Below are positions 1-64,000 of a stretch of DNA of 64,000 nt, one piece after another. The stretch is from Gammaproteobacteria bacterium (GTDB lineage Bacteria > Pseudomonadota > Gammaproteobacteria > Eutrophobiales > Eutrophobiaceae). Positions within the stretch are counted from its first letter, which is position 1. Each line of letters begins with the position of its first letter. The stretch lies in the NCBI GenBank assembly GCA_003250975.1, contig QKIY01000028.1, positions 283,039-347,038 on the forward strand, written 5' to 3'. The translations under genes and the position numbers were made by a program. The notes beneath the pieces were generated by a model. The model made no database searches, had not been told where the DNA came from, and worked only from the letters and a program-made list of their open reading frames with translations.

Positions 1-454
1 AGCGGAGATGCATGACGCGGTCATGCGCGAGATCGAAGATGCAGAGATCTTTATCGCCGCTGCTGCCGTTGCCGATTACCGTTGCAGCCAGGCCGCCATC
101 CAAAAGATAAAAAAAGACAATGATGAATTGACGCTACTCCTGGAAAAAAACCCTGATATCTTGGCCGCAGTAGCGGCTCGCAAACTGCCTCCCTTTACAG
201 TAGGGTTCGCAGCCGAAACTGAAAACCTGCTTAATTACGCGCAGCAGAAGTTGTTCAACAAAAAGCTGGACATGATTGCAGCCAATCAGGTGGGGATGAA
301 CCAGGGGTTCGATACCGAGGACAATGAACTGCAGGTTATTTGGTCGGGTGGCAGTATCAAGCTGGAGCGGGCGCCCAAGGACAGGCTGGCCCGTCAGCTG
401 ATCCGCCTTATTGCCGACCGCTATCATGAAAAAAATACAACTCAAACTCATTGA
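1..454 (+). CDS. coaBC: Bifunctional phosphopantothenoylcysteine decarboxylase/synthetase, C-terminal part (begins upstream of window)
   Basis: AAAVADY, NPDIL, VGFAAET and KKLDMIAAN motifs; directly upstream of dut. Confidence 0.95.
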
Positions 455-878
455 TCAACGTCTAGGTCGGGACTTCCCCTTGCCCGAGTACTCCACGGCA
501 GGTTCTGCAGGCATGGACATCCGTGCCTGTATCGATGACCCCTTGACACTCAGGCCTGGCGAAAACCAGCTTCTGCCAGCTGGGTTTGCGCTGCATCTGG
601 ATGACCCGGCAATGGCCGCGGTGTTATTGCCCCGCTCAGGCCTGGGTCACAAGCATGGCATTGTGCTGGGCAATCTCGTTGGCCTGATAGACTCTGATTA
701 TCAGGGCCAGGTTTATGTCTCCTGCTGGAACAGGGGCACGGAGAATTTTACGATCAACCCGGGCGATCGGGTCGCACAAATGGTAATTGTGCCGGTTATC
801 CAGGCACAATTTGAAATGGTGAATGAATTTACCGATACCGCCAGGGGCAGTGGTGGATTCGGGCATACCGGGATATAG
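426..878 (+). CDS. dut: dUTP diphosphatase
   Basis: [21 protein letters not shown] and [10 protein letters not shown] motifs; start set at ATG 426 (MKKIQLK). Confidence 0.97.
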
Positions 879-904
879 CGGTCGTGTAGACCGGAGGAGC
901 GAAT

Positions 905-3547
905 ATGAAAGCAGGGGCAACGGGCACACGGCATCATTGGCTGAGCCTGGTCCTTATCAGTTTGATTGCCGTACTGTCGTTGGCGGGGCTGTCACATGTA
1001 CATGCCGATGAAGCGGATAGCCAGGTAGCGGACAAGCTTGCCAAGGCAGTTGGCGACAGGCTGTCACAGGCCGTGCAGGAACTGAAAGCACTGGCATCAG
1101 ATTCATCGACCATTGCAGTATTCAAGAAAAAGGATCCTGCCGCCCTCCAGGCCACTGCTGCAGATGCCGTGCAGAAAATCACCTCTGCACTGAAGCTCAG
1201 GTTTTTCCTGCCCGGAAGGTACAAGCTTGATCGGGACAGCAAGCCACCTTTGGGCTATGCCTCCCTGGACCTGTTAAAGCAGGCCGAACAATCTCCAGAA
1301 AGGATCGAAGCTGAATTATTAAACCCCGGCGAGGAACAGGAACATATCGTCTTGGTCGAGAGGGTCATGGAAGGTGAGAAACTACTTGGCCTGATCCATC
1401 TGAGCCTGGACGCGACGTCATTCAAGGAATTGCCCAAAGACCAGGTCGGCGGGGGATATGCCGAACTGGTCCAGGTGTTTGGCACCAACACAATCCTGAT
1501 GGGCAAGGCAGGCAATGTCGGCAAACGGCAGGGCGAGGCCGTCAGAAGTAGGATAGCGGGTGCCCATTGGCGTATCGATTACTGGCCCCAAGCCATGGCC
1601 TCTGATACCCGTACGCTTGCTGATGATTTGGACATTAACGCCCTCTTGTCCCGCTATACTCCCTCTCCCACTGTGCTGGCCGGTGCCGGTGCCGGTGCCG
1701 GGGTTGTGTTACTCCTGTTACTGCTACTGTTGAGGAAAAGAAGGCGCGCTGCCAAGGCCGGACAAGGTGACGAGAATGAAAAGGTCGTATATGCCGGTTC
1801 GGTGAAGGCCATCATGGAGGGTAAACACCCCGGTACAGAAAAACTGGTGCCCGATCTACCGCAAATGGGTCAGACATCAGAGGTTAAGCCGCTGTCTCAG
1901 GGCATGAGCAGCGAGGAAGCGGATGATATCACCGAGATATCGATTCCCAAGAAAAAACCGGCAAAGTTGGCGCCGACAAATGTAAAGGCAGAGGATACGG
2001 CGCCCCCCGCTAAGGCAAAGCCCGAGATCGCGGCTGACCCGGCACCTGCCAGTAAGAAGGCGGAGGCCGGGACCCCTCCTGTCCCGGACGTTGCCGAGGC
2101 CAAAACCGGAGCAGCAGCCAAGCCAACGGAAGAACTTGCCGGGGAAGGTACGGCCAGCAGTGAGAAGGTGGAGCTGTCACCCACGATCTTCCGGGCCTAT
2201 GACATCCGCGGCGTGGTTGGCAAGACACTGACCCCGGAGATCGTTTCTTTGATCGGCAAGGCCATCGGGACAGAGGCCGGCGCTATGGGGCAACATACGA
2301 TAGCTGTGGGACGGGATGGACGGGTGTCCAGCCCTAACTTCGCACGGGCCCTGATCAAGGGGCTGCGTGAGAGTGGCCGAGATGTTTGCGATATCGGCAT
2401 GGTGCCTACCCCTCTGCTGTATTTTGCTACCCATTACCTTGAGACCCAGAGTGGTGTCATGTTGACGGGAAGTCATAACGGGCCCGAATACAATGGCTTG
2501 AAGATTATGCTTGGAGGTATGACACTGTCAGGCGATGCTATTCAGTCGATCCGGCAGCGGGCTGAATCCGGAGAAGTGAGCAGTGGCGATGGCAGTATCG
2601 AGAGCCGGGATATCATTGCGGATTATATCCGCCGTGCTACCGAAGACGTCTATGTAGCGCTGGGCGGCGGCTTTAAACTGGTGGTGGACTGCGGTAACGG
2701 GGTGGCCGGCATCATTGCACCGCAACTCTACCGGGCGCTCGGTCATGATGTGATCGAGTTATTTTGTGATGTGGATGGCACCTTTCCAAATCATCACCCT
2801 GATCCCAGTCAGCCGGAGAACCTCAAGGCGCTGATCGCCAAGGTCAGGGAGACCCAGGCGGATCTCGGCTTAGCCTTTGACGGCGACGGTGATCGTCTCG
2901 GGGTCGTCGATGGTGAAGGCAATATCATCTGGCCCGACAGGCAAATGATGTTATTTGCAAGAGATGTTCTGAGCCGAAACCAAGGCTCGCCCATCATCTT
3001 TGATGTGAAATGTAGCCGTCACCTGAAAACGGTTATTGAAGAGGCCGGCGGTAAGCCGCTGATGTGGAAGACTGGTCACTCATTAATCAAGAGCAAGATG
3101 AAAGAGGTCGATGCACCGCTTGCCGGTGAGATGAGTGGCCATATCTTTTTCTCCGAGCGCTGGTATGGTTTTGACGACGCCCTTTATTCGGGTGTCAGGA
3201 TGCTGGAGATATTGACCAATAGTCTGGGAACGCCCACGGAGGTCTTTGCCAAACTGCCCGAAAGTTGCGCTACACCCGAGCTACGGATTTCCCTTTCGGA
3301 AAAACACCACGCTAATTTTATGGAGATGATGCGCGAGAAGATGGCGTTTGATAACGCCGAGATTACCGACATTGATGGCCTACGCGTGGATTTCCCGTAT
3401 GGCTGGGGATTGGTGCGCCCCTCCAATACTTCACCTTTCCTTATCGCCCGGTTCGAAGCCGACGATGAAGCAAGCCTGGATAAGATAAAATCGGAATTCA
3501 GGGAACTACTTCGAAAAGTCATTCCCAATATGAAATTACCATTTTGA
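905..3547 (+). CDS. algC: Phosphomannomutase/phosphoglucomutase, long membrane-anchored form
   Basis: Catalytic part from ~2186 (IFRAYDIRG, TGSHN, DGDGDR, GEMSGH); preceded by an N-terminal hydrophobic segment, a periplasmic-type domain, a TM helix and a P/A/K-rich linker; dut-algC-argB synteny. Confidence 0.93.
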   Translation: MKAGATGTRHHWLSLVLISLIAVLSLAGLSHVHADEADSQVADKLAKAVGDRLSQAVQELKALASDSSTIAVFKKKDPAALQATAADAVQKITSALKLRFFLPGRYKLDRDSKPPLGYASLDLLKQAEQSPERIEAELLNPGEEQEHIVLVERVMEGEKLLGLIHLSLDATSFKELPKDQVGGGYAELVQVFGTNTILMGKAGNVGKRQGEAVRSRIAGAHWRIDYWPQAMASDTRTLADDLDINALLSRYTPSPTVLAGAGAGAGVVLLLLLLLLRKRRRAAKAGQGDENEKVVYAGSVKAIMEGKHPGTEKLVPDLPQMGQTSEVKPLSQGMSSEEADDITEISIPKKKPAKLAPTNVKAEDTAPPAKAKPEIAADPAPASKKAEAGTPPVPDVAEAKTGAAAKPTEELAGEGTASSEKVELSPTIFRAYDIRGVVGKTLTPEIVSLIGKAIGTEAGAMGQHTIAVGRDGRVSSPNFARALIKGLRESGRDVCDIGMVPTPLLYFATHYLETQSGVMLTGSHNGPEYNGLKIMLGGMTLSGDAIQSIRQRAESGEVSSGDGSIESRDIIADYIRRATEDVYVALGGGFKLVVDCGNGVAGIIAPQLYRALGHDVIELFCDVDGTFPNHHPDPSQPENLKALIAKVRETQADLGLAFDGDGDRLGVVDGEGNIIWPDRQMMLFARDVLSRNQGSPIIFDVKCSRHLKTVIEEAGGKPLMWKTGHSLIKSKMKEVDAPLAGEMSGHIFFSERWYGFDDALYSGVRMLEILTNSLGTPTEVFAKLPESCATPELRISLSEKHHANFMEMMREKMAFDNAEITDIDGLRVDFPYGWGLVRPSNTSPFLIARFEADDEASLDKIKSEFRELLRKVIPNMKLPF
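1679..1702 (+). repeat. In-frame hexamer tandem repeat (GCCGGT)3 GCCGGG encoding AGAGAGAG
   Basis: Read directly; lies at the start of the AlgC TM segment. Confidence 0.8.
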
Positions 3548-3612
3548 AATATCTGACACTATACTCAAACCTTCGCCCGGGAATTGTAAAATCGGGTCGG
3601 CAGATTTTTTAA

Positions 3613-4530
<918 letters not shown>

Positions 4531-4540
4531 ATTAAAAGAT

Positions 4541-5134
4541 ATGGCCAGTCATAATCCCAATCGACGACAGCAGATCCTGGAAACTCTGGCGCTGCAACTT
4601 GAAAGTAATCCCGGCTCCCGGATTACTACGGCAGGGCTTGCCAGCGCAGTCGGTGTGTCAGAAGCAGCCCTTTACCGTCACTTTGCCAGCAAGGCCAAGA
4701 TGTTCGAGGCCCTGATAGATTTTGCGGAAGAATCAGTATTTGGTCTGATTAATAATATCCTTGCTCAGGACAAGGACGTGGTAACCCGCTGCGACAAGAT
4801 AATGCGTGTCGTGCTGGGGTTTTCCGATAAAAACCCCGGAATCACTCGGATACTACTTGGAGATGCCCTTGTTGGAGAAAACGATCGTTTGCGGGTCCGT
4901 GTTAACCGGTTTTTTCAACGGCTGGAAACCCAGTTCAAGCAAATCCTGCGGGAGGCTAACCTGGGTCATGGGATGCGTGCTACCGCTACGATCGATGCAA
5001 CGGCGAACCAGTTGCTTATCCTGCTGGAAGGAAAGATGGGTGCCTATGTAAGGAGTGAATTTGCAATCAATCCTACCGATTACTGGCAGGACCAGTGGGA
5101 ATTGTTACAGAAGAGCCTGTTTAAACAGGGCTAA
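4541..5134 (+). CDS. slmA: Nucleoid occlusion factor (TetR family)
   Basis: ITTAGLASAVGVSEAALYRHFASKAKMFE HTH; NPGITRILLGDAL; start set at ATG 4541. Confidence 0.92.
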   Translation: MASHNPNRRQQILETLALQLESNPGSRITTAGLASAVGVSEAALYRHFASKAKMFEALIDFAEESVFGLINNILAQDKDVVTRCDKIMRVVLGFSDKNPGITRILLGDALVGENDRLRVRVNRFFQRLETQFKQILREANLGHGMRATATIDATANQLLILLEGKMGAYVRSEFAINPTDYWQDQWELLQKSLFKQG

Positions 5135-5138
5135 AGAA

Positions 5139-5759
5139 TTACCTGCGCAGTAAACGGATTTCCTTGAATCGCTCAATATCCTTTTTGTACTGATCTCTGA
5201 CTTCTTTCTGTTCCTTACGCTTGTCAGCAATAAACTTGTTGTTTGCCTCAATATGTTTATCAATTGAAGCAATATCATTGACCAGTTCCTTGGACGGTTC
5301 ATTGCCGGCTCGTTCTCTGGCCGCTGCCTTTTTTACCAGGTTGTCCTTATCGGCTTGAAGTTTGGTAATGCGCCTCTCGGCCAGGTTTATTGAGGTTTCA
5401 ATAGCAGCAATTTTACTGTCACGCGCAATTTCTATATCTTCAACCTTGCTGAAGGTATCGAGCAGCATCTTGTCACGTCTTGCCTGTTCTTCCTCTTGCC
5501 GCCTTTTCTCGGCTTTTTCTATGGCGAGCCGTTTAAGTTCCACGAGCTCCTCGTCTGTCTTTGCGGCCTCGGTTTCATCGATCACCGTGCCTTGCGGGCT
5601 GATTTCCTTGTGCCCCTCCTGTGCATATTCCGGTGGTAGCCTGTCACCACATTCCTTGATGCCATCTTTGTTAGTCCAGCAGACAATACGTGCCTGTACC
5701 GGGGTTATGGCAAGAAGCGTCAACATCAGGGAGACTAAGAAAATACATCGTTTCTTCAT
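5139..5759 (-). CDS. Secreted coiled-coil protein, DUF4124-like N-terminus
   Basis: Signal peptide, WTNKDG...GDRLPPE motif, long charged helix. Confidence 0.7.
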   Translation of the reverse strand: MKKRCIFLVSLMLTLLAITPVQARIVCWTNKDGIKECGDRLPPEYAQEGHKEISPQGTVIDETEAAKTDEELVELKRLAIEKAEKRRQEEEQARRDKMLLDTFSKVEDIEIARDSKIAAIETSINLAERRITKLQADKDNLVKKAAARERAGNEPSKELVNDIASIDKHIEANNKFIADKRKEQKEVRDQYKKDIERFKEIRLLRR

Positions 5760-5807
5760 GAAGATTCCCTAAGATTGTTTCGATAACTGGTAAATGCGGT
5801 TTATATA

Positions 5808-6452
5808 TCAGGATATACCATATTCTTTGCGATATTGCCTGATTTTGGTGATCTTTTCATCAGAACCCGGCATGGAAGCAAGGAACTCCACCATATCTTC
5901 CAGGGTTATGATACTTATGACCCGAATGCCATGGCGTTGTTCAACTTCCTGCACGGCTGAAAGCGGACCTGTACCACGTTCCTGGCGGTCCATGGCAACG
6001 GCGGCGGCGATGGGTTCGGCGCCCGCCGCTTTAATTATATCTACAGAGAGATTGATAGATGTACCGGCAGAGATAACATCATCAATGATCAGTACCCTAC
6101 CCTGCAGGTTTGCCCCGAACACAATACCCCCCTCGCCATGATCCTTGATCTCCTTGCGGTTGAAACAAAAAGGTACGGATCGATCAAAGTGGTTGGCAAG
6201 TGCAATGGCTACGGCGGTCGCCAGAGGTATCCCCTTGTAGGCCGGCCCAAATAACATATCGTACTCAATCCCGGACGCTTCTATAGCGCAGGCATAGTAA
6301 TAACCCAGCTGGGAAAGACTGTCACCATTATTAAACAGGCCGCTGTTGAAAAAATAAGGACTGTTCCGACCCGATTTAAGGGTGAATTCGCCAAAGCGCA
6401 AAACCCCGTTTTCTAGGGCAAACTGAATGAAATCAACCTGGTAATCTTTCAT
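5808..6452 (-). CDS. pyrE: Orotate phosphoribosyltransferase
   Basis: FTLKSGRNSPYFFN, FGPAYKGIP and IIDDVISAGT motifs; start set at MKDYQ. Confidence 0.97.
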   Translation of the reverse strand: MKDYQVDFIQFALENGVLRFGEFTLKSGRNSPYFFNSGLFNNGDSLSQLGYYYACAIEASGIEYDMLFGPAYKGIPLATAVAIALANHFDRSVPFCFNRKEIKDHGEGGIVFGANLQGRVLIIDDVISAGTSINLSVDIIKAAGAEPIAAAVAMDRQERGTGPLSAVQEVEQRHGIRVISIITLEDMVEFLASMPGSDEKITKIRQYRKEYGIS

Positions 6453-6537
6453 CGCAGTATTGATAGTCACAAAAATATCCTGTGATATCATACCCCACTT
6501 TTAATTTTATAGTGATAAGCTCACGCATAATTATTCA

Positions 6538-7311
6538 ATGAAAATTATCAGTTTTAATGCCAACGGTATACGCTCGGCGCAACGGAAAGGTTTTTTTAAA
6601 TGGATGAAAAAACAAAAGGCCGAAGTAGTTTGTATACAGGAGACAAAGGCACAGACTCATCAGCTTGACAGGGAAGTGCTATCTCCATCAGGTTATCATG
6701 GATTTTTCAGTGATGCCGAAAAGAAAGGATATAGTGGTGTTGCCCTGTATACATCCAGACAGCCTGATCGAGTTATAGACTCCCTGGGTTGGGGTGTGGC
6801 TGATCAAGAAGGGCGTTATCTGCAGGCGGATTTCGGTAAACTAAGCGTGGTTTCCATCTATCTTCCATCAGGTTCATCCAGTGAAGAGAGGCAGGCCATA
6901 AAATTTGATTTTCTTGATCGCCTGATGCCATTCTTGAAAAAAATACGGCGGCAGAAACGCCATTATATACTCTGTGGTGACTGGAACATCGCGCACAAGG
7001 AGATCGATCTGAAAAACTGGCGTGGCAATATGAAGAATTCAGGCTTTCTCCCGGAAGAGCGCGCCTGGCTTGATGAACTGTTTTACAGAGTGGGGATGAT
7101 AGATGCCTTCAGGGAAGTAAACCAGGAAAAGGATCAGTACACGTGGTGGTCGAACAGGGGTCAGGCATGGGCAAAGAACGTAGGATGGCGAATTGATTAT
7201 CAGATAATCTCGCCTTCTATCAGGAACAAGGTAATGAGCGCTGAAATCTACAAGAAAGAACGGTTTTCAGACCATGCACCGCTGGTCATGGAATATGAAC
7301 TTTCTCTTTAA
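6538..7311 (+). CDS. Exodeoxyribonuclease III-family AP endonuclease at the crc position
   Basis: NANGIRS, QETK, GYSGV, GDWNIAH, WRIDY and SDHAP motifs; divergent from pyrE. Confidence 0.92.
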   Translation: MKIISFNANGIRSAQRKGFFKWMKKQKAEVVCIQETKAQTHQLDREVLSPSGYHGFFSDAEKKGYSGVALYTSRQPDRVIDSLGWGVADQEGRYLQADFGKLSVVSIYLPSGSSSEERQAIKFDFLDRLMPFLKKIRRQKRHYILCGDWNIAHKEIDLKNWRGNMKNSGFLPEERAWLDELFYRVGMIDAFREVNQEKDQYTWWSNRGQAWAKNVGWRIDYQIISPSIRNKVMSAEIYKKERFSDHAPLVMEYELSL

Positions 7312-7322
7312 TACCCGCCCTG

Positions 7323-7769
7323 TTATTCGGTGAAGAATTGTTGCTGGAATGAAAGGTTATATGTGGTGTCAGCCCCTTCCGGTGTAATATCAAGGGAAAA
7401 CTTCAGCACCTCTTCATTATTAATGGGTGTTTCGGCGATGTAATAGATGGCATTATTTTCAGAAATCTCTTTTAGATTTAACTCCCGGAGTTGTTCGCTG
7501 AGATTTTTTACCGTGCCGGAAATGTTTGCCTTGACGGGATCCCCGATGAGTGTGTTATCGCCTTCATTTTTGATTACCGATATATTGATGAGGGCACGAT
7601 TTTTACTGCGTGTGATATTGTAAAGTCCCGCAACGGACGGAGTGAGATTGTCGGTTCTGAGAGCATTATAGTGCACCGTATAATTGCCAAAGGCCTTTGA
7701 CTGTTCGGCAGCGGCAAAAGGGCTGGCTACAAGCAAAAGGACCGCTGTCAAGTATACTGCCTTGCTCAT
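7323..7769 (-). CDS. DUF4426-like periplasmic protein
   Basis: Signal peptide; VHYNA..LTPSVA..YNITRS..AIYYIA pattern; downstream of yggT; start set at MSKAV after GGGAGG. Confidence 0.8.
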   Translation of the reverse strand: MSKAVYLTAVLLLVASPFAAAEQSKAFGNYTVHYNALRTDNLTPSVAGLYNITRSKNRALINISVIKNEGDNTLIGDPVKANISGTVKNLSEQLRELNLKEISENNAIYYIAETPINNEEVLKFSLDITPEGADTTYNLSFQQQFFTE

Positions 7770-7920
7770 TATGATTGCCTCCCTCTGGTTTCCCTCCTTA
7801 TGATCATAACAGACAATTACCAACCATAAAGTTCCTTATTGAAAACGTGAATGCAGCGGGGCTGATGCATTGCAATATCCTGACCGTTGTCTGGTTTTGT
7901 CAACCCGGATGAGTTGTTTC

Positions 7921-8523
7921 CTATAATAGTCGTACCCTATATCCTGCAAGCACGTTGCCATAGTCCTGCAAAGGGGCGATGACAAGCATCAGGATCAAGT
8001 TAAGGGCAATCAGAGCGATAAAGGGTGACCAGTCGAGCCCGCCTGCCGGTGGGATGGCGCGCCGTATCGGCCGTAGCAGCGGCAGGGTTAATTGATACAT
8101 AAGGACAGTTACCGGTGAGTAGGCGCCCGGATTAACCCAGCTGATTATGGCCTGCAGGATTATGATGACGATATAAATCCAGATAACAAGCTTCAACAGG
8201 TGAGCCAGGGTCAGTATCAGGTGACCGGCAGGCGCTGGAAGATTGCCGGTCTTGATCAGGGCTATGAGTCCCAGCTCTATTCCCTTCAGTAATAGCAAGA
8301 GGAGTATGGATGGCCAATCGATACCGCCATATCCAGGTATCCAGCGGCGAAAATACCTCAAGGTCGGATTCGTAATCCTGATCAGGAACTGGGAGATTGG
8401 ATTGGCAAAGTCGGCGCGCACGGTTTGTAGAAGAAAGCGCAACATAACCGCCAGCAGGTATAACTCAAAGATCAGGGTGATCATATATATCCCGGCGTTG
8501 GCCAGGTAGGAGCCTGCATTCAA
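7921..8523 (-). CDS. yggT: YggT family membrane protein
   Basis: Two YGGT repeats (RADFANPISQF..T.P; GGLDWSP); proC-yggT synteny. Confidence 0.92.
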   Translation of the reverse strand: MNAGSYLANAGIYMITLIFELYLLAVMLRFLLQTVRADFANPISQFLIRITNPTLRYFRRWIPGYGGIDWPSILLLLLLKGIELGLIALIKTGNLPAPAGHLILTLAHLLKLVIWIYIVIIILQAIISWVNPGAYSPVTVLMYQLTLPLLRPIRRAIPPAGGLDWSPFIALIALNLILMLVIAPLQDYGNVLAGYRVRLL

Positions 8524-9350
8524 TGCGGTTCTCCCAGGGTCCTGGCAAGTTCACGGGAGCGTTCGGCGGCGGCCTCAATGGCCAGGCGAATGATTTCTTC
8601 CAGCCGATGTTCCTGCATGACTGCCAGTGCCTTTTCAGTCGTTCCTCCGGGGGAAGTAACCTGTTTGCGCAGCTCTTGCGGATCAAGATCACTTTCCAGT
8701 GCCATTTTCGCCGCGCCGAGCGCGGTCTGCAGCACCAAGTTGCGTGATTGCTCCTCCGTGAGACCCAGTTCAATGCCGGTCTTTTCCATGATCTCCATGA
8801 AATAGAAGAAATATGCCGGTCCGCTGCCTGATAATGCAGTCACACAGTCTAGCAGTGCTTCATTCTCCACCCAAATCGTCATGCCTACTGCCCGTAGGAT
8901 CGACTCGGCCAGGGTCCGCTGGTGTTCCTCAACCCGCGAATTGGCGAACAGACCGGCTGCGCCGCTACGCAATAATGAAGGTGTGTTCGGCATGGCTCTC
9001 ACGATCGCGGGTTCAAAGCCGCTCCAGCGGCTGATTGCGGCAGTTTCTATACCGGCCGCTACCGAAATAACGAGGGGTTGTCTTTTGGCCAGCATCGTCG
9101 CCAGTGCAGTAACTGTTTGTTGCATTGACTGGGGTTTTACCGCCAGTATCACGACATCAGCGTCTTTCAGTCCCTGTCCGGCATCGGCAATGGCCTCTAC
9201 CCCGAACCGTTCTGAGACAAGCTGTCTTTGTGATTCACTCAGGTCAACAGCACAGACATTCTTTTCAGGAAAACCGTTGGCCAACAGGCCGCCTATTAGA
9301 CTGCAACCCAAATTTCCACACCCAATGAAGCATAATTTTATATTTTCCAT
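8520..9350 (-). CDS. proC: Pyrroline-5-carboxylate reductase
   Basis: FIGCGNLG, RAMPNTP, SGSGPAY and VTSPGGTT motifs. Confidence 0.97.
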   Translation of the reverse strand: MENIKLCFIGCGNLGCSLIGGLLANGFPEKNVCAVDLSESQRQLVSERFGVEAIADAGQGLKDADVVILAVKPQSMQQTVTALATMLAKRQPLVISVAAGIETAAISRWSGFEPAIVRAMPNTPSLLRSGAAGLFANSRVEEHQRTLAESILRAVGMTIWVENEALLDCVTALSGSGPAYFFYFMEIMEKTGIELGLTEEQSRNLVLQTALGAAKMALESDLDPQELRKQVTSPGGTTEKALAVMQEHRLEEIIRLAIEAAAERSRELARTLGEPH

Positions 9351-9413
9351 GCTGACTTTCCGATTCGCTGTGCAATTGATCGCAGTGTATCAACTCGTCG
9401 AAGTGAATGCATA

Positions 9414-10097
9414 TCAGCTGCGTTCGCCGAATATTGCCGTCCCTACCCGGACAAAGGTCGCGCCTTCGGCTATGGCCGCCTCCATATCCTGGGTGGTTCC
9501 AATTGACAAGGTGTCGAACCCAGAGAGTTTGGCGGCATGTTTTGTCAGCAGTTCCCTGACACGGCGAAAGGCATCGCGTTGCTGTTCAAAATCAAGCCCT
9601 GGAGCCGGCAGGGCCATCAAGCCCCTCAGTTTCAGGCGCGGTAATGACATGCATTCATCAATCAGTCCTGCTAATTCTCCGGGGGGCACGCCGGCTTTGG
9701 TTACTTCATGACTGATGTTGACCTGCAGGCAGGTATTGAGTGGTGGCAGGTGTTCCGGCCTCGCATCACTCAGACGTCTGGCGGTCTTGGCACGGTCGAT
9801 ACTGTGGACCCAGTGGAAATGCCCGGCTACCGCGTGTGTCTTGTTGGACTGAACTGGACCGATGAAGTGCCAGATTACCTCCCTGTTTTCCAGTTCACGG
9901 ATCTTTTCCAGAGCCTCCTGCAGGTAATTCTCGCCGAAATCCCGCTGTCCTTGCTTGTATGCCTCGAGGATATCGCTTGTCGGCCGTGTCTTGCTGACTG
10001 CAATCAAGCTCACGGATCCCGGATTCCGGCCGTATTGCCCCTCAAAACGGCTGATCTGCTCCCTGACGCAGCTTAACGATTCTGCGATTGTTTTCAT
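9414..10097 (-). CDS. yggS: PLP homeostasis protein
   Basis: AVSKT, FGENYLQE, WHFIG and VRVGTAIFG motifs. Confidence 0.96.
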   Translation of the reverse strand: MKTIAESLSCVREQISRFEGQYGRNPGSVSLIAVSKTRPTSDILEAYKQGQRDFGENYLQEALEKIRELENREVIWHFIGPVQSNKTHAVAGHFHWVHSIDRAKTARRLSDARPEHLPPLNTCLQVNISHEVTKAGVPPGELAGLIDECMSLPRLKLRGLMALPAPGLDFEQQRDAFRRVRELLTKHAAKLSGFDTLSIGTTQDMEAAIAEGATFVRVGTAIFGERS

Positions 10098-10272
10098 GGA
10101 TTAAGAGTAGTCTATACTTCAAAAAATCAGTAAGATTGTGCTGTAACCCTCTATACTGTTAACAAATATCGCCTGATGAGGCAGGGGAGTTACAGGCTTG
10201 GCATCATTGGCGATTATAAGGTTCTTATAATTGCCAGACCATCTTTGACTGGCTGACCGACTGGAGGAGTAG

Positions 10273-11307
10273 ATGGATATCGGTGAACTGCTTGCATTTG
10301 GGGTTAAAAACGGCGCGTCTGATTTACACATAACTGCCGGCATGCCCCCGCTGATTCGTGTCGATGGGGATATCCGTCGCATAAATGTGCCCGCGCTGGA
10401 CCATAAGGATGTGCATGACATGGTCTATGACATCATGAACGATAAACAACGCAAGGATTACGAGGAATTCCTCGAGGTTGACTTTTCCTTCGAGGTCCCC
10501 AAGCTGGCGCGTTTTCGTGTCAATGCCTTTAATCAGAACCGAGGTGCAGCCGCCGTATTCCGTACTATCCCTTCCGATATCCAGAGCCTTGAGGACCTGC
10601 AGGCCCCCACCATCTTCAAGGATATCTCGGAATATCCGCGCGGCCTAGTGCTTGTGACGGGACCAACAGGTTCCGGTAAGTCAACCACCCTGGCGGCCAT
10701 GGTCAATCATAAAAATGAAACAGAATACGGTCACATCCTCACGATAGAAGACCCCATCGAGTTTGTCCATACGAGCAAGAAATGCCTGATCAATCAGCGT
10801 GAGGTCCATCGGGACACATTGGGGTTCAATGAGGCGTTGCGGTCCTCGACCCGTGAGGACCCCGATTCCATCCTGGTAGGTGAAATGCGTGACCTGGAGA
10901 CCATCCGTCTGGCGCTCACCGCGGCTGAAACCGGTCATCTTGTATTCGCGACCCTGCATACCAGTTCGGCGGCCAAGACCATAGACCGTGTGGTTGACGT
11001 ATTCCCGGCTGCGGAAAAGGATATGGTGCGTGCCATGTTGTCAGAATCCTTGCGCGCGGTCATTTCTCAGGCCCTGTTGAAAAAGAAGGGTGGTGGACGG
11101 GTAGCCGCCCATGAAATCATGATTGGTACCCCGGCCATACGTAACCTGATCCGTGAAAACAAGGTCGCCCAGATGTATTCCGCCATCCAGACCGGTCAGC
11201 AGTTCGGCATGCAGACCCTGGATCAGAACCTGCAAACACTGGTGCAAAAGGGTGTCGTCACGCGTGAAGAGGCGAGGACAAAAGCGGTCAACAAGGATAA
11301 TTTCTAG
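10273..11307 (+). CDS. pilT: Type IV pilus retraction ATPase
   Basis: Walker A GPTGSGKS, EDPIE, TLH and AIRNLIRE motifs. Confidence 0.97.
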   Translation: MDIGELLAFGVKNGASDLHITAGMPPLIRVDGDIRRINVPALDHKDVHDMVYDIMNDKQRKDYEEFLEVDFSFEVPKLARFRVNAFNQNRGAAAVFRTIPSDIQSLEDLQAPTIFKDISEYPRGLVLVTGPTGSGKSTTLAAMVNHKNETEYGHILTIEDPIEFVHTSKKCLINQREVHRDTLGFNEALRSSTREDPDSILVGEMRDLETIRLALTAAETGHLVFATLHTSSAAKTIDRVVDVFPAAEKDMVRAMLSESLRAVISQALLKKKGGGRVAAHEIMIGTPAIRNLIRENKVAQMYSAIQTGQQFGMQTLDQNLQTLVQKGVVTREEARTKAVNKDNF

Positions 11308-11340
11308 ATGGGTGAGCCAGTGCAAACAGAGGTAAGGTAA

Positions 11341-12516
11341 ATGGAAAGAGAACAGGCGATAAAATTCATGCGGGACCTTCTCAAGCTGATGGTTGAGAAG
11401 AAAGGTTCGGATTTGTTTATTACAGTTGATTTTCCACCGGCAATCAAGGTCGATGGCAAGGTCACGCCGGTGTCAAAGACCAAGTTGAGCGCAGAGAATA
11501 CCAAGTCACTCACCTATGCCATCATGAATGACAAACAATTAAAGGAATATGAAGCTACCAAGGAATGTAATTTTGCCATTAACCCCGTGGGCATCGGCCG
11601 TTTCCGTGTCAATGCCTATGTGCAAATGGGCTGTTGCGGTGTGGTCTGCCGTACCATCGAGACCAATGTGCCTACAATTGACTCACTGGGTTTGCCTCAG
11701 GTCATGAAAGAGATCTGCATGACTAAAAGAGGGCTGGTCATCATGGTGGGCGCAACGGGTTCGGGTAAATCCACTTCTCTCGCCGCGATGATCGATTACC
11801 GTAATGAGAATAGTCATGGTCATATCATTACCGTTGAGGATCCTATCGAATACGTCCATCCACACAAGAACTGTATCGTCATGCAGCGTGAGGTTGGCGT
11901 GGATACCGATGACTGGGGGATTGCCCTGAAGAACTCCCTGCGACAGGCGCCGGATGTCATACTGCTTGGTGAGATTCGTGACAGGGAAACGATGGAATTC
12001 GGAATCGCCTTTGCCGAGACGGGCCATCTGGCTATGGCCACCCTGCATGCCAACAGCTCAAACCAGGCGCTGGACCGTATTATAAATTTTTTCCCGGAAG
12101 ACCGCCGCCAGCAACTACTGATGGACCTGTCGCTTAACCTCAAGGCTGTAGTTTCCCAGCGTCTATTGAAGGCCAGGGAAGGCGCAGGGCGAGTAGCCGC
12201 GATAGAAATCATGCTGAACTCCCCGTTAATTGCGGATCTTATCCTCAAGGGCGACGTTCCCGAGATCAAGGCCATCATGGCCAAATCCAACGAGCTGGGT
12301 ATGAGAACCTTTGACCAGGCCCTGTTTGAGCTTTATGAGGCCGACAAGATTACCTATGAAGACGCCCTGCGTAACGCTGATTCAATGAATGAACTGCGCC
12401 TCAAGATCAAGCTTGAAGGCAAGGCCGCGAAAGCAAAAGACTCGCTTGAGGGACTTGATCATCTCAGCATCAAGCAAGACGAAGAAAAGGAAAAAGGCGG
12501 TATGTTAAGACGTTGA
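11341..12516 (+). CDS. pilU: Type IV pilus ATPase PilU
   Basis: GATGSGKS, LRQAPD, TLHAN and ALDRIINFFP motifs; follows pilT. Confidence 0.94.
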   Translation: MEREQAIKFMRDLLKLMVEKKGSDLFITVDFPPAIKVDGKVTPVSKTKLSAENTKSLTYAIMNDKQLKEYEATKECNFAINPVGIGRFRVNAYVQMGCCGVVCRTIETNVPTIDSLGLPQVMKEICMTKRGLVIMVGATGSGKSTSLAAMIDYRNENSHGHIITVEDPIEYVHPHKNCIVMQREVGVDTDDWGIALKNSLRQAPDVILLGEIRDRETMEFGIAFAETGHLAMATLHANSSNQALDRIINFFPEDRRQQLLMDLSLNLKAVVSQRLLKAREGAGRVAAIEIMLNSPLIADLILKGDVPEIKAIMAKSNELGMRTFDQALFELYEADKITYEDALRNADSMNELRLKIKLEGKAAKAKDSLEGLDHLSIKQDEEKEKGGMLRR

Positions 12517-12572
12517 TTTTGATCTCCCACAGATCCGGTAATACACAATAAAACAACAGGTGCCCTAGTCTA

Positions 12573-13631
12573 ATGGATATCACGCCCTATCTGAAACTGA
12601 TGGTGGAAAAAAACGCTTCAGACGTTTTTTTTACCGTGGACTCTCCGGTAAGGATCAAGATCGAAGGCCGGATCACACCTGTCGGCAAGACCGTGCTCAC
12701 ACCGGAACTCTGCCAGGCAGCGGCTTATGGCATCATGTCTGATTACCATACCAACAAGTTTGAAGAAAACCTGGAGGTTGATTTTGCCATATCATCTCAC
12801 GATGGTGCTGCTCGTTTCAGGGTAAACGTATTTCGCCAACGCGGTGAAGTGAGCATGGTGCTGCGCCTGGTCCCGATGAAAATCCCTACGCTGGAAGACT
12901 TTGGCTTGCCCGATGTATTGGGCGATCTCATCCTGCACAAGCGCGGCCTGATCCTGATGGTGGGTGCAACCGGTTCAGGTAAATCCACGACACTGGCAGC
13001 TATGTTGAACCATCGTAATGATCAGAGATCGGGTCACATACTGACGATTGAAGACCCGATTGAATTCAGTCACCCCAACAAGAAAAGTATTTTTAACCAG
13101 CGAGAAATAGGTATTGACACCTTTTCCTACCGCAATGCGCTGAGGAGTTCACTGCGTGAAGCCCCGGATGTTATCCTGATCGGCGAGATCCGGGACCGGG
13201 ATACCATGGAGGCCGCACTGGAGTTATCCAATACCGGCCACCTTGCCGTATCAACCCTGCATGCTAATAATTCCAATCAGGCCATGGAGCGCGTGATCAA
13301 CCTCTTCCCGCAACAATTGCACAAGCAGCTGTTTATGGATCTGGCGTTGAATATCCGGGCCGTCATCTCGCAACGCCTGGTAACCGGTTTAGACAGTAAG
13401 CGTTGTGCCGCCATAGAGATCATGATCAACACGCCCCATATCGCCGACCTGATCCTGAAAGGTGATCTGGACGAGATCAAGATTGCCATGTCCGAGAGCG
13501 GCGCCAGCGGGATGCAAACCTTTGATATGGCACTCTTTAACCTTTACAAGGACGGGCGTATTGATCTTGAAGAGGCACTTAATAATGCCGATTCCAGAAC
13601 AAATCTGGAGGCCAAGATCAATTTCGGTTAA
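12573..13631 (+). CDS. Second PilU-like type IV pilus ATPase
   Basis: GATGSGKS, LREAPD, TLHANN and GMQTFD motifs. Confidence 0.9.
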   Translation: MDITPYLKLMVEKNASDVFFTVDSPVRIKIEGRITPVGKTVLTPELCQAAAYGIMSDYHTNKFEENLEVDFAISSHDGAARFRVNVFRQRGEVSMVLRLVPMKIPTLEDFGLPDVLGDLILHKRGLILMVGATGSGKSTTLAAMLNHRNDQRSGHILTIEDPIEFSHPNKKSIFNQREIGIDTFSYRNALRSSLREAPDVILIGEIRDRDTMEAALELSNTGHLAVSTLHANNSNQAMERVINLFPQQLHKQLFMDLALNIRAVISQRLVTGLDSKRCAAIEIMINTPHIADLILKGDLDEIKIAMSESGASGMQTFDMALFNLYKDGRIDLEEALNNADSRTNLEAKINFG

Positions 13632-13721
13632 TGTGTCTGCCTTTGTTGTGTTGTAAGCTTCAGTAATAAAGGTCAGCTATTCCGCAGCTGCCAGATAAGG
13701 TGTGAGCCAATTGATAACGGA

Positions 13722-14123
13722 TTGAACATCCCCCCGATGAGACAGTACGAACGCCACTATGCAGGCATTCCCGTGAGGATTATCCATGCCGGTAAGAAAT
13801 ATAATTTCATTATCGAGAACGTGAGTCTTGGCGGGATGGCGTGTAAGGGCGAGCATGAAATTGAAGTGGGGGATGAGGTTGAATTGCAGATAACCTTGTT
13901 GAACCCTATCTATCTCTGCAAGGGCAAGGTTGTCTGGTGTAAGGAGGCGGGAGATTACTTTGAATTGGGGATCGAACACCTGGGCCCCAAGGACAAGGCG
14001 CGGCTGGATATGGTGGAACAGGTTAGTCATATTGAACATTATCGTGCCGACATCAAGGCGGCAGAGGGTAGAGAACTGACAGGCGAGCAGGCTGCCCGTG
14101 AATGGATAGCCAAACATACCTGA
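13722..14123 (+). CDS. PilZ domain protein
   Basis: RxxxR (RQYER) and NxSxGG (NVSLGG) c-di-GMP motifs; start may be ATG 13737. Confidence 0.85.
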   Translation: MNIPPMRQYERHYAGIPVRIIHAGKKYNFIIENVSLGGMACKGEHEIEVGDEVELQITLLNPIYLCKGKVVWCKEAGDYFELGIEHLGPKDKARLDMVEQVSHIEHYRADIKAAEGRELTGEQAAREWIAKHT

Positions 14124-14152
14124 GACTTGTTTGGTGCTTGTCTGGAATAAAG

Positions 14153-14179
14153 AAAAAGGGGCCTTTGGCCCCTTTTTTT
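14153..14179. terminator. Bidirectional intrinsic terminator between pilZ and pqqA
   Basis: AAAAAGGGGCC-TTT-GGCCCCTTTTTTT: perfect hairpin with A and T tails. Confidence 0.9.
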
Positions 14180-14197
14180 ACGAATTGAATATCGTGA

Positions 14198-14272
14198 TTA
14201 CTTATTGTTGATATACATGGTCACTTCAAAACCGAAGCGGATGTCGCTGTATTCAGGTGTTTGCCAGCTCAT
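14198..14272 (-). CDS. pqqA: Pyrroloquinoline quinone precursor peptide, MSWQTPEYSDIRFGFEVTMYINNK
   Basis: Hand translation of the minus strand; W..P.Y.D.R.GFEVTMY with the ExxxY core; AGGAG RBS upstream; too short for the ORF track. Confidence 0.95.
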   Translation of the reverse strand: MSWQTPEYSDIRFGFEVTMYINNK

Positions 14273-14329
14273 GATCATTCTCCTATGTTGAGTTGATTTG
14301 TTCGTCACAGTCTTGACGTCATTAATTAA

Positions 14330-14346
14330 AGCAGTTCCCGTGCCAG
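14330..14346 (-). promoter_or_regulatory. Sigma54 (-24/-12) promoter upstream of pqqA
   Basis: Minus strand reads CTGGCACGGGAACTGCT, giving GG-N10-GC; IHF-like AAACAATAAGTTA at 14385-14397. Confidence 0.7.
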
Positions 14347-14453
14347 ATCAGGGGCGCGTCAGGAAATATTTTATACTTCAATAAAAACAATAAGTTATTT
14401 AAGCAAGAGGATGGGTGGTTAGTGGGCTGGGAATCCGCAGGTGCACGAAGTGG

Positions 14454-15179
14454 TTATTCTGAAACACCCGCCTGGTTGTAATTAGCCAGGGGGTGGTTCT
14501 TCCCGAGGTTGGATTTGACCGTGACCCGGCACCGGAACAGCTTGTGACCACTGAGATGGTATTTGCGCTCGAAGGGGCTGAGAGGTTGGTCTGGCCGGTA
14601 GGGTTCGGGCCGGATCGCATGCCCGGTAAGCTGGCTGGCCATATGGGCAAATTCCTCCGCGTAAATAGCCCAGTTGCAACGCATTTCAAGGCCGTCGGCC
14701 AGCGCAAGCAGATCAGAAAATACCGGGTGGGCGTGCCAGCGCCGCTTGACCTGGCCGGGCTTGGGCCAGGGATTCGGATACAATAAATACTGATACACGA
14801 CCGGCCAGCCGGCTTCTCTCAGCTGGCGCCAGAAATCGACCAGATTGGTGCGTATAAAAACAGTGTTGTCCCTGTGGGCAATGTCATTCCTCATTTGTTG
14901 GCGCCGTAACCTAGCGGCGGATTTATCTGCACCGATGACCAAGCAGTCGAGATACATCGCCGCCAGCCTCAGTGTGCTTTCCCCGGTGCCGCAGCCCGCG
15001 TCAACGACCAACGGGACGCCGGCCCGGCTGACAATCTTGTCCAGATGATCAAAGGCGCGCCTGCTGTATTCACGAATCGGCTGGCGGTAGGGGTTTCCCC
15101 AATAACGTTTGTTGAAATACAGCAGTCCCGGGTGGGCTGCGATCTGGGTGCTATCGATCGTGCGAGACGGGGGCTGCAT
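14454..15179 (-). CDS. TrmB-like SAM-dependent methyltransferase
   Basis: DAGCGTGEST; LLYPNPWPK..KRRWH; SPFERKY. Confidence 0.8.
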   Translation of the reverse strand: MQPPSRTIDSTQIAAHPGLLYFNKRYWGNPYRQPIREYSRRAFDHLDKIVSRAGVPLVVDAGCGTGESTLRLAAMYLDCLVIGADKSAARLRRQQMRNDIAHRDNTVFIRTNLVDFWRQLREAGWPVVYQYLLYPNPWPKPGQVKRRWHAHPVFSDLLALADGLEMRCNWAIYAEEFAHMASQLTGHAIRPEPYRPDQPLSPFERKYHLSGHKLFRCRVTVKSNLGKNHPLANYNQAGVSE

Positions 15180-15184
15180 CCGGT

Positions 15185-16069
15185 TCAGGTAGCCGGAAAG
15201 ATGCTGGCTGCATCGAAAACCGGGCCGTCAACACAGACGCGTTTCATGGCAGGCCCTTCCGGTGTGTGAACCTCAATCGCGCAACCGGCACAGCCGCCGA
15301 CCCCACAGGCCATGTATTCTTCCACCGAGACCTGACAGGCGAGGGCGTAATCCTGCGCCAGCCGACTGACAGCGCGCAGCATGGGCATGGGACCGCAGGA
15401 AAATATCTCCACTTCCTGGCGGACATCTGCAGGTAATGCCTCCAGCCAGTAACGGGCAAGGTCGGTGACAAACCCCGGGTAACAGCCCGGGTAGCCTTGC
15501 AGACTGCAGAGACGGCTGGGTATGTCCCAGTCTTCAAGGAGCGGCATGGCGGCTATGGTCCCTTCGGGCATGCCCTGGACCATGATTCGGGAGGGACGCA
15601 TGGTGAAAGGGAACGGGATCTCCGAGCCCATGATGACGAGCGGCGACACGCCCTTGCCGAAACGCCTCAGGTGATCTGACAGAAATACCATGGGAGGAAT
15701 GCCGACTCCACCACCGATCAAGAGGGGAAATTTTTTATAACCATCCCGTTTGAAGGGGACGCCTATGGGGCCAAGCAAGGGCAGGCATTCGCCGGGCTTG
15801 CGTAATGCCAGCTTGCCAGTCCCCTCACCGTGCAATTTGTATAGGATCTCGATCCAGCCGCCATTCGGGTCTGCCCGCATTATCGACATCGGCCTGCGCA
15901 TAGGCAGGTCCGGATGGCACTGGAGGTGGACAAATGCCCCGGGACTGGCATGCGCTGCAGTCTCGTGCGCCAAGAGCCGCATTACAAACTGGCTGGCCGG
16001 CAAGGCCTTGTGCTCAAGGATCTCGGCGTCTTCGGAAAAGATCGTGTTACGTGTATCAGGGTGTTGCAT
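15185..16069 (-). CDS. pyrK: Dihydroorotate dehydrogenase electron transfer subunit
   Basis: RRPMS, GGGVGIPP, CGPMPM and the [2Fe-2S] motif CGVGGCAGC...VCVDGPVF. Confidence 0.88.
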   Translation of the reverse strand: MQHPDTRNTIFSEDAEILEHKALPASQFVMRLLAHETAAHASPGAFVHLQCHPDLPMRRPMSIMRADPNGGWIEILYKLHGEGTGKLALRKPGECLPLLGPIGVPFKRDGYKKFPLLIGGGVGIPPMVFLSDHLRRFGKGVSPLVIMGSEIPFPFTMRPSRIMVQGMPEGTIAAMPLLEDWDIPSRLCSLQGYPGCYPGFVTDLARYWLEALPADVRQEVEIFSCGPMPMLRAVSRLAQDYALACQVSVEEYMACGVGGCAGCAIEVHTPEGPAMKRVCVDGPVFDAASIFPAT

Positions 16070-17351
16070 GATCAGTGTCAGCTGGGTAGACAGGCAATCC
16101 GCCGAGCAGGGTCTGGGTTACCTTGCCGTGCATCTCCCAGCCTAGGAAGGGATTGTTCTTGCCGGTACTGACCAACTGATCTTCGGTGACAGTCCAGGGC
16201 GCATCAGGATCCACAATACAGAGATCCGCAACCGCGCCTACACCCAGCTGCCCGGCCTCCAGTCCCGCAATGGCCGCCGGTCTGGCGGTCAGGGCCTCGA
16301 TTATCCCGGGCAACTCCATCACCCCATCACGGGCCAGTTGCAATGCCAGCGGCAGTACTACATCGATGGTGGATGCGCCGGGTTCCGACTGGCTGAAGGG
16401 GACTGCCTTGGCATCAGCATTATGGGGTTGATGATCCGAGCAAATGGCATCGATCACGCCGCCAGCCAGTGCCTTGCGCAGAGCTTCGCGGTCAGTGTCA
16501 CTGCGTAAGGGCGGGCACAAGTGGCAGTTATTATTAAAACCGGCCAGGTCGACCTCGGACAGGAAAAGGTGGCTGATTCCTGTGTCGGCACTTACCGGAA
16601 GTCCCCGCTGTTTCGCATCGGCGATCATGGGCAGGCTCTGGGCAGATGATACGCGGCAGAAATGCACCCGGCATGGTGTTTGTTCTATAAGCTGTAAAAC
16701 GCGGCTAATCGCTATACTCTCGGCGGTCCCCGGTATGCCCGGTAATCCCATACGGACGCTCATAATCCCCTCGTGGACCACCCCGTCATCGCGCAGACTC
16801 GCATCTTCACAGAACAGATGCACGGTGATGTCGCAGGAACTGGCATAGTCCAAGGCCCTCCGCAGCACGGCGGTGTTGGCGACAGGCAGGAGGCCGTTAC
16901 TCACACCAATACAACCAGCCTGTTTCAAGGCATGCATATTGGCGAGAGTTTCCCCCTGCAGACCATGGGTCAGGGCGCCCAAGCAATAAACCCTTGCATT
17001 GCCCCTGTCCAGGGCCCTCTGGTGGATAAGCTCCACCACGGCGGAACTGTCGATCACGGGCCGGGTATCCGGCGGACAACAGACGGATGTTATTCCGCCA
17101 CAGGCTGCAGCGTGTGTCTCTGAGGTAATAGTAGCCTTGTGTTCATTACCGGGTTCACGCAATCTTGCCGACAGGTCCACCAGCCCGGGTAATACCAGCC
17201 TGCCGCTGGCATCTATAGTGTGATCGGCCTTGAATCCCCTGGGAGACTTTCCAAGTGAGGCGATCTTTCCGTCGCTGATAAATACATCCGTGACCTTATC
17301 GACTTGGTTGGCGGGATCAATCAGGTGGCCTTGTTTAATCTGGATCTGCAT
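16056..17351 (-). CDS. Dihydroorotase-like subunit (PyrC', probably inactive)
   Basis: Amidohydrolase motifs (REPG, PPLR, SDHQPH), but DLSARL replaces DxHxH; follows pyrB. Confidence 0.88.
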
Positions 17352-18330
17352 GGCCGCCCTCCGGTTGTATTCCGGACTGACTCTGCATGGTCATGGCCAT
17401 CACGGCCATCCTTATGGCGATACCATGACTAACCTGCTGCAAGATGACGGATTGCCGACTGTCCGCCACCCTTGAGTCGATTTCGATGCCGCGGTTGATA
17501 GGTCCGGGATGCATAACAATGGCGTCTGGTTTGGCAAGAGCGAGTTTTTCTTCCGTGAGGCCATAGAGTCTGAAATATTCTGACTCACTGGGTAACAGTG
17601 CACTGCGCATCCGTTCCTGCTGCAGGCGTAGCACCACGATCACGTCCACGTCTTTCAATCCAGCATTCATATCATGGAAAATATGAACTCCCATTGTTTC
17701 AATGTGCCACGGGATCAGGGTCCTCGGTCCGATGACCCTGATCTCGCTCGCACCGAGTATGGAAAGGGCGTGGATCTCGGAACGCGCAACCCGTGAATGA
17801 AGTATGTCGCCAACGATGGCCACCCGTAGTTTGCTAAAGTCGGGTTTATGTTTCCTGATTGTAAACATGTCCAGCATGGCCTGGGTAGGATGGGCATGAC
17901 GACCGTCGCCGCCGTTAATAACACTGATATTGGGCGCAACGTGAGATGCGATAAAGTGAGCTGCACCGCTGTTAGCATGGCGGACGATAAACATATCGCA
18001 GTGCATGGCCTCAAGTGTATGGAGGGTGTCCAGTAATGATTCACCCTTCTTCGTGGCGGAATTGGAGATGTTCAGGCTTAGGATGTCTGCAGAGAGCCGT
18101 TTAGCTGCCAGTTCAAAGGTCGTACGAGTACGGGTGCTGGGTTCGAAGAAGAGATTTGCGACAGTCTTGCCACGTAATATTGGGACCTTTTTTACAGCCC
18201 GGGCACCGACCCCGGAAAAGGTCTCAGCGGTTTCGAGAATATTGAGTAAGAGGGAACGTTCAAGACCTTCAATAGTGAGAAAATGCTTCAGATGACCATT
18301 GTCGTCGAGTTGAATATTAGAGTCATTCAT
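17335..18330 (-). CDS. pyrB: Aspartate carbamoyltransferase catalytic subunit
   Basis: [20 protein letters not shown] and MHPGPINRG motifs. Confidence 0.97.
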
Positions 18331-18824
18331 TCCGCAGTTTTTAATTCCAGTGCCAAGGGCTCTGGGCCGGAGAGTTTAACATGTTCATCCGGTTTTAGTG
18401 ATAATCTTTTTCCTGTGACATCGGCCGCAACAGGCAATTCACGGCCACCCCGATCGATCAGTACCGCGAGGATAACCCGTTTGGGCCTGCCGTAATCAAA
18501 GATTTCATTCAGCGCGGCACGCACGGTCCTGCCGGTATGCAGGACATCATCGACCAGGATGATCTCCCGGTCCTCAATCTCAAGGGGCAGATTGGACGGC
18601 TTGACCCGCGGGTGCAGGCCGATCCGGCTGAAATCATCACGATAAAAGGTAATATTGAGTTGGCCCAGCAGTGTCTCAATCCCCATCAATTCATGCAGTC
18701 GCTCGGCGATCCAGAAGCCGCCCGAATGGATGCCTATCATAATGGCATCAGGGCCAACCACCTCCCTGAGTTCACCGGACATAGCGGCAAGGCAGGCGTC
18801 AATATCAATATCCAGTTTCTTCAC
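18327..18824 (-). CDS. pyrR: Pyrimidine operon regulator/UPRTase
   Basis: [17 protein letters not shown] and DRGGRELP motifs. Confidence 0.95.
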
Positions 18825-18859
18825 TTAATCCTGTCTCTCATGAAACATGTGCTGTGTAA

Positions 18860-19255
18860 TTATTTGTTCTCGGATAACCAGGTTTCCAGTATTGTCTGGG
18901 CCGCGATGGAGTCAAGTCTCTTGTCACCTTTTGTCCTAAGTCGCGCCTCAAAGGTTGAAAGCCGTTCATCCATACCGAAGACAGGCAGTTTGAAGCGCCC
19001 TTCAAGTTGCCGTGCAAACCTGGCGGCTGCAGCAGTAATTGCTTGCGAACCGCCATTCATATTTATCGGGATCCCCACGATCAGCGCATCGGGACGCCAT
19101 TCCTTAATGAGCTGATTGATCCTCTGCCAGTCTGGCCGGTTTCTGTGACAGAGGACTATTTCAAGGGGAGTCGCTGTCCCGGTCAGGGCTTGGCCAACTG
19201 CTGTACCGATCCGTTTACTGCCGTAGTCAAAACACAGCAGGGTTTTATATTTCAC
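18860..19255 (-). CDS. ruvX: YqgF/RuvX nuclease (pre-16S rRNA processing)
   Basis: FDYGSKRIGTAVG, DERLST and DSIAA motifs. Confidence 0.93.
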   Translation of the reverse strand: MKYKTLLCFDYGSKRIGTAVGQALTGTATPLEIVLCHRNRPDWQRINQLIKEWRPDALIVGIPINMNGGSQAITAAAARFARQLEGRFKLPVFGMDERLSTFEARLRTKGDKRLDSIAAQTILETWLSENK

Positions 19256-19812
19256 GCATGCCCGATGTTAGTTGATAATTTGCTCAGGTCGACCCCTGCT
19301 AAGGCGGCTGCTTCAGTCCAGCGATTTTCTATGGGTGTATTGAAAATTATACTGTTGTCAGCCGGCGCGCTCAGCCAAGCATTGTCCTGCATCTCTTTTT
19401 CAAGCTGGCCAGCGCCCCAACCCGCATAGCCCAGTGCGATCAGGGTCTTTTCAGGGCCCTTGCCTTCGGCAATGGCTGCCAGAATATCCCTAGAGGTGGC
19501 AATGCCGATGTCACGGCTGATCTCGATGCAATGATCCCATTTTTGTATAGGATGGTGCAGTACAAAACCGCGATCGGTCTGGACCGGCCCTCCCTGGTAA
19601 ACCGGCATCTGACCGATTTGCTGATCCTGGGTGCTCATCGACATTTGTTGCAGCACATCATCCAGCGAGAGTTCCAAGGGGCGATTGATGACAATACCCA
19701 TGGCCCCGTCCTCATTATGTGCGCAGATGTAGGCGACTGAATGGTAAAAGTAGGGGTCTGCCAGACCAGGCATGGCAATCAAAAACTGGTTGGTAAGACA
19801 CATTGATTGCAT
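19252..19812 (-). CDS. yqgE: YqgE/AlgH family protein
   Basis: FLIAMP, GGPVQTDRGFVLH and GYAGWGAGQLE motifs. Confidence 0.95.
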   Translation of the reverse strand: MQSMCLTNQFLIAMPGLADPYFYHSVAYICAHNEDGAMGIVINRPLELSLDDVLQQMSMSTQDQQIGQMPVYQGGPVQTDRGFVLHHPIQKWDHCIEISRDIGIATSRDILAAIAEGKGPEKTLIALGYAGWGAGQLEKEMQDNAWLSAPADNSIIFNTPIENRWTEAAALAGVDLSKLSTNIGHA

Positions 19813-19885
19813 AATTTATAAGTATCTAATCAATTTCCATGAACTACAAGTAAAGACTGTATGGAACTGGACAGGTTCCGCTTTT

Positions 19886-20887
19886 TTAACGGAAAAGATT
19901 ATTGTCCAGAAACTGCCAGGTACGGGTGATATGCAGGATATCTGTTTCAGCCTTAATATTGTCGGGAAACGGTGCAAAGGGGGATGATAAATCAACAATA
20001 CGGATGGCCGCATCATCTAGGATCTTCGATCCTGAAGAACGGCGAACATTTATCTGGTTAACACTGCCATCAGCGTTTAATGCCACATCCAGGATCAGAC
20101 TGCCGGTTAATTTGTTTTTGCGCGCAGAATCGGGGTAATTAAGATTACCCACTCGTTCAACTTTGGCGCGCCAGGCCTCCATGTAGGCAGCGTATTTATA
20201 CTCACGCGTACTTGCAGAGATAAATTTTCTTTTTGGGCGTTTTGCTTTTTCTTCAAGTTTGCGTTGAATCTCCGCACTTAGCGATGCAATCTTGAAACTG
20301 CTTGTCAGCAGGGCGGTGGCGCTTGGCAGCTCTTTTGTCTCCTCCTGCTCCTTTTGTGATTCTGTATCAGTCTTTGCGATCATATTTTTTTTGGTTTCTC
20401 GCGATTCCAGGGCAGTGACCTTTGAGGTTACCTTTTCAACTGCCATAAATTTTTCCGTATCCACAGGCACCTTCTTTTCTGCAGGGGTCGTTTCTGATGA
20501 TTCGGACTTGTTCTTGTCAGGTGGTGGTGAGCTTGTTGACGGAGGTGTGGTGATCTCTGCACGCTGATCAGGGAAAGGAGCAGGCATCGGGGTTGCAGGA
20601 CTCAGCTTTTCATCAGTATCACCGCCGCCTTCCAGATTTGCCTGGGCCAGGAAGTCTGCGTCCTCCGCCGCTTTGCTTTTTTCCTGTACCAGGATGATCT
20701 CCATGGTTTCATATTTTGGCTGAATGGATTCTTCACTCGAAAAGGTAACTCCCAGTATGACAATGCCATGGGCAATAATCGCAAGACATAGCGTCAGGCT
20801 GAATCGATCAACCGGCGTGATCTGTGGCTTGTTGGTTTTACTGGTTTGAACAGACATGCTGGTTGCGGCCACCCGGTTTTGTTTCAC
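19886..20887 (-). CDS. TonB-family energy transducer (TonB3-like)
   Basis: N-terminal TM with His, Pro-rich linker, C-terminal W..KVERVGNLNYP...SSG..ILD.AA..I...PFAPFP; gshB-tonB-yqgE synteny. Confidence 0.85.
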   Translation of the reverse strand: MKQNRVAATSMSVQTSKTNKPQITPVDRFSLTLCLAIIAHGIVILGVTFSSEESIQPKYETMEIILVQEKSKAAEDADFLAQANLEGGGDTDEKLSPATPMPAPFPDQRAEITTPPSTSSPPPDKNKSESSETTPAEKKVPVDTEKFMAVEKVTSKVTALESRETKKNMIAKTDTESQKEQEETKELPSATALLTSSFKIASLSAEIQRKLEEKAKRPKRKFISASTREYKYAAYMEAWRAKVERVGNLNYPDSARKNKLTGSLILDVALNADGSVNQINVRRSSGSKILDDAAIRIVDLSSPFAPFPDNIKAETDILHITRTWQFLDNNLFR

Positions 20888-21831
20888 GAAGACGCATAGT
20901 CTTTTTCAATCGCCAACATCAGGTCTCTGGCTATATTGAGTGAATAGATTTTATCAAGTTCCCTGATGCAGGTGGGACTGGTGATGTTAATCTCCGTCAG
21001 GTAGTTTCCGATAACATCAAGACCGACGAAGGCCAACCCGTTTTCACGTAAAGTTGGGGCAACACCCTGACAAATCTCACGGTCCCTGCTGTTCAACTCA
21101 ACGCCTTTACTGGTTCCACCTGCCGCAAGGTTGCCGCGGTTTTCGCCGTAAACGGGGATCCGGGCGAGCGCATAGGGTACGGGATCGCCATTGATCAACA
21201 GTATCCGTTTATCACCATCACTGATTTCTGGTATGAATCTCTGGGCCATGATGAAGCGGCTGCCATGCAAGGTTAATGTCTCGATGATGACGTTAATATT
21301 AGTATCATTTTTCCTGGCCCTGAAGATTGAGGCGCCACCCATGCCGTGCAATGGTTTCAGGATCGTATCCTCATGAGTATCGACAAATTCTCGCAACTGA
21401 ACGGGGTCGCTGCTAACAAGCGTAGGTGCAATAAATTCCGGAAAGTAGTTTATAAAGAGTTTTTCATTAAAGTCCCTGAGGGCGGCAGGGTCGTTAACAA
21501 CGTAGACACCTTCCTCCTGCGCCAGCTCCAGAATCTGGGTAATGTAAATATATTGCATATCTACGGGAGGGTCCTTGCGCATCAGGATGATATCCAGCTC
21601 CGCAAGAGGCCAGGGTGTCCGATCGCCCTGTCTAAACCAGTTAGACGGATCATCCTTGACGGACAGTTTGCTCATGCGTCCCCAGGCTTCGCCATCCTGG
21701 ATAAAGAGGTCAGCCGCTTCCATGTAATAGTTTTCCCAGCCAAGGGACTGGGATGCCAGCAACATGGCGAAGGAACTGTCCTTCCGGATATTGATATCCC
21801 GGATAGGATCCATAAGGATGCCCAGCTTCAT
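20884..21831 (-). CDS. gshB: Glutathione synthetase
   Basis: MRKDPP, NEKL, KPLHGMGG, RGNLAAGG and EINITSPT motifs. Confidence 0.97.
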   Translation of the reverse strand: MKLGILMDPIRDINIRKDSSFAMLLASQSLGWENYYMEAADLFIQDGEAWGRMSKLSVKDDPSNWFRQGDRTPWPLAELDIILMRKDPPVDMQYIYITQILELAQEEGVYVVNDPAALRDFNEKLFINYFPEFIAPTLVSSDPVQLREFVDTHEDTILKPLHGMGGASIFRARKNDTNINVIIETLTLHGSRFIMAQRFIPEISDGDKRILLINGDPVPYALARIPVYGENRGNLAAGGTSKGVELNSRDREICQGVAPTLRENGLAFVGLDVIGNYLTEINITSPTCIRELDKIYSLNIARDLMLAIEKDYASS

Positions 21832-21935
21832 TTTATCGCCTGATCGCGTTGAAATTGCATGAATTCATACGTGCAGATATCTGTCCTGGCAGTTAAGATC
21901 AGAAAGATAATGTTGACTACTATACCACTCAATTC

Positions 21936-22865
21936 ATGTCTATAAACCGTATACGCATCACGACACGCGAAAGTCCGTTGGCTCTCTGGCAGGCTAAACA
22001 TGTCCGCAATGAACTTATCAAGCACCATCCAGAGCTTGCCGTTGAATTGATCGGGATCACCACCCAGGGCGATATTATACTTGATAAGCCACTTGTAGAT
22101 GTCGGAGGCAAGGGCCTGTTCATTAAGGAGCTTGAACAGGTCATCCTGGAAGACAGGGCGGACATCGCGGTACACTCTATGAAAGATGTAACTGTTGATT
22201 TTCCGCCCGGTCTGGCGTTGCCGGTAATCATGCGGCGGACTGACCCCAGAGATGTGCTGATTTCGAATGCCTATTCCACCGTAGATGAACTGCCGGATGG
22301 GGCTGTTGTCGGGACATCAAGCCTGCGCCGCCAATGTCAGTTGAAGGCCTACCGCCCGGATCTGCAGGTCGCGAACCTGCGCGGCAATGTCGGAACCCGG
22401 CTGCGCAAGCTGGATGAAGGGCAGTATGATGCCATTGTGCTTGCATCCGCAGGCGTGACCCGGCTTGGCCTCAGCGACCGCATCAGGCAATACCTGCCAC
22501 TGGATATCATGTTACCCGCGGTGGGGCAGGGTGCCATAGGAATTGAAACACGGGAGGACGACGGGGCGGTTATTGAACTTATCAAACCGCTTTCTGATCA
22601 CGAGACAACACTGCAGTTGAGAGCGGAGCGGGCATTCAGCAAGAAACTCTTTGGCGGCTGTCACCTTCCTATCGCAGCGCATACTACAGTGGAAGGTGAG
22701 AATCTGATAATGCGTGGTATGGTCGGGCAACTGGATGGTAAAAAGGTGGTTGCCGATCTTGCCAGTGGACCCGTGAGCGAACCAGAGAGTGTGGGCGAGG
22801 GACTTGCCGACAAGCTTTTAGGGCAAGGTGCCGACGCGATACTGCGAGAGTTACTCGATGAGTGA
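21936..22865 (+). CDS. hemC: Hydroxymethylbilane synthase
   Basis: TRESPLALWQA, GGKGLF, VHSMKD and GTSSLRR motifs. Confidence 0.97.
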   Translation: MSINRIRITTRESPLALWQAKHVRNELIKHHPELAVELIGITTQGDIILDKPLVDVGGKGLFIKELEQVILEDRADIAVHSMKDVTVDFPPGLALPVIMRRTDPRDVLISNAYSTVDELPDGAVVGTSSLRRQCQLKAYRPDLQVANLRGNVGTRLRKLDEGQYDAIVLASAGVTRLGLSDRIRQYLPLDIMLPAVGQGAIGIETREDDGAVIELIKPLSDHETTLQLRAERAFSKKLFGGCHLPIAAHTTVEGENLIMRGMVGQLDGKKVVADLASGPVSEPESVGEGLADKLLGQGADAILRELLDE

Positions 22866-23646
22866 TGAACTGCGGGGTAAAAAAATACTGGTGACCCGTC
22901 CGCTGCACCAGGCTGAACCCCTCTGCCATATGATCGAGCAGGCCAGCGGTACAGCCATCCGCCTGCCCATGCTGGAAATCCAGCCTGCTAAACCAGACCC
23001 CGAAATTGAGCGGAAGTTATCTGAAATCCCACGCTGCGACGCAGTTGTCTTTGTCAGCCGGAATGCGGTTAACTCAGCGCGAAAGCTGCTTGGGGATGAC
23101 CTCGGTTGTATCAGGGACAAAACAGTTTTTGCTGTCGGCCGTTCAACGGCCGATGCATTGAAGGCGGTGGGAGTGGATGAGGTCATTTATCCCGTTGAAG
23201 GATCCGATAGTGAATCATTGCTGGCATTACCCCTCCTGCAAGCCCCCAATGTCAGGAATAAAAAGATAGTGATTATTCGGGGTCAGGGTGGTCGTGAAAT
23301 GCTGGCTGAAAGCCTTAGACAACGGGGGGCCAAGGTGGAGTATGTCGAAGTTTATCGCCGTGTGCCGACAGTTTATGATCGAGAAACGCTGGCCAGACTC
23401 TGGCATGAACAAAGACCGGACCTGATTGTGATAAGCAGCGGGGAAGGTCTGCAAAACCTTTTTGATATGGTAACCTCAGAATGGAAACAGGAGCTGATAA
23501 CTACTCCCCTAGTGGTGCTGGGAAGGCGCATGGCTGAACAGGCGGAGAGCATCGGATTTACAGGCGGGATGGTATTAGCCGATGAAGCCAGCGATGAAGG
23601 TTTGATGAAGGCAATCAGGCGAAGCATTGGAGTGGAAAAGACATGA
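22858..23646 (+). CDS. hemD: Uroporphyrinogen-III synthase
   Basis: LVTRP, FVSRNAV, SESLL, RGQGGRE and VYRR motifs; ATG 22858 overlaps the end of hemC. Confidence 0.93.
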   Translation: MSDELRGKKILVTRPLHQAEPLCHMIEQASGTAIRLPMLEIQPAKPDPEIERKLSEIPRCDAVVFVSRNAVNSARKLLGDDLGCIRDKTVFAVGRSTADALKAVGVDEVIYPVEGSDSESLLALPLLQAPNVRNKKIVIIRGQGGREMLAESLRQRGAKVEYVEVYRRVPTVYDRETLARLWHEQRPDLIVISSGEGLQNLFDMVTSEWKQELITTPLVVLGRRMAEQAESIGFTGGMVLADEASDEGLMKAIRRSIGVEKT

Positions 23647-24746
23647 CAGATGACAAGTCAGAAAATAACAGCGACGCAGGACCACAGGGTAAGCTTGTCA
23701 AGATAGAAGACAGTCAACCTGCTGTAGACACCCGGAGGTTTCGTCAGGTCTTCATAGTGGTTGCTGTGCTGTTTCTTATTTTACTTGCTGTGCTTGCAGC
23801 ATCATCCTGGTTTTTGTATCAACAAATACAGTCCGTTTCACGCTCAACCAGCAACACTGCTGAAAACACCAAGGCAATTGATCTGACATTAGATAAAAAA
23901 TTCGGTCAGTTGAATTCAGATCTTGGACAATTACGCATACAACAGCAGGACCAATCGGATTCACTTACAGCACTGTATCGACGTTTCCCGAAAGATACCG
24001 AGGGCTGGGCATTATCAGAGGTGGAATATCTTCTGGTTATCGCGAGCCATCGCCTGCTACTGGAAAAGGACATTACGACTGCGTTGTCTGCAATGGAACT
24101 TGCGGATCTCAGGTTAAGGGACCTGGGTGATCCTGCCCTGATACCGGTGAGAGAACAATTAATGGCGGACATGAATACATTGCGAGCAGTGGAGAGGGTG
24201 GATATTAGTGGCCTGGCCATTTATCTTGCCGATCTCATTGATCGTTCCGGGGCCTTGCCGTTGAAGAGTGCGGGAGGAGAGGTTGTCGGTGGAACAACAG
24301 AAGATTTTCAGGCGGAACAGGACGCAACTGAACGCAGCTGGCGTGATCTGCCAGCCACTATCTGGAAGGAACTAAAGAGCCTAGTGGTTATCAAGCATTC
24401 CGGCGAAACGCGCCGTGCTCTTCTGCTGCCGGATCAGGAATATTTTCTCTATCAGAACCTGCGCCTTGAATTGGAGAATGCGCGGTTGGCAGTATTACAT
24501 CGCGATACGGAAAACCTGCGTGTCTCCATCAGTCTTTTGATGGACTGGCTTGGTGAATATTTTGACAATGAAAACACTGCGGTAATTAATGTCATGGATA
24601 CACTGGAAAAAATGTCCGCTCTCCAACTCGATTCGGAGATCCCTGACATTAGTTCTTCATTGGAAACTCTCCGGGCCTTTATGCATGAGAAAGAGTTATC
24701 GATCGTTCAGCCGGATAGAATGAATAATGGAGCTGGTTCCAGGTGA
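23643..24746 (+). CDS. hemX: HemX-family membrane protein
   Basis: TM plus coiled coil; W.LSEVEYL..IA..RL and LLPDQEYFLYQNL motifs; hemCDXY synteny. Confidence 0.9.
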   Translation: MTDDKSENNSDAGPQGKLVKIEDSQPAVDTRRFRQVFIVVAVLFLILLAVLAASSWFLYQQIQSVSRSTSNTAENTKAIDLTLDKKFGQLNSDLGQLRIQQQDQSDSLTALYRRFPKDTEGWALSEVEYLLVIASHRLLLEKDITTALSAMELADLRLRDLGDPALIPVREQLMADMNTLRAVERVDISGLAIYLADLIDRSGALPLKSAGGEVVGGTTEDFQAEQDATERSWRDLPATIWKELKSLVVIKHSGETRRALLLPDQEYFLYQNLRLELENARLAVLHRDTENLRVSISLLMDWLGEYFDNENTAVINVMDTLEKMSALQLDSEIPDISSSLETLRAFMHEKELSIVQPDRMNNGAGSR

Positions 24747-25969
24747 GAGCGCTCTTCGTATTTTTAATCGCTCTCGCAATAGCCGCTGTGATAGGCGCCT
24801 TTGCTGTCAATGATAGGGGAACTATTCTGATCACATTCTCTGACTGGACTATACAGACATCCCTAATCCTGTTTCTTTCTTCAGTCGTTCTGTTTTTCAT
24901 CACTGCATATATTCTTGTCCGCAGTTTGTTGAGGGTATGGGATATGCCGTCAAGCCTCAGGCGCTGGCGTAAGCAAAGACAACGACGCTTATCCGAGAAA
25001 TATCTTAGCAGGGGACTGGTAGCACTGGTAGAGGGTAACTGGAAGACGGCAGAAACCGATCTTGTGAAAGGCGCGCGTTATTCAAAGACCCCATTGATCA
25101 ATTTCCTCTGTGCAGCCCGTGCCGCGCAGAGAGAGGGGCGAATAGAAAAACGGGATCAATATATCAAGCTTGCATATTCCAGGGACCCGGAATCACAGAT
25201 TGCGATTGGATTGACCCAGGCAGAATTACAAATCAACGAACATCAGACCGAGCTGGCATTGGCAACCTTGATTAACTTGAACGAACAGCATCCTGATAAT
25301 GCTCGTATAAAACTGATGCTGCTGAGGACTTATACAGAACTTGAGTCATGGAATGATGTATTGTCAATTCTGCCGGGCCTCGAGAAATCCCGTCTCCTCC
25401 CCAGGGAAAATATAGTGGCCACCCAGTTGAAGGCCTATGCAGGCCTGATGAAAAAGGCTGGTGAGAAATCAAACCAGGAAAAACTGGACGCTGTCTGGAA
25501 GAGTATCCCCCGAAAACTGCGCGGCGAACTGCATCTCCTTGAGGTTTATACGACAGAAAAATTAAAATTTGATAATACAGAGGAGTGTGAACTCCTTATA
25601 AAAAAGGCATTAAAAGCGAAATGGGATCGGAACATCCTGCGTCTTTATGGCCTGGTGAAGGGAAAAGATCCGGCAAAACAGCTGGCGTTTGCCGAAAGCC
25701 TTTATACTGGCCATGCGCGCGACCCTGTCCTCTTACTTACACTGGGGAGATTGTGTATACGTAACTCGCTCTGGGGCAAGGCTGCTACTTATCTCAAGAA
25801 CAGTATTCAAATAGAACCTATGCCAGAAACCTATAGGGAATTTGCACGCCTACTGGAACAGCAGGGAGACTATGCTGCCGCCTCAAGTTACTATCAGCAT
25901 GGGCTGGTGTTGGCAACCTCGGTCAAGCCTCATGATCCCAGCAGTCTGTTGGAACAGTCTGACAAGTAG
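24743..25969 (+). CDS. hemY: HemY-family TPR membrane protein
   Basis: Two N-terminal TMs, EGNWKTAE, LLTLGRLC..LWGKA; synteny. Confidence 0.9.
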   Translation: MRALFVFLIALAIAAVIGAFAVNDRGTILITFSDWTIQTSLILFLSSVVLFFITAYILVRSLLRVWDMPSSLRRWRKQRQRRLSEKYLSRGLVALVEGNWKTAETDLVKGARYSKTPLINFLCAARAAQREGRIEKRDQYIKLAYSRDPESQIAIGLTQAELQINEHQTELALATLINLNEQHPDNARIKLMLLRTYTELESWNDVLSILPGLEKSRLLPRENIVATQLKAYAGLMKKAGEKSNQEKLDAVWKSIPRKLRGELHLLEVYTTEKLKFDNTEECELLIKKALKAKWDRNILRLYGLVKGKDPAKQLAFAESLYTGHARDPVLLLTLGRLCIRNSLWGKAATYLKNSIQIEPMPETYREFARLLEQQGDYAAASSYYQHGLVLATSVKPHDPSSLLEQSDK

Positions 25970-25988
25970 GATTTTTTCACCGAGTAGC

Positions 25989-27017
25989 TCAGGATGTACT
26001 GTTGGATTTTGCTGCAAACTCAAATGAGTCGGAGTAAATGTACTCTGCAGATAATCCCCGTTCGGTAAAACTATCAACCACGGCATGGACCATCGGCGGC
26101 GGTCCGCAGGCGTACACTTCAAAACCGGACAAGTCTTCAAAATCCTCAAGCACTGCCTCATGCACAAGACCGGTACGCCCCTGCCATTGATCATCTTCAT
26201 GTGGCTCAGACAGCACAGGTATGTAATGAAGTCTTTCCATCTCCTTGTCCCAGAACATCGCCAGGTCATGTAGGTAAAGGTCTTCTTTTGACCTTGCTCC
26301 CCAGTAAAAATGAATTTCCCGGTCAAGCGCCTTGTGGCGTGCACTTTCTATGATACTTTTGACCGGGGCAAAACCTGTACCTCCGGCGACCATGATAATG
26401 GGGCGATCAGAATCCTCTCTCAGAAAGAAACTGCCTAGTGGCCCTTCAATCCGTAGCAATGATTTTTCCTTAAGCTTGTTGAATGCGTATTCGGAAAATA
26501 CGCCACCCTCGTAATGTCGGACATGAAGCTCAAGATGTTCATCATCGTGAGGAGGATTGGCCAGAGAAAATGACCTGTGTTTGCCATTTAGCATGAGGAT
26601 ATCAATATATTGTCCGGCCAGGAACTGAAGACGCTCGGTCGAAGGCAACTTGAGAAAGAGCCGGAGTACATCATGGTTCAGTTTTTCTATTTTATCCACA
26701 CGGCAGGGTAATTTTCGCACGCTCAAATCACCAATGGCATCTATCTGCCGGGTTTCGATGCGGATATCAGTCAACGGCTTCGCCTGACAAAATAATGCGT
26801 AGCCATTTGATTTTTCCTCATCGTTAATTCCGGTTAACGGCACGTTGGTATATTCGATACGGCCTTCCAGCAGCTTGCCCTTGCATGAGCCGCACGAGCC
26901 ATTCCGGCACCCGTAGGGAAGGCCTATACCTTCACGCAGTGCAGCCGCCAGCACGGTTTCATTTTTTTCTGCAATAAATGTTGTTTCGGATGGTTCAATG
27001 GTGATCTTGAAGCTCAT
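25989..27017 (-). CDS. 2Fe-2S ferredoxin/FAD-NAD(P) reductase (CDP-6-deoxy-delta-3,4-glucoseen reductase family)
   Basis: CRNGSCGSC...C ferredoxin; RSFSLA; GGTGFAP; CGPPPMV. Confidence 0.9.
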   Translation of the reverse strand: MSFKITIEPSETTFIAEKNETVLAAALREGIGLPYGCRNGSCGSCKGKLLEGRIEYTNVPLTGINDEEKSNGYALFCQAKPLTDIRIETRQIDAIGDLSVRKLPCRVDKIEKLNHDVLRLFLKLPSTERLQFLAGQYIDILMLNGKHRSFSLANPPHDDEHLELHVRHYEGGVFSEYAFNKLKEKSLLRIEGPLGSFFLREDSDRPIIMVAGGTGFAPVKSIIESARHKALDREIHFYWGARSKEDLYLHDLAMFWDKEMERLHYIPVLSEPHEDDQWQGRTGLVHEAVLEDFEDLSGFEVYACGPPPMVHAVVDSFTERGLSAEYIYSDSFEFAAKSNSTS

Positions 27018-27055
27018 GAATCTTCCGGTGTGTTAAAAAAATCTGTGAATAATAA

Positions 27056-27724
27056 TCAGGAATGGCTCGAATGGGGGATGCTCCCGGGTCCGCTCAGCCA
27101 ACGCAACAAGGGTTTCCACTGCTCCCGGTCATAATAAGATTTTGATGGCGCCAGTTCAAAAATAGTTCTGCCCATTTCTGCGGCATGGACATAATTCTGA
27201 CTGGCCCGTAGCATCGTCATATAGGGTATCTTAGATCCGTTCGGCAGTGTCAGGGTCTGCAGGTAATACTCCAGTTTAGCAGCAGACAGAGTGTCTTCAC
27301 GCACCCTGTTGGCGACGCTCGCAAGTTTTACCTTTCGATTTATCTGTTTCCGGTGTGATACAAGTTCGCGCAGAAAACGCTCAGCCGCACGTACATCGAT
27401 AGCAGACGGCAGCACCGGCAAAACCACCGTTTGTGCTGCACGCGTGATATTGACCAGTTTTTCATCATGTATTGCCGCAGGAGAATCAATGATCAAAATC
27501 TCTGTATTGCGGTTGATCAAGAGCTCATTCCCGTTCAACTCGGCCGGTTCGATCTTTGCCAGGCCGTCGGGGCGAATTGCCAGCCAGTCGGCGCTACTGC
27601 CCTGGGGGTCGCAGTCTGCAAGTGACACACACTTCCCCCGCTGTGCAAACCAGCCAGCGATATTCGTTGCCAATGTAGTCTTGCCGCAACCGCCCTTGGG
27701 GTTCAATACCAGTATTGTTCTCAT
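27056..27724 (-). CDS. Short ParA-family ATPase
   Basis: Deviant Walker A KGGCGKTT, DCDPQGS, IIDSPA. Confidence 0.88.
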   Translation of the reverse strand: MRTILVLNPKGGCGKTTLATNIAGWFAQRGKCVSLADCDPQGSSADWLAIRPDGLAKIEPAELNGNELLINRNTEILIIDSPAAIHDEKLVNITRAAQTVVLPVLPSAIDVRAAERFLRELVSHRKQINRKVKLASVANRVREDTLSAAKLEYYLQTLTLPNGSKIPYMTMLRASQNYVHAAEMGRTIFELAPSKSYYDREQWKPLLRWLSGPGSIPHSSHS

Positions 27725-27759
27725 GGTGCCTTACAGTCTAACGGCTTTGTCTTTAAGAC

Positions 27760-28638
27760 TCACCCGCTGTCTTTTTTCTTCTCCATCAACACGTGGATGA
27801 TAGGGGTCATGATCAATTGCATGGCAAAAAGATTTTTGCCGGATGGAACAACGATAGTATCCGGACTGGACATGAATGAACCTACCAGCATCTCCAGTAA
27901 ATAACGCAGATCGACCTTGACCTTATCCAGATTGCTTATATGAATAATGGTATAACTCTGGTCATTAGTCGGGATCTCTAACGTGGCAAACGGGTTTGCT
28001 GTGTCTACAGTAGGTATACGCTGGAAGTTGATGTCGGTACGAGAAAACTGAGGCGTTATGTAATGCGTGTAGTCGTACATGCGGCTGAGAATCATCTTGG
28101 TAGCATCTTCCGAACTGTAACCGCGCACAGCCTTGTCCCTGTGGATCTTTTGTATCCATTCGAGATTGATAATGGGTGCCACGCCGATCAGGAGATCGAC
28201 ATACTGTGCCACGTTGATCGTATCTGTAACCACGCCGCCGTGAAGTCCCTCATAAAACAGGAGATCGGTGACTTCGGGTAAAGGTTCCCAGGGTGTCAGC
28301 GAGCCACGCGGTGCACCGTGCTGGGCGGCTTCCTCCTCATTGTGTATGTAGTAACGGCGCTTGCCAGTGCCGAATTCAGAGTACTCCCTGAACAGTGCCT
28401 CGAGCTCCTCAAACATGTTTCCTTCAGGGCCGAAATGCGTGATATTACGTCCCTCTTTTTCAGCTGCCTCGACTGCAGCATCCATTTCCAGGCGGTTATA
28501 ACGGTGGAAGCAATCGCCTTCGATAATTGCAGGGACGATCCCTTCTCTCCGGAAGATCTGCTCGAATGCCGTCTTCACACTGGTCGTGCCTGCGCCGGAT
28601 GAACCGGTAACTGCTACAATCGGGTGTTTTACGGACAT
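27760..28638 (-). CDS. prkB: Phosphoribulokinase (proteobacterial class)
   Basis: HPIVAVTGSSGAGTT, EGDCFHRY, YEGLHG, NLEWIQKIHRD and TDINFQR motifs. Confidence 0.93.
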   Translation of the reverse strand: MSVKHPIVAVTGSSGAGTTSVKTAFEQIFRREGIVPAIIEGDCFHRYNRLEMDAAVEAAEKEGRNITHFGPEGNMFEELEALFREYSEFGTGKRRYYIHNEEEAAQHGAPRGSLTPWEPLPEVTDLLFYEGLHGGVVTDTINVAQYVDLLIGVAPIINLEWIQKIHRDKAVRGYSSEDATKMILSRMYDYTHYITPQFSRTDINFQRIPTVDTANPFATLEIPTNDQSYTIIHISNLDKVKVDLRYLLEMLVGSFMSSPDTIVVPSGKNLFAMQLIMTPIIHVLMEKKKDSG

Positions 28639-28776
28639 GGTTTCGTGCTTGAATGATTAACCGAAGTTTGGGCCATTGTAGCAGCAACCCGCCCTGATTC
28701 GCCTATTAAATTGATAAATAGGTAAAAAATCCCCGTGATTGTGGTTAAATAAGCGGAAAATATAAGGTGCTGTTGG

Positions 28777-30528
28777 ATGGGAAAACCGGTTAAAGATACC
28801 TATTTATATTTTCGGCTGCTGCGCTACGTCAGGCCTTACTGGCGCCTGTTCCTAGTTACCGTGTTGTCTATGGTCATTGTGGCGGCGACCGACCCGGCAC
28901 TTGCCGCCCTGTTAAAACCGATGCTGGATGGCGCGTTTGTTAATAATGATCCCGAGATCATAAAAATGGTTCCCATCTTTCTTGTGTCCCTTTTCATCCT
29001 TAGGGGACTGGCATCGTTTGCCAGTGGGGCCTCCCTGCACTGGGTGGCCAACAAGGTTATCATGAATGTCCGTAATGAAATGTTTCAACGTCTGTTGACC
29101 CTCCCCAGCCGGTTTTATGATCACCAGACCAGCGGTGCCCTGATCTCCAAGTTTACCTTTGATGCGACCCAGATCAGGGATGCTAGTACTAATGCGATAA
29201 CGATATCCATCCGTGACACACTGTCTGTTGTCGGCCTGCTCGGCTGGATGCTATACACAGACTGGAAACTGACTCTTTTGTGCATGGTCTGTGCGCCGGT
29301 AATTTCTATCATCGTACTTATCATCAGGAAGCGACTGCGTAAGATGGGCCGCAAGGTCCAGGACTCCATGGGTGATATTAATCATATCCTTAATGAATCG
29401 ATCCAGAACCATAAACTCGTCAAGCTCTTTAACGGGCAGGAACACGAATACCTGCGGTTTTATGGCGCCAATAATAATAACCGCAGGTATATGATGAAAT
29501 ATGCAATTGCCGCGGTTGCCAGTGGTCCCTCGGTGCAGTTGATTACGGCCGTGGTACTGGCCTCGGTTGTATATATAGCAACACTACAGGCATCGGCCGG
29601 AACGACAACCGTGGGCGAGTTTGGTTCCTTTATTGCAGCAATGGTCATGATCATGACCCCGCTAAAAAGACTCGTTGCCCTGAATGAGCACTTGCAAAAA
29701 GGACTGGCGGCCTGTGAAAGCATCTTCGAGTTGCTGGATGAAAAACCTGAAGCGGATACCGGTCCACAGATAGCCGACCGGTCCAAGGGTGATGTTGAAT
29801 TTCGTGGTATTACTTTCCGTTACACCCCTGATGATAAGGAAGCGTTAGAAGATATCTCTTTGCATATCACGCCGGGTGAAACGGTTGCTCTTGTAGGCCT
29901 GTCCGGGAGTGGCAAGACAACGATTGCTAATCTGATTCCGGCCTTTTATCCCGTAAAAGAAGGGTCAATCCTCCTGGACGGTGTTGATATAAGGCAGTAT
30001 TCACTGGCTTCCCTGCGATCAAATATCGCATTGGTCAGTCAGGATGTGGCCCTGTTTAACGACACCATACGGAATAATATCGCCTACGGAAGTATGAAGG
30101 ATGCTACCGACAAGCAGGTTATTGATGCTGCGAAGGCCGCACATGCCTGGGAGTTCATAGAAAAGATGCCCGAGGGTCTGTACACTGTAATCGGCGAAAA
30201 GGGGCAACGTCTTTCAGGAGGACAGAGGCAACGACTTGCTATAGCCCGAGCCATACTGAAAGATGCACCCGTACTAATTCTGGATGAAGCCACTTCTTCG
30301 CTCGATACTGAATCCGAGCGCCATATCCAGGCGGCGCTGGATAATATTCGCAGGGGCCGCACCTGTATTATCATCGCTCATCGGCTTTCCACGATTGAAA
30401 ACGCGGATCGAATTCTCGTTATCGATCAGGGGAAGATAGTGCAGGCAGGAACGCACCAGGAGCTGATCGCGGAGGAAGGGGTATATGCCCGTTTGCACAA
30501 GGCCCAGTTTACTGAGGCGGTGCACTGA
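28777..30528 (+). CDS. msbA: Lipid A export ABC transporter (permease-ATPase)
   Basis: 6-TM domain plus GLSGSGKT, LSGGQRQR, ILDEATS and IAHRLSTIE; specific identity inferred. Confidence 0.85.
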   Translation: MGKPVKDTYLYFRLLRYVRPYWRLFLVTVLSMVIVAATDPALAALLKPMLDGAFVNNDPEIIKMVPIFLVSLFILRGLASFASGASLHWVANKVIMNVRNEMFQRLLTLPSRFYDHQTSGALISKFTFDATQIRDASTNAITISIRDTLSVVGLLGWMLYTDWKLTLLCMVCAPVISIIVLIIRKRLRKMGRKVQDSMGDINHILNESIQNHKLVKLFNGQEHEYLRFYGANNNNRRYMMKYAIAAVASGPSVQLITAVVLASVVYIATLQASAGTTTVGEFGSFIAAMVMIMTPLKRLVALNEHLQKGLAACESIFELLDEKPEADTGPQIADRSKGDVEFRGITFRYTPDDKEALEDISLHITPGETVALVGLSGSGKTTIANLIPAFYPVKEGSILLDGVDIRQYSLASLRSNIALVSQDVALFNDTIRNNIAYGSMKDATDKQVIDAAKAAHAWEFIEKMPEGLYTVIGEKGQRLSGGQRQRLAIARAILKDAPVLILDEATSSLDTESERHIQAALDNIRRGRTCIIIAHRLSTIENADRILVIDQGKIVQAGTHQELIAEEGVYARLHKAQFTEAVH

Positions 30529-30551
30529 TCACCAGGTGGGCTTTTTAACAG

Positions 30552-32540
30552 CTATCCGTGCAGCCTGAACCCAGAGATTCTTTTTTTCAACTGCGGAAGT
30601 TTTTCCGTTTGTGAGGCATAGCGTACATCGATATACAGGCGTGTAATGTCATCGATTGTATTGGCAAACGGATGTAGCTTACGCCCCGCACGCCGTGCAA
30701 AATCAAGTGGCCCTTCATGACACAGTCGTTTGACCCCGGCCCGTGACAATTTTCTGCAGAAGCGGTTATAGAGTTCCCTGGCGGCGTCTTTTTCTGCACG
30801 GTATTGCTTCAGCAGGCCAAGGGCCAGGGCAGTCAGCAGGAATAACACCAGGCAAATCATGAGAATGACGAGTAAAAATACATTATGCCTTGTCAGTCCG
30901 ATCCTGTTTAAGAAGTTGTCCTGTCTTTGTGGCCCGTAACTGATCACCCACTGGTTCCAGCGGTTGTTCACGTTGTCCCAGGCATTTCGCAGGCTGAGCC
31001 ATAGTGTGCGGGTAAATTGGTTGCGGGAAAAAACGACAGGAACATCCAGCGCGGCTTCAGGCAATGCACTCTCAATCCCACGCTCGACGCGTGCAGGGGA
31101 AACTGCCGATGTAGGATCTACCCTGACCCATCCCTTATCGCCCAGCCAGACCTCGGCCCAGGCATGGGCATTTCGCTGATAGACAATGTGATAGTCTCCT
31201 ACCGGATTATAGGTCCCTCCCTGATAGCCGGTTACAATCCGGGCAGGAATACCGGCCGCGCGCATCAATACAGCGAAGGCAGCCGCATAGTGTTCACAAA
31301 AACCCTGTCGTGTATTGAACAGGAAGCCGTCGATCAAATCGCCCGGCACCAGGGGCGGCGACAGGGTGTAATGGAATTCCTCCTCATTGAACCAGCGCAA
31401 GGCACGGTTGATGATGTCTATCGGACGATCGGCCTGATTGGCCCATTCCCTGCCCAGCGCCACGGTCTTCGGGTGGTAACCACGCGGCAATTGCAGGCCC
31501 CGCCGCAGCTCTCGCCAGGAGGCGGTCTCCAGTCGGTAGTCCGGGTATGACCTGAGTAAATAGCGCCAGCGATCCTTGACCGCCTCACGCGTTACGACTT
31601 GGTAAGCCTCTGTGAGTTGGGCCTTGTCCGGTGTTGCTGTCGGCATTTCAAGGACATACAACCAGCGTTTGTCCGTTGGTTCCAGGGTGATGATGTATTC
31701 AATCGGTTCACCCGAGAACTGGATGGCGGCAGGTGGATCGAGATTGTTCAGCCTGCGGCGCCAGGCCCGGCCGTCGGTATAGGTCAATACGGGACCACGC
31801 CAGTAGAGAGCAGTATTGTCCGGCTGGCCGGATATGAACTCCACCCGAAAGGCGACCTCGTTTGACTGGATTAAACGGCTCAGGCTGCCTGGGGTCAGGA
31901 CATCATCTACCCCCATCCGGCCCCTGACAGCATCTTCGGGCATCCCCCACAGCGGGCCATTGATCCGGGGAAAGAGCAGGAAAAGGACCAGCATCATGGG
32001 CAGGGCCTGCAATATCATTTGACCCCCGAGTACCACTCTGGCGGTAGGCAACTGACGCTTTCCGGGATCATTGAATGTGATGAGGCCAGCAATGATGACT
32101 AGCAGTGTTAATAGCATGAAGACCGCCGTGACGATGCTCTGCGAATAGAAGAAATTGGTGATAATGATAAAGAAACCGAGAAAGGTCGTGACATAAAAGT
32201 CCCGATCAATATGTGATTCCAGGACCTTGGAACCGGCCAGGAGAAGCAAAAGGGTCGTGCCGGCATCCCGGCCGAATAGGGTGTGGTAATAGCCATAGAT
32301 ACCCAGGATACCGGCCGCTATTGTCAGAAGCTTGATAACCTTGAGCACAGCATGGCCTGGCCCCGGCAGGGGCCAGTGATAAATGGCACAGGTAAGTCGC
32401 CAGGCGATCAGGATAAAAGGCAGGACAATAAACCACTGGGGGTTATGCAGGGTATGAGGAAGGATACTCATGCTGATGCCGCCGGTCAGCCAGTAAAGCT
32501 CGCGCACGCCCAGTTGTTTTTCAGTCATTGCTAATCCCAT
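30552..32540 (-). CDS. Membrane transglutaminase-like protein (DUF3488/TgpA type)
   Basis: Multiple TMs; catalytic triad motifs GFCEHYA, AHAWAEVW and WVRVDPT. Confidence 0.9.
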   Translation of the reverse strand: MGLAMTEKQLGVRELYWLTGGISMSILPHTLHNPQWFIVLPFILIAWRLTCAIYHWPLPGPGHAVLKVIKLLTIAAGILGIYGYYHTLFGRDAGTTLLLLLAGSKVLESHIDRDFYVTTFLGFFIIITNFFYSQSIVTAVFMLLTLLVIIAGLITFNDPGKRQLPTARVVLGGQMILQALPMMLVLFLLFPRINGPLWGMPEDAVRGRMGVDDVLTPGSLSRLIQSNEVAFRVEFISGQPDNTALYWRGPVLTYTDGRAWRRRLNNLDPPAAIQFSGEPIEYIITLEPTDKRWLYVLEMPTATPDKAQLTEAYQVVTREAVKDRWRYLLRSYPDYRLETASWRELRRGLQLPRGYHPKTVALGREWANQADRPIDIINRALRWFNEEEFHYTLSPPLVPGDLIDGFLFNTRQGFCEHYAAAFAVLMRAAGIPARIVTGYQGGTYNPVGDYHIVYQRNAHAWAEVWLGDKGWVRVDPTSAVSPARVERGIESALPEAALDVPVVFSRNQFTRTLWLSLRNAWDNVNNRWNQWVISYGPQRQDNFLNRIGLTRHNVFLLVILMICLVLFLLTALALGLLKQYRAEKDAARELYNRFCRKLSRAGVKRLCHEGPLDFARRAGRKLHPFANTIDDITRLYIDVRYASQTEKLPQLKKRISGFRLHG

Positions 32541-33516
32541 ACAATGCGAGTGCTTCGAGGCAGCTTTTACGGTGAGTCCTTCCCCGGCCCGTCTCTAGGG
32601 TGATGCCAGGTATGTCAAGGGCGTAGGCAGCGCCCCCCAGTTCGGCATCCAGTATCCAGCGGCATAATTGGGACAGCCTGTTCTCTACCGGCTTTTGTCG
32701 CAGGACAGGAGCATCCCAGCTTAAAATTACCTGCCGGTCACCATCACCTTTGAAACGCTTAATCAACAGGGGTTGTTCCCTGGCCAGCGCCTTCCAGGCG
32801 ATATTGCGTATGGAATCACCGGGGTGATAATGGCGAAACCCGTTAAAATCATCGATGCCATTTTCCTCACCCGATTCACTGGATGCCTGACCGAAGTTGC
32901 CAAGTGGCAGCGGCAAGTTGCCAAGCGGCCTCGGATATACCAGGCAAGACAGGTCCAGGTCTACGGTTGACCAGGCCCTGAACAGCCCCAAGGGATAAGT
33001 GGTGGACAGGACCAGTGAGGGCAGGTGTAGCCACCCGCGGCGGGTAGCCGGTACCGGCATTTCTATCTGTTGCCAGTGATCCGCGGGGACATCTGTCACT
33101 AGGGCGTGCCGCTCATCTTCAGGACCTGGCCCCATCAGCCGCGATACACTCCTGACGGAGACCTTGATGGCAAAGCGTGCCCGGCCACCGTAATTATCCA
33201 GGATCAGGGGAAAGCGGGCAGTATCACCAGTAAATACTGCCTCGGGCCTTACTCCCTTGATCAGCAGTCCCCTGAGGTTCCGGTAGCTGTGAATAATGCA
33301 AACCATGAAAAGGCCGGCTAGCAGGAAGGTCAGCATGAAGGCCATGTTATTGTTGTAGTTAATGGCACCCAGGAGCATGACCAGCAGCAGGAATGAAAAG
33401 GTGATGCCCTGGCGTGTGGGCAGGATGTACACGCGCCGGCGACTTAATCCCGAGCGCAGTTGTGAATCAAGGTTGGCAGAGACGTTTAACCGCTCAAGGA
33501 AGATCGCTTCCGGCAT
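32521..33516 (-). CDS. DUF58 domain protein
   Basis: YILPT..G, YPLGLF.AW and R.YHPGDS.RNIAWK motifs; between moxR and transglutaminase. Confidence 0.9.
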   Translation of the reverse strand: MPEAIFLERLNVSANLDSQLRSGLSRRRVYILPTRQGITFSFLLLVMLLGAINYNNNMAFMLTFLLAGLFMVCIIHSYRNLRGLLIKGVRPEAVFTGDTARFPLILDNYGGRARFAIKVSVRSVSRLMGPGPEDERHALVTDVPADHWQQIEMPVPATRRGWLHLPSLVLSTTYPLGLFRAWSTVDLDLSCLVYPRPLGNLPLPLGNFGQASSESGEENGIDDFNGFRHYHPGDSIRNIAWKALAREQPLLIKRFKGDGDRQVILSWDAPVLRQKPVENRLSQLCRWILDAELGGAAYALDIPGITLETGRGRTHRKSCLEALALYGISND

Positions 33517-33522
33517 CGGTTC

Positions 33523-34539
33523 TCAGGGTATCGGTACCTGTATGATTAGGTGTTGTGCCAACTCTTCTGGACGCCGCTCATCTTCCTGCAGACCATTTAA
33601 TCTGTGGCTGATAACACTCGGCAGGATCGCCTGGATATCTTCAGGAAGCACCTGCTGGTGACCCTCCATCAAGGCCCATGCGCGGGCGGCATGCAGGATG
33701 GCAAGACCGGCGCGGGGAGAGAGGCCATGACTGAACTCCCGGCTGTTACGGCTGTATTCCAAAAGGTCCTGCAGGTAATCGAGTATAGCTGTTGACGCAT
33801 GGACCTCATCACAGAGACGCTGGATCGCCAGTAGCCGTTCAGGTGTGATGACTGCCTTAACCTCTTTAAGCATGGTGCGACGGTCACGGCCCATCAGGAG
33901 TTCACGTTCGGCGACCGTATCTGGAAAACCCAGTTTGATCCGCATCATGAAGCGATCAAGCTGCGATTCCGGCAGAGGGAAAGTACCGACCTGGTTTGAC
34001 GGATTTTGTGTCGCGATCACAAAGAAGGGTTGCGGGAGTTGGCGCGTCTCACCTTCTACAGTTACCTGCTGTTCTTCCATTGCTTCCAGAAGGGCGCTCT
34101 GAGTCCGTGGAGTTGCGCGGTTGATTTCGTCGGCGAGGGTGATCTGGGTGAATATCGGTCCGGGGTGGAAGGTAAATGTGCCGGTGTCCCGATTGTAGAC
34201 CGAAACCCCGAGTATATCCGCCGGTAAAAGGTCGCTGGTAAATTGTATGCGTTGGAATCCCAACCCTAGGATATTGGCCAGGACATGTGACAGGGTAGTC
34301 TTGCCTACACCGGGTAGATCTTCGATCAAGAGATGCCCGCGAGCAAACAAGCAAGCCAGCGCGAGCCGGATAGCATGTTCCTTACCCAGTATGATCATCC
34401 GTGCGGCCTCGATGATGCCATCGATCTCCTGCCGGATCTGAGGTAACAGGATTTCTTTTCGGGATGTGCTCAAGTGTTTTTCCCCTGTTCCTGAAAATTG
34501 TACAGCATAATCAGCAGGAGGCGGTGTGTTTAATGTCAA
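33523..34539 (-). CDS. MoxR family AAA+ ATPase
   Basis: HLLIEDLPGVGKT, QFTSDLLPAD, ADEINR and ESQLDRF motifs; start uncertain. Confidence 0.94.
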   Translation of the reverse strand: MTLNTPPPADYAVQFSGTGEKHLSTSRKEILLPQIRQEIDGIIEAARMIILGKEHAIRLALACLFARGHLLIEDLPGVGKTTLSHVLANILGLGFQRIQFTSDLLPADILGVSVYNRDTGTFTFHPGPIFTQITLADEINRATPRTQSALLEAMEEQQVTVEGETRQLPQPFFVIATQNPSNQVGTFPLPESQLDRFMMRIKLGFPDTVAERELLMGRDRRTMLKEVKAVITPERLLAIQRLCDEVHASTAILDYLQDLLEYSRNSREFSHGLSPRAGLAILHAARAWALMEGHQQVLPEDIQAILPSVISHRLNGLQEDERRPEELAQHLIIQVPIP

Positions 34540-34579
34540 CCAATTGGCATTGTCACCGGGACGGTTTCAGATCCCTGGA

Positions 34580-35914
34580 TTATTCCCCTGCAACCGTCAT
34601 GTTCTCAATCAGCACTGAACCGGTGAGTATATTACCGCGGTAATCGATGTCTTTTCCTACCTCGATGAGTTTCAGATACATGTCTTTCAGGTTACCCGCA
34701 ACGGTGATCTCTTCCACCGGGTACTGAATTTCACCGTGTTCAACCCAGAAACCGGAGGCACCCCGCGAATAATCACCGGTGACCTGGTTGACGCCGAATC
34801 CGATCATATCAGTCACCAGCAGGCCACAATCCATTTTCCTGATAAGGGCCTGCAGATCATTGTCACCATGGCCGATGATTAGGTTATGTACACCGCCTGC
34901 ATTTCCCGTAGTTTGCATGCCCAGCTTGCGTGCCGAATAGGCATTCAGTACATAACCCTGGAGTATGCCCTCCTTGATAATGTCTCTTGCTCGTGTTGCG
35001 ACACCATCATTATCAAACGGGGCACTGCCAAGGGCCTTTTGCCGGTGGGGTTCTTCATGAATACGCACATGATCCGCAAAAATCTGTTCGCCCAGCCTAT
35101 CGAGCAGGAAACTCGCGCGCCGATACAGGCTGCTACCGGAGATGGCGGTAATAAATGCCGAAAACAGCCCTGAGGCAACCGGTGCTTCAAACAGCACGGG
35201 CACACTACGTGTACCCAGTTTTCTGGCACCGAGTCTGGCTACGGTACGCCTTGCTGCTTCCTCGCCTATGGCCTTGATGTCTTCCAGGTCGGACGCGTCA
35301 CGGCACTTGCTGTACCAGCCGTCACGCTGCATATTGCCGTGCTCTTCCGCAATCATGGTGCAGTCAATGGTATGGCTGGACCACTTCCAGCCATTGGCAA
35401 AGCCATGGGAATTGCCGTAGGCATGAGTACCCGAATAAGTACTGACCGAGGCACCGTCTGAATTGTTGATTCGCCTGTCCATGCCCTTTGCGATAGCTTC
35501 GCACTCCAGTGCCATGTTCCTGGCCTGTTCAGCAGTGATATTCCATGGATGATATAGATCCAGGTCCGGCACATCCGTTGCCATCAGCTCGGCATCGGCC
35601 AGGCCAGCGTGCGGGTCTTCGCTGGCAAATCGCGCGATCTCACAGGCGGCCCGCACTGTTTCCTTCACCGCCTTGTCGCTGAAATCGGAAGTACTGGCAT
35701 TACCCTTGCGCCGGCCCATATAAACAGTGACACCTAGGCCCTTGTCTCGTTCATGTTCAATTTTCTCGATCTCACCCTGGCGTACCGTTACGGAAAGACC
35801 GGTTCCGGTGCCAATGTCTGCCTCCGCAGCCGTTGCACCCTGTTTAATGGCCTCCTCGATAGTCCGCCGTATCAACGGGATCAGTTCATTGTTTTTTTCT
35901 ATCAATTGAGACAT
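34580..35914 (-). CDS. pmbA: Metalloprotease subunit PmbA/TldE
   Basis: DADLMA..LDLYHPW-like segment, FDNDG, TGNAGG and GDYSRGASGFW motifs; start set at MSQLI. Confidence 0.93.
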   Translation of the reverse strand: MSQLIEKNNELIPLIRRTIEEAIKQGATAAEADIGTGTGLSVTVRQGEIEKIEHERDKGLGVTVYMGRRKGNASTSDFSDKAVKETVRAACEIARFASEDPHAGLADAELMATDVPDLDLYHPWNITAEQARNMALECEAIAKGMDRRINNSDGASVSTYSGTHAYGNSHGFANGWKWSSHTIDCTMIAEEHGNMQRDGWYSKCRDASDLEDIKAIGEEAARRTVARLGARKLGTRSVPVLFEAPVASGLFSAFITAISGSSLYRRASFLLDRLGEQIFADHVRIHEEPHRQKALGSAPFDNDGVATRARDIIKEGILQGYVLNAYSARKLGMQTTGNAGGVHNLIIGHGDNDLQALIRKMDCGLLVTDMIGFGVNQVTGDYSRGASGFWVEHGEIQYPVEEITVAGNLKDMYLKLIEVGKDIDYRGNILTGSVLIENMTVAGE

Positions 35915-36012
35915 TGAAAATTTCACAATGGTAATAAAAAAGAGGCATCTTAACATTCCTGATTGAAATAAGTAGGTAAACATTAATGGATTGAATTTGG
36001 TAAAATTGGCGA

Positions 36013-38169
36013 ATGGATGTTTCCCCCATTCTTGATTCCCTTAATGCGGCACAGCGTGATGCCGTAGCGGCCGATAACGGCAATATCCTGGTACTAGCCG
36101 GTGCTGGTAGCGGTAAAACACGCGTGCTGGTCCACCGTATTGCCTGGTATATCCAGACAGGCCAGGCCACGCCTTTCAGTATTATGGCCGTCACTTTCAC
36201 CAACAAGGCCGCGGCAGAGATGTGCTCACGTATCGAAAGTCTGTTACAGCAACCCGTCGGCGGAATGTGGGTGGGGACATTTCACGGGCTGGCGCATCGA
36301 CTGCTTCGTGCACACTGGCAGGAGGCAGGGCTGCCGCAAAACTTCCAGATACTGGATAGTGACGATCAGTATCGCATTATCCGCCGTGTTATTCGCGGGC
36401 TGGAGCTGGATGAGTCACAATTCCCTCCGCGAGAGGCCCAGTGGTTTATCAACGCACGCAAGGATGATGGGCTGAGACCGGGCCATATTGATGATCAGGG
36501 AGATCACACCCTGCACCAGATGATTCGTATCTATCAGGCTTATCAAGAGACCTGTGAACGATCGGGGCTGGTGGATTTTGCCGAGCTATTATTGAGGGCG
36601 CATGAACTGTTTCGAGATCAAAAGGAAATTCTGCTTCATTATCAGCAGCGTTTCCGTTTTATTCTGGTCGATGAGTTTCAAGATACCAACTCTCTTCAGT
36701 ATGCCTGGTTGCGCCTGCTTGCGGGCAGTGATAATTACATGTTCGCGGTCGGTGATGATGATCAATCGATTTACAGCTGGCGTGGGGCAAGGATTGAAAA
36801 CATGCAGCGTTTTGAAAAGGACTTTGCCAATACACGCCTGATACGTCTGGAACAGAACTACCGTTCAACAGCCACGATCCTTAATGCGGCCAATTGCCTG
36901 ATTGCCAATAACAATGCACGGTTGGGCAAGCAACTCTGGACCGAAGGTGAAGAGGGGGAAAAGATCAGCCTGTATACCGCATTTAACGAGCAGGAAGAGG
37001 CACGGTTTGTTGTTGAACGCATTATCTCTCATTTCAATACACACGGCCGTTACATGGACAATGCGATCCTATACCGTGTCAGTGCACAGTCACGAGTTAT
37101 TGAAGAGGCGTTGATGCGATCAGCTGTTCCCTACCGTGTCTATGGGGGCATGCGATTCTATGAACGGGCAGAGATCAAGGATGCTCTGGCCTACCTGAGG
37201 CTTGCCACGTTCAGGGAAGACGATGCCTCGTTCGAACGCATTATTAACACCCCGCCACGGGGCATAGGTCAGCGCACCGTAGAAGAATTGCGTACGGTTG
37301 CCAGACAAAACAATTCATCACTCTGGGCCGCAGCAGACCACCTTTTGCTACATAAATTGCTCAACGCCCGGGCCTTGAACGCGTTGCAGGCCTTCATGAC
37401 GCTTATCCATCATATAGGCGAAACCAATAAGGGACTGCCCCTGGATGAGGTACTTGATAACGTGATTAAACGCAGCGGGTTGATAGAACATTACAAGAAG
37501 GAAAAAGGGGAAAAGGGTCAGGCACGCATTGAAAACCTAGAAGAACTGGTAACAGCAGCTGGTGAGTTCGAGGTCGGTGATGATGCGGAAACCATGGAAC
37601 CCCTGCAGGCCTTTCTGGCCCACGCCGCATTGGAAGCCGGCGAAACGCAGGCCAGTGCCTGGTCTGATTGTGTTAATCTGATGACCCTGCATTCTGCTAA
37701 GGGCCTGGAATTTCCAAATGTGTATCTCGTCGGTATGGAAGAGGGACTATTTCCCCACCAGAGATCCAGCGAGGACCTAGTGCAGCTCGAGGAAGAGAGG
37801 CGCCTCTGTTATGTCGGGATTACGCGGGCACAAAAAACACTGGTACTAACTCATGCAGAACATAGGCGATTACACGGCGCTGACTATTATCCCCAACCTT
37901 CGCGTTTTATCCGTGAATTGCCTGTCGAAGCCATCGAAGAAATCAGATTGGGTGGCAGTACGGTGCCGTCGACACTCTTTGGCGGCAAGCAGGGTGAGAA
38001 AAATGATACCGGTTTTTCACTCGGGCAACGGGTCCAGCACGCAAAGTTCGGGGAAGGCGTGGTCTTGAACTTGGAAGGAAACGGGGATAATACGCGTATA
38101 CAGGTCAATTTTGAGCAGGTCGGAAGTAAATGGCTGGTGGCGGCCTATGCCAATCTGCAAGTTACCTGA
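36013..38169 (+). CDS. uvrD: DNA helicase II
   Basis: AGAGSGKT, VDEFQD, LEQNYRS, HSAKGLEF and EERRLCYVG motifs. Confidence 0.97.
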   Translation: MDVSPILDSLNAAQRDAVAADNGNILVLAGAGSGKTRVLVHRIAWYIQTGQATPFSIMAVTFTNKAAAEMCSRIESLLQQPVGGMWVGTFHGLAHRLLRAHWQEAGLPQNFQILDSDDQYRIIRRVIRGLELDESQFPPREAQWFINARKDDGLRPGHIDDQGDHTLHQMIRIYQAYQETCERSGLVDFAELLLRAHELFRDQKEILLHYQQRFRFILVDEFQDTNSLQYAWLRLLAGSDNYMFAVGDDDQSIYSWRGARIENMQRFEKDFANTRLIRLEQNYRSTATILNAANCLIANNNARLGKQLWTEGEEGEKISLYTAFNEQEEARFVVERIISHFNTHGRYMDNAILYRVSAQSRVIEEALMRSAVPYRVYGGMRFYERAEIKDALAYLRLATFREDDASFERIINTPPRGIGQRTVEELRTVARQNNSSLWAAADHLLLHKLLNARALNALQAFMTLIHHIGETNKGLPLDEVLDNVIKRSGLIEHYKKEKGEKGQARIENLEELVTAAGEFEVGDDAETMEPLQAFLAHAALEAGETQASAWSDCVNLMTLHSAKGLEFPNVYLVGMEEGLFPHQRSSEDLVQLEEERRLCYVGITRAQKTLVLTHAEHRRLHGADYYPQPSRFIRELPVEAIEEIRLGGSTVPSTLFGGKQGEKNDTGFSLGQRVQHAKFGEGVVLNLEGNGDNTRIQVNFEQVGSKWLVAAYANLQVT

Positions 38170-38190
38170 CTGGTTATTTAGATATTTCAC

Positions 38191-39318
38191 TTGATTAATG
38201 CAGGAGCGGGCGCTCTTATGACAGTAACAAAACAGGTAATAATGCTTTTGCTTTCCATTTTGCTCGTTGCCTGTGACGGACCGGATATCGGTTCAGACGC
38301 TGACAAGGCCACAGCGGAACGACGGGTGTTTAACTGGAAGATGGTGACCACCTGGCCACCCGGTTTCCCGGTCTTCCAGGAAGGGGCGGAAGAGTTTGCC
38401 AGACGTGTCGGCGTCATGAGTAATGGCCGTCTTAATATCCGTGTCTATGCCGGCGGTGAACTGGTCCCCCCATTACAGGTGTTTGATGCCGTTTCCCAGG
38501 GGACAATCGAGATGGGACATGGGTCCCCATATTACTGGGCCGGCAAGGTCCCGGAAGCCCAGTTCTTTTCTTCCGTCCCGTTTGGTATGACAGCCAAGGG
38601 CATGAACGCCTGGCTGTACTATGGTGGTGGGCTGGAGTTGTGGCGTGAAGTCTATGCCCCGTTTAATGTCGTACCGTTTCCTATGGGTAATACCGGGATG
38701 CAGATGGGCGGCTGGTTCAATAAAAAAATTAATTCGCTGGATGATATCAAGGGCCTGCGTATGCGTATCCCCGGTCTAGGCGGCAAGGTACTGAAGCGCG
38801 CTGGCGGTAACCCGGTGTTAATGGCTGGCAGCGAGATCTATACGGCGCTTGAACGCGGGACTATTGATGCAACCGAATGGGTAGCGCCGTTTCATGATCA
38901 ACGCCTGGGACTAAATCGTGCGGCAAAGTTTTACTATTATCCTGGTTGGCATGAGCCCGGCACGATGTTTGAATTGATTATTAATTCAAATAAATGGAAT
39001 GAGTTACCGGCAGACCTGAAGCAGATCGTTGAAACTACGGCGACAGCTATCAGCCAGACGATCTACTCGCAAATGGAATACAATAACCAGATAGCCTTGC
39101 AAGCGATCCGGGAAGACAGCAGGATAGAATTGTTGCAGTTCCCCGAGGATGTGTTGCGGGAACTTAGAGCGCTAACCGCTGTCACGCTGGATGAAGAGGC
39201 TGAGGCCAATCCCGCATTCAAACGAGTCTATGAAGCCTACCGCAATTTCCGGGAAGACTACACTGAATGGACCCGGCTGAGTGAAGATGTCTATCAGGAT
39301 ATTCTGCGAAGTGAATAG
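38191..39318 (+). CDS. TRAP transporter substrate-binding protein (DctP/TakP-like), possible lipoprotein
   Basis: WKMVTTW, GNTGMQMGGWF, MRIPGLG and YYYPGWHEPG motifs; LVAC lipobox-like; start may be 38218. Confidence 0.9.
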   Translation: MINAGAGALMTVTKQVIMLLLSILLVACDGPDIGSDADKATAERRVFNWKMVTTWPPGFPVFQEGAEEFARRVGVMSNGRLNIRVYAGGELVPPLQVFDAVSQGTIEMGHGSPYYWAGKVPEAQFFSSVPFGMTAKGMNAWLYYGGGLELWREVYAPFNVVPFPMGNTGMQMGGWFNKKINSLDDIKGLRMRIPGLGGKVLKRAGGNPVLMAGSEIYTALERGTIDATEWVAPFHDQRLGLNRAAKFYYYPGWHEPGTMFELIINSNKWNELPADLKQIVETTATAISQTIYSQMEYNNQIALQAIREDSRIELLQFPEDVLRELRALTAVTLDEEAEANPAFKRVYEAYRNFREDYTEWTRLSEDVYQDILRSE

Positions 39319-39324
39319 ATAATA

Positions 39325-39344
39325 AAGGGCCTGAAAAGGCCCTT
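39325..39344. terminator. Hairpin between convergent genes
   Basis: AAGGGCCT-GAAA-AGGCCCTT with AT-rich flanks. Confidence 0.7.
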
Positions 39345-39369
39345 AATTGCTTAAATTAAAGAAGGGCGC

Positions 39370-39897
39370 TTACTGGCTCTGGCTCACCATGTAATCCACG
39401 GCAGCCTTGACCTCATCATCTGACAAGGCGGGGTTTCCGCCCCTGGCCGGCATCATGCCGAGTTCACCGGTAAAGCCGTTGAGTGCATGTTCATACAGGA
39501 CATCAACACCCTTGCTGATCCTCGGTGCCCAGGCGCTCGCGTCACCCATCTGGGGAATCATGGCGGCTAAGGCCGAGATACCATGACAATTGACACAAAG
39601 GTTTTCATAAATATGCTGACCTGGGTCGCCGCTGCTGCCACTGCCGGAATCCGCGGCTGGCGTAGATTCCTCCATGGTCATGGGGGCCTCATCAAAGGCT
39701 CCTTCTTCACCTTTCATCACGACTTCACCTACGGGCGCGGTACGCTCCGCCACTGCCGTTGCATCACGTTCTGCCTCAGCAGCCTCATCAATACCATAAA
39801 TCCTTGATAATACAATAAATATTACCATCAGCACTGCAAGTATGCCGACCACCAATGCGAAGTTTCTGAAAAATAATTGATCTTTTTCCTGGCTCAT
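39370..39897 (-). CDS. Membrane-anchored cytochrome c5
   Basis: N-terminal TM, CVNCH, W.PRI..G...L..HA..G and MMPARGG motifs. Confidence 0.92.
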   Translation of the reverse strand: MSQEKDQLFFRNFALVVGILAVLMVIFIVLSRIYGIDEAAEAERDATAVAERTAPVGEVVMKGEEGAFDEAPMTMEESTPAADSGSGSSGDPGQHIYENLCVNCHGISALAAMIPQMGDASAWAPRISKGVDVLYEHALNGFTGELGMMPARGGNPALSDDEVKAAVDYMVSQSQ

Positions 39898-40130
39898 TTT
39901 TGTTCCCCTGTGAAGACTAGGATTATTAGATAGTTTTAATAATTTTTAGACAGGGGATTATACCTGCTCTTGGAAATCTGTGGAACTTGCTATGGACGAA
40001 ATTCGACTCGCAAGGTACCCTTCGCGATGCATTATCATTCGATCTTGCTGCTGGCGAAGCTGGGATTGTCGAGCCTAGTGACCGAAATCATCATGAACGA
40101 ATGGCCGCACTGGTAATCTTGTAAAACAAA

Positions 40131-40207
40131 GCGCCCTTAGCTCAGCTGGATAGAGCGCAGCCCTCCGGAGGCTGAGGTCAGAGGTTCGAATCCTCTAGGG
40201 CGCGCCA
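40131..40207 (+). tRNA. tRNA-Arg (anticodon CCG)
   Basis: GCGCCCT acceptor stem, D-loop AGCTGGATAG, anticodon arm CAGCC-CTCCGGA-GGCTG, GTTCGAATC, encoded CCA end; 77 nt. Confidence 0.97.
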
Positions 40208-40401
40208 TATATTCCAAATACACCTGCATAGCGTGTGTATTTGAAATATATATAGTTGTCAAGGAAAAGGGTGTATTCCATTCATAGAGTAGCTCCGGTC
40301 AGTCACGCACGTAGAGCATTACCATAGAACATGTCAATTAATTAAACCTATTTCTTGTTCCAGGAAAGAAAGACATAATCACTCAGGGGCTTAAGGAAAT
40401 A

Positions 40402-40423
40402 AATGTCACATCCTTGTGACATT
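40402..40423. promoter_or_regulatory. Perfect 9-4-9 palindrome, candidate operator
   Basis: AATGTCACA-TCCT-TGTGACATT; function not established. Confidence 0.45.
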
Positions 40424-40584
40424 CGCTTAGAGTGTAAAAAAGGAATAGAGGTGAATACATTTACTCCCTTAATAAAAAGTCTATATAATTTTTAAGGCTT
40501 TTGAATAGTACCAAAGTATAAAATTAGTCTTTTAAACGGCTAACCAGCCCCATTAGAGATTTGCAATAATATTGATTAAACAGT

Positions 40585-42957
40585 TTAAAATTCTTCCTGC
40601 TTTTTTCTTACCATCTGTTTAAGACGGTTAATGCATTCCTCGTACTGAGGATGAGAACCTTTTTTGAAGTAGTTAGAAAGGACAATAACCTCCGAGTAAA
40701 ACGCATCGTCTTCAGCAAGCCCTGCGATGCCCTTAAGCTTATGAATGTTATCGCGTTGCATGGAGACGTCTGAAATCTTTGCCCCTATGCTAATGTTTTC
40801 AAGCAATATCATAAATTCTTCAAGTAATTTGTTATTATTGATGTTATCAAGCCGTACTGAATCTGCAGTCGTATAAATCAGGTCAACCATGCCGCCAGAT
40901 ACAAGTTGCATGCATTGACAAATCACCTGAATCAAATCCTTTTCAAGAATAGGCTTGAATATAATGTTGTTTGCACCAATCTCAATTATATTGATAGTCT
41001 TCATTAAAAATGTATCAGCGGTCATAAGTATCACGGGAATATCAGGATCATATGATTTATCTGCACGGATAACCTTGCAGGTTTCTACACCATCCATTTC
41101 CGGCATATGAACATCGATTAAAAGCAAGTCCGGAGAGGATGCAGAGAAAATCTCAAGCAATTCCTTGCCGTTCTTTGCCTCTACTGTGAATGCGCCATAT
41201 TTTTTTAATATTTCTATAAGTAAGAGCCGGCTGAAGTCATGGTCTTCGGCAATAAGGATGGTTTTCCCTTTTAATATATTTTCGAAAGACTCTTTCCTAT
41301 CTTCATCATGTGGCGTTTTTAATATATAGGATGATGTAGGTGTAGCTGTGTTAAGGGATGTAGCATTTGAGAAATCAAGAATCACCGACATGGATGTTCC
41401 CTTACCAGGAACACTGTCAAGTGTAATTTCGCCATTGAGATAATCGACCAGTTTTTTAACGATATAAAGGCCGATGCCTGCCCCAAAGGCAGTATGTTTT
41501 GATGATGAAATCTGAGTAAATGATTCAAAAATCATTCCCCTATCTTCTTCTTTAATCCCTATACCGGTATCATGTACTGTAAACTTGATTCTGTATGCTT
41601 CAGATGATTTGTTTATTAGTCCTATTTCGATATTAATGGAGCCGGAATCGGTAAATTTTATGCTATTGGATATAATATTGTTTAATATTTGCATTAACTT
41701 AATCCTGTCACCTATGAGCTGCCTAGGCACGTTCTTGTCAATGGAAACTTCAAGTGACAGTTCTTTATCCCTGGCTGAGTTCTCATGCATGCTGACTATT
41801 TGTTCTATTAATTCATCCAGGTAGAAATCAGATAAATTAAGCTGTATTTTCTTTAGTTCAATCCTCGATAGACCAAGCAAATCATCAATCAGGGACAAAA
41901 GTAGAAATGCCGAGTTCTGTATAATTTCAATATGATGTTTATGGTTTTTATTGGTTATTGATTGATGGAGCAGGTCTGCGAAACCAATAATCGAGTTAAC
42001 CGGCGTCTTTAGCTCATGGCTCATTTTGGCAAGAAATTCATCTTTAGACTTGTTTGCCTGATCAGCCACCCTTTTCTGTTGATTCAGTTCTATGTTCTTT
42101 TTCTCAAGCTCTTTTAGAGCCTCGCGCATCTTGTCGGTGACTGTATAAACTTTCAGATCCATTTCGTTTTGATAACTTGATAGTTTTTTTGCCAGCAACT
42201 CAATACTGTTTGTGAGTTTTCTGAAATATTCAGGATAATTTTGTGGAAAATGAACTTCATATCGATCTTGTCCTAAGGTTTCGATAGCATTATTAATGCT
42301 GCTTATGTATCTGTTTATATAGTCACCGAATAAATAGGAAATGATTGATATAAAGAGCAGGCAAAATGTGAAAAAAAGAGCCGCAGTGTATTTTATCGTG
42401 TCTGTCTTCTGCGAAATAAATCCATGCGAGATCTCCATTATTACATAGCCCAGTAGTTTAGCTGGTCGATTAGAAAACGGGTATGAAAAATCCTGCTCAA
42501 CATCCATGCCCTTTGAATATACTTTTGCGAACCTGAATAACTTGTTGTTGTAATTAACAAGCTCATATGGATCCAATGAAAACATAAAGTAGTATTCAGA
42601 TGTAACTTTTTTCCCTGATTGAGAGGAGGCGAGTATCTCAAGATCCCTGTTTAGAATTGTTATACTTACAATATCATCCTTTATTTCAAAGGATTTTATT
42701 AATTGATCAAGTGATTCTCTGTCGCCCGCGAAAAGGCTGTATTCAGACATTCTGGACAGGTAACTAAGGGTTTTAATCTGGTTTTGGTTAATTGATTTTT
42801 TATAATCATTTATATATTGGCTAACGATATAAAATCCAAAGAAAACCCCCATTAATAATAATGGTATCAACCAGAGTATGATCAGATAGTGTTTAATGCT
42901 TAATTTACTTGTCAGCAGCATGAATGCTTTCATTAATATATTTTGACGAGCTTTCAT
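40585..42957 (-). CDS. Hybrid sensor histidine kinase (2 TM, HisKA, HATPase, REC, Hpt-like end)
   Basis: MSHELKTP, NIISNSIKFT, DTGIGI, GAGIGL, LIAEDH..IDVHMPEMDG and IHKLKG motifs. Confidence 0.93.
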   Translation of the reverse strand: MKARQNILMKAFMLLTSKLSIKHYLIILWLIPLLLMGVFFGFYIVSQYINDYKKSINQNQIKTLSYLSRMSEYSLFAGDRESLDQLIKSFEIKDDIVSITILNRDLEILASSQSGKKVTSEYYFMFSLDPYELVNYNNKLFRFAKVYSKGMDVEQDFSYPFSNRPAKLLGYVIMEISHGFISQKTDTIKYTAALFFTFCLLFISIISYLFGDYINRYISSINNAIETLGQDRYEVHFPQNYPEYFRKLTNSIELLAKKLSSYQNEMDLKVYTVTDKMREALKELEKKNIELNQQKRVADQANKSKDEFLAKMSHELKTPVNSIIGFADLLHQSITNKNHKHHIEIIQNSAFLLLSLIDDLLGLSRIELKKIQLNLSDFYLDELIEQIVSMHENSARDKELSLEVSIDKNVPRQLIGDRIKLMQILNNIISNSIKFTDSGSINIEIGLINKSSEAYRIKFTVHDTGIGIKEEDRGMIFESFTQISSSKHTAFGAGIGLYIVKKLVDYLNGEITLDSVPGKGTSMSVILDFSNATSLNTATPTSSYILKTPHDEDRKESFENILKGKTILIAEDHDFSRLLLIEILKKYGAFTVEAKNGKELLEIFSASSPDLLLIDVHMPEMDGVETCKVIRADKSYDPDIPVILMTADTFLMKTINIIEIGANNIIFKPILEKDLIQVICQCMQLVSGGMVDLIYTTADSVRLDNINNNKLLEEFMILLENISIGAKISDVSMQRDNIHKLKGIAGLAEDDAFYSEVIVLSNYFKKGSHPQYEECINRLKQMVRKKQEEF

Positions 42958-43895
42958 GGCGAGACCCCATCTACCGGCAATTCAATGTTGAGGAATCTTG
43001 CAACGGACTTGTTAAATGTGGTCAGGCTATTAGATGGGTATCCGGATTCAAGAACGGCAAATTCATCTGATAAATATTTGTATAATTTTTCAGATGCCTC
43101 ATTTAGCATTTTGTCAATATCGGTATAAAGTGCAGCAAGCGCTCCGGCCGCTGAGAACTTTTCTGAGTATCCGATAACCGGCGTCATATGTTTATAGGCA
43201 ATCTGCAAAATCCATTTCGAGGAAAAATTATTTATAGATTCCCCAGGCAGTATAATGATTCCATCAGATTTTTTGACGACATCTTCTATAATATTGGCCG
43301 GCACGCCAGCCTGATCCAACCTGCCAACAACAATATTCCTCTTTTTAGACGGATTGGATTTCTTGTACTCCTTGACAATAATCGAATTACTTTCGTCTAT
43401 GAACAGACCAATTGTTCGAATGTCGTCATCCAGTCTTGACAACAGATTGATATATTTCCCGAGAGGCTGATCAAGATATATTGCAGCGAGCGTGCCTGCC
43501 TTTGTTTTATGCCGATTGAATTCTGTTGATTGCGAAATCAACTCAAATGTGGATCTTGGGATGAGAATGCAGTACACAGGGCCGGGAATATCGTTTTCAA
43601 GTGTTCTAACTGCTGCATCGGTACCTATCGTAATTACCAGCTTGTATCCGGCAGTAGCAGGGGCTTTAGTAGGGTACAACTTGCCGTTATCTATCACTGT
43701 AATGTTTATGTGTGTTTTTTTTAATTTCTTCCCCAGAGTCGACTTTAACTGATTTGCCAATCTGTAGCTTATTTCGTTATGAGATGAAATTATAAGAATC
43801 TCGTCTTGGAGATTGTCCGCTAATACAGGAACAGACAGTAAATATATAAAGTAGAAGAGAATCTGCAAAAGTATTTTGAATCTCAGTAAAGCCAT
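42954..43895 (-). CDS. Periplasmic ABC-type substrate-binding-like protein
   Basis: Signal peptide; LVITIG, IYLDQP, PVIGYS...AGALAALY and N..VARFLNI match the ABC_sub_bind-like family; 4-nt overlap with the kinase gene. Confidence 0.75.
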   Translation of the reverse strand: MALLRFKILLQILFYFIYLLSVPVLADNLQDEILIISSHNEISYRLANQLKSTLGKKLKKTHINITVIDNGKLYPTKAPATAGYKLVITIGTDAAVRTLENDIPGPVYCILIPRSTFELISQSTEFNRHKTKAGTLAAIYLDQPLGKYINLLSRLDDDIRTIGLFIDESNSIIVKEYKKSNPSKKRNIVVGRLDQAGVPANIIEDVVKKSDGIIILPGESINNFSSKWILQIAYKHMTPVIGYSEKFSAAGALAALYTDIDKMLNEASEKLYKYLSDEFAVLESGYPSNSLTTFNKSVARFLNIELPVDGVSP

Positions 43896-43910
43896 CCTTG
43901 TATACGCTTG

Positions 43911-46001
43911 CTAGAATGAAACACCTATTTGCAGATAGGCACGCGTTTCAAAATTCTGTCCAACCTGGAACTCATCATAATCGCCCAGGAGATTTTGCAG
44001 GGTAAGTGAAAGATTTAACTCGTTATCTCCTTGTTTAATGGTTTTTCCGACCCGGAAATCCAGTCTTTCATATGAATCTACCGTTTCAATGAATCGTAGC
44101 CAGTGAATATCGGACAGGTGGTAAAATGCTGTGCTGAAATCGAATCCGCCCAATGTTCTAGATGCTAATATTCCCAAGCTGTGCTTTGGAACGGAATCAT
44201 CGATGCTAACATTAACAAGAGAGGCCCCCTGCTGTTGGGTTGCATCAACATCAGCATATGCATAATTCAGATGAATCAGTCCGTTATTCTCGAAGTTATA
44301 CTTGAGCTCTGCTTCAAAGCCGTTTATATCAGCCTGCGTAATATTGCCAGTAAAAATGCCATCAGGAATATTACCTGTTGGGGGCATACCCCGTGTTGAG
44401 TCGATACCATGCCTTAATTCATTGCGAAATATCCTCAGATCAAGGGATAAATCCCTAGCCATAAAATATCCAAGATATCCCGCTTCGAAACTGGTTAGCT
44501 CCTCGTTTTGTATATTATCTCCATCCGTAAAGGCGATGATGCCAAAAGGCGCTCCGTTATCGAACTCAACAGTAATCAGCTGTTTTCTGTCAAGCAGTGT
44601 AGGGGCACGCTCAGCATAAGAGACACTTCCCCTGAGTGCGTGTAAATCCGATAGGTGATAATTAAATGACAATCGAGGTGAACAGGATACATCATCGCGA
44701 TTACTGTCCTGTAACATGAAGGCGCCATTGATGGTCAGACTATCGGTTGCACGCAATTCAATACTGCCGAAATAACGATGTGTAACTTTTGATAAGTTGT
44801 CAGTTGTATTAAAGATTGACTTGCTGCTTAAAGTCTCATACCTGATACTGGCACCGAATTGCGCGCGAATATTGTTTAAATTGTAAATAGTATAATCTGT
44901 CTCAATGTCATAACGATGTGATATTGCCTTTGGTTTGATTGACATGATTTGGTCATTGGCGCCGAAAAGAAGATTTATAGTCGCCGGCGGGACTCCCAGC
45001 AGTGAGGAAAGTGGTTGCTCGCCAAACAAAAAGATCGGCCCCTGATCGGTGTTTCTATAGGAGTGCCCGGCTAGTACGTTCAGGCTGTTTTTACCAGGGG
45101 TAAGATGGTTCCAGCTGATCTGTTGCCTGCTGTGTTCAAATGATGAGTCATAGAAATCGATTGAACGAGTTGTTATCTCTTCTATGTCACCTTGACCGAA
45201 TGTCGTGTCCGCGTAGTAGACTTCGAATCTGAGCTCATCCCTGTTACTCGATGTATAGAGGCTGTTGAAGTTAAATGCGTATGTTTCAACAGAATCATCA
45301 AGTCCTGGGAATCCGTCCTCTTGGTTATAATTGGCTCCGAGAATATAATTGAGATCCTGAACGGATCCGGCATGTCGTAAATAAAGTGATTCTCTGTCAA
45401 CACTTCCCGTTGTTCCTTTTAGTTCAGTACCATCGGTCTGCAAAGGGTTCAATGTTATGATATTGATACTGGCTATAAAGGAATTGAATCCATGGCTGAC
45501 TGCATTGGGACTGCGGGTGATCTCTATACGCTCAATATCATCCACTGTAATACCTGCCAGTTCCCAGTTAACCGTGTTACTGCCCTCAGCGTAGATTGAC
45601 TGGCCGTTAATCCTGACTTCAATACGTTTTGGGAAGCGGTCAGAGAGACCATAGGGAGTGACCACCGGCTGGCCCGCATTGGCATAGCCCACCTGGAAAC
45701 CAGGGACCATTCGGAAAAGGTCTGCAATATCGAGCGCTCCGGAAACCTCGATCATCTTCCTGTCAATGACGGTAACAGAGACAGGTGTATCAATCAGCTT
45801 TTGAGGTAATCGGGTGGCATCTGTGATAACGGGGGTCTCATCCAGGAAATCTTCCTCTGAAAGGTAGACCTTGTCGTTCAGTTCTGCAGCACTGGGTGTT
45901 GAAGTGCTGCAAAAGAATAGCAAGAGCGAAAAATGCAAACCCCTGATACAGACCACAGATGTTCTGTAAAGAGCCTTAGCCATGGCATCCGGGAAGAGCA
46001 C
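43911..46001 (-). CDS. TonB-dependent receptor
   Basis: Plug pattern ATRLPQ...PVSVTVIDR...DLFRMVPG and IERIEITRSP; C-terminal aromatic strand YLQIGVSF. Confidence 0.92.
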   Translation of the reverse strand: MLFPDAMAKALYRTSVVCIRGLHFSLLLFFCSTSTPSAAELNDKVYLSEEDFLDETPVITDATRLPQKLIDTPVSVTVIDRKMIEVSGALDIADLFRMVPGFQVGYANAGQPVVTPYGLSDRFPKRIEVRINGQSIYAEGSNTVNWELAGITVDDIERIEITRSPNAVSHGFNSFIASINIITLNPLQTDGTELKGTTGSVDRESLYLRHAGSVQDLNYILGANYNQEDGFPGLDDSVETYAFNFNSLYTSSNRDELRFEVYYADTTFGQGDIEEITTRSIDFYDSSFEHSRQQISWNHLTPGKNSLNVLAGHSYRNTDQGPIFLFGEQPLSSLLGVPPATINLLFGANDQIMSIKPKAISHRYDIETDYTIYNLNNIRAQFGASIRYETLSSKSIFNTTDNLSKVTHRYFGSIELRATDSLTINGAFMLQDSNRDDVSCSPRLSFNYHLSDLHALRGSVSYAERAPTLLDRKQLITVEFDNGAPFGIIAFTDGDNIQNEELTSFEAGYLGYFMARDLSLDLRIFRNELRHGIDSTRGMPPTGNIPDGIFTGNITQADINGFEAELKYNFENNGLIHLNYAYADVDATQQQGASLVNVSIDDSVPKHSLGILASRTLGGFDFSTAFYHLSDIHWLRFIETVDSYERLDFRVGKTIKQGDNELNLSLTLQNLLGDYDEFQVGQNFETRAYLQIGVSF

Positions 46002-46073
46002 AATCTAACCTCCCTCAATATTATAATTATTGTCCTTTGCCAGAGTGATAATAGCAGCAATAATTATGGAGTG

Positions 46074-46790
46074 TTAATGTTGCTTGAAGTTAAAACCCGA
46101 GGTTTCCCGCAGCATTTTAGACATTATCCCGGCCTGGGTCCGATTATCTAGGGAGAGTACATTCAATATTGCACTGACGTGTATCTTGACAGTATTGATG
46201 GAAATATAGAGTTCATCGGCAATATCCTTATTGGTTTTTCCAAAACCCAGCAGGTAAAAGATCTCAAGTTGCCTTGCTGTAAGCTGCTCAATGGCCTTTT
46301 TATTTACCAAATCGGGAATGGAGGAAGCTATTTTGACCGATCCGTTTTTAGGTATGTCAGGATGATAGGGCTGACCGTCGAGTATGGATTTAAGTGCTTC
46401 CTTGATAGTTGATTTCGAGGAAGACTTGGGTATATAGCCCTTGGCACCGAGCTTGATTGCCTTGTTTATATGCAGTTCCTCTTCGGACGCGGATATGACC
46501 ACTATCGTAAGGCCTGGAAGTGCCTTTAATGCGTCGCGTATGATGGAGAATGTATCGGTCCCGGGCATAAAGAGGTCAAGTAATAACAGCCCGAGGTTAT
46601 CATTAAAATAACTGATTGCCTGTTCACCATTGCTGGCGCAGCAAATATTTTCTCTGGGGATAAATTCAGAGACGAGTTCCACCAATGCATCCCGCATCAA
46701 CTCATGGTCATCAGCAATAACTACCTTGGCGGAGGGGCTTAACATAGACGGTACTGAACCTCTAAAAATCCCGTGTTTATCTCCAGTCAA
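46074..46790 (-). CDS. NarL/LuxR-family response regulator
   Basis: IADDH, LLDLFMPG, GYIPK and HTH LTARQ...GKTNKDIA.EL.IS.NTVK.HV; true start may be downstream. Confidence 0.93.
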   Translation of the reverse strand: MTGDKHGIFRGSVPSMLSPSAKVVIADDHELMRDALVELVSEFIPRENICCASNGEQAISYFNDNLGLLLLDLFMPGTDTFSIIRDALKALPGLTIVVISASEEELHINKAIKLGAKGYIPKSSSKSTIKEALKSILDGQPYHPDIPKNGSVKIASSIPDLVNKKAIEQLTARQLEIFYLLGFGKTNKDIADELYISINTVKIHVSAILNVLSLDNRTQAGIMSKMLRETSGFNFKQH

Positions 46791-46931
46791 TTCCTTGTAC
46801 TATCCGGGCAACCGGATTGCCATAACACTTTAGTATTAATTTTTTGTGATCTGGCCCTGTGTAAAAGGAAATTTTGTAAGCCGTTATCCAGGCCATTATG
46901 GAAACTTTCCTCCCTACAGCCAAATCTGGGG

Positions 46932-47438
46932 TCAACGTGTTTTCTTTTTCAGATTCCTGTTTTTGGCACGTGATTTTTTGGCCATATCGGCTTTGAATTT
47001 TAGGATGCGCGCCTGCAGCTTTGGATCGTTATTGGCGATGATCTCCACGGCCAGCAGTCCCGCATTCCGCCCCCCACCGATGGCGACCGTAGCTACTGGG
47101 ACCCCTGCGGGCATTTGTGCAATTGACAGCAGTGAATCCAGTCCCTTGAGCGCCTTGCTTTCAATCGGCACCCCGATAACAGGCAGTGGTGTGAGGCTGG
47201 CCACCATCCCAGGCAAATGAGCTGCACCTCCAGCTCCTGCAATGATGACTTTCAGGCCCCTCTCATGGGCCTGCTGTGCATACTCGGTCATATCCAGGGG
47301 CGTCCGGTGTGCAGAGACGATCCGGGTCTCGTAGGGTACCTTGAATGACTTACAAGCATTCGCGGCCTCCTCCAGGGTGGGCCAGTCCGAGTCGCTGCCC
47401 ATGATAATGCCAACTAACGGCTGTTTATTTGTACTCAT
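46932..47438 (-). CDS. purE: N5-CAIR mutase
   Basis: IMGSDSD, SAHRTP and [11 protein letters not shown] motifs. Confidence 0.97.
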
Positions 47439-48631
47439 TGACCTGCTCCAAAGCGGATGGCATCTGCGGCTTGCCGCGCCCTGGCCTCTGTTTCGTCTAT
47501 ATTATCCCCGATTGCCGTGACATGGCCCATTTTGCGTCCGGGACTGCTCTTGTCCTTTCCGTAGATATGCACATGAATGCCTTGAATACGGAGCGCTTCT
47601 TCAATGCCGGCAGGGCGGCCACTGCCATCCCCCTGTCCAAGGAGATTTATCATCACGGCAGCAGGTTTGATCATGCGGGTCGAACCCAGTGGCCAACCTA
47701 ATACGGCGCGCACATGATTTTCGAACTGTGAACACTCACATGCCTCGATAGTATAATGCCCGGAATTATGCACACGCGGCGCCAATTCATTGATGATGAC
47801 CTCGTTATCAGAAGTGAGAAACATCTCCACGCCGAAGCTGCCAACGGCGCCGACGGCCGCGACCGCATCGCGCGCAATTCGCGTCGCGTTTTCCATAACT
47901 GCAGTTGGCACGTTGGCAGGAGCGCGGACAATATGACAGATGTGATCGCGCTGTACGGACTCCACCAGGGTGTAGGTGGCTACCTCAGCGTTGCTACCGG
48001 TAGTAATAATCATGGCCAGCTCCATAACAAATGGGCAAAAGGCTTCTGCATAGAGTTTGCGGTGGTCTCCATCTAGTTTCTTCCATGCAGCGTCTATGTC
48101 AGCCGGTCCCTTCACTGTGGCATTGCCTTTGCCATCGTAGCCATTACGCCGGGCCTTGATAACAAGTGGCCACCCAAGTTCAGCTGCGACAGTTTCGATA
48201 TCATTACGTGTATTGATTATTCTGAAAGGGGATAACGGCAAGCCGGCCTCTGCCAGGGTCTGTTTCTGGATATATTTATCCTGAACCAGGGCAATACTTC
48301 GGGATGTCGGGTAAAGACTGTAGTTCGCTTTCTCCAGCGCGGCCAGGCTGTTGGCGTCGACAAACTCATTTTCCAGTGTAACGATGTCGGTGTTGGCCGC
48401 AAGTTCGATCAGATCGTCTGGCTTGTCCCAGTCGCCGACAAAAGAATGGCTGGCCAGGTTGGCGGCCGGGCTGTAATGCTTGCGCTCCAGGACCAGCACA
48501 TCACAACCTAGCTCCAGCCCCGCGAGCGCAGTCATCTTCGCCAGTTGGCCGCCACCGATAATGCCCAACCGTGGGCAGGCAGTGGCCGGTGTGTCAGTGT
48601 TTCTGGAGATATTGAGATTGGTTTCCTGCAT
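47435..48631 (-). CDS. purK: N5-CAIR synthetase
   Basis: [24 protein letters not shown] and GRKMGH motifs. Confidence 0.96.
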
Positions 48632-48786
48632 CCGATTTTGTCAATGCATAATTAGCTTCATATGCCCCAGCGATAACGCACATTTTCCCTGGGAAAAGGG
48701 CGTATGATAACGAATTATGGCCTTTCAGGGCCATTTTATTTTGCCTGTATGCACGGGGTAAGCGGGTACTGGGCCCCGGATGACAA

Positions 48787-49407
48787 CTAGCCCCTTTCCT
48801 TATCAATCAACTGGTCTACGATTTTCATGACCCTGTCGTAACTGCCGGCAATCGAGGGTGAAGTACGGTATTTGCCGTTAACGATGAGCGCGGGGACGCC
48901 CATGATCCCGTAATTCTTTCCGGCGACAAAGGCTGCCTTCATTTCCTGGTCAACGGCTTCGGAATTATAGAGCTTTTCAAATGTGTCTTTGTCTACACCA
49001 TGCTCAGCAAAGAAATCCCGCAGCGCGGCTGGATCCATGATATTGCGTTTCTCCTTATGTATGGCATCAAACAGTGGCCGGTGGATCTTATCCAGTACCC
49101 CCAGTTTCTGCGCGACGAAGAAGGCCTTTGCGTGGGGGATCCAGTGTTTCCCCAGAACCCCGGGCATGCGCCGGAACTCGACATCAGCGGGCAGGTCTCC
49201 AAGCCATCTCTCGACCTGCGGTTCCAGTGCATAACAATGCGGGCAGCCATACCAGAAGATCTCCACCACTTCAATCTTCTCCCCAGACAGGGTCTTTTGT
49301 GGAATGGCGATCACTTCATAACCCGGATTGGCCACACCGTTTCTGGTGAAAAAAAGCGCGCAGGCAATACTTAGAATAGCGACCGTAATGATGACTTTAA
49401 ATTTCAT
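48787..49407 (-). CDS. dsbA: Thiol:disulfide interchange protein
   Basis: FWYGCPHC and GVPALIVNGKY motifs; cc4-dsbA synteny. Confidence 0.94.
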   Translation of the reverse strand: MKFKVIITVAILSIACALFFTRNGVANPGYEVIAIPQKTLSGEKIEVVEIFWYGCPHCYALEPQVERWLGDLPADVEFRRMPGVLGKHWIPHAKAFFVAQKLGVLDKIHRPLFDAIHKEKRNIMDPAALRDFFAEHGVDKDTFEKLYNSEAVDQEMKAAFVAGKNYGIMGVPALIVNGKYRTSPSIAGSYDRVMKIVDQLIDKERG

Positions 49408-49520
49408 AACATGATTCTCAATTGGTTAAAGGATTGATATTCAAACTCCTTCATAGGAATGCAGGACTGATAAAAACATATTTACCCCGTGAAAAGCAAA
49501 AAGGGTTATAAATAGGCTTA

Positions 49521-50135
49521 CTACCAGGTACTGCGTAATCCCTGAAGGTAAGCGGAAACGGCCTTGATCTCCTCATCCGACATGCGATCAACAACTCTGC
49601 GCATGACTTCATTGATATCGTTGGTACGAATATCTTCGCGAAAGTTGTTGAGCTGCAGTTCCAGGTAGGTTGAATGCTGTCCGCTCAACAATGGGTATTT
49701 TGCAGCCGGGTTCCCAAGCCCTGTGGGGCCGTGACATGCCATGCAGGCTGGTACGTTGGCTTCTAAATTGCCAGCGCGGTAAATCTTTTCGCCCAGATCC
49801 AGTAGCTCGGGTTCGGTTCCTGCGGGTCTGCGACGTTGACTGGAGTAGAAGGCGGCTAGGTCCTGAATATCCTGCTGACTCAGGTTGGCAGCCATGGGTG
49901 ACATCTGGGCATTCTCCCGGTGGCCGGCCTTGAAGTCTTCGAGCTGCTTGATGATATAACTTTCATGCTGCCCTGCTAGTTTCGGCCAAGCTGGGTTAGT
50001 GCTGTTACCATCAACACCATGGCATGCCGCGCAGGTTTGAGATTTCTGCTTTCCGGCAACGGGATCCCCCGCCGCGTATGCATTTGCTGTAATAATTTGA
50101 GTTGCTAGCAAGAATAAAAAAATGAGTTTCAACAT
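49521..50135 (-). CDS. Diheme cytochrome c4
   Basis: CAACH and CMACH heme motifs, PKLAGQ; start set at MLKLI. Confidence 0.95.
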   Translation of the reverse strand: MLKLIFLFLLATQIITANAYAAGDPVAGKQKSQTCAACHGVDGNSTNPAWPKLAGQHESYIIKQLEDFKAGHRENAQMSPMAANLSQQDIQDLAAFYSSQRRRPAGTEPELLDLGEKIYRAGNLEANVPACMACHGPTGLGNPAAKYPLLSGQHSTYLELQLNNFREDIRTNDINEVMRRVVDRMSDEEIKAVSAYLQGLRSTW

Positions 50136-50302
50136 ATTGCATAAATCCACGTCAGAAATTACATAAAATAAAGCGAGCACCCGTATCTAGCTTAGTAACC
50201 GAAGAACCCCGCCAACTGTTTACCGCCATCAAATCAGATAGGCAATAAGATTCTAAGCGGGCACAATGTTAGCAAAATATTGAAATTAATGAGACAAAAA
50301 CA

Positions 50303-50911
50303 TTGTCAGCTAATCTCTTCCAACAGGCTCGTTACCAGTTAAGCGCGCACACCCTTGCGCAATGCCCCGAGGACAGGGGTGCCGAGGTTGCCTTTGCAGG
50401 GCGATCAAATGTGGGTAAATCCAGCGTCATCAATGCGTTGACTGGCAATCATCGCTTGGCACGCACGAGCAAGACGCCCGGAAGGACTCAACAGCTTAAT
50501 TTTTTTGCCCTGAGTGAGACACGGCGGCTGGTAGATCTGCCGGGATACGGATATGCCAGGGTGCCGGAGAAGGTTCGCAAGCACTGGGGAAATGTGCTGC
50601 AGTCCTATTTTGAACAGAGGCGCTCACTCAAGGGCCTGGTCCTAATCATGGATATCCGTCATCCTCTGAGACCATATGACCGACAGTTGCTGACATGGTG
50701 CGAGGCCAGTTCCCTGCCCGCGCACATTGTCTTGAACAAGGCAGACAAATTGTCCCGGGGTGCGGCAAGCCAGGTACTACAGTCAGTCAAACGGGAGTTA
50801 TCGGGCGTAGGGGTATCAGTACAACTATTTTCGGCACAAAAGGGTACCGGTATTGAGGCCCTGCACGAGGTGTTGGCAGCGTGGCTGACTGGTGATTTAC
50901 CGGTAGACTGA
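50303..50911 (+). CDS. engB: Ribosome biogenesis GTPase YihA/EngB
   Basis: GRSNVGKS, SKTPGRT, DLPGYG and NKAD motifs. Confidence 0.96.
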   Translation: MSANLFQQARYQLSAHTLAQCPEDRGAEVAFAGRSNVGKSSVINALTGNHRLARTSKTPGRTQQLNFFALSETRRLVDLPGYGYARVPEKVRKHWGNVLQSYFEQRRSLKGLVLIMDIRHPLRPYDRQLLTWCEASSLPAHIVLNKADKLSRGAASQVLQSVKRELSGVGVSVQLFSAQKGTGIEALHEVLAAWLTGDLPVD

Positions 50912-51028
50912 AAAAAGATAGCCCCGGGGTGTTGTTAAGGGGAGAGGGCATCCCGGGGCTGAAAAACCCGGCTGGGGAGACCGGGAAAGCTTCATTCCTG
51001 GGGAGAGGAATGAATTATTTTGGGGTAC
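50911..51028 (-). ncRNA. Candidate sRNA with three C-rich stem-loops (Spot42/ErsA/sX13-locus type)
   Basis: Three hairpins each displaying (U)CUCCCC, terminal U-run, upstream sigmaE-type promoter, convergent with engB. Confidence 0.7.
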
Positions 51029-51032
51029 TTTA

Positions 51033-51060
51033 TTAGATAGAGACGGGCGGGTGAAAGTTC
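51033..51060 (-). promoter_or_regulatory. SigmaE/AlgU-type promoter
   Basis: Minus strand reads GAACTT-N17-TCTAA. Confidence 0.7.
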
Positions 51061-51096
51061 AACCCGGGTGCACAAAAATTGTGCTAGAGGCAATTG

Positions 51097-51310
51097 TTAT
51101 ACACAATTTCCACTTGATCCCATGTGCGATGCGGCTTTCAGCCCTGTTTTGCCGCTGTACGTCAATGATTGTGATATAATCTATTGATATTTAAAGATTT
51201 ATCACAGATGGTTAAAATTTGACAGTTTTGTCATACACGCGCTATTAAAGCCCATTAACGAGCTTTGTAAGTGCTTCGTCCACAGACTTATTCACAAAAA
51301 TTGTGGATAA
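51097..51310. promoter_or_regulatory. DnaA-box cluster with IHF site
   Basis: TTATACACA 51097-51105, TCGTCCACA 51276-51284, TTATTCACA 51288-51296, TGTGGATAA 51302-51310; IHF consensus TATCAATAGATTA (minus strand) at 51177-51189. Confidence 0.7.
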
Positions 51311-51408
51311 AAATTGAACAGTAACGTGAGCAGCACGTTAGAAAACTAAGCTCGAAATTACTTAAAAAAAACTAGCTAACTAAAATTTAGAAAGTGCGCC
51401 GCAGCATT

Positions 51409-52851
51409 CTATTCGATCACCTTTAACAGGCTGTCCTGAGGGGGTTCACCGGCAGGAAACATCGCATTGATAAGCCGGAGTTGTTCCTCGGGGAAAAACT
51501 TCAGCGGTGAGATCTGGGCCAGCTTGGTAAAACGCGTTTCCTTGTCAGCATGAACGATCTTTATAATCAGCGGCCTGGCTATTTCCCGTTCGTTTTCAGT
51601 AAGCCGGTGAAAGGATTTTGCACTGTCAAGGAAATGAGGGTCATAGTTTGGAAACAATGATTCGTTCTTGCAAGCACCTGCCAGGATATAGGCCCGGTTG
51701 TCGAAATAAATGACCGTAATACGTACGGTCTGGTTTTTTATGGTAGTGATGCCGGTATGGGCCTCATTGCCATTGATCGTCAGCGGCATGCCTTTCGTCA
51801 GTTGCTTGATACCCAGTCGTGTCGCTATAAACTCTCCCGGGGTGATTCGTTTGTTAATATCCTCCACGTTTACCTGCATGAGTGCCTTGCCGCCCGGGGC
51901 GGTGACCAGTAACTGGGTGGGGAAGTTCTTGATGATCCAGCCTTGTGGGAACTGCAGGGCAAAATCCAGTCCCGCATGATAAAAGTGCCCGTCTCTGGCA
52001 ACGCCATCACGCTCACTGTCGCCAAATGTCAGACCGTTTATCTCCTGCAGGTATATGTCCCTGTTGACGATCCCCCTTGATTTGCTGCGGTATTTATCCG
52101 CACTTGCGATCACCTCTTGCAGGCGTGTGTCGTTGTCCGGGTGAGTTGCGAATAGGCCATGATAGATATTGGGTTCCCGTCCTTCCGCCTTCGCCGCCTT
52201 TTTCTCGAATTCCTCTTGGTTTTTTAGAACGCGGATAACATCTAACATGGCCTGTGGGTCATAGTCGGTACGGGCGAGGTATTCCGCTCCGAGCTGATCG
52301 GCTTCCAATTCGTGATCACGGCCATAGCCCCTTAGCAATGCCGCGCCAAACAATTGTGCCAGCTGGTTGCCTGTTGCCCCCACGCCGGCAAGAATTGAAC
52401 CGATGGTCAGGCCGATATTGGTGATCTGGGCTGCGCTGTACTGCCTGACTGCATGGCGAGCTGTCACATGTCCAATTTCATGGCCCAGTACCGCGGCAAG
52501 TTCTGCCTCTGAATTCAAATAGGCCATCAATCCGCGAGTGATATAGATGTAACCGCCTGGCAGGGCAAAGGCATTGACCTCCTTGCTGTCCAGTACGGTA
52601 AACCGGTAGATCAGGTCACTGCGATGACTCTTCTCGGCCAGTCGCTCACCAACCGACTGCACATAGGCCTGTAATTCCGCGTTTTCATAGGTGGTGTACT
52701 GCTCCAGTACCTGCTGGTGTGTCTGGCGGCCTAGTGCGATCTCTTCTTGTTCCGACATCAATACTAGGTCCTGTTGGCCGGTGACCGGGTTGGTTGCGCA
52801 GCCGGATAACAGGCTGAAAAGAGTCAGGATGGAGAATAGGGCTTTGTACAT
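51409..52851 (-). CDS. M48 family Zn metalloprotease lipoprotein
   Basis: Lipobox LSGC; NAFALPGG, HEIGH, ELEADQLG and THP motifs. Confidence 0.92.
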   Translation of the reverse strand: MYKALFSILTLFSLLSGCATNPVTGQQDLVLMSEQEEIALGRQTHQQVLEQYTTYENAELQAYVQSVGERLAEKSHRSDLIYRFTVLDSKEVNAFALPGGYIYITRGLMAYLNSEAELAAVLGHEIGHVTARHAVRQYSAAQITNIGLTIGSILAGVGATGNQLAQLFGAALLRGYGRDHELEADQLGAEYLARTDYDPQAMLDVIRVLKNQEEFEKKAAKAEGREPNIYHGLFATHPDNDTRLQEVIASADKYRSKSRGIVNRDIYLQEINGLTFGDSERDGVARDGHFYHAGLDFALQFPQGWIIKNFPTQLLVTAPGGKALMQVNVEDINKRITPGEFIATRLGIKQLTKGMPLTINGNEAHTGITTIKNQTVRITVIYFDNRAYILAGACKNESLFPNYDPHFLDSAKSFHRLTENEREIARPLIIKIVHADKETRFTKLAQISPLKFFPEEQLRLINAMFPAGEPPQDSLLKVIE

Positions 52852-52930
52852 AGGTAGATCTTAAGACAGGCAGGAAAAAAGATCAGTTCCCCCCGGCCTG
52901 AACAGCCAATTAAGGCAGGGGATCAGAATG

Positions 52931-52958
52931 CAAAAAGCGCCCCGGTAGGCGCTTTTTG
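52931..52958 (-). terminator. Intrinsic terminator downstream of rpmE
   Basis: CAAAAAGCGCC-CCGGTA-GGCGCTTTTTG. Confidence 0.85.
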
Positions 52959-52988
52959 ACGAAAATCTTCCGAATATAAGACCTGTCT

Positions 52989-53192
52989 TTACATGCCGTA
53001 TTTACGGCGGAATTTGTCCACTCGCCCGCCGGTATCAAGAATCTTCTGCTGCCCGGTATAAAAAGGGTGGCATTCAGAACAGACGTCAATATGCAAGTCC
53101 TTGTCACCGTGGGTTGAACGGGTCTTGAAGCTGTTGCCACAGCTGCAGGTAACCGTTATCTCCTGGTAAGTGGGATGGATGTCAGTTTTCAT
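52989..53192 (-). CDS. rpmE: 50S ribosomal protein L31 (Zn-binding form)
   Basis: [21 protein letters not shown] and GRVDKF motifs. Confidence 0.97.
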
Positions 53193-53274
53193 AGTCTAAT
53201 GCTAGGTCATAATTGACTTCGTTGCTCAGGGGGCGGGAGTTTATGTGAATATTGTCCCGTTCGCAAATGGATTA

Positions 53275-54051
53275 TTAGCCCCGGAGCCTGAATTCTGCCA
53301 CGACGGGTGCATGGTCTGAAGGTCGTTCCAGCTTGCGGGGAGCCTTGTCTATACGGCATGACAGACAGCGCGCGGCCATTTCAGGGTTTACGAGGATATG
53401 GTCTATACGTAGGCCGCGGTTTCTCCGAAAGGCGGCCGCACGGTAATCCCACCAGGAGAAACTTTTTTCCTCCTGTGGAAAGAGTCTGAAGGCGTCTTTC
53501 ATTCCGATGTCCAGCAAGCGCTGAAATTCTGCCCGTTCCTTTGGGCTGACCAGCACCGAGCCCTCCCATTCATCAGGGTCGTGGACATCGCGGTCTTCCG
53601 GGGCGATATTGAGATCGCCCAGCAGCAGGATCTTCTCCTTGTTAGATAGCAGCTGTTTAACCAGCCCATGCAGGTGTGAAAACCATTCAAGCTTGTAGGC
53701 ATATTTTTCAGATCCGACGGAGGAGCCATTGGGTGCATACAGGTTCAGTATGTAAATTCCGTGAATTTCGGCACCGATAACCCGCTTTTGCGTATCAGTA
53801 AAATCAGGCAGGGCAATAAGGGTATTTTCCGCTGGAAAGCGGGTGATGGTAGCGACGCCATTATAGGTGGGCTGGCCGGAATAGATAGCCTGGTAACCCA
53901 TGTCCCTGAATTCTTCGTCCGGGAAATTCTCATCTCTGAGTTTTGTTTCCTGTAGTGCGAACACATCCGGTTTTTCCTGCTCCAGCCATTGCAGGACGTG
54001 GGGCAGGCGTACACGCAGGGAGTTAACATTCCAGGTCGCAATCTTGAACAT
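53275..54051 (-). CDS. xth: Exodeoxyribonuclease III
   Basis: WNVNS, QETK, GDLNIAP, WWDYR, RIDH and SDHAP motifs. Confidence 0.95.
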   Translation of the reverse strand: MFKIATWNVNSLRVRLPHVLQWLEQEKPDVFALQETKLRDENFPDEEFRDMGYQAIYSGQPTYNGVATITRFPAENTLIALPDFTDTQKRVIGAEIHGIYILNLYAPNGSSVGSEKYAYKLEWFSHLHGLVKQLLSNKEKILLLGDLNIAPEDRDVHDPDEWEGSVLVSPKERAEFQRLLDIGMKDAFRLFPQEEKSFSWWDYRAAAFRRNRGLRIDHILVNPEMAARCLSCRIDKAPRKLERPSDHAPVVAEFRLRG

Positions 54052-54081
54052 GGCCAGGACGTTAAAATGGTTTGCTCGATG

Positions 54082-54834
54082 CTAGACCCTGAACCCGCCG
54101 TGCCGACGTCGGACGATAAGGTCCATAGCATACAGGCCGACGCCAACACCCACTAGAAGTGAAAGAAGTATACTCAGAACAAGTGTCACCCAGTTCGTGT
54201 TATTGTCATCTTTGGAGCCGGAAGTCTTCTGTTTGGCGAGAATGGTGTGCAGGTTATCGATTTCCGCTGATAACTCCTTGTTTTTGACCGTCAGTTCATC
54301 AATCTGTTTCATCAGGCCCGCCGTCTTGTTATTTTTGTTGAGATTCTTGCGTAGATCATCGATCTGCCCCTGTAACTGCCCCACCCTGACACGTTCTGAT
54401 TTCAGCAGTTTTTTGAGTTCATCGTTTTCCTTGTTAAGGGCGACGAAATGTTCGGCATTGGTTTTGTCAGCATCGTACTTTTCATAGTCTGCCAGTTTAT
54501 CCTGAACAGTAGCGAGCTCTGTTTCTAGCTGTGTAATCTTTTCCTTGGATTGTTCGAGGCTGACCAGTGACGGGGGGTCCTCGGTCAGGTAGCGCTGATC
54601 GATCCAGCCGCGAACACCATCCGGGTCCTTAACCAGACTCATGGAAGCGCCTTTCTGTACCACCTCCAGCGCTGTACCGCTGGGCAGGGTTTTTATGATG
54701 GCGGAATCAAGGTCTTCATTCTGGTGCAAACCAACCAGCACCTTGTCGTCTATGTAGACCATCTCAACTGCTAATAACAGGAACGGCCAAAACAGGCAGA
54801 GTGATAGAATGAATTTGTTCAAGGTTTTAATCAT
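54082..54834 (-). CDS. SH3 domain/coiled-coil membrane protein (YgiM-like)
   Basis: Signal peptide, SH3b-like L.SGT.LEV...GWI...YL, coiled coil, C-terminal TM. Confidence 0.75.
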   Translation of the reverse strand: MIKTLNKFILSLCLFWPFLLLAVEMVYIDDKVLVGLHQNEDLDSAIIKTLPSGTALEVVQKGASMSLVKDPDGVRGWIDQRYLTEDPPSLVSLEQSKEKITQLETELATVQDKLADYEKYDADKTNAEHFVALNKENDELKKLLKSERVRVGQLQGQIDDLRKNLNKNNKTAGLMKQIDELTVKNKELSAEIDNLHTILAKQKTSGSKDDNNTNWVTLVLSILLSLLVGVGVGLYAMDLIVRRRHGGFRV

Positions 54835-56885
54835 CAGGCAGCAATCCCCGAGTGGCGTAACAGGGCGTCGATACTGGGTTCCCTGCCACGAAATTCAATA
54901 AACAGATCCATGGGATCGCGCGATCCCCCCTGCTCAAGGATGGTTTTCAGAAATGATCGCCCGGTCTCCTTGTTAAAGATGCCGGTTTCCTCAAAGCTGG
55001 AAAAGGCATCGGCCGACAATACTTCGGCCCACTTATAACTATAGTATCCTGCTGCATAACCACCTGCAAAAATGTGTGAAAAGCTGTGTTGAAAACGGTT
55101 GAATTTCGGTGGTATTACCACGGCAACATCCTTGCGGACCTGATCGATCAGAGATTGGATGTCAACGGAATGCAAACCGGTGTATTCAAGATGTAGCCGG
55201 AAGTCAAACAATGCAAACTCTAGTTGCCTGACCATCTGCATGCCGGCATGAAATGTCTTGCTGCTATAGAGGCGGTTAAACAGGTCATCATTTATCTTTT
55301 CGCCGGTCTTGTAATGCCTGCCAATCAGGTCCAGAGAGTCCTTTTCCCAGCACCAGTTTTCCATAAACTGGCTGGGCAACTCCACTGCGTCCCATGGGAC
55401 GCCATTGATTCCGGCAACCGCGGGGTAATCTACCCGGGTCAGCATATGATGTAAGCCGTGGCCAAACTCATGAAACAGCGTGGTAACCTCTTCATGTGTC
55501 AGCAGGGCGGGATCATTACCGATAGGCGGCGTAAAATTACAGGTCAGGTATGCCACAGGCGACTGGACTCCGTCACGGGTTTTCTTGCGGACAACACATT
55601 CATCCATCCATGCACCGCCGCGTTTGTGTGGCCGGGCATAAAGGTCCAGATAAAAGCTTCCCCTCAAGGTGTTGTCTGCGTCATAGATATCAAAAAACTG
55701 CACGTCAGGATGCCAGGTATCAACATTGTTACGGGGCAGTATCGTCAGGTCATAGAGTCGATTTACAATTGAAAACAGTCCATTGAGTACACTGGGTAAG
55801 GGGAAATAAGGCCGGAGTTCCTCCTGTGATAATTTGAATTTATGTTGTTTCAGTTTTTCAGAATAATAGGTGATATCCCAAGCAGCCAGTTTATTAGCCC
55901 GATGTTTCTCTCGGGCAAATGATTCAAGTTCAGCATATTCTTCCAGAGCCCGTTCCCGCGAACGCGCAGCGAGGTCCTTGAGAAAATCCAGCACCTCTGC
56001 AGGATCCCTCGCCATCTTTTTTGCGAGTGAATAGTGGGCAAAGGTTTCGTAACCGAGCAGGAGGGCAAGCTGGTGACGGGCCGCCATGATCTCATGCATG
56101 ATCTCGCTGTTGTCCCATTGGCCCTTGTTCGGTCCGTTGTCTGATGCACGGGTGACATATGCGGTATACAATTCCTTGCGCAATTCCCTGTCCGTCGCGT
56201 ATTGCATGACCGGCATATAGGAAGGGAAGTCCAGGGTCAGCACCCAGCCGTCGAGACCCTCTCTTTTCGCCATCTGATCCGCCAGTGCCAGCGCGGACTC
56301 GGGCAGGCCATCCAGGTGTGAAACATTCGTTACGTGTTTTTTCCAGGCGTGTGTCGCATCCAGCAGGTTTTCCTCAAAACGTGTTTGTAACCTGGATAGC
56401 TGCATTTGGAGTGCCTTGAATTTTTTCCTGGATTTCTTGTCCAGTTCTATACCGGAGAGTCGAAAATCACGCAGGGCGTTTTCAATGATTTTCTGTTGTG
56501 CTACGGAGAGAGTTTTTAATTCCTCACTGTCTGCAACAGATTTATAGGCGTCATACAGGTCCTCATTCTGACCCATGTCGGAGGCATACTCTGAAAGTTT
56601 TTCAATACAATGGTTATATGCCTTGCGGAGGGCTTCGTTGTCTGCCACCGCGTGCAAATGGCTGGCTGGCGACCAGGCACGATTTAATTGATCATCAAGT
56701 TCTTCCAGGGCATGAATGGTGTTATCCCAGCTTATATCTTTCCTGTTCTTAACCAGCTTATCTATTTGCTGGCGGTTTTCCTGCAACAAATAGTCTATGG
56801 CGGGCTCGATGTGTTCCGGCTTGATCTTGCTGAATTGCGGCAAGTGGCTGTGTTCCAGCAAGGGGTTTTCCAGGGGTTTTGTCAT
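54834..56885 (-). CDS. prlC: Oligopeptidase A (M3 family)
   Basis: HEFGHGLH, WDAVELPSQ and HIFAGGYAAGYYSYKWAE motifs. Confidence 0.96.
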   Translation of the reverse strand: MTKPLENPLLEHSHLPQFSKIKPEHIEPAIDYLLQENRQQIDKLVKNRKDISWDNTIHALEELDDQLNRAWSPASHLHAVADNEALRKAYNHCIEKLSEYASDMGQNEDLYDAYKSVADSEELKTLSVAQQKIIENALRDFRLSGIELDKKSRKKFKALQMQLSRLQTRFEENLLDATHAWKKHVTNVSHLDGLPESALALADQMAKREGLDGWVLTLDFPSYMPVMQYATDRELRKELYTAYVTRASDNGPNKGQWDNSEIMHEIMAARHQLALLLGYETFAHYSLAKKMARDPAEVLDFLKDLAARSRERALEEYAELESFAREKHRANKLAAWDITYYSEKLKQHKFKLSQEELRPYFPLPSVLNGLFSIVNRLYDLTILPRNNVDTWHPDVQFFDIYDADNTLRGSFYLDLYARPHKRGGAWMDECVVRKKTRDGVQSPVAYLTCNFTPPIGNDPALLTHEEVTTLFHEFGHGLHHMLTRVDYPAVAGINGVPWDAVELPSQFMENWCWEKDSLDLIGRHYKTGEKINDDLFNRLYSSKTFHAGMQMVRQLEFALFDFRLHLEYTGLHSVDIQSLIDQVRKDVAVVIPPKFNRFQHSFSHIFAGGYAAGYYSYKWAEVLSADAFSSFEETGIFNKETGRSFLKTILEQGGSRDPMDLFIEFRGREPSIDALLRHSGIAA

Positions 56886-56921
56886 AAAATATCGATGTCA
56901 GTAATTAATATACGATCTATA

Positions 56922-57860
56922 TTATTGGGCCAATCTGATTCCGATCAACCATACTGCAAGTATTCCGGCGAGAAAAAAACCTGTAATACCGAAGATTGAG
57001 TAGCGGGTCAGCCTTTTTAACAGGCGTGACTCAGTAACTGCCGACAGGACATAGGGACGCCTTGTATCACCGGTTTTTCCCATCGTGTTTACAGGCGGGA
57101 TTCGCCGCAGTTCGGCATGCCGTGCGAGTACTTCTTCTAGTGCCCGTTTCCGGACCTCCTCCCATTCGTCGATGTCCAACTCGCCGTTCTTATCCAGGTC
57201 ATGTTCCTCGAGCAGTGTTTCACTGTGTTGCTTCCATTCCCTGAGAAGCTCACGAACGTCGTTGTTAACATCCATATCGTCACGGTCACCACCGCGGGTA
57301 ATAAAAAGACCGATCGCATACAAGGGATCACCGGGATGCATTCTTTTTTCTGTATAACGGTAGCGATTCAGTCCCAAGTGATACCAGCGGCGCATCTTAC
57401 TCCCCCGGTAGTTTTCAGGGAAGCGGGTATGCCCATGCCAGATATCCGTAATGGAGGGAATGACCTCTGCCCCTTCCGGGTCAATCAAGACCCGGCCGGT
57501 GTCGTCAACCAGGAGGAAGAGGCCGTCACTTTCACCATGCTCCACAGTGATCCAGTGCGAGCGTTTGCTGGAACGGCGGTATTCTTCGATGCGGTAGCTG
57601 AACCAGGTACAGATGTTTCCTGTCAGCGGTCCCTTGATCGTCTCGCCGATTATCAACTCGCCGTGGCCGATAAGTTCTGTATAGCCCTGGGCAGCAGAAC
57701 GAACCTTTGCTGTCGGAGTATCTTGCATGATACGGATGCGAATCAGGTAGTAAAAGGCAGCGGCAAAACCTGCGAGGCTGAGTATGATCAGCGCGATAGT
57801 CAGCTTCCAGAATTCATCCACCGGGGAATTGATGGCCCAAGCGGTGGCTGAATCCAGCAT
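56922..57860 (-). CDS. Two-TM membrane protein, GIDE-domain-like, with an EF-hand
   Basis: TM - I.DTPTAKVRSAAQGY.EL.G - F.L.DDTG...IDPEGA - RYTE..M.PGD.LYAIG - TM; loop DLDKNGELDIDE at 57165-57200. Confidence 0.72.
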   Translation of the reverse strand: MLDSATAWAINSPVDEFWKLTIALIILSLAGFAAAFYYLIRIRIMQDTPTAKVRSAAQGYTELIGHGELIIGETIKGPLTGNICTWFSYRIEEYRRSSKRSHWITVEHGESDGLFLLVDDTGRVLIDPEGAEVIPSITDIWHGHTRFPENYRGSKMRRWYHLGLNRYRYTEKRMHPGDPLYAIGLFITRGGDRDDMDVNNDVRELLREWKQHSETLLEEHDLDKNGELDIDEWEEVRKRALEEVLARHAELRRIPPVNTMGKTGDTRRPYVLSAVTESRLLKRLTRYSIFGITGFFLAGILAVWLIGIRLAQ

Positions 57861-57883
57861 CTTATACCAACAGTAAGGCGGAC

Positions 57884-58456
57884 CTAGCTGAACAGCGCAG
57901 TTACATCAACATCCGATGTTTCGTTCTCGCTGAATTCCAGTAATTGCCGTGGACCAAAACCAAACATGCGAGCAAGGATTACATCGGGGAATTGCTCTAT
58001 CCGGATATTGTTCACGTTGACGCTCTCATTATAAAACTCGCGCCGGTCAGCAATGGCATTTTCCAGGTCGGAGATACGCCCCTGCAGGTGCTTGAAGGTA
58101 TCATTGGCTTTGAGGTCCGGGTAGGCCTCGGCCAGGGCAAATAGCTTGCCAAGTCCCAGGCGAAGCTCAGTCTCGGCTGGTCCCAGCGAGCCCACGTCAC
58201 CCTGCTCACGGGCATTGGACACGGCCGCCCTGGCCTGCATCACCCGTTCCAGAGTCTCCTGTTCATAACCCATATATTGCTTGCAGGTTTCGACCAGTTT
58301 GGGCAACTCGTCGTGGCGCTGCTTGAGCAGGACGTCAATATTTGACCAGGACCTGGAGACGTTATGTTTGAGTGAAACCAGGTTATTATAGATTACGATG
58401 CCATAAAGCAGCGTGGCTATGATTGTCCCGAGCAGAATGAAACTGATAATTTCCAC
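57884..58456 (-). CDS. lemA: LemA family protein
   Basis: YNNLV, WSNIDVLLKQR.D, EAYPDLKA and LEN.I..RR.FYN..V motifs. Confidence 0.95.
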   Translation of the reverse strand: MEIISFILLGTIIATLLYGIVIYNNLVSLKHNVSRSWSNIDVLLKQRHDELPKLVETCKQYMGYEQETLERVMQARAAVSNAREQGDVGSLGPAETELRLGLGKLFALAEAYPDLKANDTFKHLQGRISDLENAIADRREFYNESVNVNNIRIEQFPDVILARMFGFGPRQLLEFSENETSDVDVTALFS

Positions 58457-58607
58457 GGAAACCTCCAGAAGGCAGTCATGAATCCACTGTGTAATGTCAG
58501 AAATTTACCGCAGCATTCTGGCATTGCTTATTATTAAGCTTAATGTATTTACTATACTGTGGCTATTAAACGGGTGCACAACAGAATTATATATAGGGAG
58601 AAAAATT

Positions 58608-59072
58608 ATGCGGGGTGACAAAAAAGTCATCGAATTCCTGAATCAGGCCTTGAAGAATGAGTTGACTGCCATCAACCAGTATTTCCTGCATGCCAGGATG
58701 TTCAAAAATTGGGGTTACAGCGCCTTGAATGAGCATGAATATCATGAATCCGTGGATGAAATGAAACACGCGGATGCCCTGGTGGAACAGATCCTGTTCC
58801 TTGAGGGATTGCCCAATCTGCAGAAGCTCGGGAAACTGTATGTTGGTGAATCCCCGAAGGAGATATTGGAGGGCGATCTTAAACTGGAACTTGAAGCTAT
58901 GCCGTTGCTACGTGAGGCTATAGCTTATTGTGAAACATGCCAGGATTATGTCTCCAGAGAATTGCTGGAAGGGATACTGAAGAACGAAGAGGAGCATGTT
59001 GACTGGCTGGAAACCCAGCTCGGGCTGATCAAGGAACTGGGTCTGGAGACCTATCTTCAAACAAAGATATAA
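58608..59072 (+). CDS. bfr: Bacterioferritin
   Basis: [26 protein letters not shown] and EEEHVDWLE motifs; start set at ATG 58608. Confidence 0.97.
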
Positions 59073-59103
59073 TGTAACTAACTGATATATATGGAATAAA
59101 ATT

Positions 59104-59132
59104 AATATCCCTTGATTCAGGGATATTTTTTT
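59104..59132 (+). terminator. Intrinsic terminator of bfr
   Basis: AATATCCCT-TGATTC-AGGGATATT followed by a T-run. Confidence 0.8.
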
Positions 59133-59144
59133 GCCATTCTTACT

Positions 59145-59163
59145 GATAATGATTATTATTTAG
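59145..59163. promoter_or_regulatory. Fur box upstream of bfd
   Basis: GATAATGATTATTATTTAG, 14/19 match to GATAATGATAATCATTATC; further GATTAT hexamers up to 59180. Confidence 0.75.
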
Positions 59164-59202
59164 ATTATGATTATATAATCAACTTGGAGTGAAAAACACA
59201 CA

Positions 59203-59403
59203 ATGATTGTTTGTCTTTGTAATGCCATCAGTGAGCGCGAAATTATCCAGGCAGCTAATGAGGGCGCTTCTACACTGGAACACCTTTCAGATCGCCTTAA
59301 CTTAGGGGCTTGTTGTGGTGCCTGCATGGACTGTGCCGCCGATTGTCTGGCCAGCTTGAAAAATATAAACAGAAAAAACGGGGATTCTGCAAAGATATTG
59401 TAA
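59203..59403 (+). CDS. bfd: Bacterioferritin-associated ferredoxin
   Basis: MIVCLCNAI...CCGAC [2Fe-2S] motif. Confidence 0.93.
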   Translation: MIVCLCNAISEREIIQAANEGASTLEHLSDRLNLGACCGACMDCAADCLASLKNINRKNGDSAKIL

Positions 59404-59515
59404 GCGTTGTCCGGTGACCGCTTGCCGGTTTGTTGTCCTTCTGCCAATGGTTTTGCATTCCTTAGTAATTATTAACACTGTCACATTAGCCAGAAATATT
59501 AACGGGAGAGATATC

Positions 59516-60784
59516 ATGAGGTGTACCAGGCAATCTGTTTTTATCATTTTGCTGACTAGCTGGGGATCGGCGGCACTTGCTGAACCCCCGACGGCTGAAG
59601 AGATGTGGGAGATTATCCAGCAACAGCAGCAAATGATTGAGGAATTAAAGTCGAGGCTGGAGGCTACGGATCAGAAAACGGCGGAACATGAACAGCAACT
59701 GGAAAAGGCTCATGAAGAGATCGAGGCGACCGCAGTTGCTCTGGAAGAGGTGCATAGTGAAACTGCAGGCGCAGGCATATTGGGCGATAAGACCAGTATA
59801 GGTGGTTACGGCGAGCTGCATTACAACAATACCGATACCAAGAAAGAGATCGATTTCCATCGTTTTGTCCTCTACTTTGGCCATGAATTTACGGACGGGA
59901 TCAGGTTCTTCTCCGAGTTCGAACTGGAACATGCCCTGACTGGAGATGATGCTGAGGGCGAACTGGAACTGGAGCAGGCCTGGATCGAAATGGATCTGAA
60001 TGAGAACCACGCACTGCGAGCAGGTGTTGATATCCTGCCTATCGGGATCATCAATCCCACCCATGAACCCCAAACTTTCTTTGGTGTGGAGCGTAACCCC
60101 GTGGAGGTCAATATCATTCCCTCAACCTGGTGGGAAGCCGGGCTGGGACTTAATGGTCAGATCGCACCGGGTTGGAGTTACGATGCCATTGTTCATTCCG
60201 GACTTGAAACACCGGTCTCCGGCAGCAATGCTTTCCTTATACGGAGTGGCAGAAACAAGGTTTCCGAAGCGAGTGCCAGGGACGGGGCATTTACCGGCAG
60301 GCTGCGTTATTCAGGCATCCCTGGGCTGGAGGTTGCCGTCAGTGGTCAATACCAGCAGGATGTGACCCAGTCTGACAAAAATATAGGCGACATAGCTGCA
60401 ACCTTGTTTGAAGGGCATGTTGACTACAGGCATGCCGCTACCGGACTGGGACTACGCGCCCTCTATGCCCGTTGGGACCTGGATGAGGGGCCAGCCGGAA
60501 CTGGTCCACAGGCGACAGGGCGCGATGAACAGTATGGTTACTATGTTGAACCTTCATGGTCCTTCGCTGTGCCCGGGAATGTAAGGGGACAGCTGGGTAT
60601 GTATGGTCGCTATAGTTACTGGGATAATAATGCCGGTAATTCACTAGAGACGGAGAGTGATCAAATTGAGGCAGGTATTAACTACTGGCCTATCGAAAAT
60701 GTAGTCTTCAAGTTCGATGTCTTTTCACAAGGCAAGGCTGCAGAAGACAGTGGTTTCAATCTGGGCCTTGGATACGAGTTTTAA
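59516..60784 (+). CDS. Outer-membrane porin with N-terminal coiled coil
   Basis: Signal peptide, Q/E-rich coiled coil, amphipathic strands (IGGYGELHY, ELEQAW), terminal GLGYEF; start set at ATG 59516. Confidence 0.8.
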   Translation: MRCTRQSVFIILLTSWGSAALAEPPTAEEMWEIIQQQQQMIEELKSRLEATDQKTAEHEQQLEKAHEEIEATAVALEEVHSETAGAGILGDKTSIGGYGELHYNNTDTKKEIDFHRFVLYFGHEFTDGIRFFSEFELEHALTGDDAEGELELEQAWIEMDLNENHALRAGVDILPIGIINPTHEPQTFFGVERNPVEVNIIPSTWWEAGLGLNGQIAPGWSYDAIVHSGLETPVSGSNAFLIRSGRNKVSEASARDGAFTGRLRYSGIPGLEVAVSGQYQQDVTQSDKNIGDIAATLFEGHVDYRHAATGLGLRALYARWDLDEGPAGTGPQATGRDEQYGYYVEPSWSFAVPGNVRGQLGMYGRYSYWDNNAGNSLETESDQIEAGINYWPIENVVFKFDVFSQGKAAEDSGFNLGLGYEF

Positions 60785-60814
60785 TCCAGGCTGTTGAAGG
60801 GAGGTTAAACGGTT

Positions 60815-61339
60815 TTGGTTTCAGGCCGCAGCTTAGGTTATTTCGTCTCTCTGATATGCGCCTCGGTTGCTGTTATGGCCGAGGTCTATCAGGAACCCGG
60901 TGAATTTATAAAGGAGGTTTATTCCGGTAATCCACCCACTACAGAAAAGATCTGGATTACAGGAGAATTGAAGGATAGGGTCAGGTCGATACTCGGACAT
61001 GACCTGAATGTTTTACGTTTACGTTACTGGCTTAAGGATGGACGCAGCGCCTGGATCCTTGAAGAGATTGGCAAGGAAAGGCCGATTACAACCGGTATCG
61101 TTGTCAATAACGGGCAGATTGAAAGGGTTAAGGTACTTATATTCCGGGAAGTGAGGGGCTGGGAAGTGCGATATCCTTTTTTTACAGATCAGTTTGATGG
61201 CGCGGTCCTTGATTCCGAAATGATGCTCGATCGTTCCATTGACGGTATATCGGGTGCAACAATGTCTGTCAGTGCCGTATCGCGACTGGCGCGGCTGGCA
61301 TTGCTGTTGCACCAGTATGCTGTTGTTGAGAAGGGATAG
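60815..61339 (+). CDS. FMN-binding domain protein (flavinylation substrate)
   Basis: Signal peptide; F..QF.G and IDGISGATMS with the [S/T]GA[S/T] motif. Confidence 0.85.
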   Translation: MVSGRSLGYFVSLICASVAVMAEVYQEPGEFIKEVYSGNPPTTEKIWITGELKDRVRSILGHDLNVLRLRYWLKDGRSAWILEEIGKERPITTGIVVNNGQIERVKVLIFREVRGWEVRYPFFTDQFDGAVLDSEMMLDRSIDGISGATMSVSAVSRLARLALLLHQYAVVEKG

Positions 61340-61344
61340 TACGC

Positions 61345-62070
61345 ATGCTGTTGCGTCTTATTCACAGGTGGCACCGCAGGTTTGGAATCATCTCGGCATC
61401 ATTTGTCTTATTACTCGTAATTACCGGCCTGATACTGAACCATACCGATGCACTGCGGCTGGACAGGAAATATGTACAAAATAGACTGCTGCTCAGTCTA
61501 TATAATATTAATCCCAGACAGGAACCCAGAGGTTCGAAGGCCCACGATTTGTGGGTCAGCCAGGTGGGCGAGCGCCTGTACATAAATGAAAGGGAGATAA
61601 GAAAAAACGTAACTGAATTGATAGGCGCTATCGAATACGCGGATGAACTGATTATTGCATTCGATAGCGAGTTACTGGTTGTAAACAGTGACGGTGCAAT
61701 TATTGAAAGCTTGCGGGGTGCGCAGGGTGTCCCTGCCGGCATGCGCGCCATAGGTAAAACGGTAAATGATGATATTGTCGTACGTGCATCACACGGTGAT
61801 TATATTGTTGACCTGGATAGAACGGATTGGCACGAAGAAGAATTTATCAAGGCAGATTGGTCTGAAACGGGAGCGCTTCCCGATGATCTCAAGGACGGTT
61901 TGCTAAAACAGTATCGCGGCAAGGGATTATCCATGGAGCGTGTTTTACTGGATTTGCACAGTGGTCGTTTATTCGGGCAGTTTGGTGTTTATCTAATTGA
62001 TGCGTCTGCGATACTTTTTTTTATTTTGGCTCTTACGGGAGTCTGGATGTGGATGAGTAGGATCAAATAA
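61345..62070 (+). CDS. PepSY-associated TM helix protein
   Basis: WHRRFG, TGLILNH, LDLHSGR and LTG.WMW conserved His/TM pattern. Confidence 0.85.
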   Translation: MLLRLIHRWHRRFGIISASFVLLLVITGLILNHTDALRLDRKYVQNRLLLSLYNINPRQEPRGSKAHDLWVSQVGERLYINEREIRKNVTELIGAIEYADELIIAFDSELLVVNSDGAIIESLRGAQGVPAGMRAIGKTVNDDIVVRASHGDYIVDLDRTDWHEEEFIKADWSETGALPDDLKDGLLKQYRGKGLSMERVLLDLHSGRLFGQFGVYLIDASAILFFILALTGVWMWMSRIK

Positions 62071-62097
62071 AATTTTAGGGGTGCGAGATTAGCAGAG

Positions 62098-63192
62098 ATG
62101 ATGGAAGATATGAAAAAACACGCAAGCCTGTCAAAGGCATTGATATTTTGTCTGGTACTTGTATTCCCGGTTATTACAGCCGCGTCTGAAACAGGAGAAG
62201 GTGTCTCCCGATCCCGCATCAAGACAACTGACCCGGGCGAAGCAGTCGTCAATATTTATTCTGAAAGAAAGGAAGAGTTGATTAAGCCGCTGCTGGATCG
62301 GTTCAGCAAAGCAACTGGCATCAAGGTAAACATGATTACAGGTGCAGGGGATGCCCTGATTAAGCGGCTAGAGATTGAGGGTGATAACAGTCCTGCAGAT
62401 GTACTGCTGACAACTGACGTTGCAAGATTGTACCGGGCCAAGTCACTGGGTTTGCTGCAGCCCGTAGATTCAGAGGCTGTGAAATCCGTCGTGCCGGAAA
62501 GTTTTCGTGACAGTGAAAACGAGTGGTTCGGCCTGTCATTGCGAGCCAGAGTGATTGTCTATGCGCGTGACCGGGTCAAACCTGATGAGCTAAGCACATA
62601 CGAGGCACTTGCAAACCCGGAGTGGCAAAATCGAATCTGCGTGCGCTCATCTTCCAATGCCTATAATCAGTCACTGGTCGCCAGCATGATTGTGCATAAT
62701 GGTGTTGAAACAACCGAGGAATGGGCGAAAGGGCTTGTAGATAATTTTGCTAGGCGACCCAAGGGCGGTGACCGTGACCAGATCAAGGCCGTTGCAGTCG
62801 GTGAATGTGATATTGCCCTGGTCAATACTTACTATCTTGGCGGTATGTTACATTCGAAGATCGAGAGCGAGGTGGAAGCAGCGAGTAAGGTTGCACTGTT
62901 CTGGCCAAACCAGTCTGGACGGGGGGCGCATTTTAATGTCAGTGGTATCGGGGTAACACGATCTGCCGGGCACAGGGATGCTGCTATCGGACTGATAGAA
63001 TTTCTTCTCAGTGATGAGTCCCAGGCTTGGTATGCAGAAACCAACTATGAATACCCTGTCAAGCCAGGAATCCCCGCCAGCGAAACACTCCAGCAGTGGG
63101 GCAGTTACAAGGCTGACAAAGTCAAGCTCGACCAGCTGGGCCAGCATAATGCCGAGGCTGTACGGCTCATGGACAGGGCGGGCTGGAAATAA
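62098..63192 (+). CDS. Fe(3+) ABC transporter substrate-binding protein (FbpA/FutA type)
   Basis: VNIYS.R, SPADVLLT.D, YNQSLVAS, GGDRDQI, VNTYY and NVSG motifs. Confidence 0.93.
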   Translation: MMEDMKKHASLSKALIFCLVLVFPVITAASETGEGVSRSRIKTTDPGEAVVNIYSERKEELIKPLLDRFSKATGIKVNMITGAGDALIKRLEIEGDNSPADVLLTTDVARLYRAKSLGLLQPVDSEAVKSVVPESFRDSENEWFGLSLRARVIVYARDRVKPDELSTYEALANPEWQNRICVRSSSNAYNQSLVASMIVHNGVETTEEWAKGLVDNFARRPKGGDRDQIKAVAVGECDIALVNTYYLGGMLHSKIESEVEAASKVALFWPNQSGRGAHFNVSGIGVTRSAGHRDAAIGLIEFLLSDESQAWYAETNYEYPVKPGIPASETLQQWGSYKADKVKLDQLGQHNAEAVRLMDRAGWK

Positions 63193-63208
63193 TGATGACA
63201 ACTGACTG

Positions 63209-64000
63209 ATGTCAGCATCCACAGCGGCTATGGTATCTGGCAGGCATTTCTCGGCGGGCTGGTCTGTCAGCGGAATTATACTGATATTAATTACCCTGCT
63301 GCTCTCTCTGCCCCTGCTGGTTGTAATCCTCTCTTTTCTCAATCCTGCGCCGGAGGTCTGGCGACATCTGACAACGACGGTTCTGGATGAATACATCCTG
63401 AATTCACTTGTGCTGATGTCAGGTGTTGGCCTGTTGACACTGGTACTCGGGGTCGTCCCGGCCTGGCTGGTGACCATGTTTCGTTTCCCTTTTAGCAAGA
63501 CACTGGAGTGGGCTCTGTTACTCCCGCTTGCCATTCCGGCCTATATCATCGCTTACACTTATACAGGCGTGCTGGATGCCTCGGGACCGGTGCAGGTCCT
63601 GATCCGTGAGCTGACCGGGTGGGGATACCGTGATTACTGGTTTCCCGAGATCCGATCACTGGGTGGCGCCGTGACCATGCTGTCTTTTGTGCTCTATCCT
63701 TATATCTATCTCATCAGTCGCGCGGCCTTTATCAGCCAGTCTGTCTGTGCGCTTGAAGTAGCTCGTACCCTGGGTTGTGGACCCTACAGGACGTTTTTCA
63801 AGGTCGCCCTGCCACTTGCAAGACCGGCGATCATTGTCGGTCTGACCCTTGTTCTCATGGAAACACTCGCCGATTATGGGACGGTGCAGTATTTTGGCAT
63901 CGCGGCATTCACTACGGGGATCTTCCGCACCTGGTTCGGGCTCGGTAACAGCGCCGCCGCTGCGCAATTGTCTGCCCTGTTGATGCTGTTTATCACGTTG
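63209..64000 (+). CDS. Fe(3+) ABC transporter permease (FbpB/FutB type), truncated by window end
   Basis: Hand translation from ATG 63209: WRHL..TVL.EYI.NS, AWLVTMFRFP, LLPLAIPAYIIAY, LYPYIYL, VALPLARP, METLADYG; open to the window end, so not in the ORF track. Confidence 0.92.
   Translation, partial: MSASTAAMVSGRHFSAGWSVSGIILILITLLLSLPLLVVILSFLNPAPEVWRHLTTTVLDEYILNSLVLMSGVGLLTLVLGVVPAWLVTMFRFPFSKTLEWALLLPLAIPAYIIAYTYTGVLDASGPVQVLIRELTGWGYRDYWFPEIRSLGGAVTMLSFVLYPYIYLISRAAFISQSVCALEVARTLGCGPYRTFFKVALPLARPAIIVGLTLVLMETLADYGTVQYFGIAAFTTGIFRTWFGLGNSAAAAQLSALLMLFITL

Follow-up and report, generated by a model that had tools for sequence, protein, structure and literature searches.

Comparative sequence data indicate that the gap beside engB in the window (the whole 64,000-nt stretch analysed here) holds a real, widely conserved small RNA gene on the minus strand. 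We consider it likely that the product is a trans-acting sRNA of about 117 nt, read by sigmaE, which represses mRNAs through C-rich loops and belongs to a family of RNAs encoded between polA and engB. Judged from these sequences, the gene is unannotated and belongs, as a divergent member, to a large family in which anti-hemB, sX13 and, probably, ErsA are also found. In the proposed mechanism, RpoE (sigmaE/AlgU type) would read the promoter, the RNA would be made from the minus strand (~51027 to 50911) and transcription would stop at an intrinsic terminator abutting engB. The three hairpin loops would present CUCCCC and pair with G-rich, Shine-Dalgarno-like GGGGAG at or near ribosome-binding sites, and translation of a set of mRNAs would fall while sigmaE is active. 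The family would be spread through the Gammaproteobacteria (GTDB sense), with anti-hemB (ncS04), sX13 and probably Pseudomon-1/ErsA as lineage-specific branches.

A preliminary description had placed a promoter and three hairpins at 50911..51060 of the minus strand, and re-reading the letters confirms this layout to the base (Table 1). As a correction, the ~117 nt are counted from the predicted start (~51027) through to the final U. The loop of H3 comprises 23 nt and contains CUCUCCCC (also given as CUCUCCCCUU). The last U of the U-tract is the complement of the A in the engB TGA, and the terminator thereby overlaps the engB stop codon. The U-rich linker is a possible Hfq site; the genome encodes hfq, and the RNA may make some use of Hfq.

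Table 1. Features of the sRNA gene and its convergent neighbor, in window positions
Feature	Position	Strand	Basis or remark
-35 element GAACTT	51060-51055	-	sigmaE/AlgU-type promoter motif, read from sequence
-10 element TCTAA	51037-51033	-	17-nt spacer after -35
Predicted sRNA, ~117 nt	50911..51027	-	Covariance models and fold; start predicted from promoter geometry
5' leader UACCCCAAAAUAA, single-stranded, fourth C-rich stretch	51015..51027	-	Also present in the two same-genus genomes
Hairpin H1, UUCAUUCCU / CUCCCC / AGGAAUGAA, 9-bp stem	51014-50991, loop 51005-51000	-	Sequence, fold
Hairpin H2, CCCGGU / CUCCCCA / GCCGGG	50985-50967, loop 50979-50973	-	Sequence, fold
U-rich linker UUUUUC ahead of terminator	50961..50966	-	Conserved as UAUUUUU/UAUCUUU in alignment
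Hairpin H3, terminator stem, AGCCCCGGG / CCCGGGGCU	50960-50920	-	Sequence, fold
AUC then U-tract UUUUUU, intrinsic terminator	U-tract 50916-50911	-	Sequence
engB (yihA), convergent neighbor	50303..50911	+	ORF list; defines conserved slot

The R2 covariance model matches in 66 of 151 genomes at E<=1e-3, with one genome per family across the class. Carriers include a cultured organism, Methylohalomonas lacus (L100). The window RNA scores 142.9 bits with the R1 model and 116.6 bits (E 4.6e-33) with R2, the latter by construction, since the window RNA is among the seeds of R2. The 38 class-level sequences are not seeds and were not used for building R2. Alignment by MAFFT followed by RNAalifold gave invariant stems only, because H1 was misaligned, and covariance-model alignments were used instead. 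Among the 43 family-level sequences 94.8% of cells are paired, compared with 76.4% when shuffled, and compensatory change, which the preliminary description had put forward as a check, is found at 18/23 pairs (0/500 shuffles). At class level 94.3% of cells are paired and 19/23 pairs show compensatory change (0/500 shuffles); the alignments behind these pair counts were themselves fitted to the covariance model, and the 32 loci from the contig scan were chosen by the H2 motif itself. H1 shows compensatory changes at all 9 pairs in both alignments. Its loop holds a C-rich 5-mer in 26/43 family-level and 32/38 class-level sequences and reads CCUCCC in relatives. H2 is nearly invariant within the family, and 6/6 pairs covary at class level. 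Its loop follows the pattern YCCCCA(A/G) and holds CCCC in 40/43 and 32/38 sequences, respectively, and the H3 loop does so in 39/43 and 33/38. The window RNA has all the features of the C-rich-loop family of the polA-engB slot: three covarying helices, C-rich loops, a terminator, a sigmaE-type promoter and convergent engB.

The minimum-energy fold of the minus strand is exactly H1, H2 and H3 (-39.5 kcal/mol, z -4.03), and 0/200 shuffles are as stable. Stability by itself is no guide to the strand, since the plus-strand fold is lower still in energy (-54 kcal/mol, z -4.85); the comparative data provide that guide. This stabler fold would suit a functional plus strand, the hairpins being either a 3' UTR or terminator array of engB or a protein-binding RNA of the CsrA-sponge type, with GGGGAG as its loop motif. 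On that strand the H1 complement and the UUAUUUU behind it also score as terminator-like, and engB requires a terminator, with H3 beginning 8 nt past its stop codon. However, the T-run past H3 on the minus strand is kept in 38/38 non-redundant homologues, whereas the A-rich run before H1, the would-be plus-strand U-tract, is found in the genus only. On the minus-strand reading G-U pairs number 55 and A-C mismatches 14, and the U-G pair that closes H2 in 31/43 sequences would turn into A-C, a mismatch, if the plus strand were the functional one. The RNA is kept in 9/29 class-level loci without engB within 1.5 kb, and the plus-strand loops, as read from the plus-strand fold, lack the CsrA motif, A(N)GGA. 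With the sigmaE-type motif likewise conserved on the minus strand, the U-tract, the promoter and the excess of G-U pairs bear out the strand chosen in the preliminary description. The plus-strand RNA that it had named as the alternative, a CsrA sponge or engB 3' UTR, is very unlikely.

We give almost no credence to a dual-function RNA that encodes a small peptide in the way that Spot 42 encodes SpfP. Such a reading could draw on the annotated spfP within spf, on a short frame opened by an AUG within the H1 3' arm and on a 54-aa frame that begins in the H3 loop. These frames have no ribosome-binding site and run through the terminator. ATG frames of at least 15 codons occur in 32/81 homologues only and are spread over all three registers relative to H2, and a conserved small ORF was rejected.

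The promoter motif is conserved with the RNA. Its strict form, GAAC[TC][TAC]-N16-17-TCNHA, lies upstream of 57/80 homologues (0.0036 expected per 90-nt window) and its relaxed form upstream of 69/80 (0.058 expected per window). The relaxed motif is missing in the other 11/80, two of which have sigma70-like hexamers by eye. Counting both strands, the 2.30-Mb assembly has just 4 sites of GAACTT-N16-17-TC[TCA]AA, the window site among them. A bona fide RpoE is encoded in the genome (308.7 bits; cut-off 236), and the earlier claim of a sigmaE-type promoter motif stands. Transcription of the window RNA and its dependence on sigmaE are predicted from these sequences. The relaxed motif has 33 sites genome-wide, of which 10 precede an ORF. 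The Pfam families of these ORFs are mixed (HlyD, FecR, DUF4124, LolA, SoxYZ, plastocyanin-like, aminotransferase and a gyrase fragment), so that no clear envelope regulon emerges; ahead of rpoE itself there is only an imperfect version, CAACTT-N15-TAACA. MicA, RybB, MicL and VrrA are sigmaE-promoter transcripts that form the repressor arm of the envelope-stress response, with 5' single-stranded seeds and mRNAs of outer-membrane proteins and lipoproteins as targets. The window RNA differs from them in sequence and structure, and none of the four was matched in Rfam searches of the window.

An EngB homologue is convergent within 1.5 kb at 17/19 family-level and 20/29 class-level loci, and polA lies directly upstream of the RNA in 13/29 class-level loci. 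The locus is thus the slot of Spot 42, ErsA and sX13, and the ancestral place of the RNA family is probably between polA and engB. The preliminary description had held that the slot is retained here without polA, and this is correct: in other families the RNA lies between polA and convergent engB, while in the window genome polA sits 122 kb from the RNA gene. ErsA is placed between polA and engB as well. Spot 42 occupies the same slot (polA, then spf, then convergent yihA/engB) and is CRP-controlled. It differs from the window RNA in lacking C-rich loops and in bearing the annotated spfP gene (SpfP peptide), and the R2 alignment to spf (17.9 bits) is confined to the U-rich linker and terminator.

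Two conserved DnaA-box features lie beside the gene: a single box 37 nt upstream of the -35 element and a DARS-like trio (51276-51310) 250 nt upstream of the RNA gene, the only such trio in the genome. The DnaA-box pair co-localises with the RNA in few lineages only. An oriC at the locus was rejected, as GC skew stays positive across the whole window and reaches its contig minimum at ~145 kb, compared with 334 kb for the locus. Together with the position between convergent genes, the box and the trio could suggest a DNA-level element, either a bidirectional terminator or a piece of a DARS-like region, that does not function as an RNA. Most homologues, however, lie beside polA without the DnaA-box pair, and terminators do not keep, in 66 families, a sigmaE-type promoter, a 5' hairpin that covaries and one fixed motif in three loops. 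We regard such an element as extremely unlikely.

The preliminary description had also suggested comparison with Rfam, and here the window RNA passes no gathering score (sX13, Pseudomon-1, Spot 42 and anti-hemB). At E<=10 neither sX13 (RF02232, gathering score 50 bits) nor Spot 42 (RF00021) has a match in the window. ErsA/Pseudomon-1 (RF01719) gives 14.2 bits (E 4.1-6.4; gathering score 50). The best Rfam match for the window RNA and its relatives is anti-hemB (RF02837), whose full model, 1-81, aligns at 50913-51013 (-) with 19.4 bits (E 0.069; gathering score 49.5 bits). The two share the same order of parts: first a 5' hairpin whose loop is of the CCUCCC type, next a middle hairpin, and last a terminator rich in GC. 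They differ in that the Rfam model has 81 positions and short H2 and H3 loops without C-rich motifs. In relatives the anti-hemB model reaches 21-38.6 bits at family level and 29-49.8 bits at 16/20 class-level R2 loci, one of them above the cut-off. Across the 151 genomes it matches in 74 at E<=1e-3, with 8 above the cut-off, mostly at R2 places. The chain of intermediates from the window RNA to bona fide anti-hemB at the same locus is continuous, and one bona fide copy (L190) has polA upstream and GGAACTA-N16-GTCTGA. This RNA is also named 'Burkholderia RNA 7' and ncS04 of Burkholderia cenocepacia J2315 (RF02837). The account of ncS04 in PMC5688073 gives its function as not known and its expression as unchanged under the conditions tested.

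The sX13 RNA is described as ~115 nt long, with a 5' end free of structure, three stem-loops bearing CCCC/CCCCC and a place always downstream of polA (PMC3771888). The window RNA likewise has three CCCC-loop stems; polA is distant here and adjacent in the 13/29 class-level homologues given above. In a bona fide sX13 copy (L183) the H2 loop reads CUCCCCAAG, similar to YCCCCA(A/G) in the window family. A clear sigmaE motif is not seen upstream of that copy, and sX13 differs further in being reported as limited to Xanthomonadaceae. The sX13 model reaches up to 25.2 and 34.8 bits on relatives, and sub-threshold sX13 matches coincide with R2 places.

Matches of the Pseudomon-1 model coincide with R2 places as well. 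In one genus (g108) it scores 30-47.3 bits in 8/8 genomes, and R2 scores 37-44 bits at the seven loci scored. The search for a bona fide ErsA copy covered the order of genome G068, represented by one genome, and the order of genome G109, in which the ErsA model gave near-threshold matches, none above the cut-off. The genomes compared include no bona fide Pseudomonas copy, so the link to ErsA rests on these near-threshold relatives (47.3 bits). ErsA is described as sigma22-dependent (PMC8395346, PMC13613067), and its sigmaE-family (sigma22/AlgU) promoter and envelope-stress control are features that the window RNA would share. The hairpin loop CCgCCCUAGC and terminator loop CCCUCCCC of its Rfam consensus match H2 and H3, but at the place of H1 in the window RNA the consensus has 33 nt of unstructured 5' sequence. 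A review calls ErsA a functional orthologue of Spot 42 (PMC8395346).

R2 scores only 17.7 bits on bona fide sX13 and only 17.2 and 11.4 bits on bona fide anti-hemB. The superfamily therefore rests on the intermediates, the shared locus, the promoter and the loop motifs. The preliminary description had seen in the window RNA a combination of ErsA-like control with an sX13-like structure. Both features appear ancestral to one large family, and the RNA is not a hybrid. In the literature searched, no two of the names sX13, anti-hemB, Pseudomon-1, ErsA and ncS04 were found in one paper, save for the paper that equates anti-hemB with ncS04.

By analogy with sX13, the loops of the window RNA would act by anti-Shine-Dalgarno pairing. 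sX13 represses through C-rich loops that pair with G-rich ribosome-binding-site motifs, and mutations in loops and targets, as described in PMC3771888, showed direct dependence on this pairing, with Hfq dispensable. When the three loops were scanned for duplexes with 2466 crude gene starts (mean -13.1 kcal/mol, sd 4.0), no gene of the window was an outlier. The targets proposed in the preliminary description, which itself called such seeds weak, are not supported: the porin ribosome-binding site (59504-59510) ranks only 172/2466 in this crude scan. GGGGAG lies 3-11 nt before the start codon of 35 candidate genes in the genome, among which envelope proteins are not obviously over-represented on inspection by eye. 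We also considered hfq as a conserved target, as it is for sX13, and rejected it. The hfq of the window genome carries GGGG at +9 to +12, but GGGG lies near the start in 3/25 RNA-bearing and 1/5 RNA-less genomes, which is not discriminating, and the start region is mostly AAAGGGC in genomes with and without the RNA. That no specific target emerged from the genome scans fits a real RNA that mainly binds a protein or generally mimics the 16S rRNA 3' end (CCUCC), with no defined set of mRNAs. A decoy typically carries several near-identical loops, as the three here are, loop 1 of relatives, CCUCCC, is the anti-Shine-Dalgarno sequence itself, and ncS04 is reported to bind Hfq (PMC5688073). Against this, sX13, the sole mechanistically studied relative, acts by the direct, Hfq-dispensable pairing just described, and ErsA base-pairs with the algC and oprD mRNAs (PMC8395346). 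We regard such a decoy as unlikely and prefer repression of a set of mRNAs by pairing.

A broader view, which we offer tentatively and hold at somewhat below even chances, is that a single ancient riboregulator, controlled by sigmaE and bearing C-rich (anti-Shine-Dalgarno-like) loops, arose in the polA-engB spacer of a beta-/gammaproteobacterial ancestor and gave rise to ErsA, sX13, anti-hemB/ncS04 and the window RNA. Spot 42, matched over linker and terminator only, may be a remnant of it, and the neighboring DARS-like trio could here couple envelope stress to replication initiation. If this is true, sX13 of plant-pathogenic Xanthomonas, ErsA of Pseudomonas and ncS04/anti-hemB of Burkholderia, so far studied in isolation, would share origin, promoter logic and loop chemistry. 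About half of the families would then share an unrecognised post-transcriptional arm of the envelope-stress response. Sigma22 control, C-rich/G-rich pairing and Hfq use could be tested as predictions in about half of the gammaproteobacterial families sampled, uncultured sulfur oxidisers such as the window organism among them. In practice, the window gene and most of its relatives go unannotated under the current Rfam thresholds; a broader model would bring them in.

The window RNA, read from the minus strand, consists of three successive hairpins behind a short 5' leader, and its minimum-energy fold contains exactly these three (−39.5 kcal/mol, z −4.03), with none of 200 shuffled sequences as stable. 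The hairpins and promoter sequence first described match both the sequence and this fold base for base. Many class-level homologues (loci L150-L154 and L160, for example) carry an extra short 5' hairpin of the GUUC...GAAC type ahead of hairpin 1; in its place the window RNA has a single-stranded ACCCCAAAA leader.

Features of the sRNA gene and its surroundings (window positions)
Feature	Position	Strand	Sequence or remark
-35 element	51060-51055	minus	GAACTT
-10 element	51037-51033	minus	TCTAA, 17-nt spacer from GAACTT
5' leader	before hairpin 1	minus	UACCCCAAAAUAA; short
Hairpin 1	51014-50991	minus	UUCAUUCCU-CUCCCC-AGGAAUGAA
Hairpin 2	50985-50967	minus	CCCGGU-CUCCCCA-GCCGGG
Linker	between hairpins 2 and 3	minus	U-rich
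Hairpin 3	50960-50920	minus	AGCCCCGGG, 23-nt loop containing CUCUCCCC, then CCCGGGGCU
3' end	U-tract 50916-50911	minus	AUC and six U
engB	50303-50911	plus	final base of stop codon is the complement of the last U of the sRNA
M48 peptidase gene	51409-52851	minus	upstream neighbour of the sRNA; Pfam assignment made on relatives
DnaA-box trio	51310-51276	minus	TTATCCACA-ATTTT-TGTGAATAA-GTC-TGTGGACGA
Fourth DnaA box	51097-51105		perfect; 37 nt upstream of the -35 element
Two further DnaA boxes	26692-26700, 27044-27052		perfect; 350 nt apart
Low-GC stretch	40001-44000		GC 0.38 over ~4 kb, ~0.50 in rest of window
tRNA gene	40131-40204		only one in the window
Cytochrome c4 gene	49521-50180

BLAST among 40 relatives finds the segment spanning hairpin 2 through the U-tract (50985-50911) in 14 other genomes with 74-89% identity, embedded in otherwise diverged intergenic DNA. 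A scan for the hairpin-2 motif, one genome per species, returned at least 119 loci; among those listed, hairpin 3 is also present in 32 (and one incomplete), a set chosen by motif and uninformative on hairpin-2 conservation, and the others are chance matches in high-GC genomes. The 5' region forms a hairpin in every one of 38 non-redundant sequences, with differing stem sequences. Three sequences were used to build a covariance model, R1, with which 43 were aligned; the exact hairpin-2 motif is absent from four of them, in which stems 2 and 3 have changed compensatorily while the loops are still C-rich. Paired cells make up 94.8% of the family-level alignment (A4, n=43) versus 76.4% after shuffling, and 94.3% of the class-level alignment (A5, n=38, no sequence of which was used in building the second model, R2) versus 78.5%; 0 of 500 shuffles reach the observed value in either case, with both alignments biased toward structure by being fitted to a model and the shuffles taking no account of relatedness. 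Slid controls of A4 give 31-58%. The covariation sought in relatives is present, with compensatory changes in 18 of 23 pairs in A4 (hairpin 1, 9/9) and 19 of 23 in A5 (hairpin 2, 6/6). On this comparative evidence the element is a genuine sRNA gene, conserved but missing from the annotation, and its expression is predicted.

The minus strand is indicated by several features: the T-run directly after hairpin 3 (38/38 sequences), the strand of the promoter motif, an excess of G-U pairs (55) over A-C mismatches (14) when read as minus strand, and the closing U-G of hairpin 2 in 31 of 43 sequences, which becomes an A-C mismatch in the plus-strand reading. In the single window sequence the plus-strand fold is indeed the more stable, and the complement of hairpin 1 could terminate engB transcripts; but the A-run that such a terminator requires is confined to the genus. 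There is no conserved reading frame: an ATG frame of at least 15 codons occurs in only 32 of 81 sequences, and these frames are spread over all registers.

The promoter of the minus-strand RNA is conserved as well. Of 80 aligned copies, 57 have GAAC[TC][TAC]-N16-17-TCNHA in the 75 nt preceding them, compared with a background in the same loci of 15 matches in 379 kb (0.0036 per window), and 69 have the relaxed pattern GAACNN-N15-17-TCN, versus 0.058 expected per window. Upstream of many class-level copies the sequence is GGAACTT-N16-GTCT[AT]N, which is the known RpoE/AlgU promoter consensus (GGAACTT-N16-TCNAA). The strict motif occurs four times in the whole source genome, which encodes RpoE (308.7 bits, NCBIfam equivalog cut-off 236.15). 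ErsA is reported to be sigma22-dependent by experiment (PMC8395346, PMC13613067). Together, the conserved motif, the encoded RpoE and the ErsA precedent strongly suggest sigmaE control of the window RNA.

R2 detects the RNA in 66 of 151 genomes drawn from the class, one per family (52/123 among high-quality genomes). The 66 include two unpublished genomes (G165 and G063, the source of loci L153 and L154), without which each class-level count falls by at most two. Several genomes (G075, G120, G055, G145, G138) have 2-4 copies, some in tandem. Tandem pairs lie ~300 nt apart in G075 and ~1.6 kb apart in G120, locus L185 has copies at 1201-1313 and 1497-1612, and such multiplicity is reminiscent of sibling sRNAs. 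Among 29 class-level loci, engB lies within 1.5 kb in 20, convergent every time; the upstream gene is polA, immediately adjacent on the same strand, in 13, an SNase-like gene in four, an M48 peptidase in three and another gene in nine. Of 19 family-level loci, 17 have convergent engB within 1.5 kb. These counts point to polA, RNA, convergent engB as the ancestral order, in agreement with the proposed placement at the Spot 42/ErsA/sX13 locus. The source genome has polA at 211 kb on the contig and its single RNA copy at 334 kb, so polA moved away and the RNA, retained without its polA neighbour as first suggested, remained beside engB.

The same intergenic region contains a trio of perfect DnaA boxes: box I, 5 nt, inverted box II, 3 nt, and box III oriented as box II. 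Orientations and offsets are identical to those of E. coli DARS1 in the bioD-uvrB spacer (TTATCCACT-ATTCC-TGTGGATAA-CCA-TGTGTATTA) and agree with the DARS core definition as published (PMC6868365). In relatives, 17 of 19 M48-linked loci retain the inverted pair, ~255-300 nt upstream of the RNA, and 17 of 19 likewise have the fourth box, ~60-95 nt upstream. The pair is unique in the assembly, as is the cluster of three perfect boxes. Of the 151 class genomes, 78 contain the pair, versus 0 for the reversed control; just a few lineages (G122, G165 and the family of the source genome) have it adjoining the RNA. We take the trio to be a separate DARS-like element, a chance neighbour of the RNA here. 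GC skew rules out this locus as oriC. The cumulative skew minimum near 145 kb on the 408-kb contig (G000 C35), outside the window, is a candidate origin ~190 kb from the DARS-like element. Elsewhere, the drop in GC comes just after the tRNA gene and marks a possible integrated island, and a SoxY-SoxZ fusion gene (G000 C39:146533-147390) together with the cytochrome c4 gene suggests a sulfur-oxidising lifestyle.

Across homologues the stems drift and the loops are kept, and therefore the loops are the working parts. Loop 1 is typically CCUCCC-like (C-rich 5-mer in 26/43 at family and 32/38 at class level), loop 2 YCCCCA(A/G) (CCCC in 40/43, partly by selection, and 32/38) and loop 3 CUCCCC(C)U (CCCC in 39/43 and 33/38). 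The C-rich loops of sX13 are described, from deletion mutants, loop mutants and GFP reporters, as repressing, independently of Hfq, mRNAs whose ribosome-binding site has a G-rich motif in it or close by (PMC3771888); for ErsA, Hfq-assisted repression of algC and oprD is reported (PMC8395346), and for ncS04, Hfq binding (PMC5688073). By analogy the window RNA most likely acts in the same way: sigmaE would induce it, its CUCCCC loops would pair with GGGGAG-type sequences, and pairing would lower translation. Hfq, whose gene is present in the source genome, may bind the U-rich linker together with the terminator tail. Among possible targets, GGGGAG occurs at a suitable distance from the start codon in 35 genes of the source genome. 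When 2466 crude gene starts were scanned for duplexes there was no outlier, and the porin ribosome-binding site listed as a possible target in the preliminary description ranked 172nd, which does not bear it out as a target. The GGGG motif of hfq, considered as a target too, does not track with RNA presence.

At gathering thresholds no Rfam family matches the window RNA. At permissive thresholds anti-hemB scores 19.4 bits and Pseudomon-1/ErsA 14.2 bits; sX13 and Spot 42 have no match in the window. The anti-hemB model reaches 38.6 bits in family-level relatives; at class level, 16 of 20 loci score 29-49.8 bits with it (one above cut-off). It matches 74 of 151 genomes (eight above cut-off), largely at R2 coordinates. 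Sub-threshold sX13 matches (G137, G075, G025, G098, G055) also coincide with R2 places, as do all three ErsA-model matches among the 151 genomes (G068, G109, G169). In the genus of G109 the ErsA model scores 30-47.3 bits in 8/8 genomes, and R2 scores 37-44 bits on seven loci. In the Rfam consensus for ErsA the first 33 nt are unstructured; a hairpin whose loop reads CCgCCCUAGC and a terminator whose loop reads CCCUCCCC follow. ErsA thus has hairpins 2 and 3 of the window RNA's family and has lost hairpin 1. R2 itself recognises a bona fide sX13 (17.7 bits) and bona fide anti-hemB copies (17.2 and 11.4 bits) weakly. E. coli spf (L278:600-710) likewise scores 17.9 bits, aligned over the linker UAUUUU and the terminator GCCCCAG...CUGGGGC only; Spot 42 occupies the same polA-engB slot, and this match may be a trace of shared ancestry or a resemblance that any such terminator would show.

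The window RNA is a divergent new addition to the anti-hemB/sX13 group. In our reading, intermediates, locus, promoter and loop motifs join these RNAs into one superfamily, of which the window RNA is a member outside all three Rfam families as currently delimited. In the literature searched, no paper links sX13, anti-hemB/ncS04 and Pseudomon-1/ErsA, beyond one equating anti-hemB with ncS04. The wider interest lies in this unification at the level of families and in the conserved sigmaE-type promoter.
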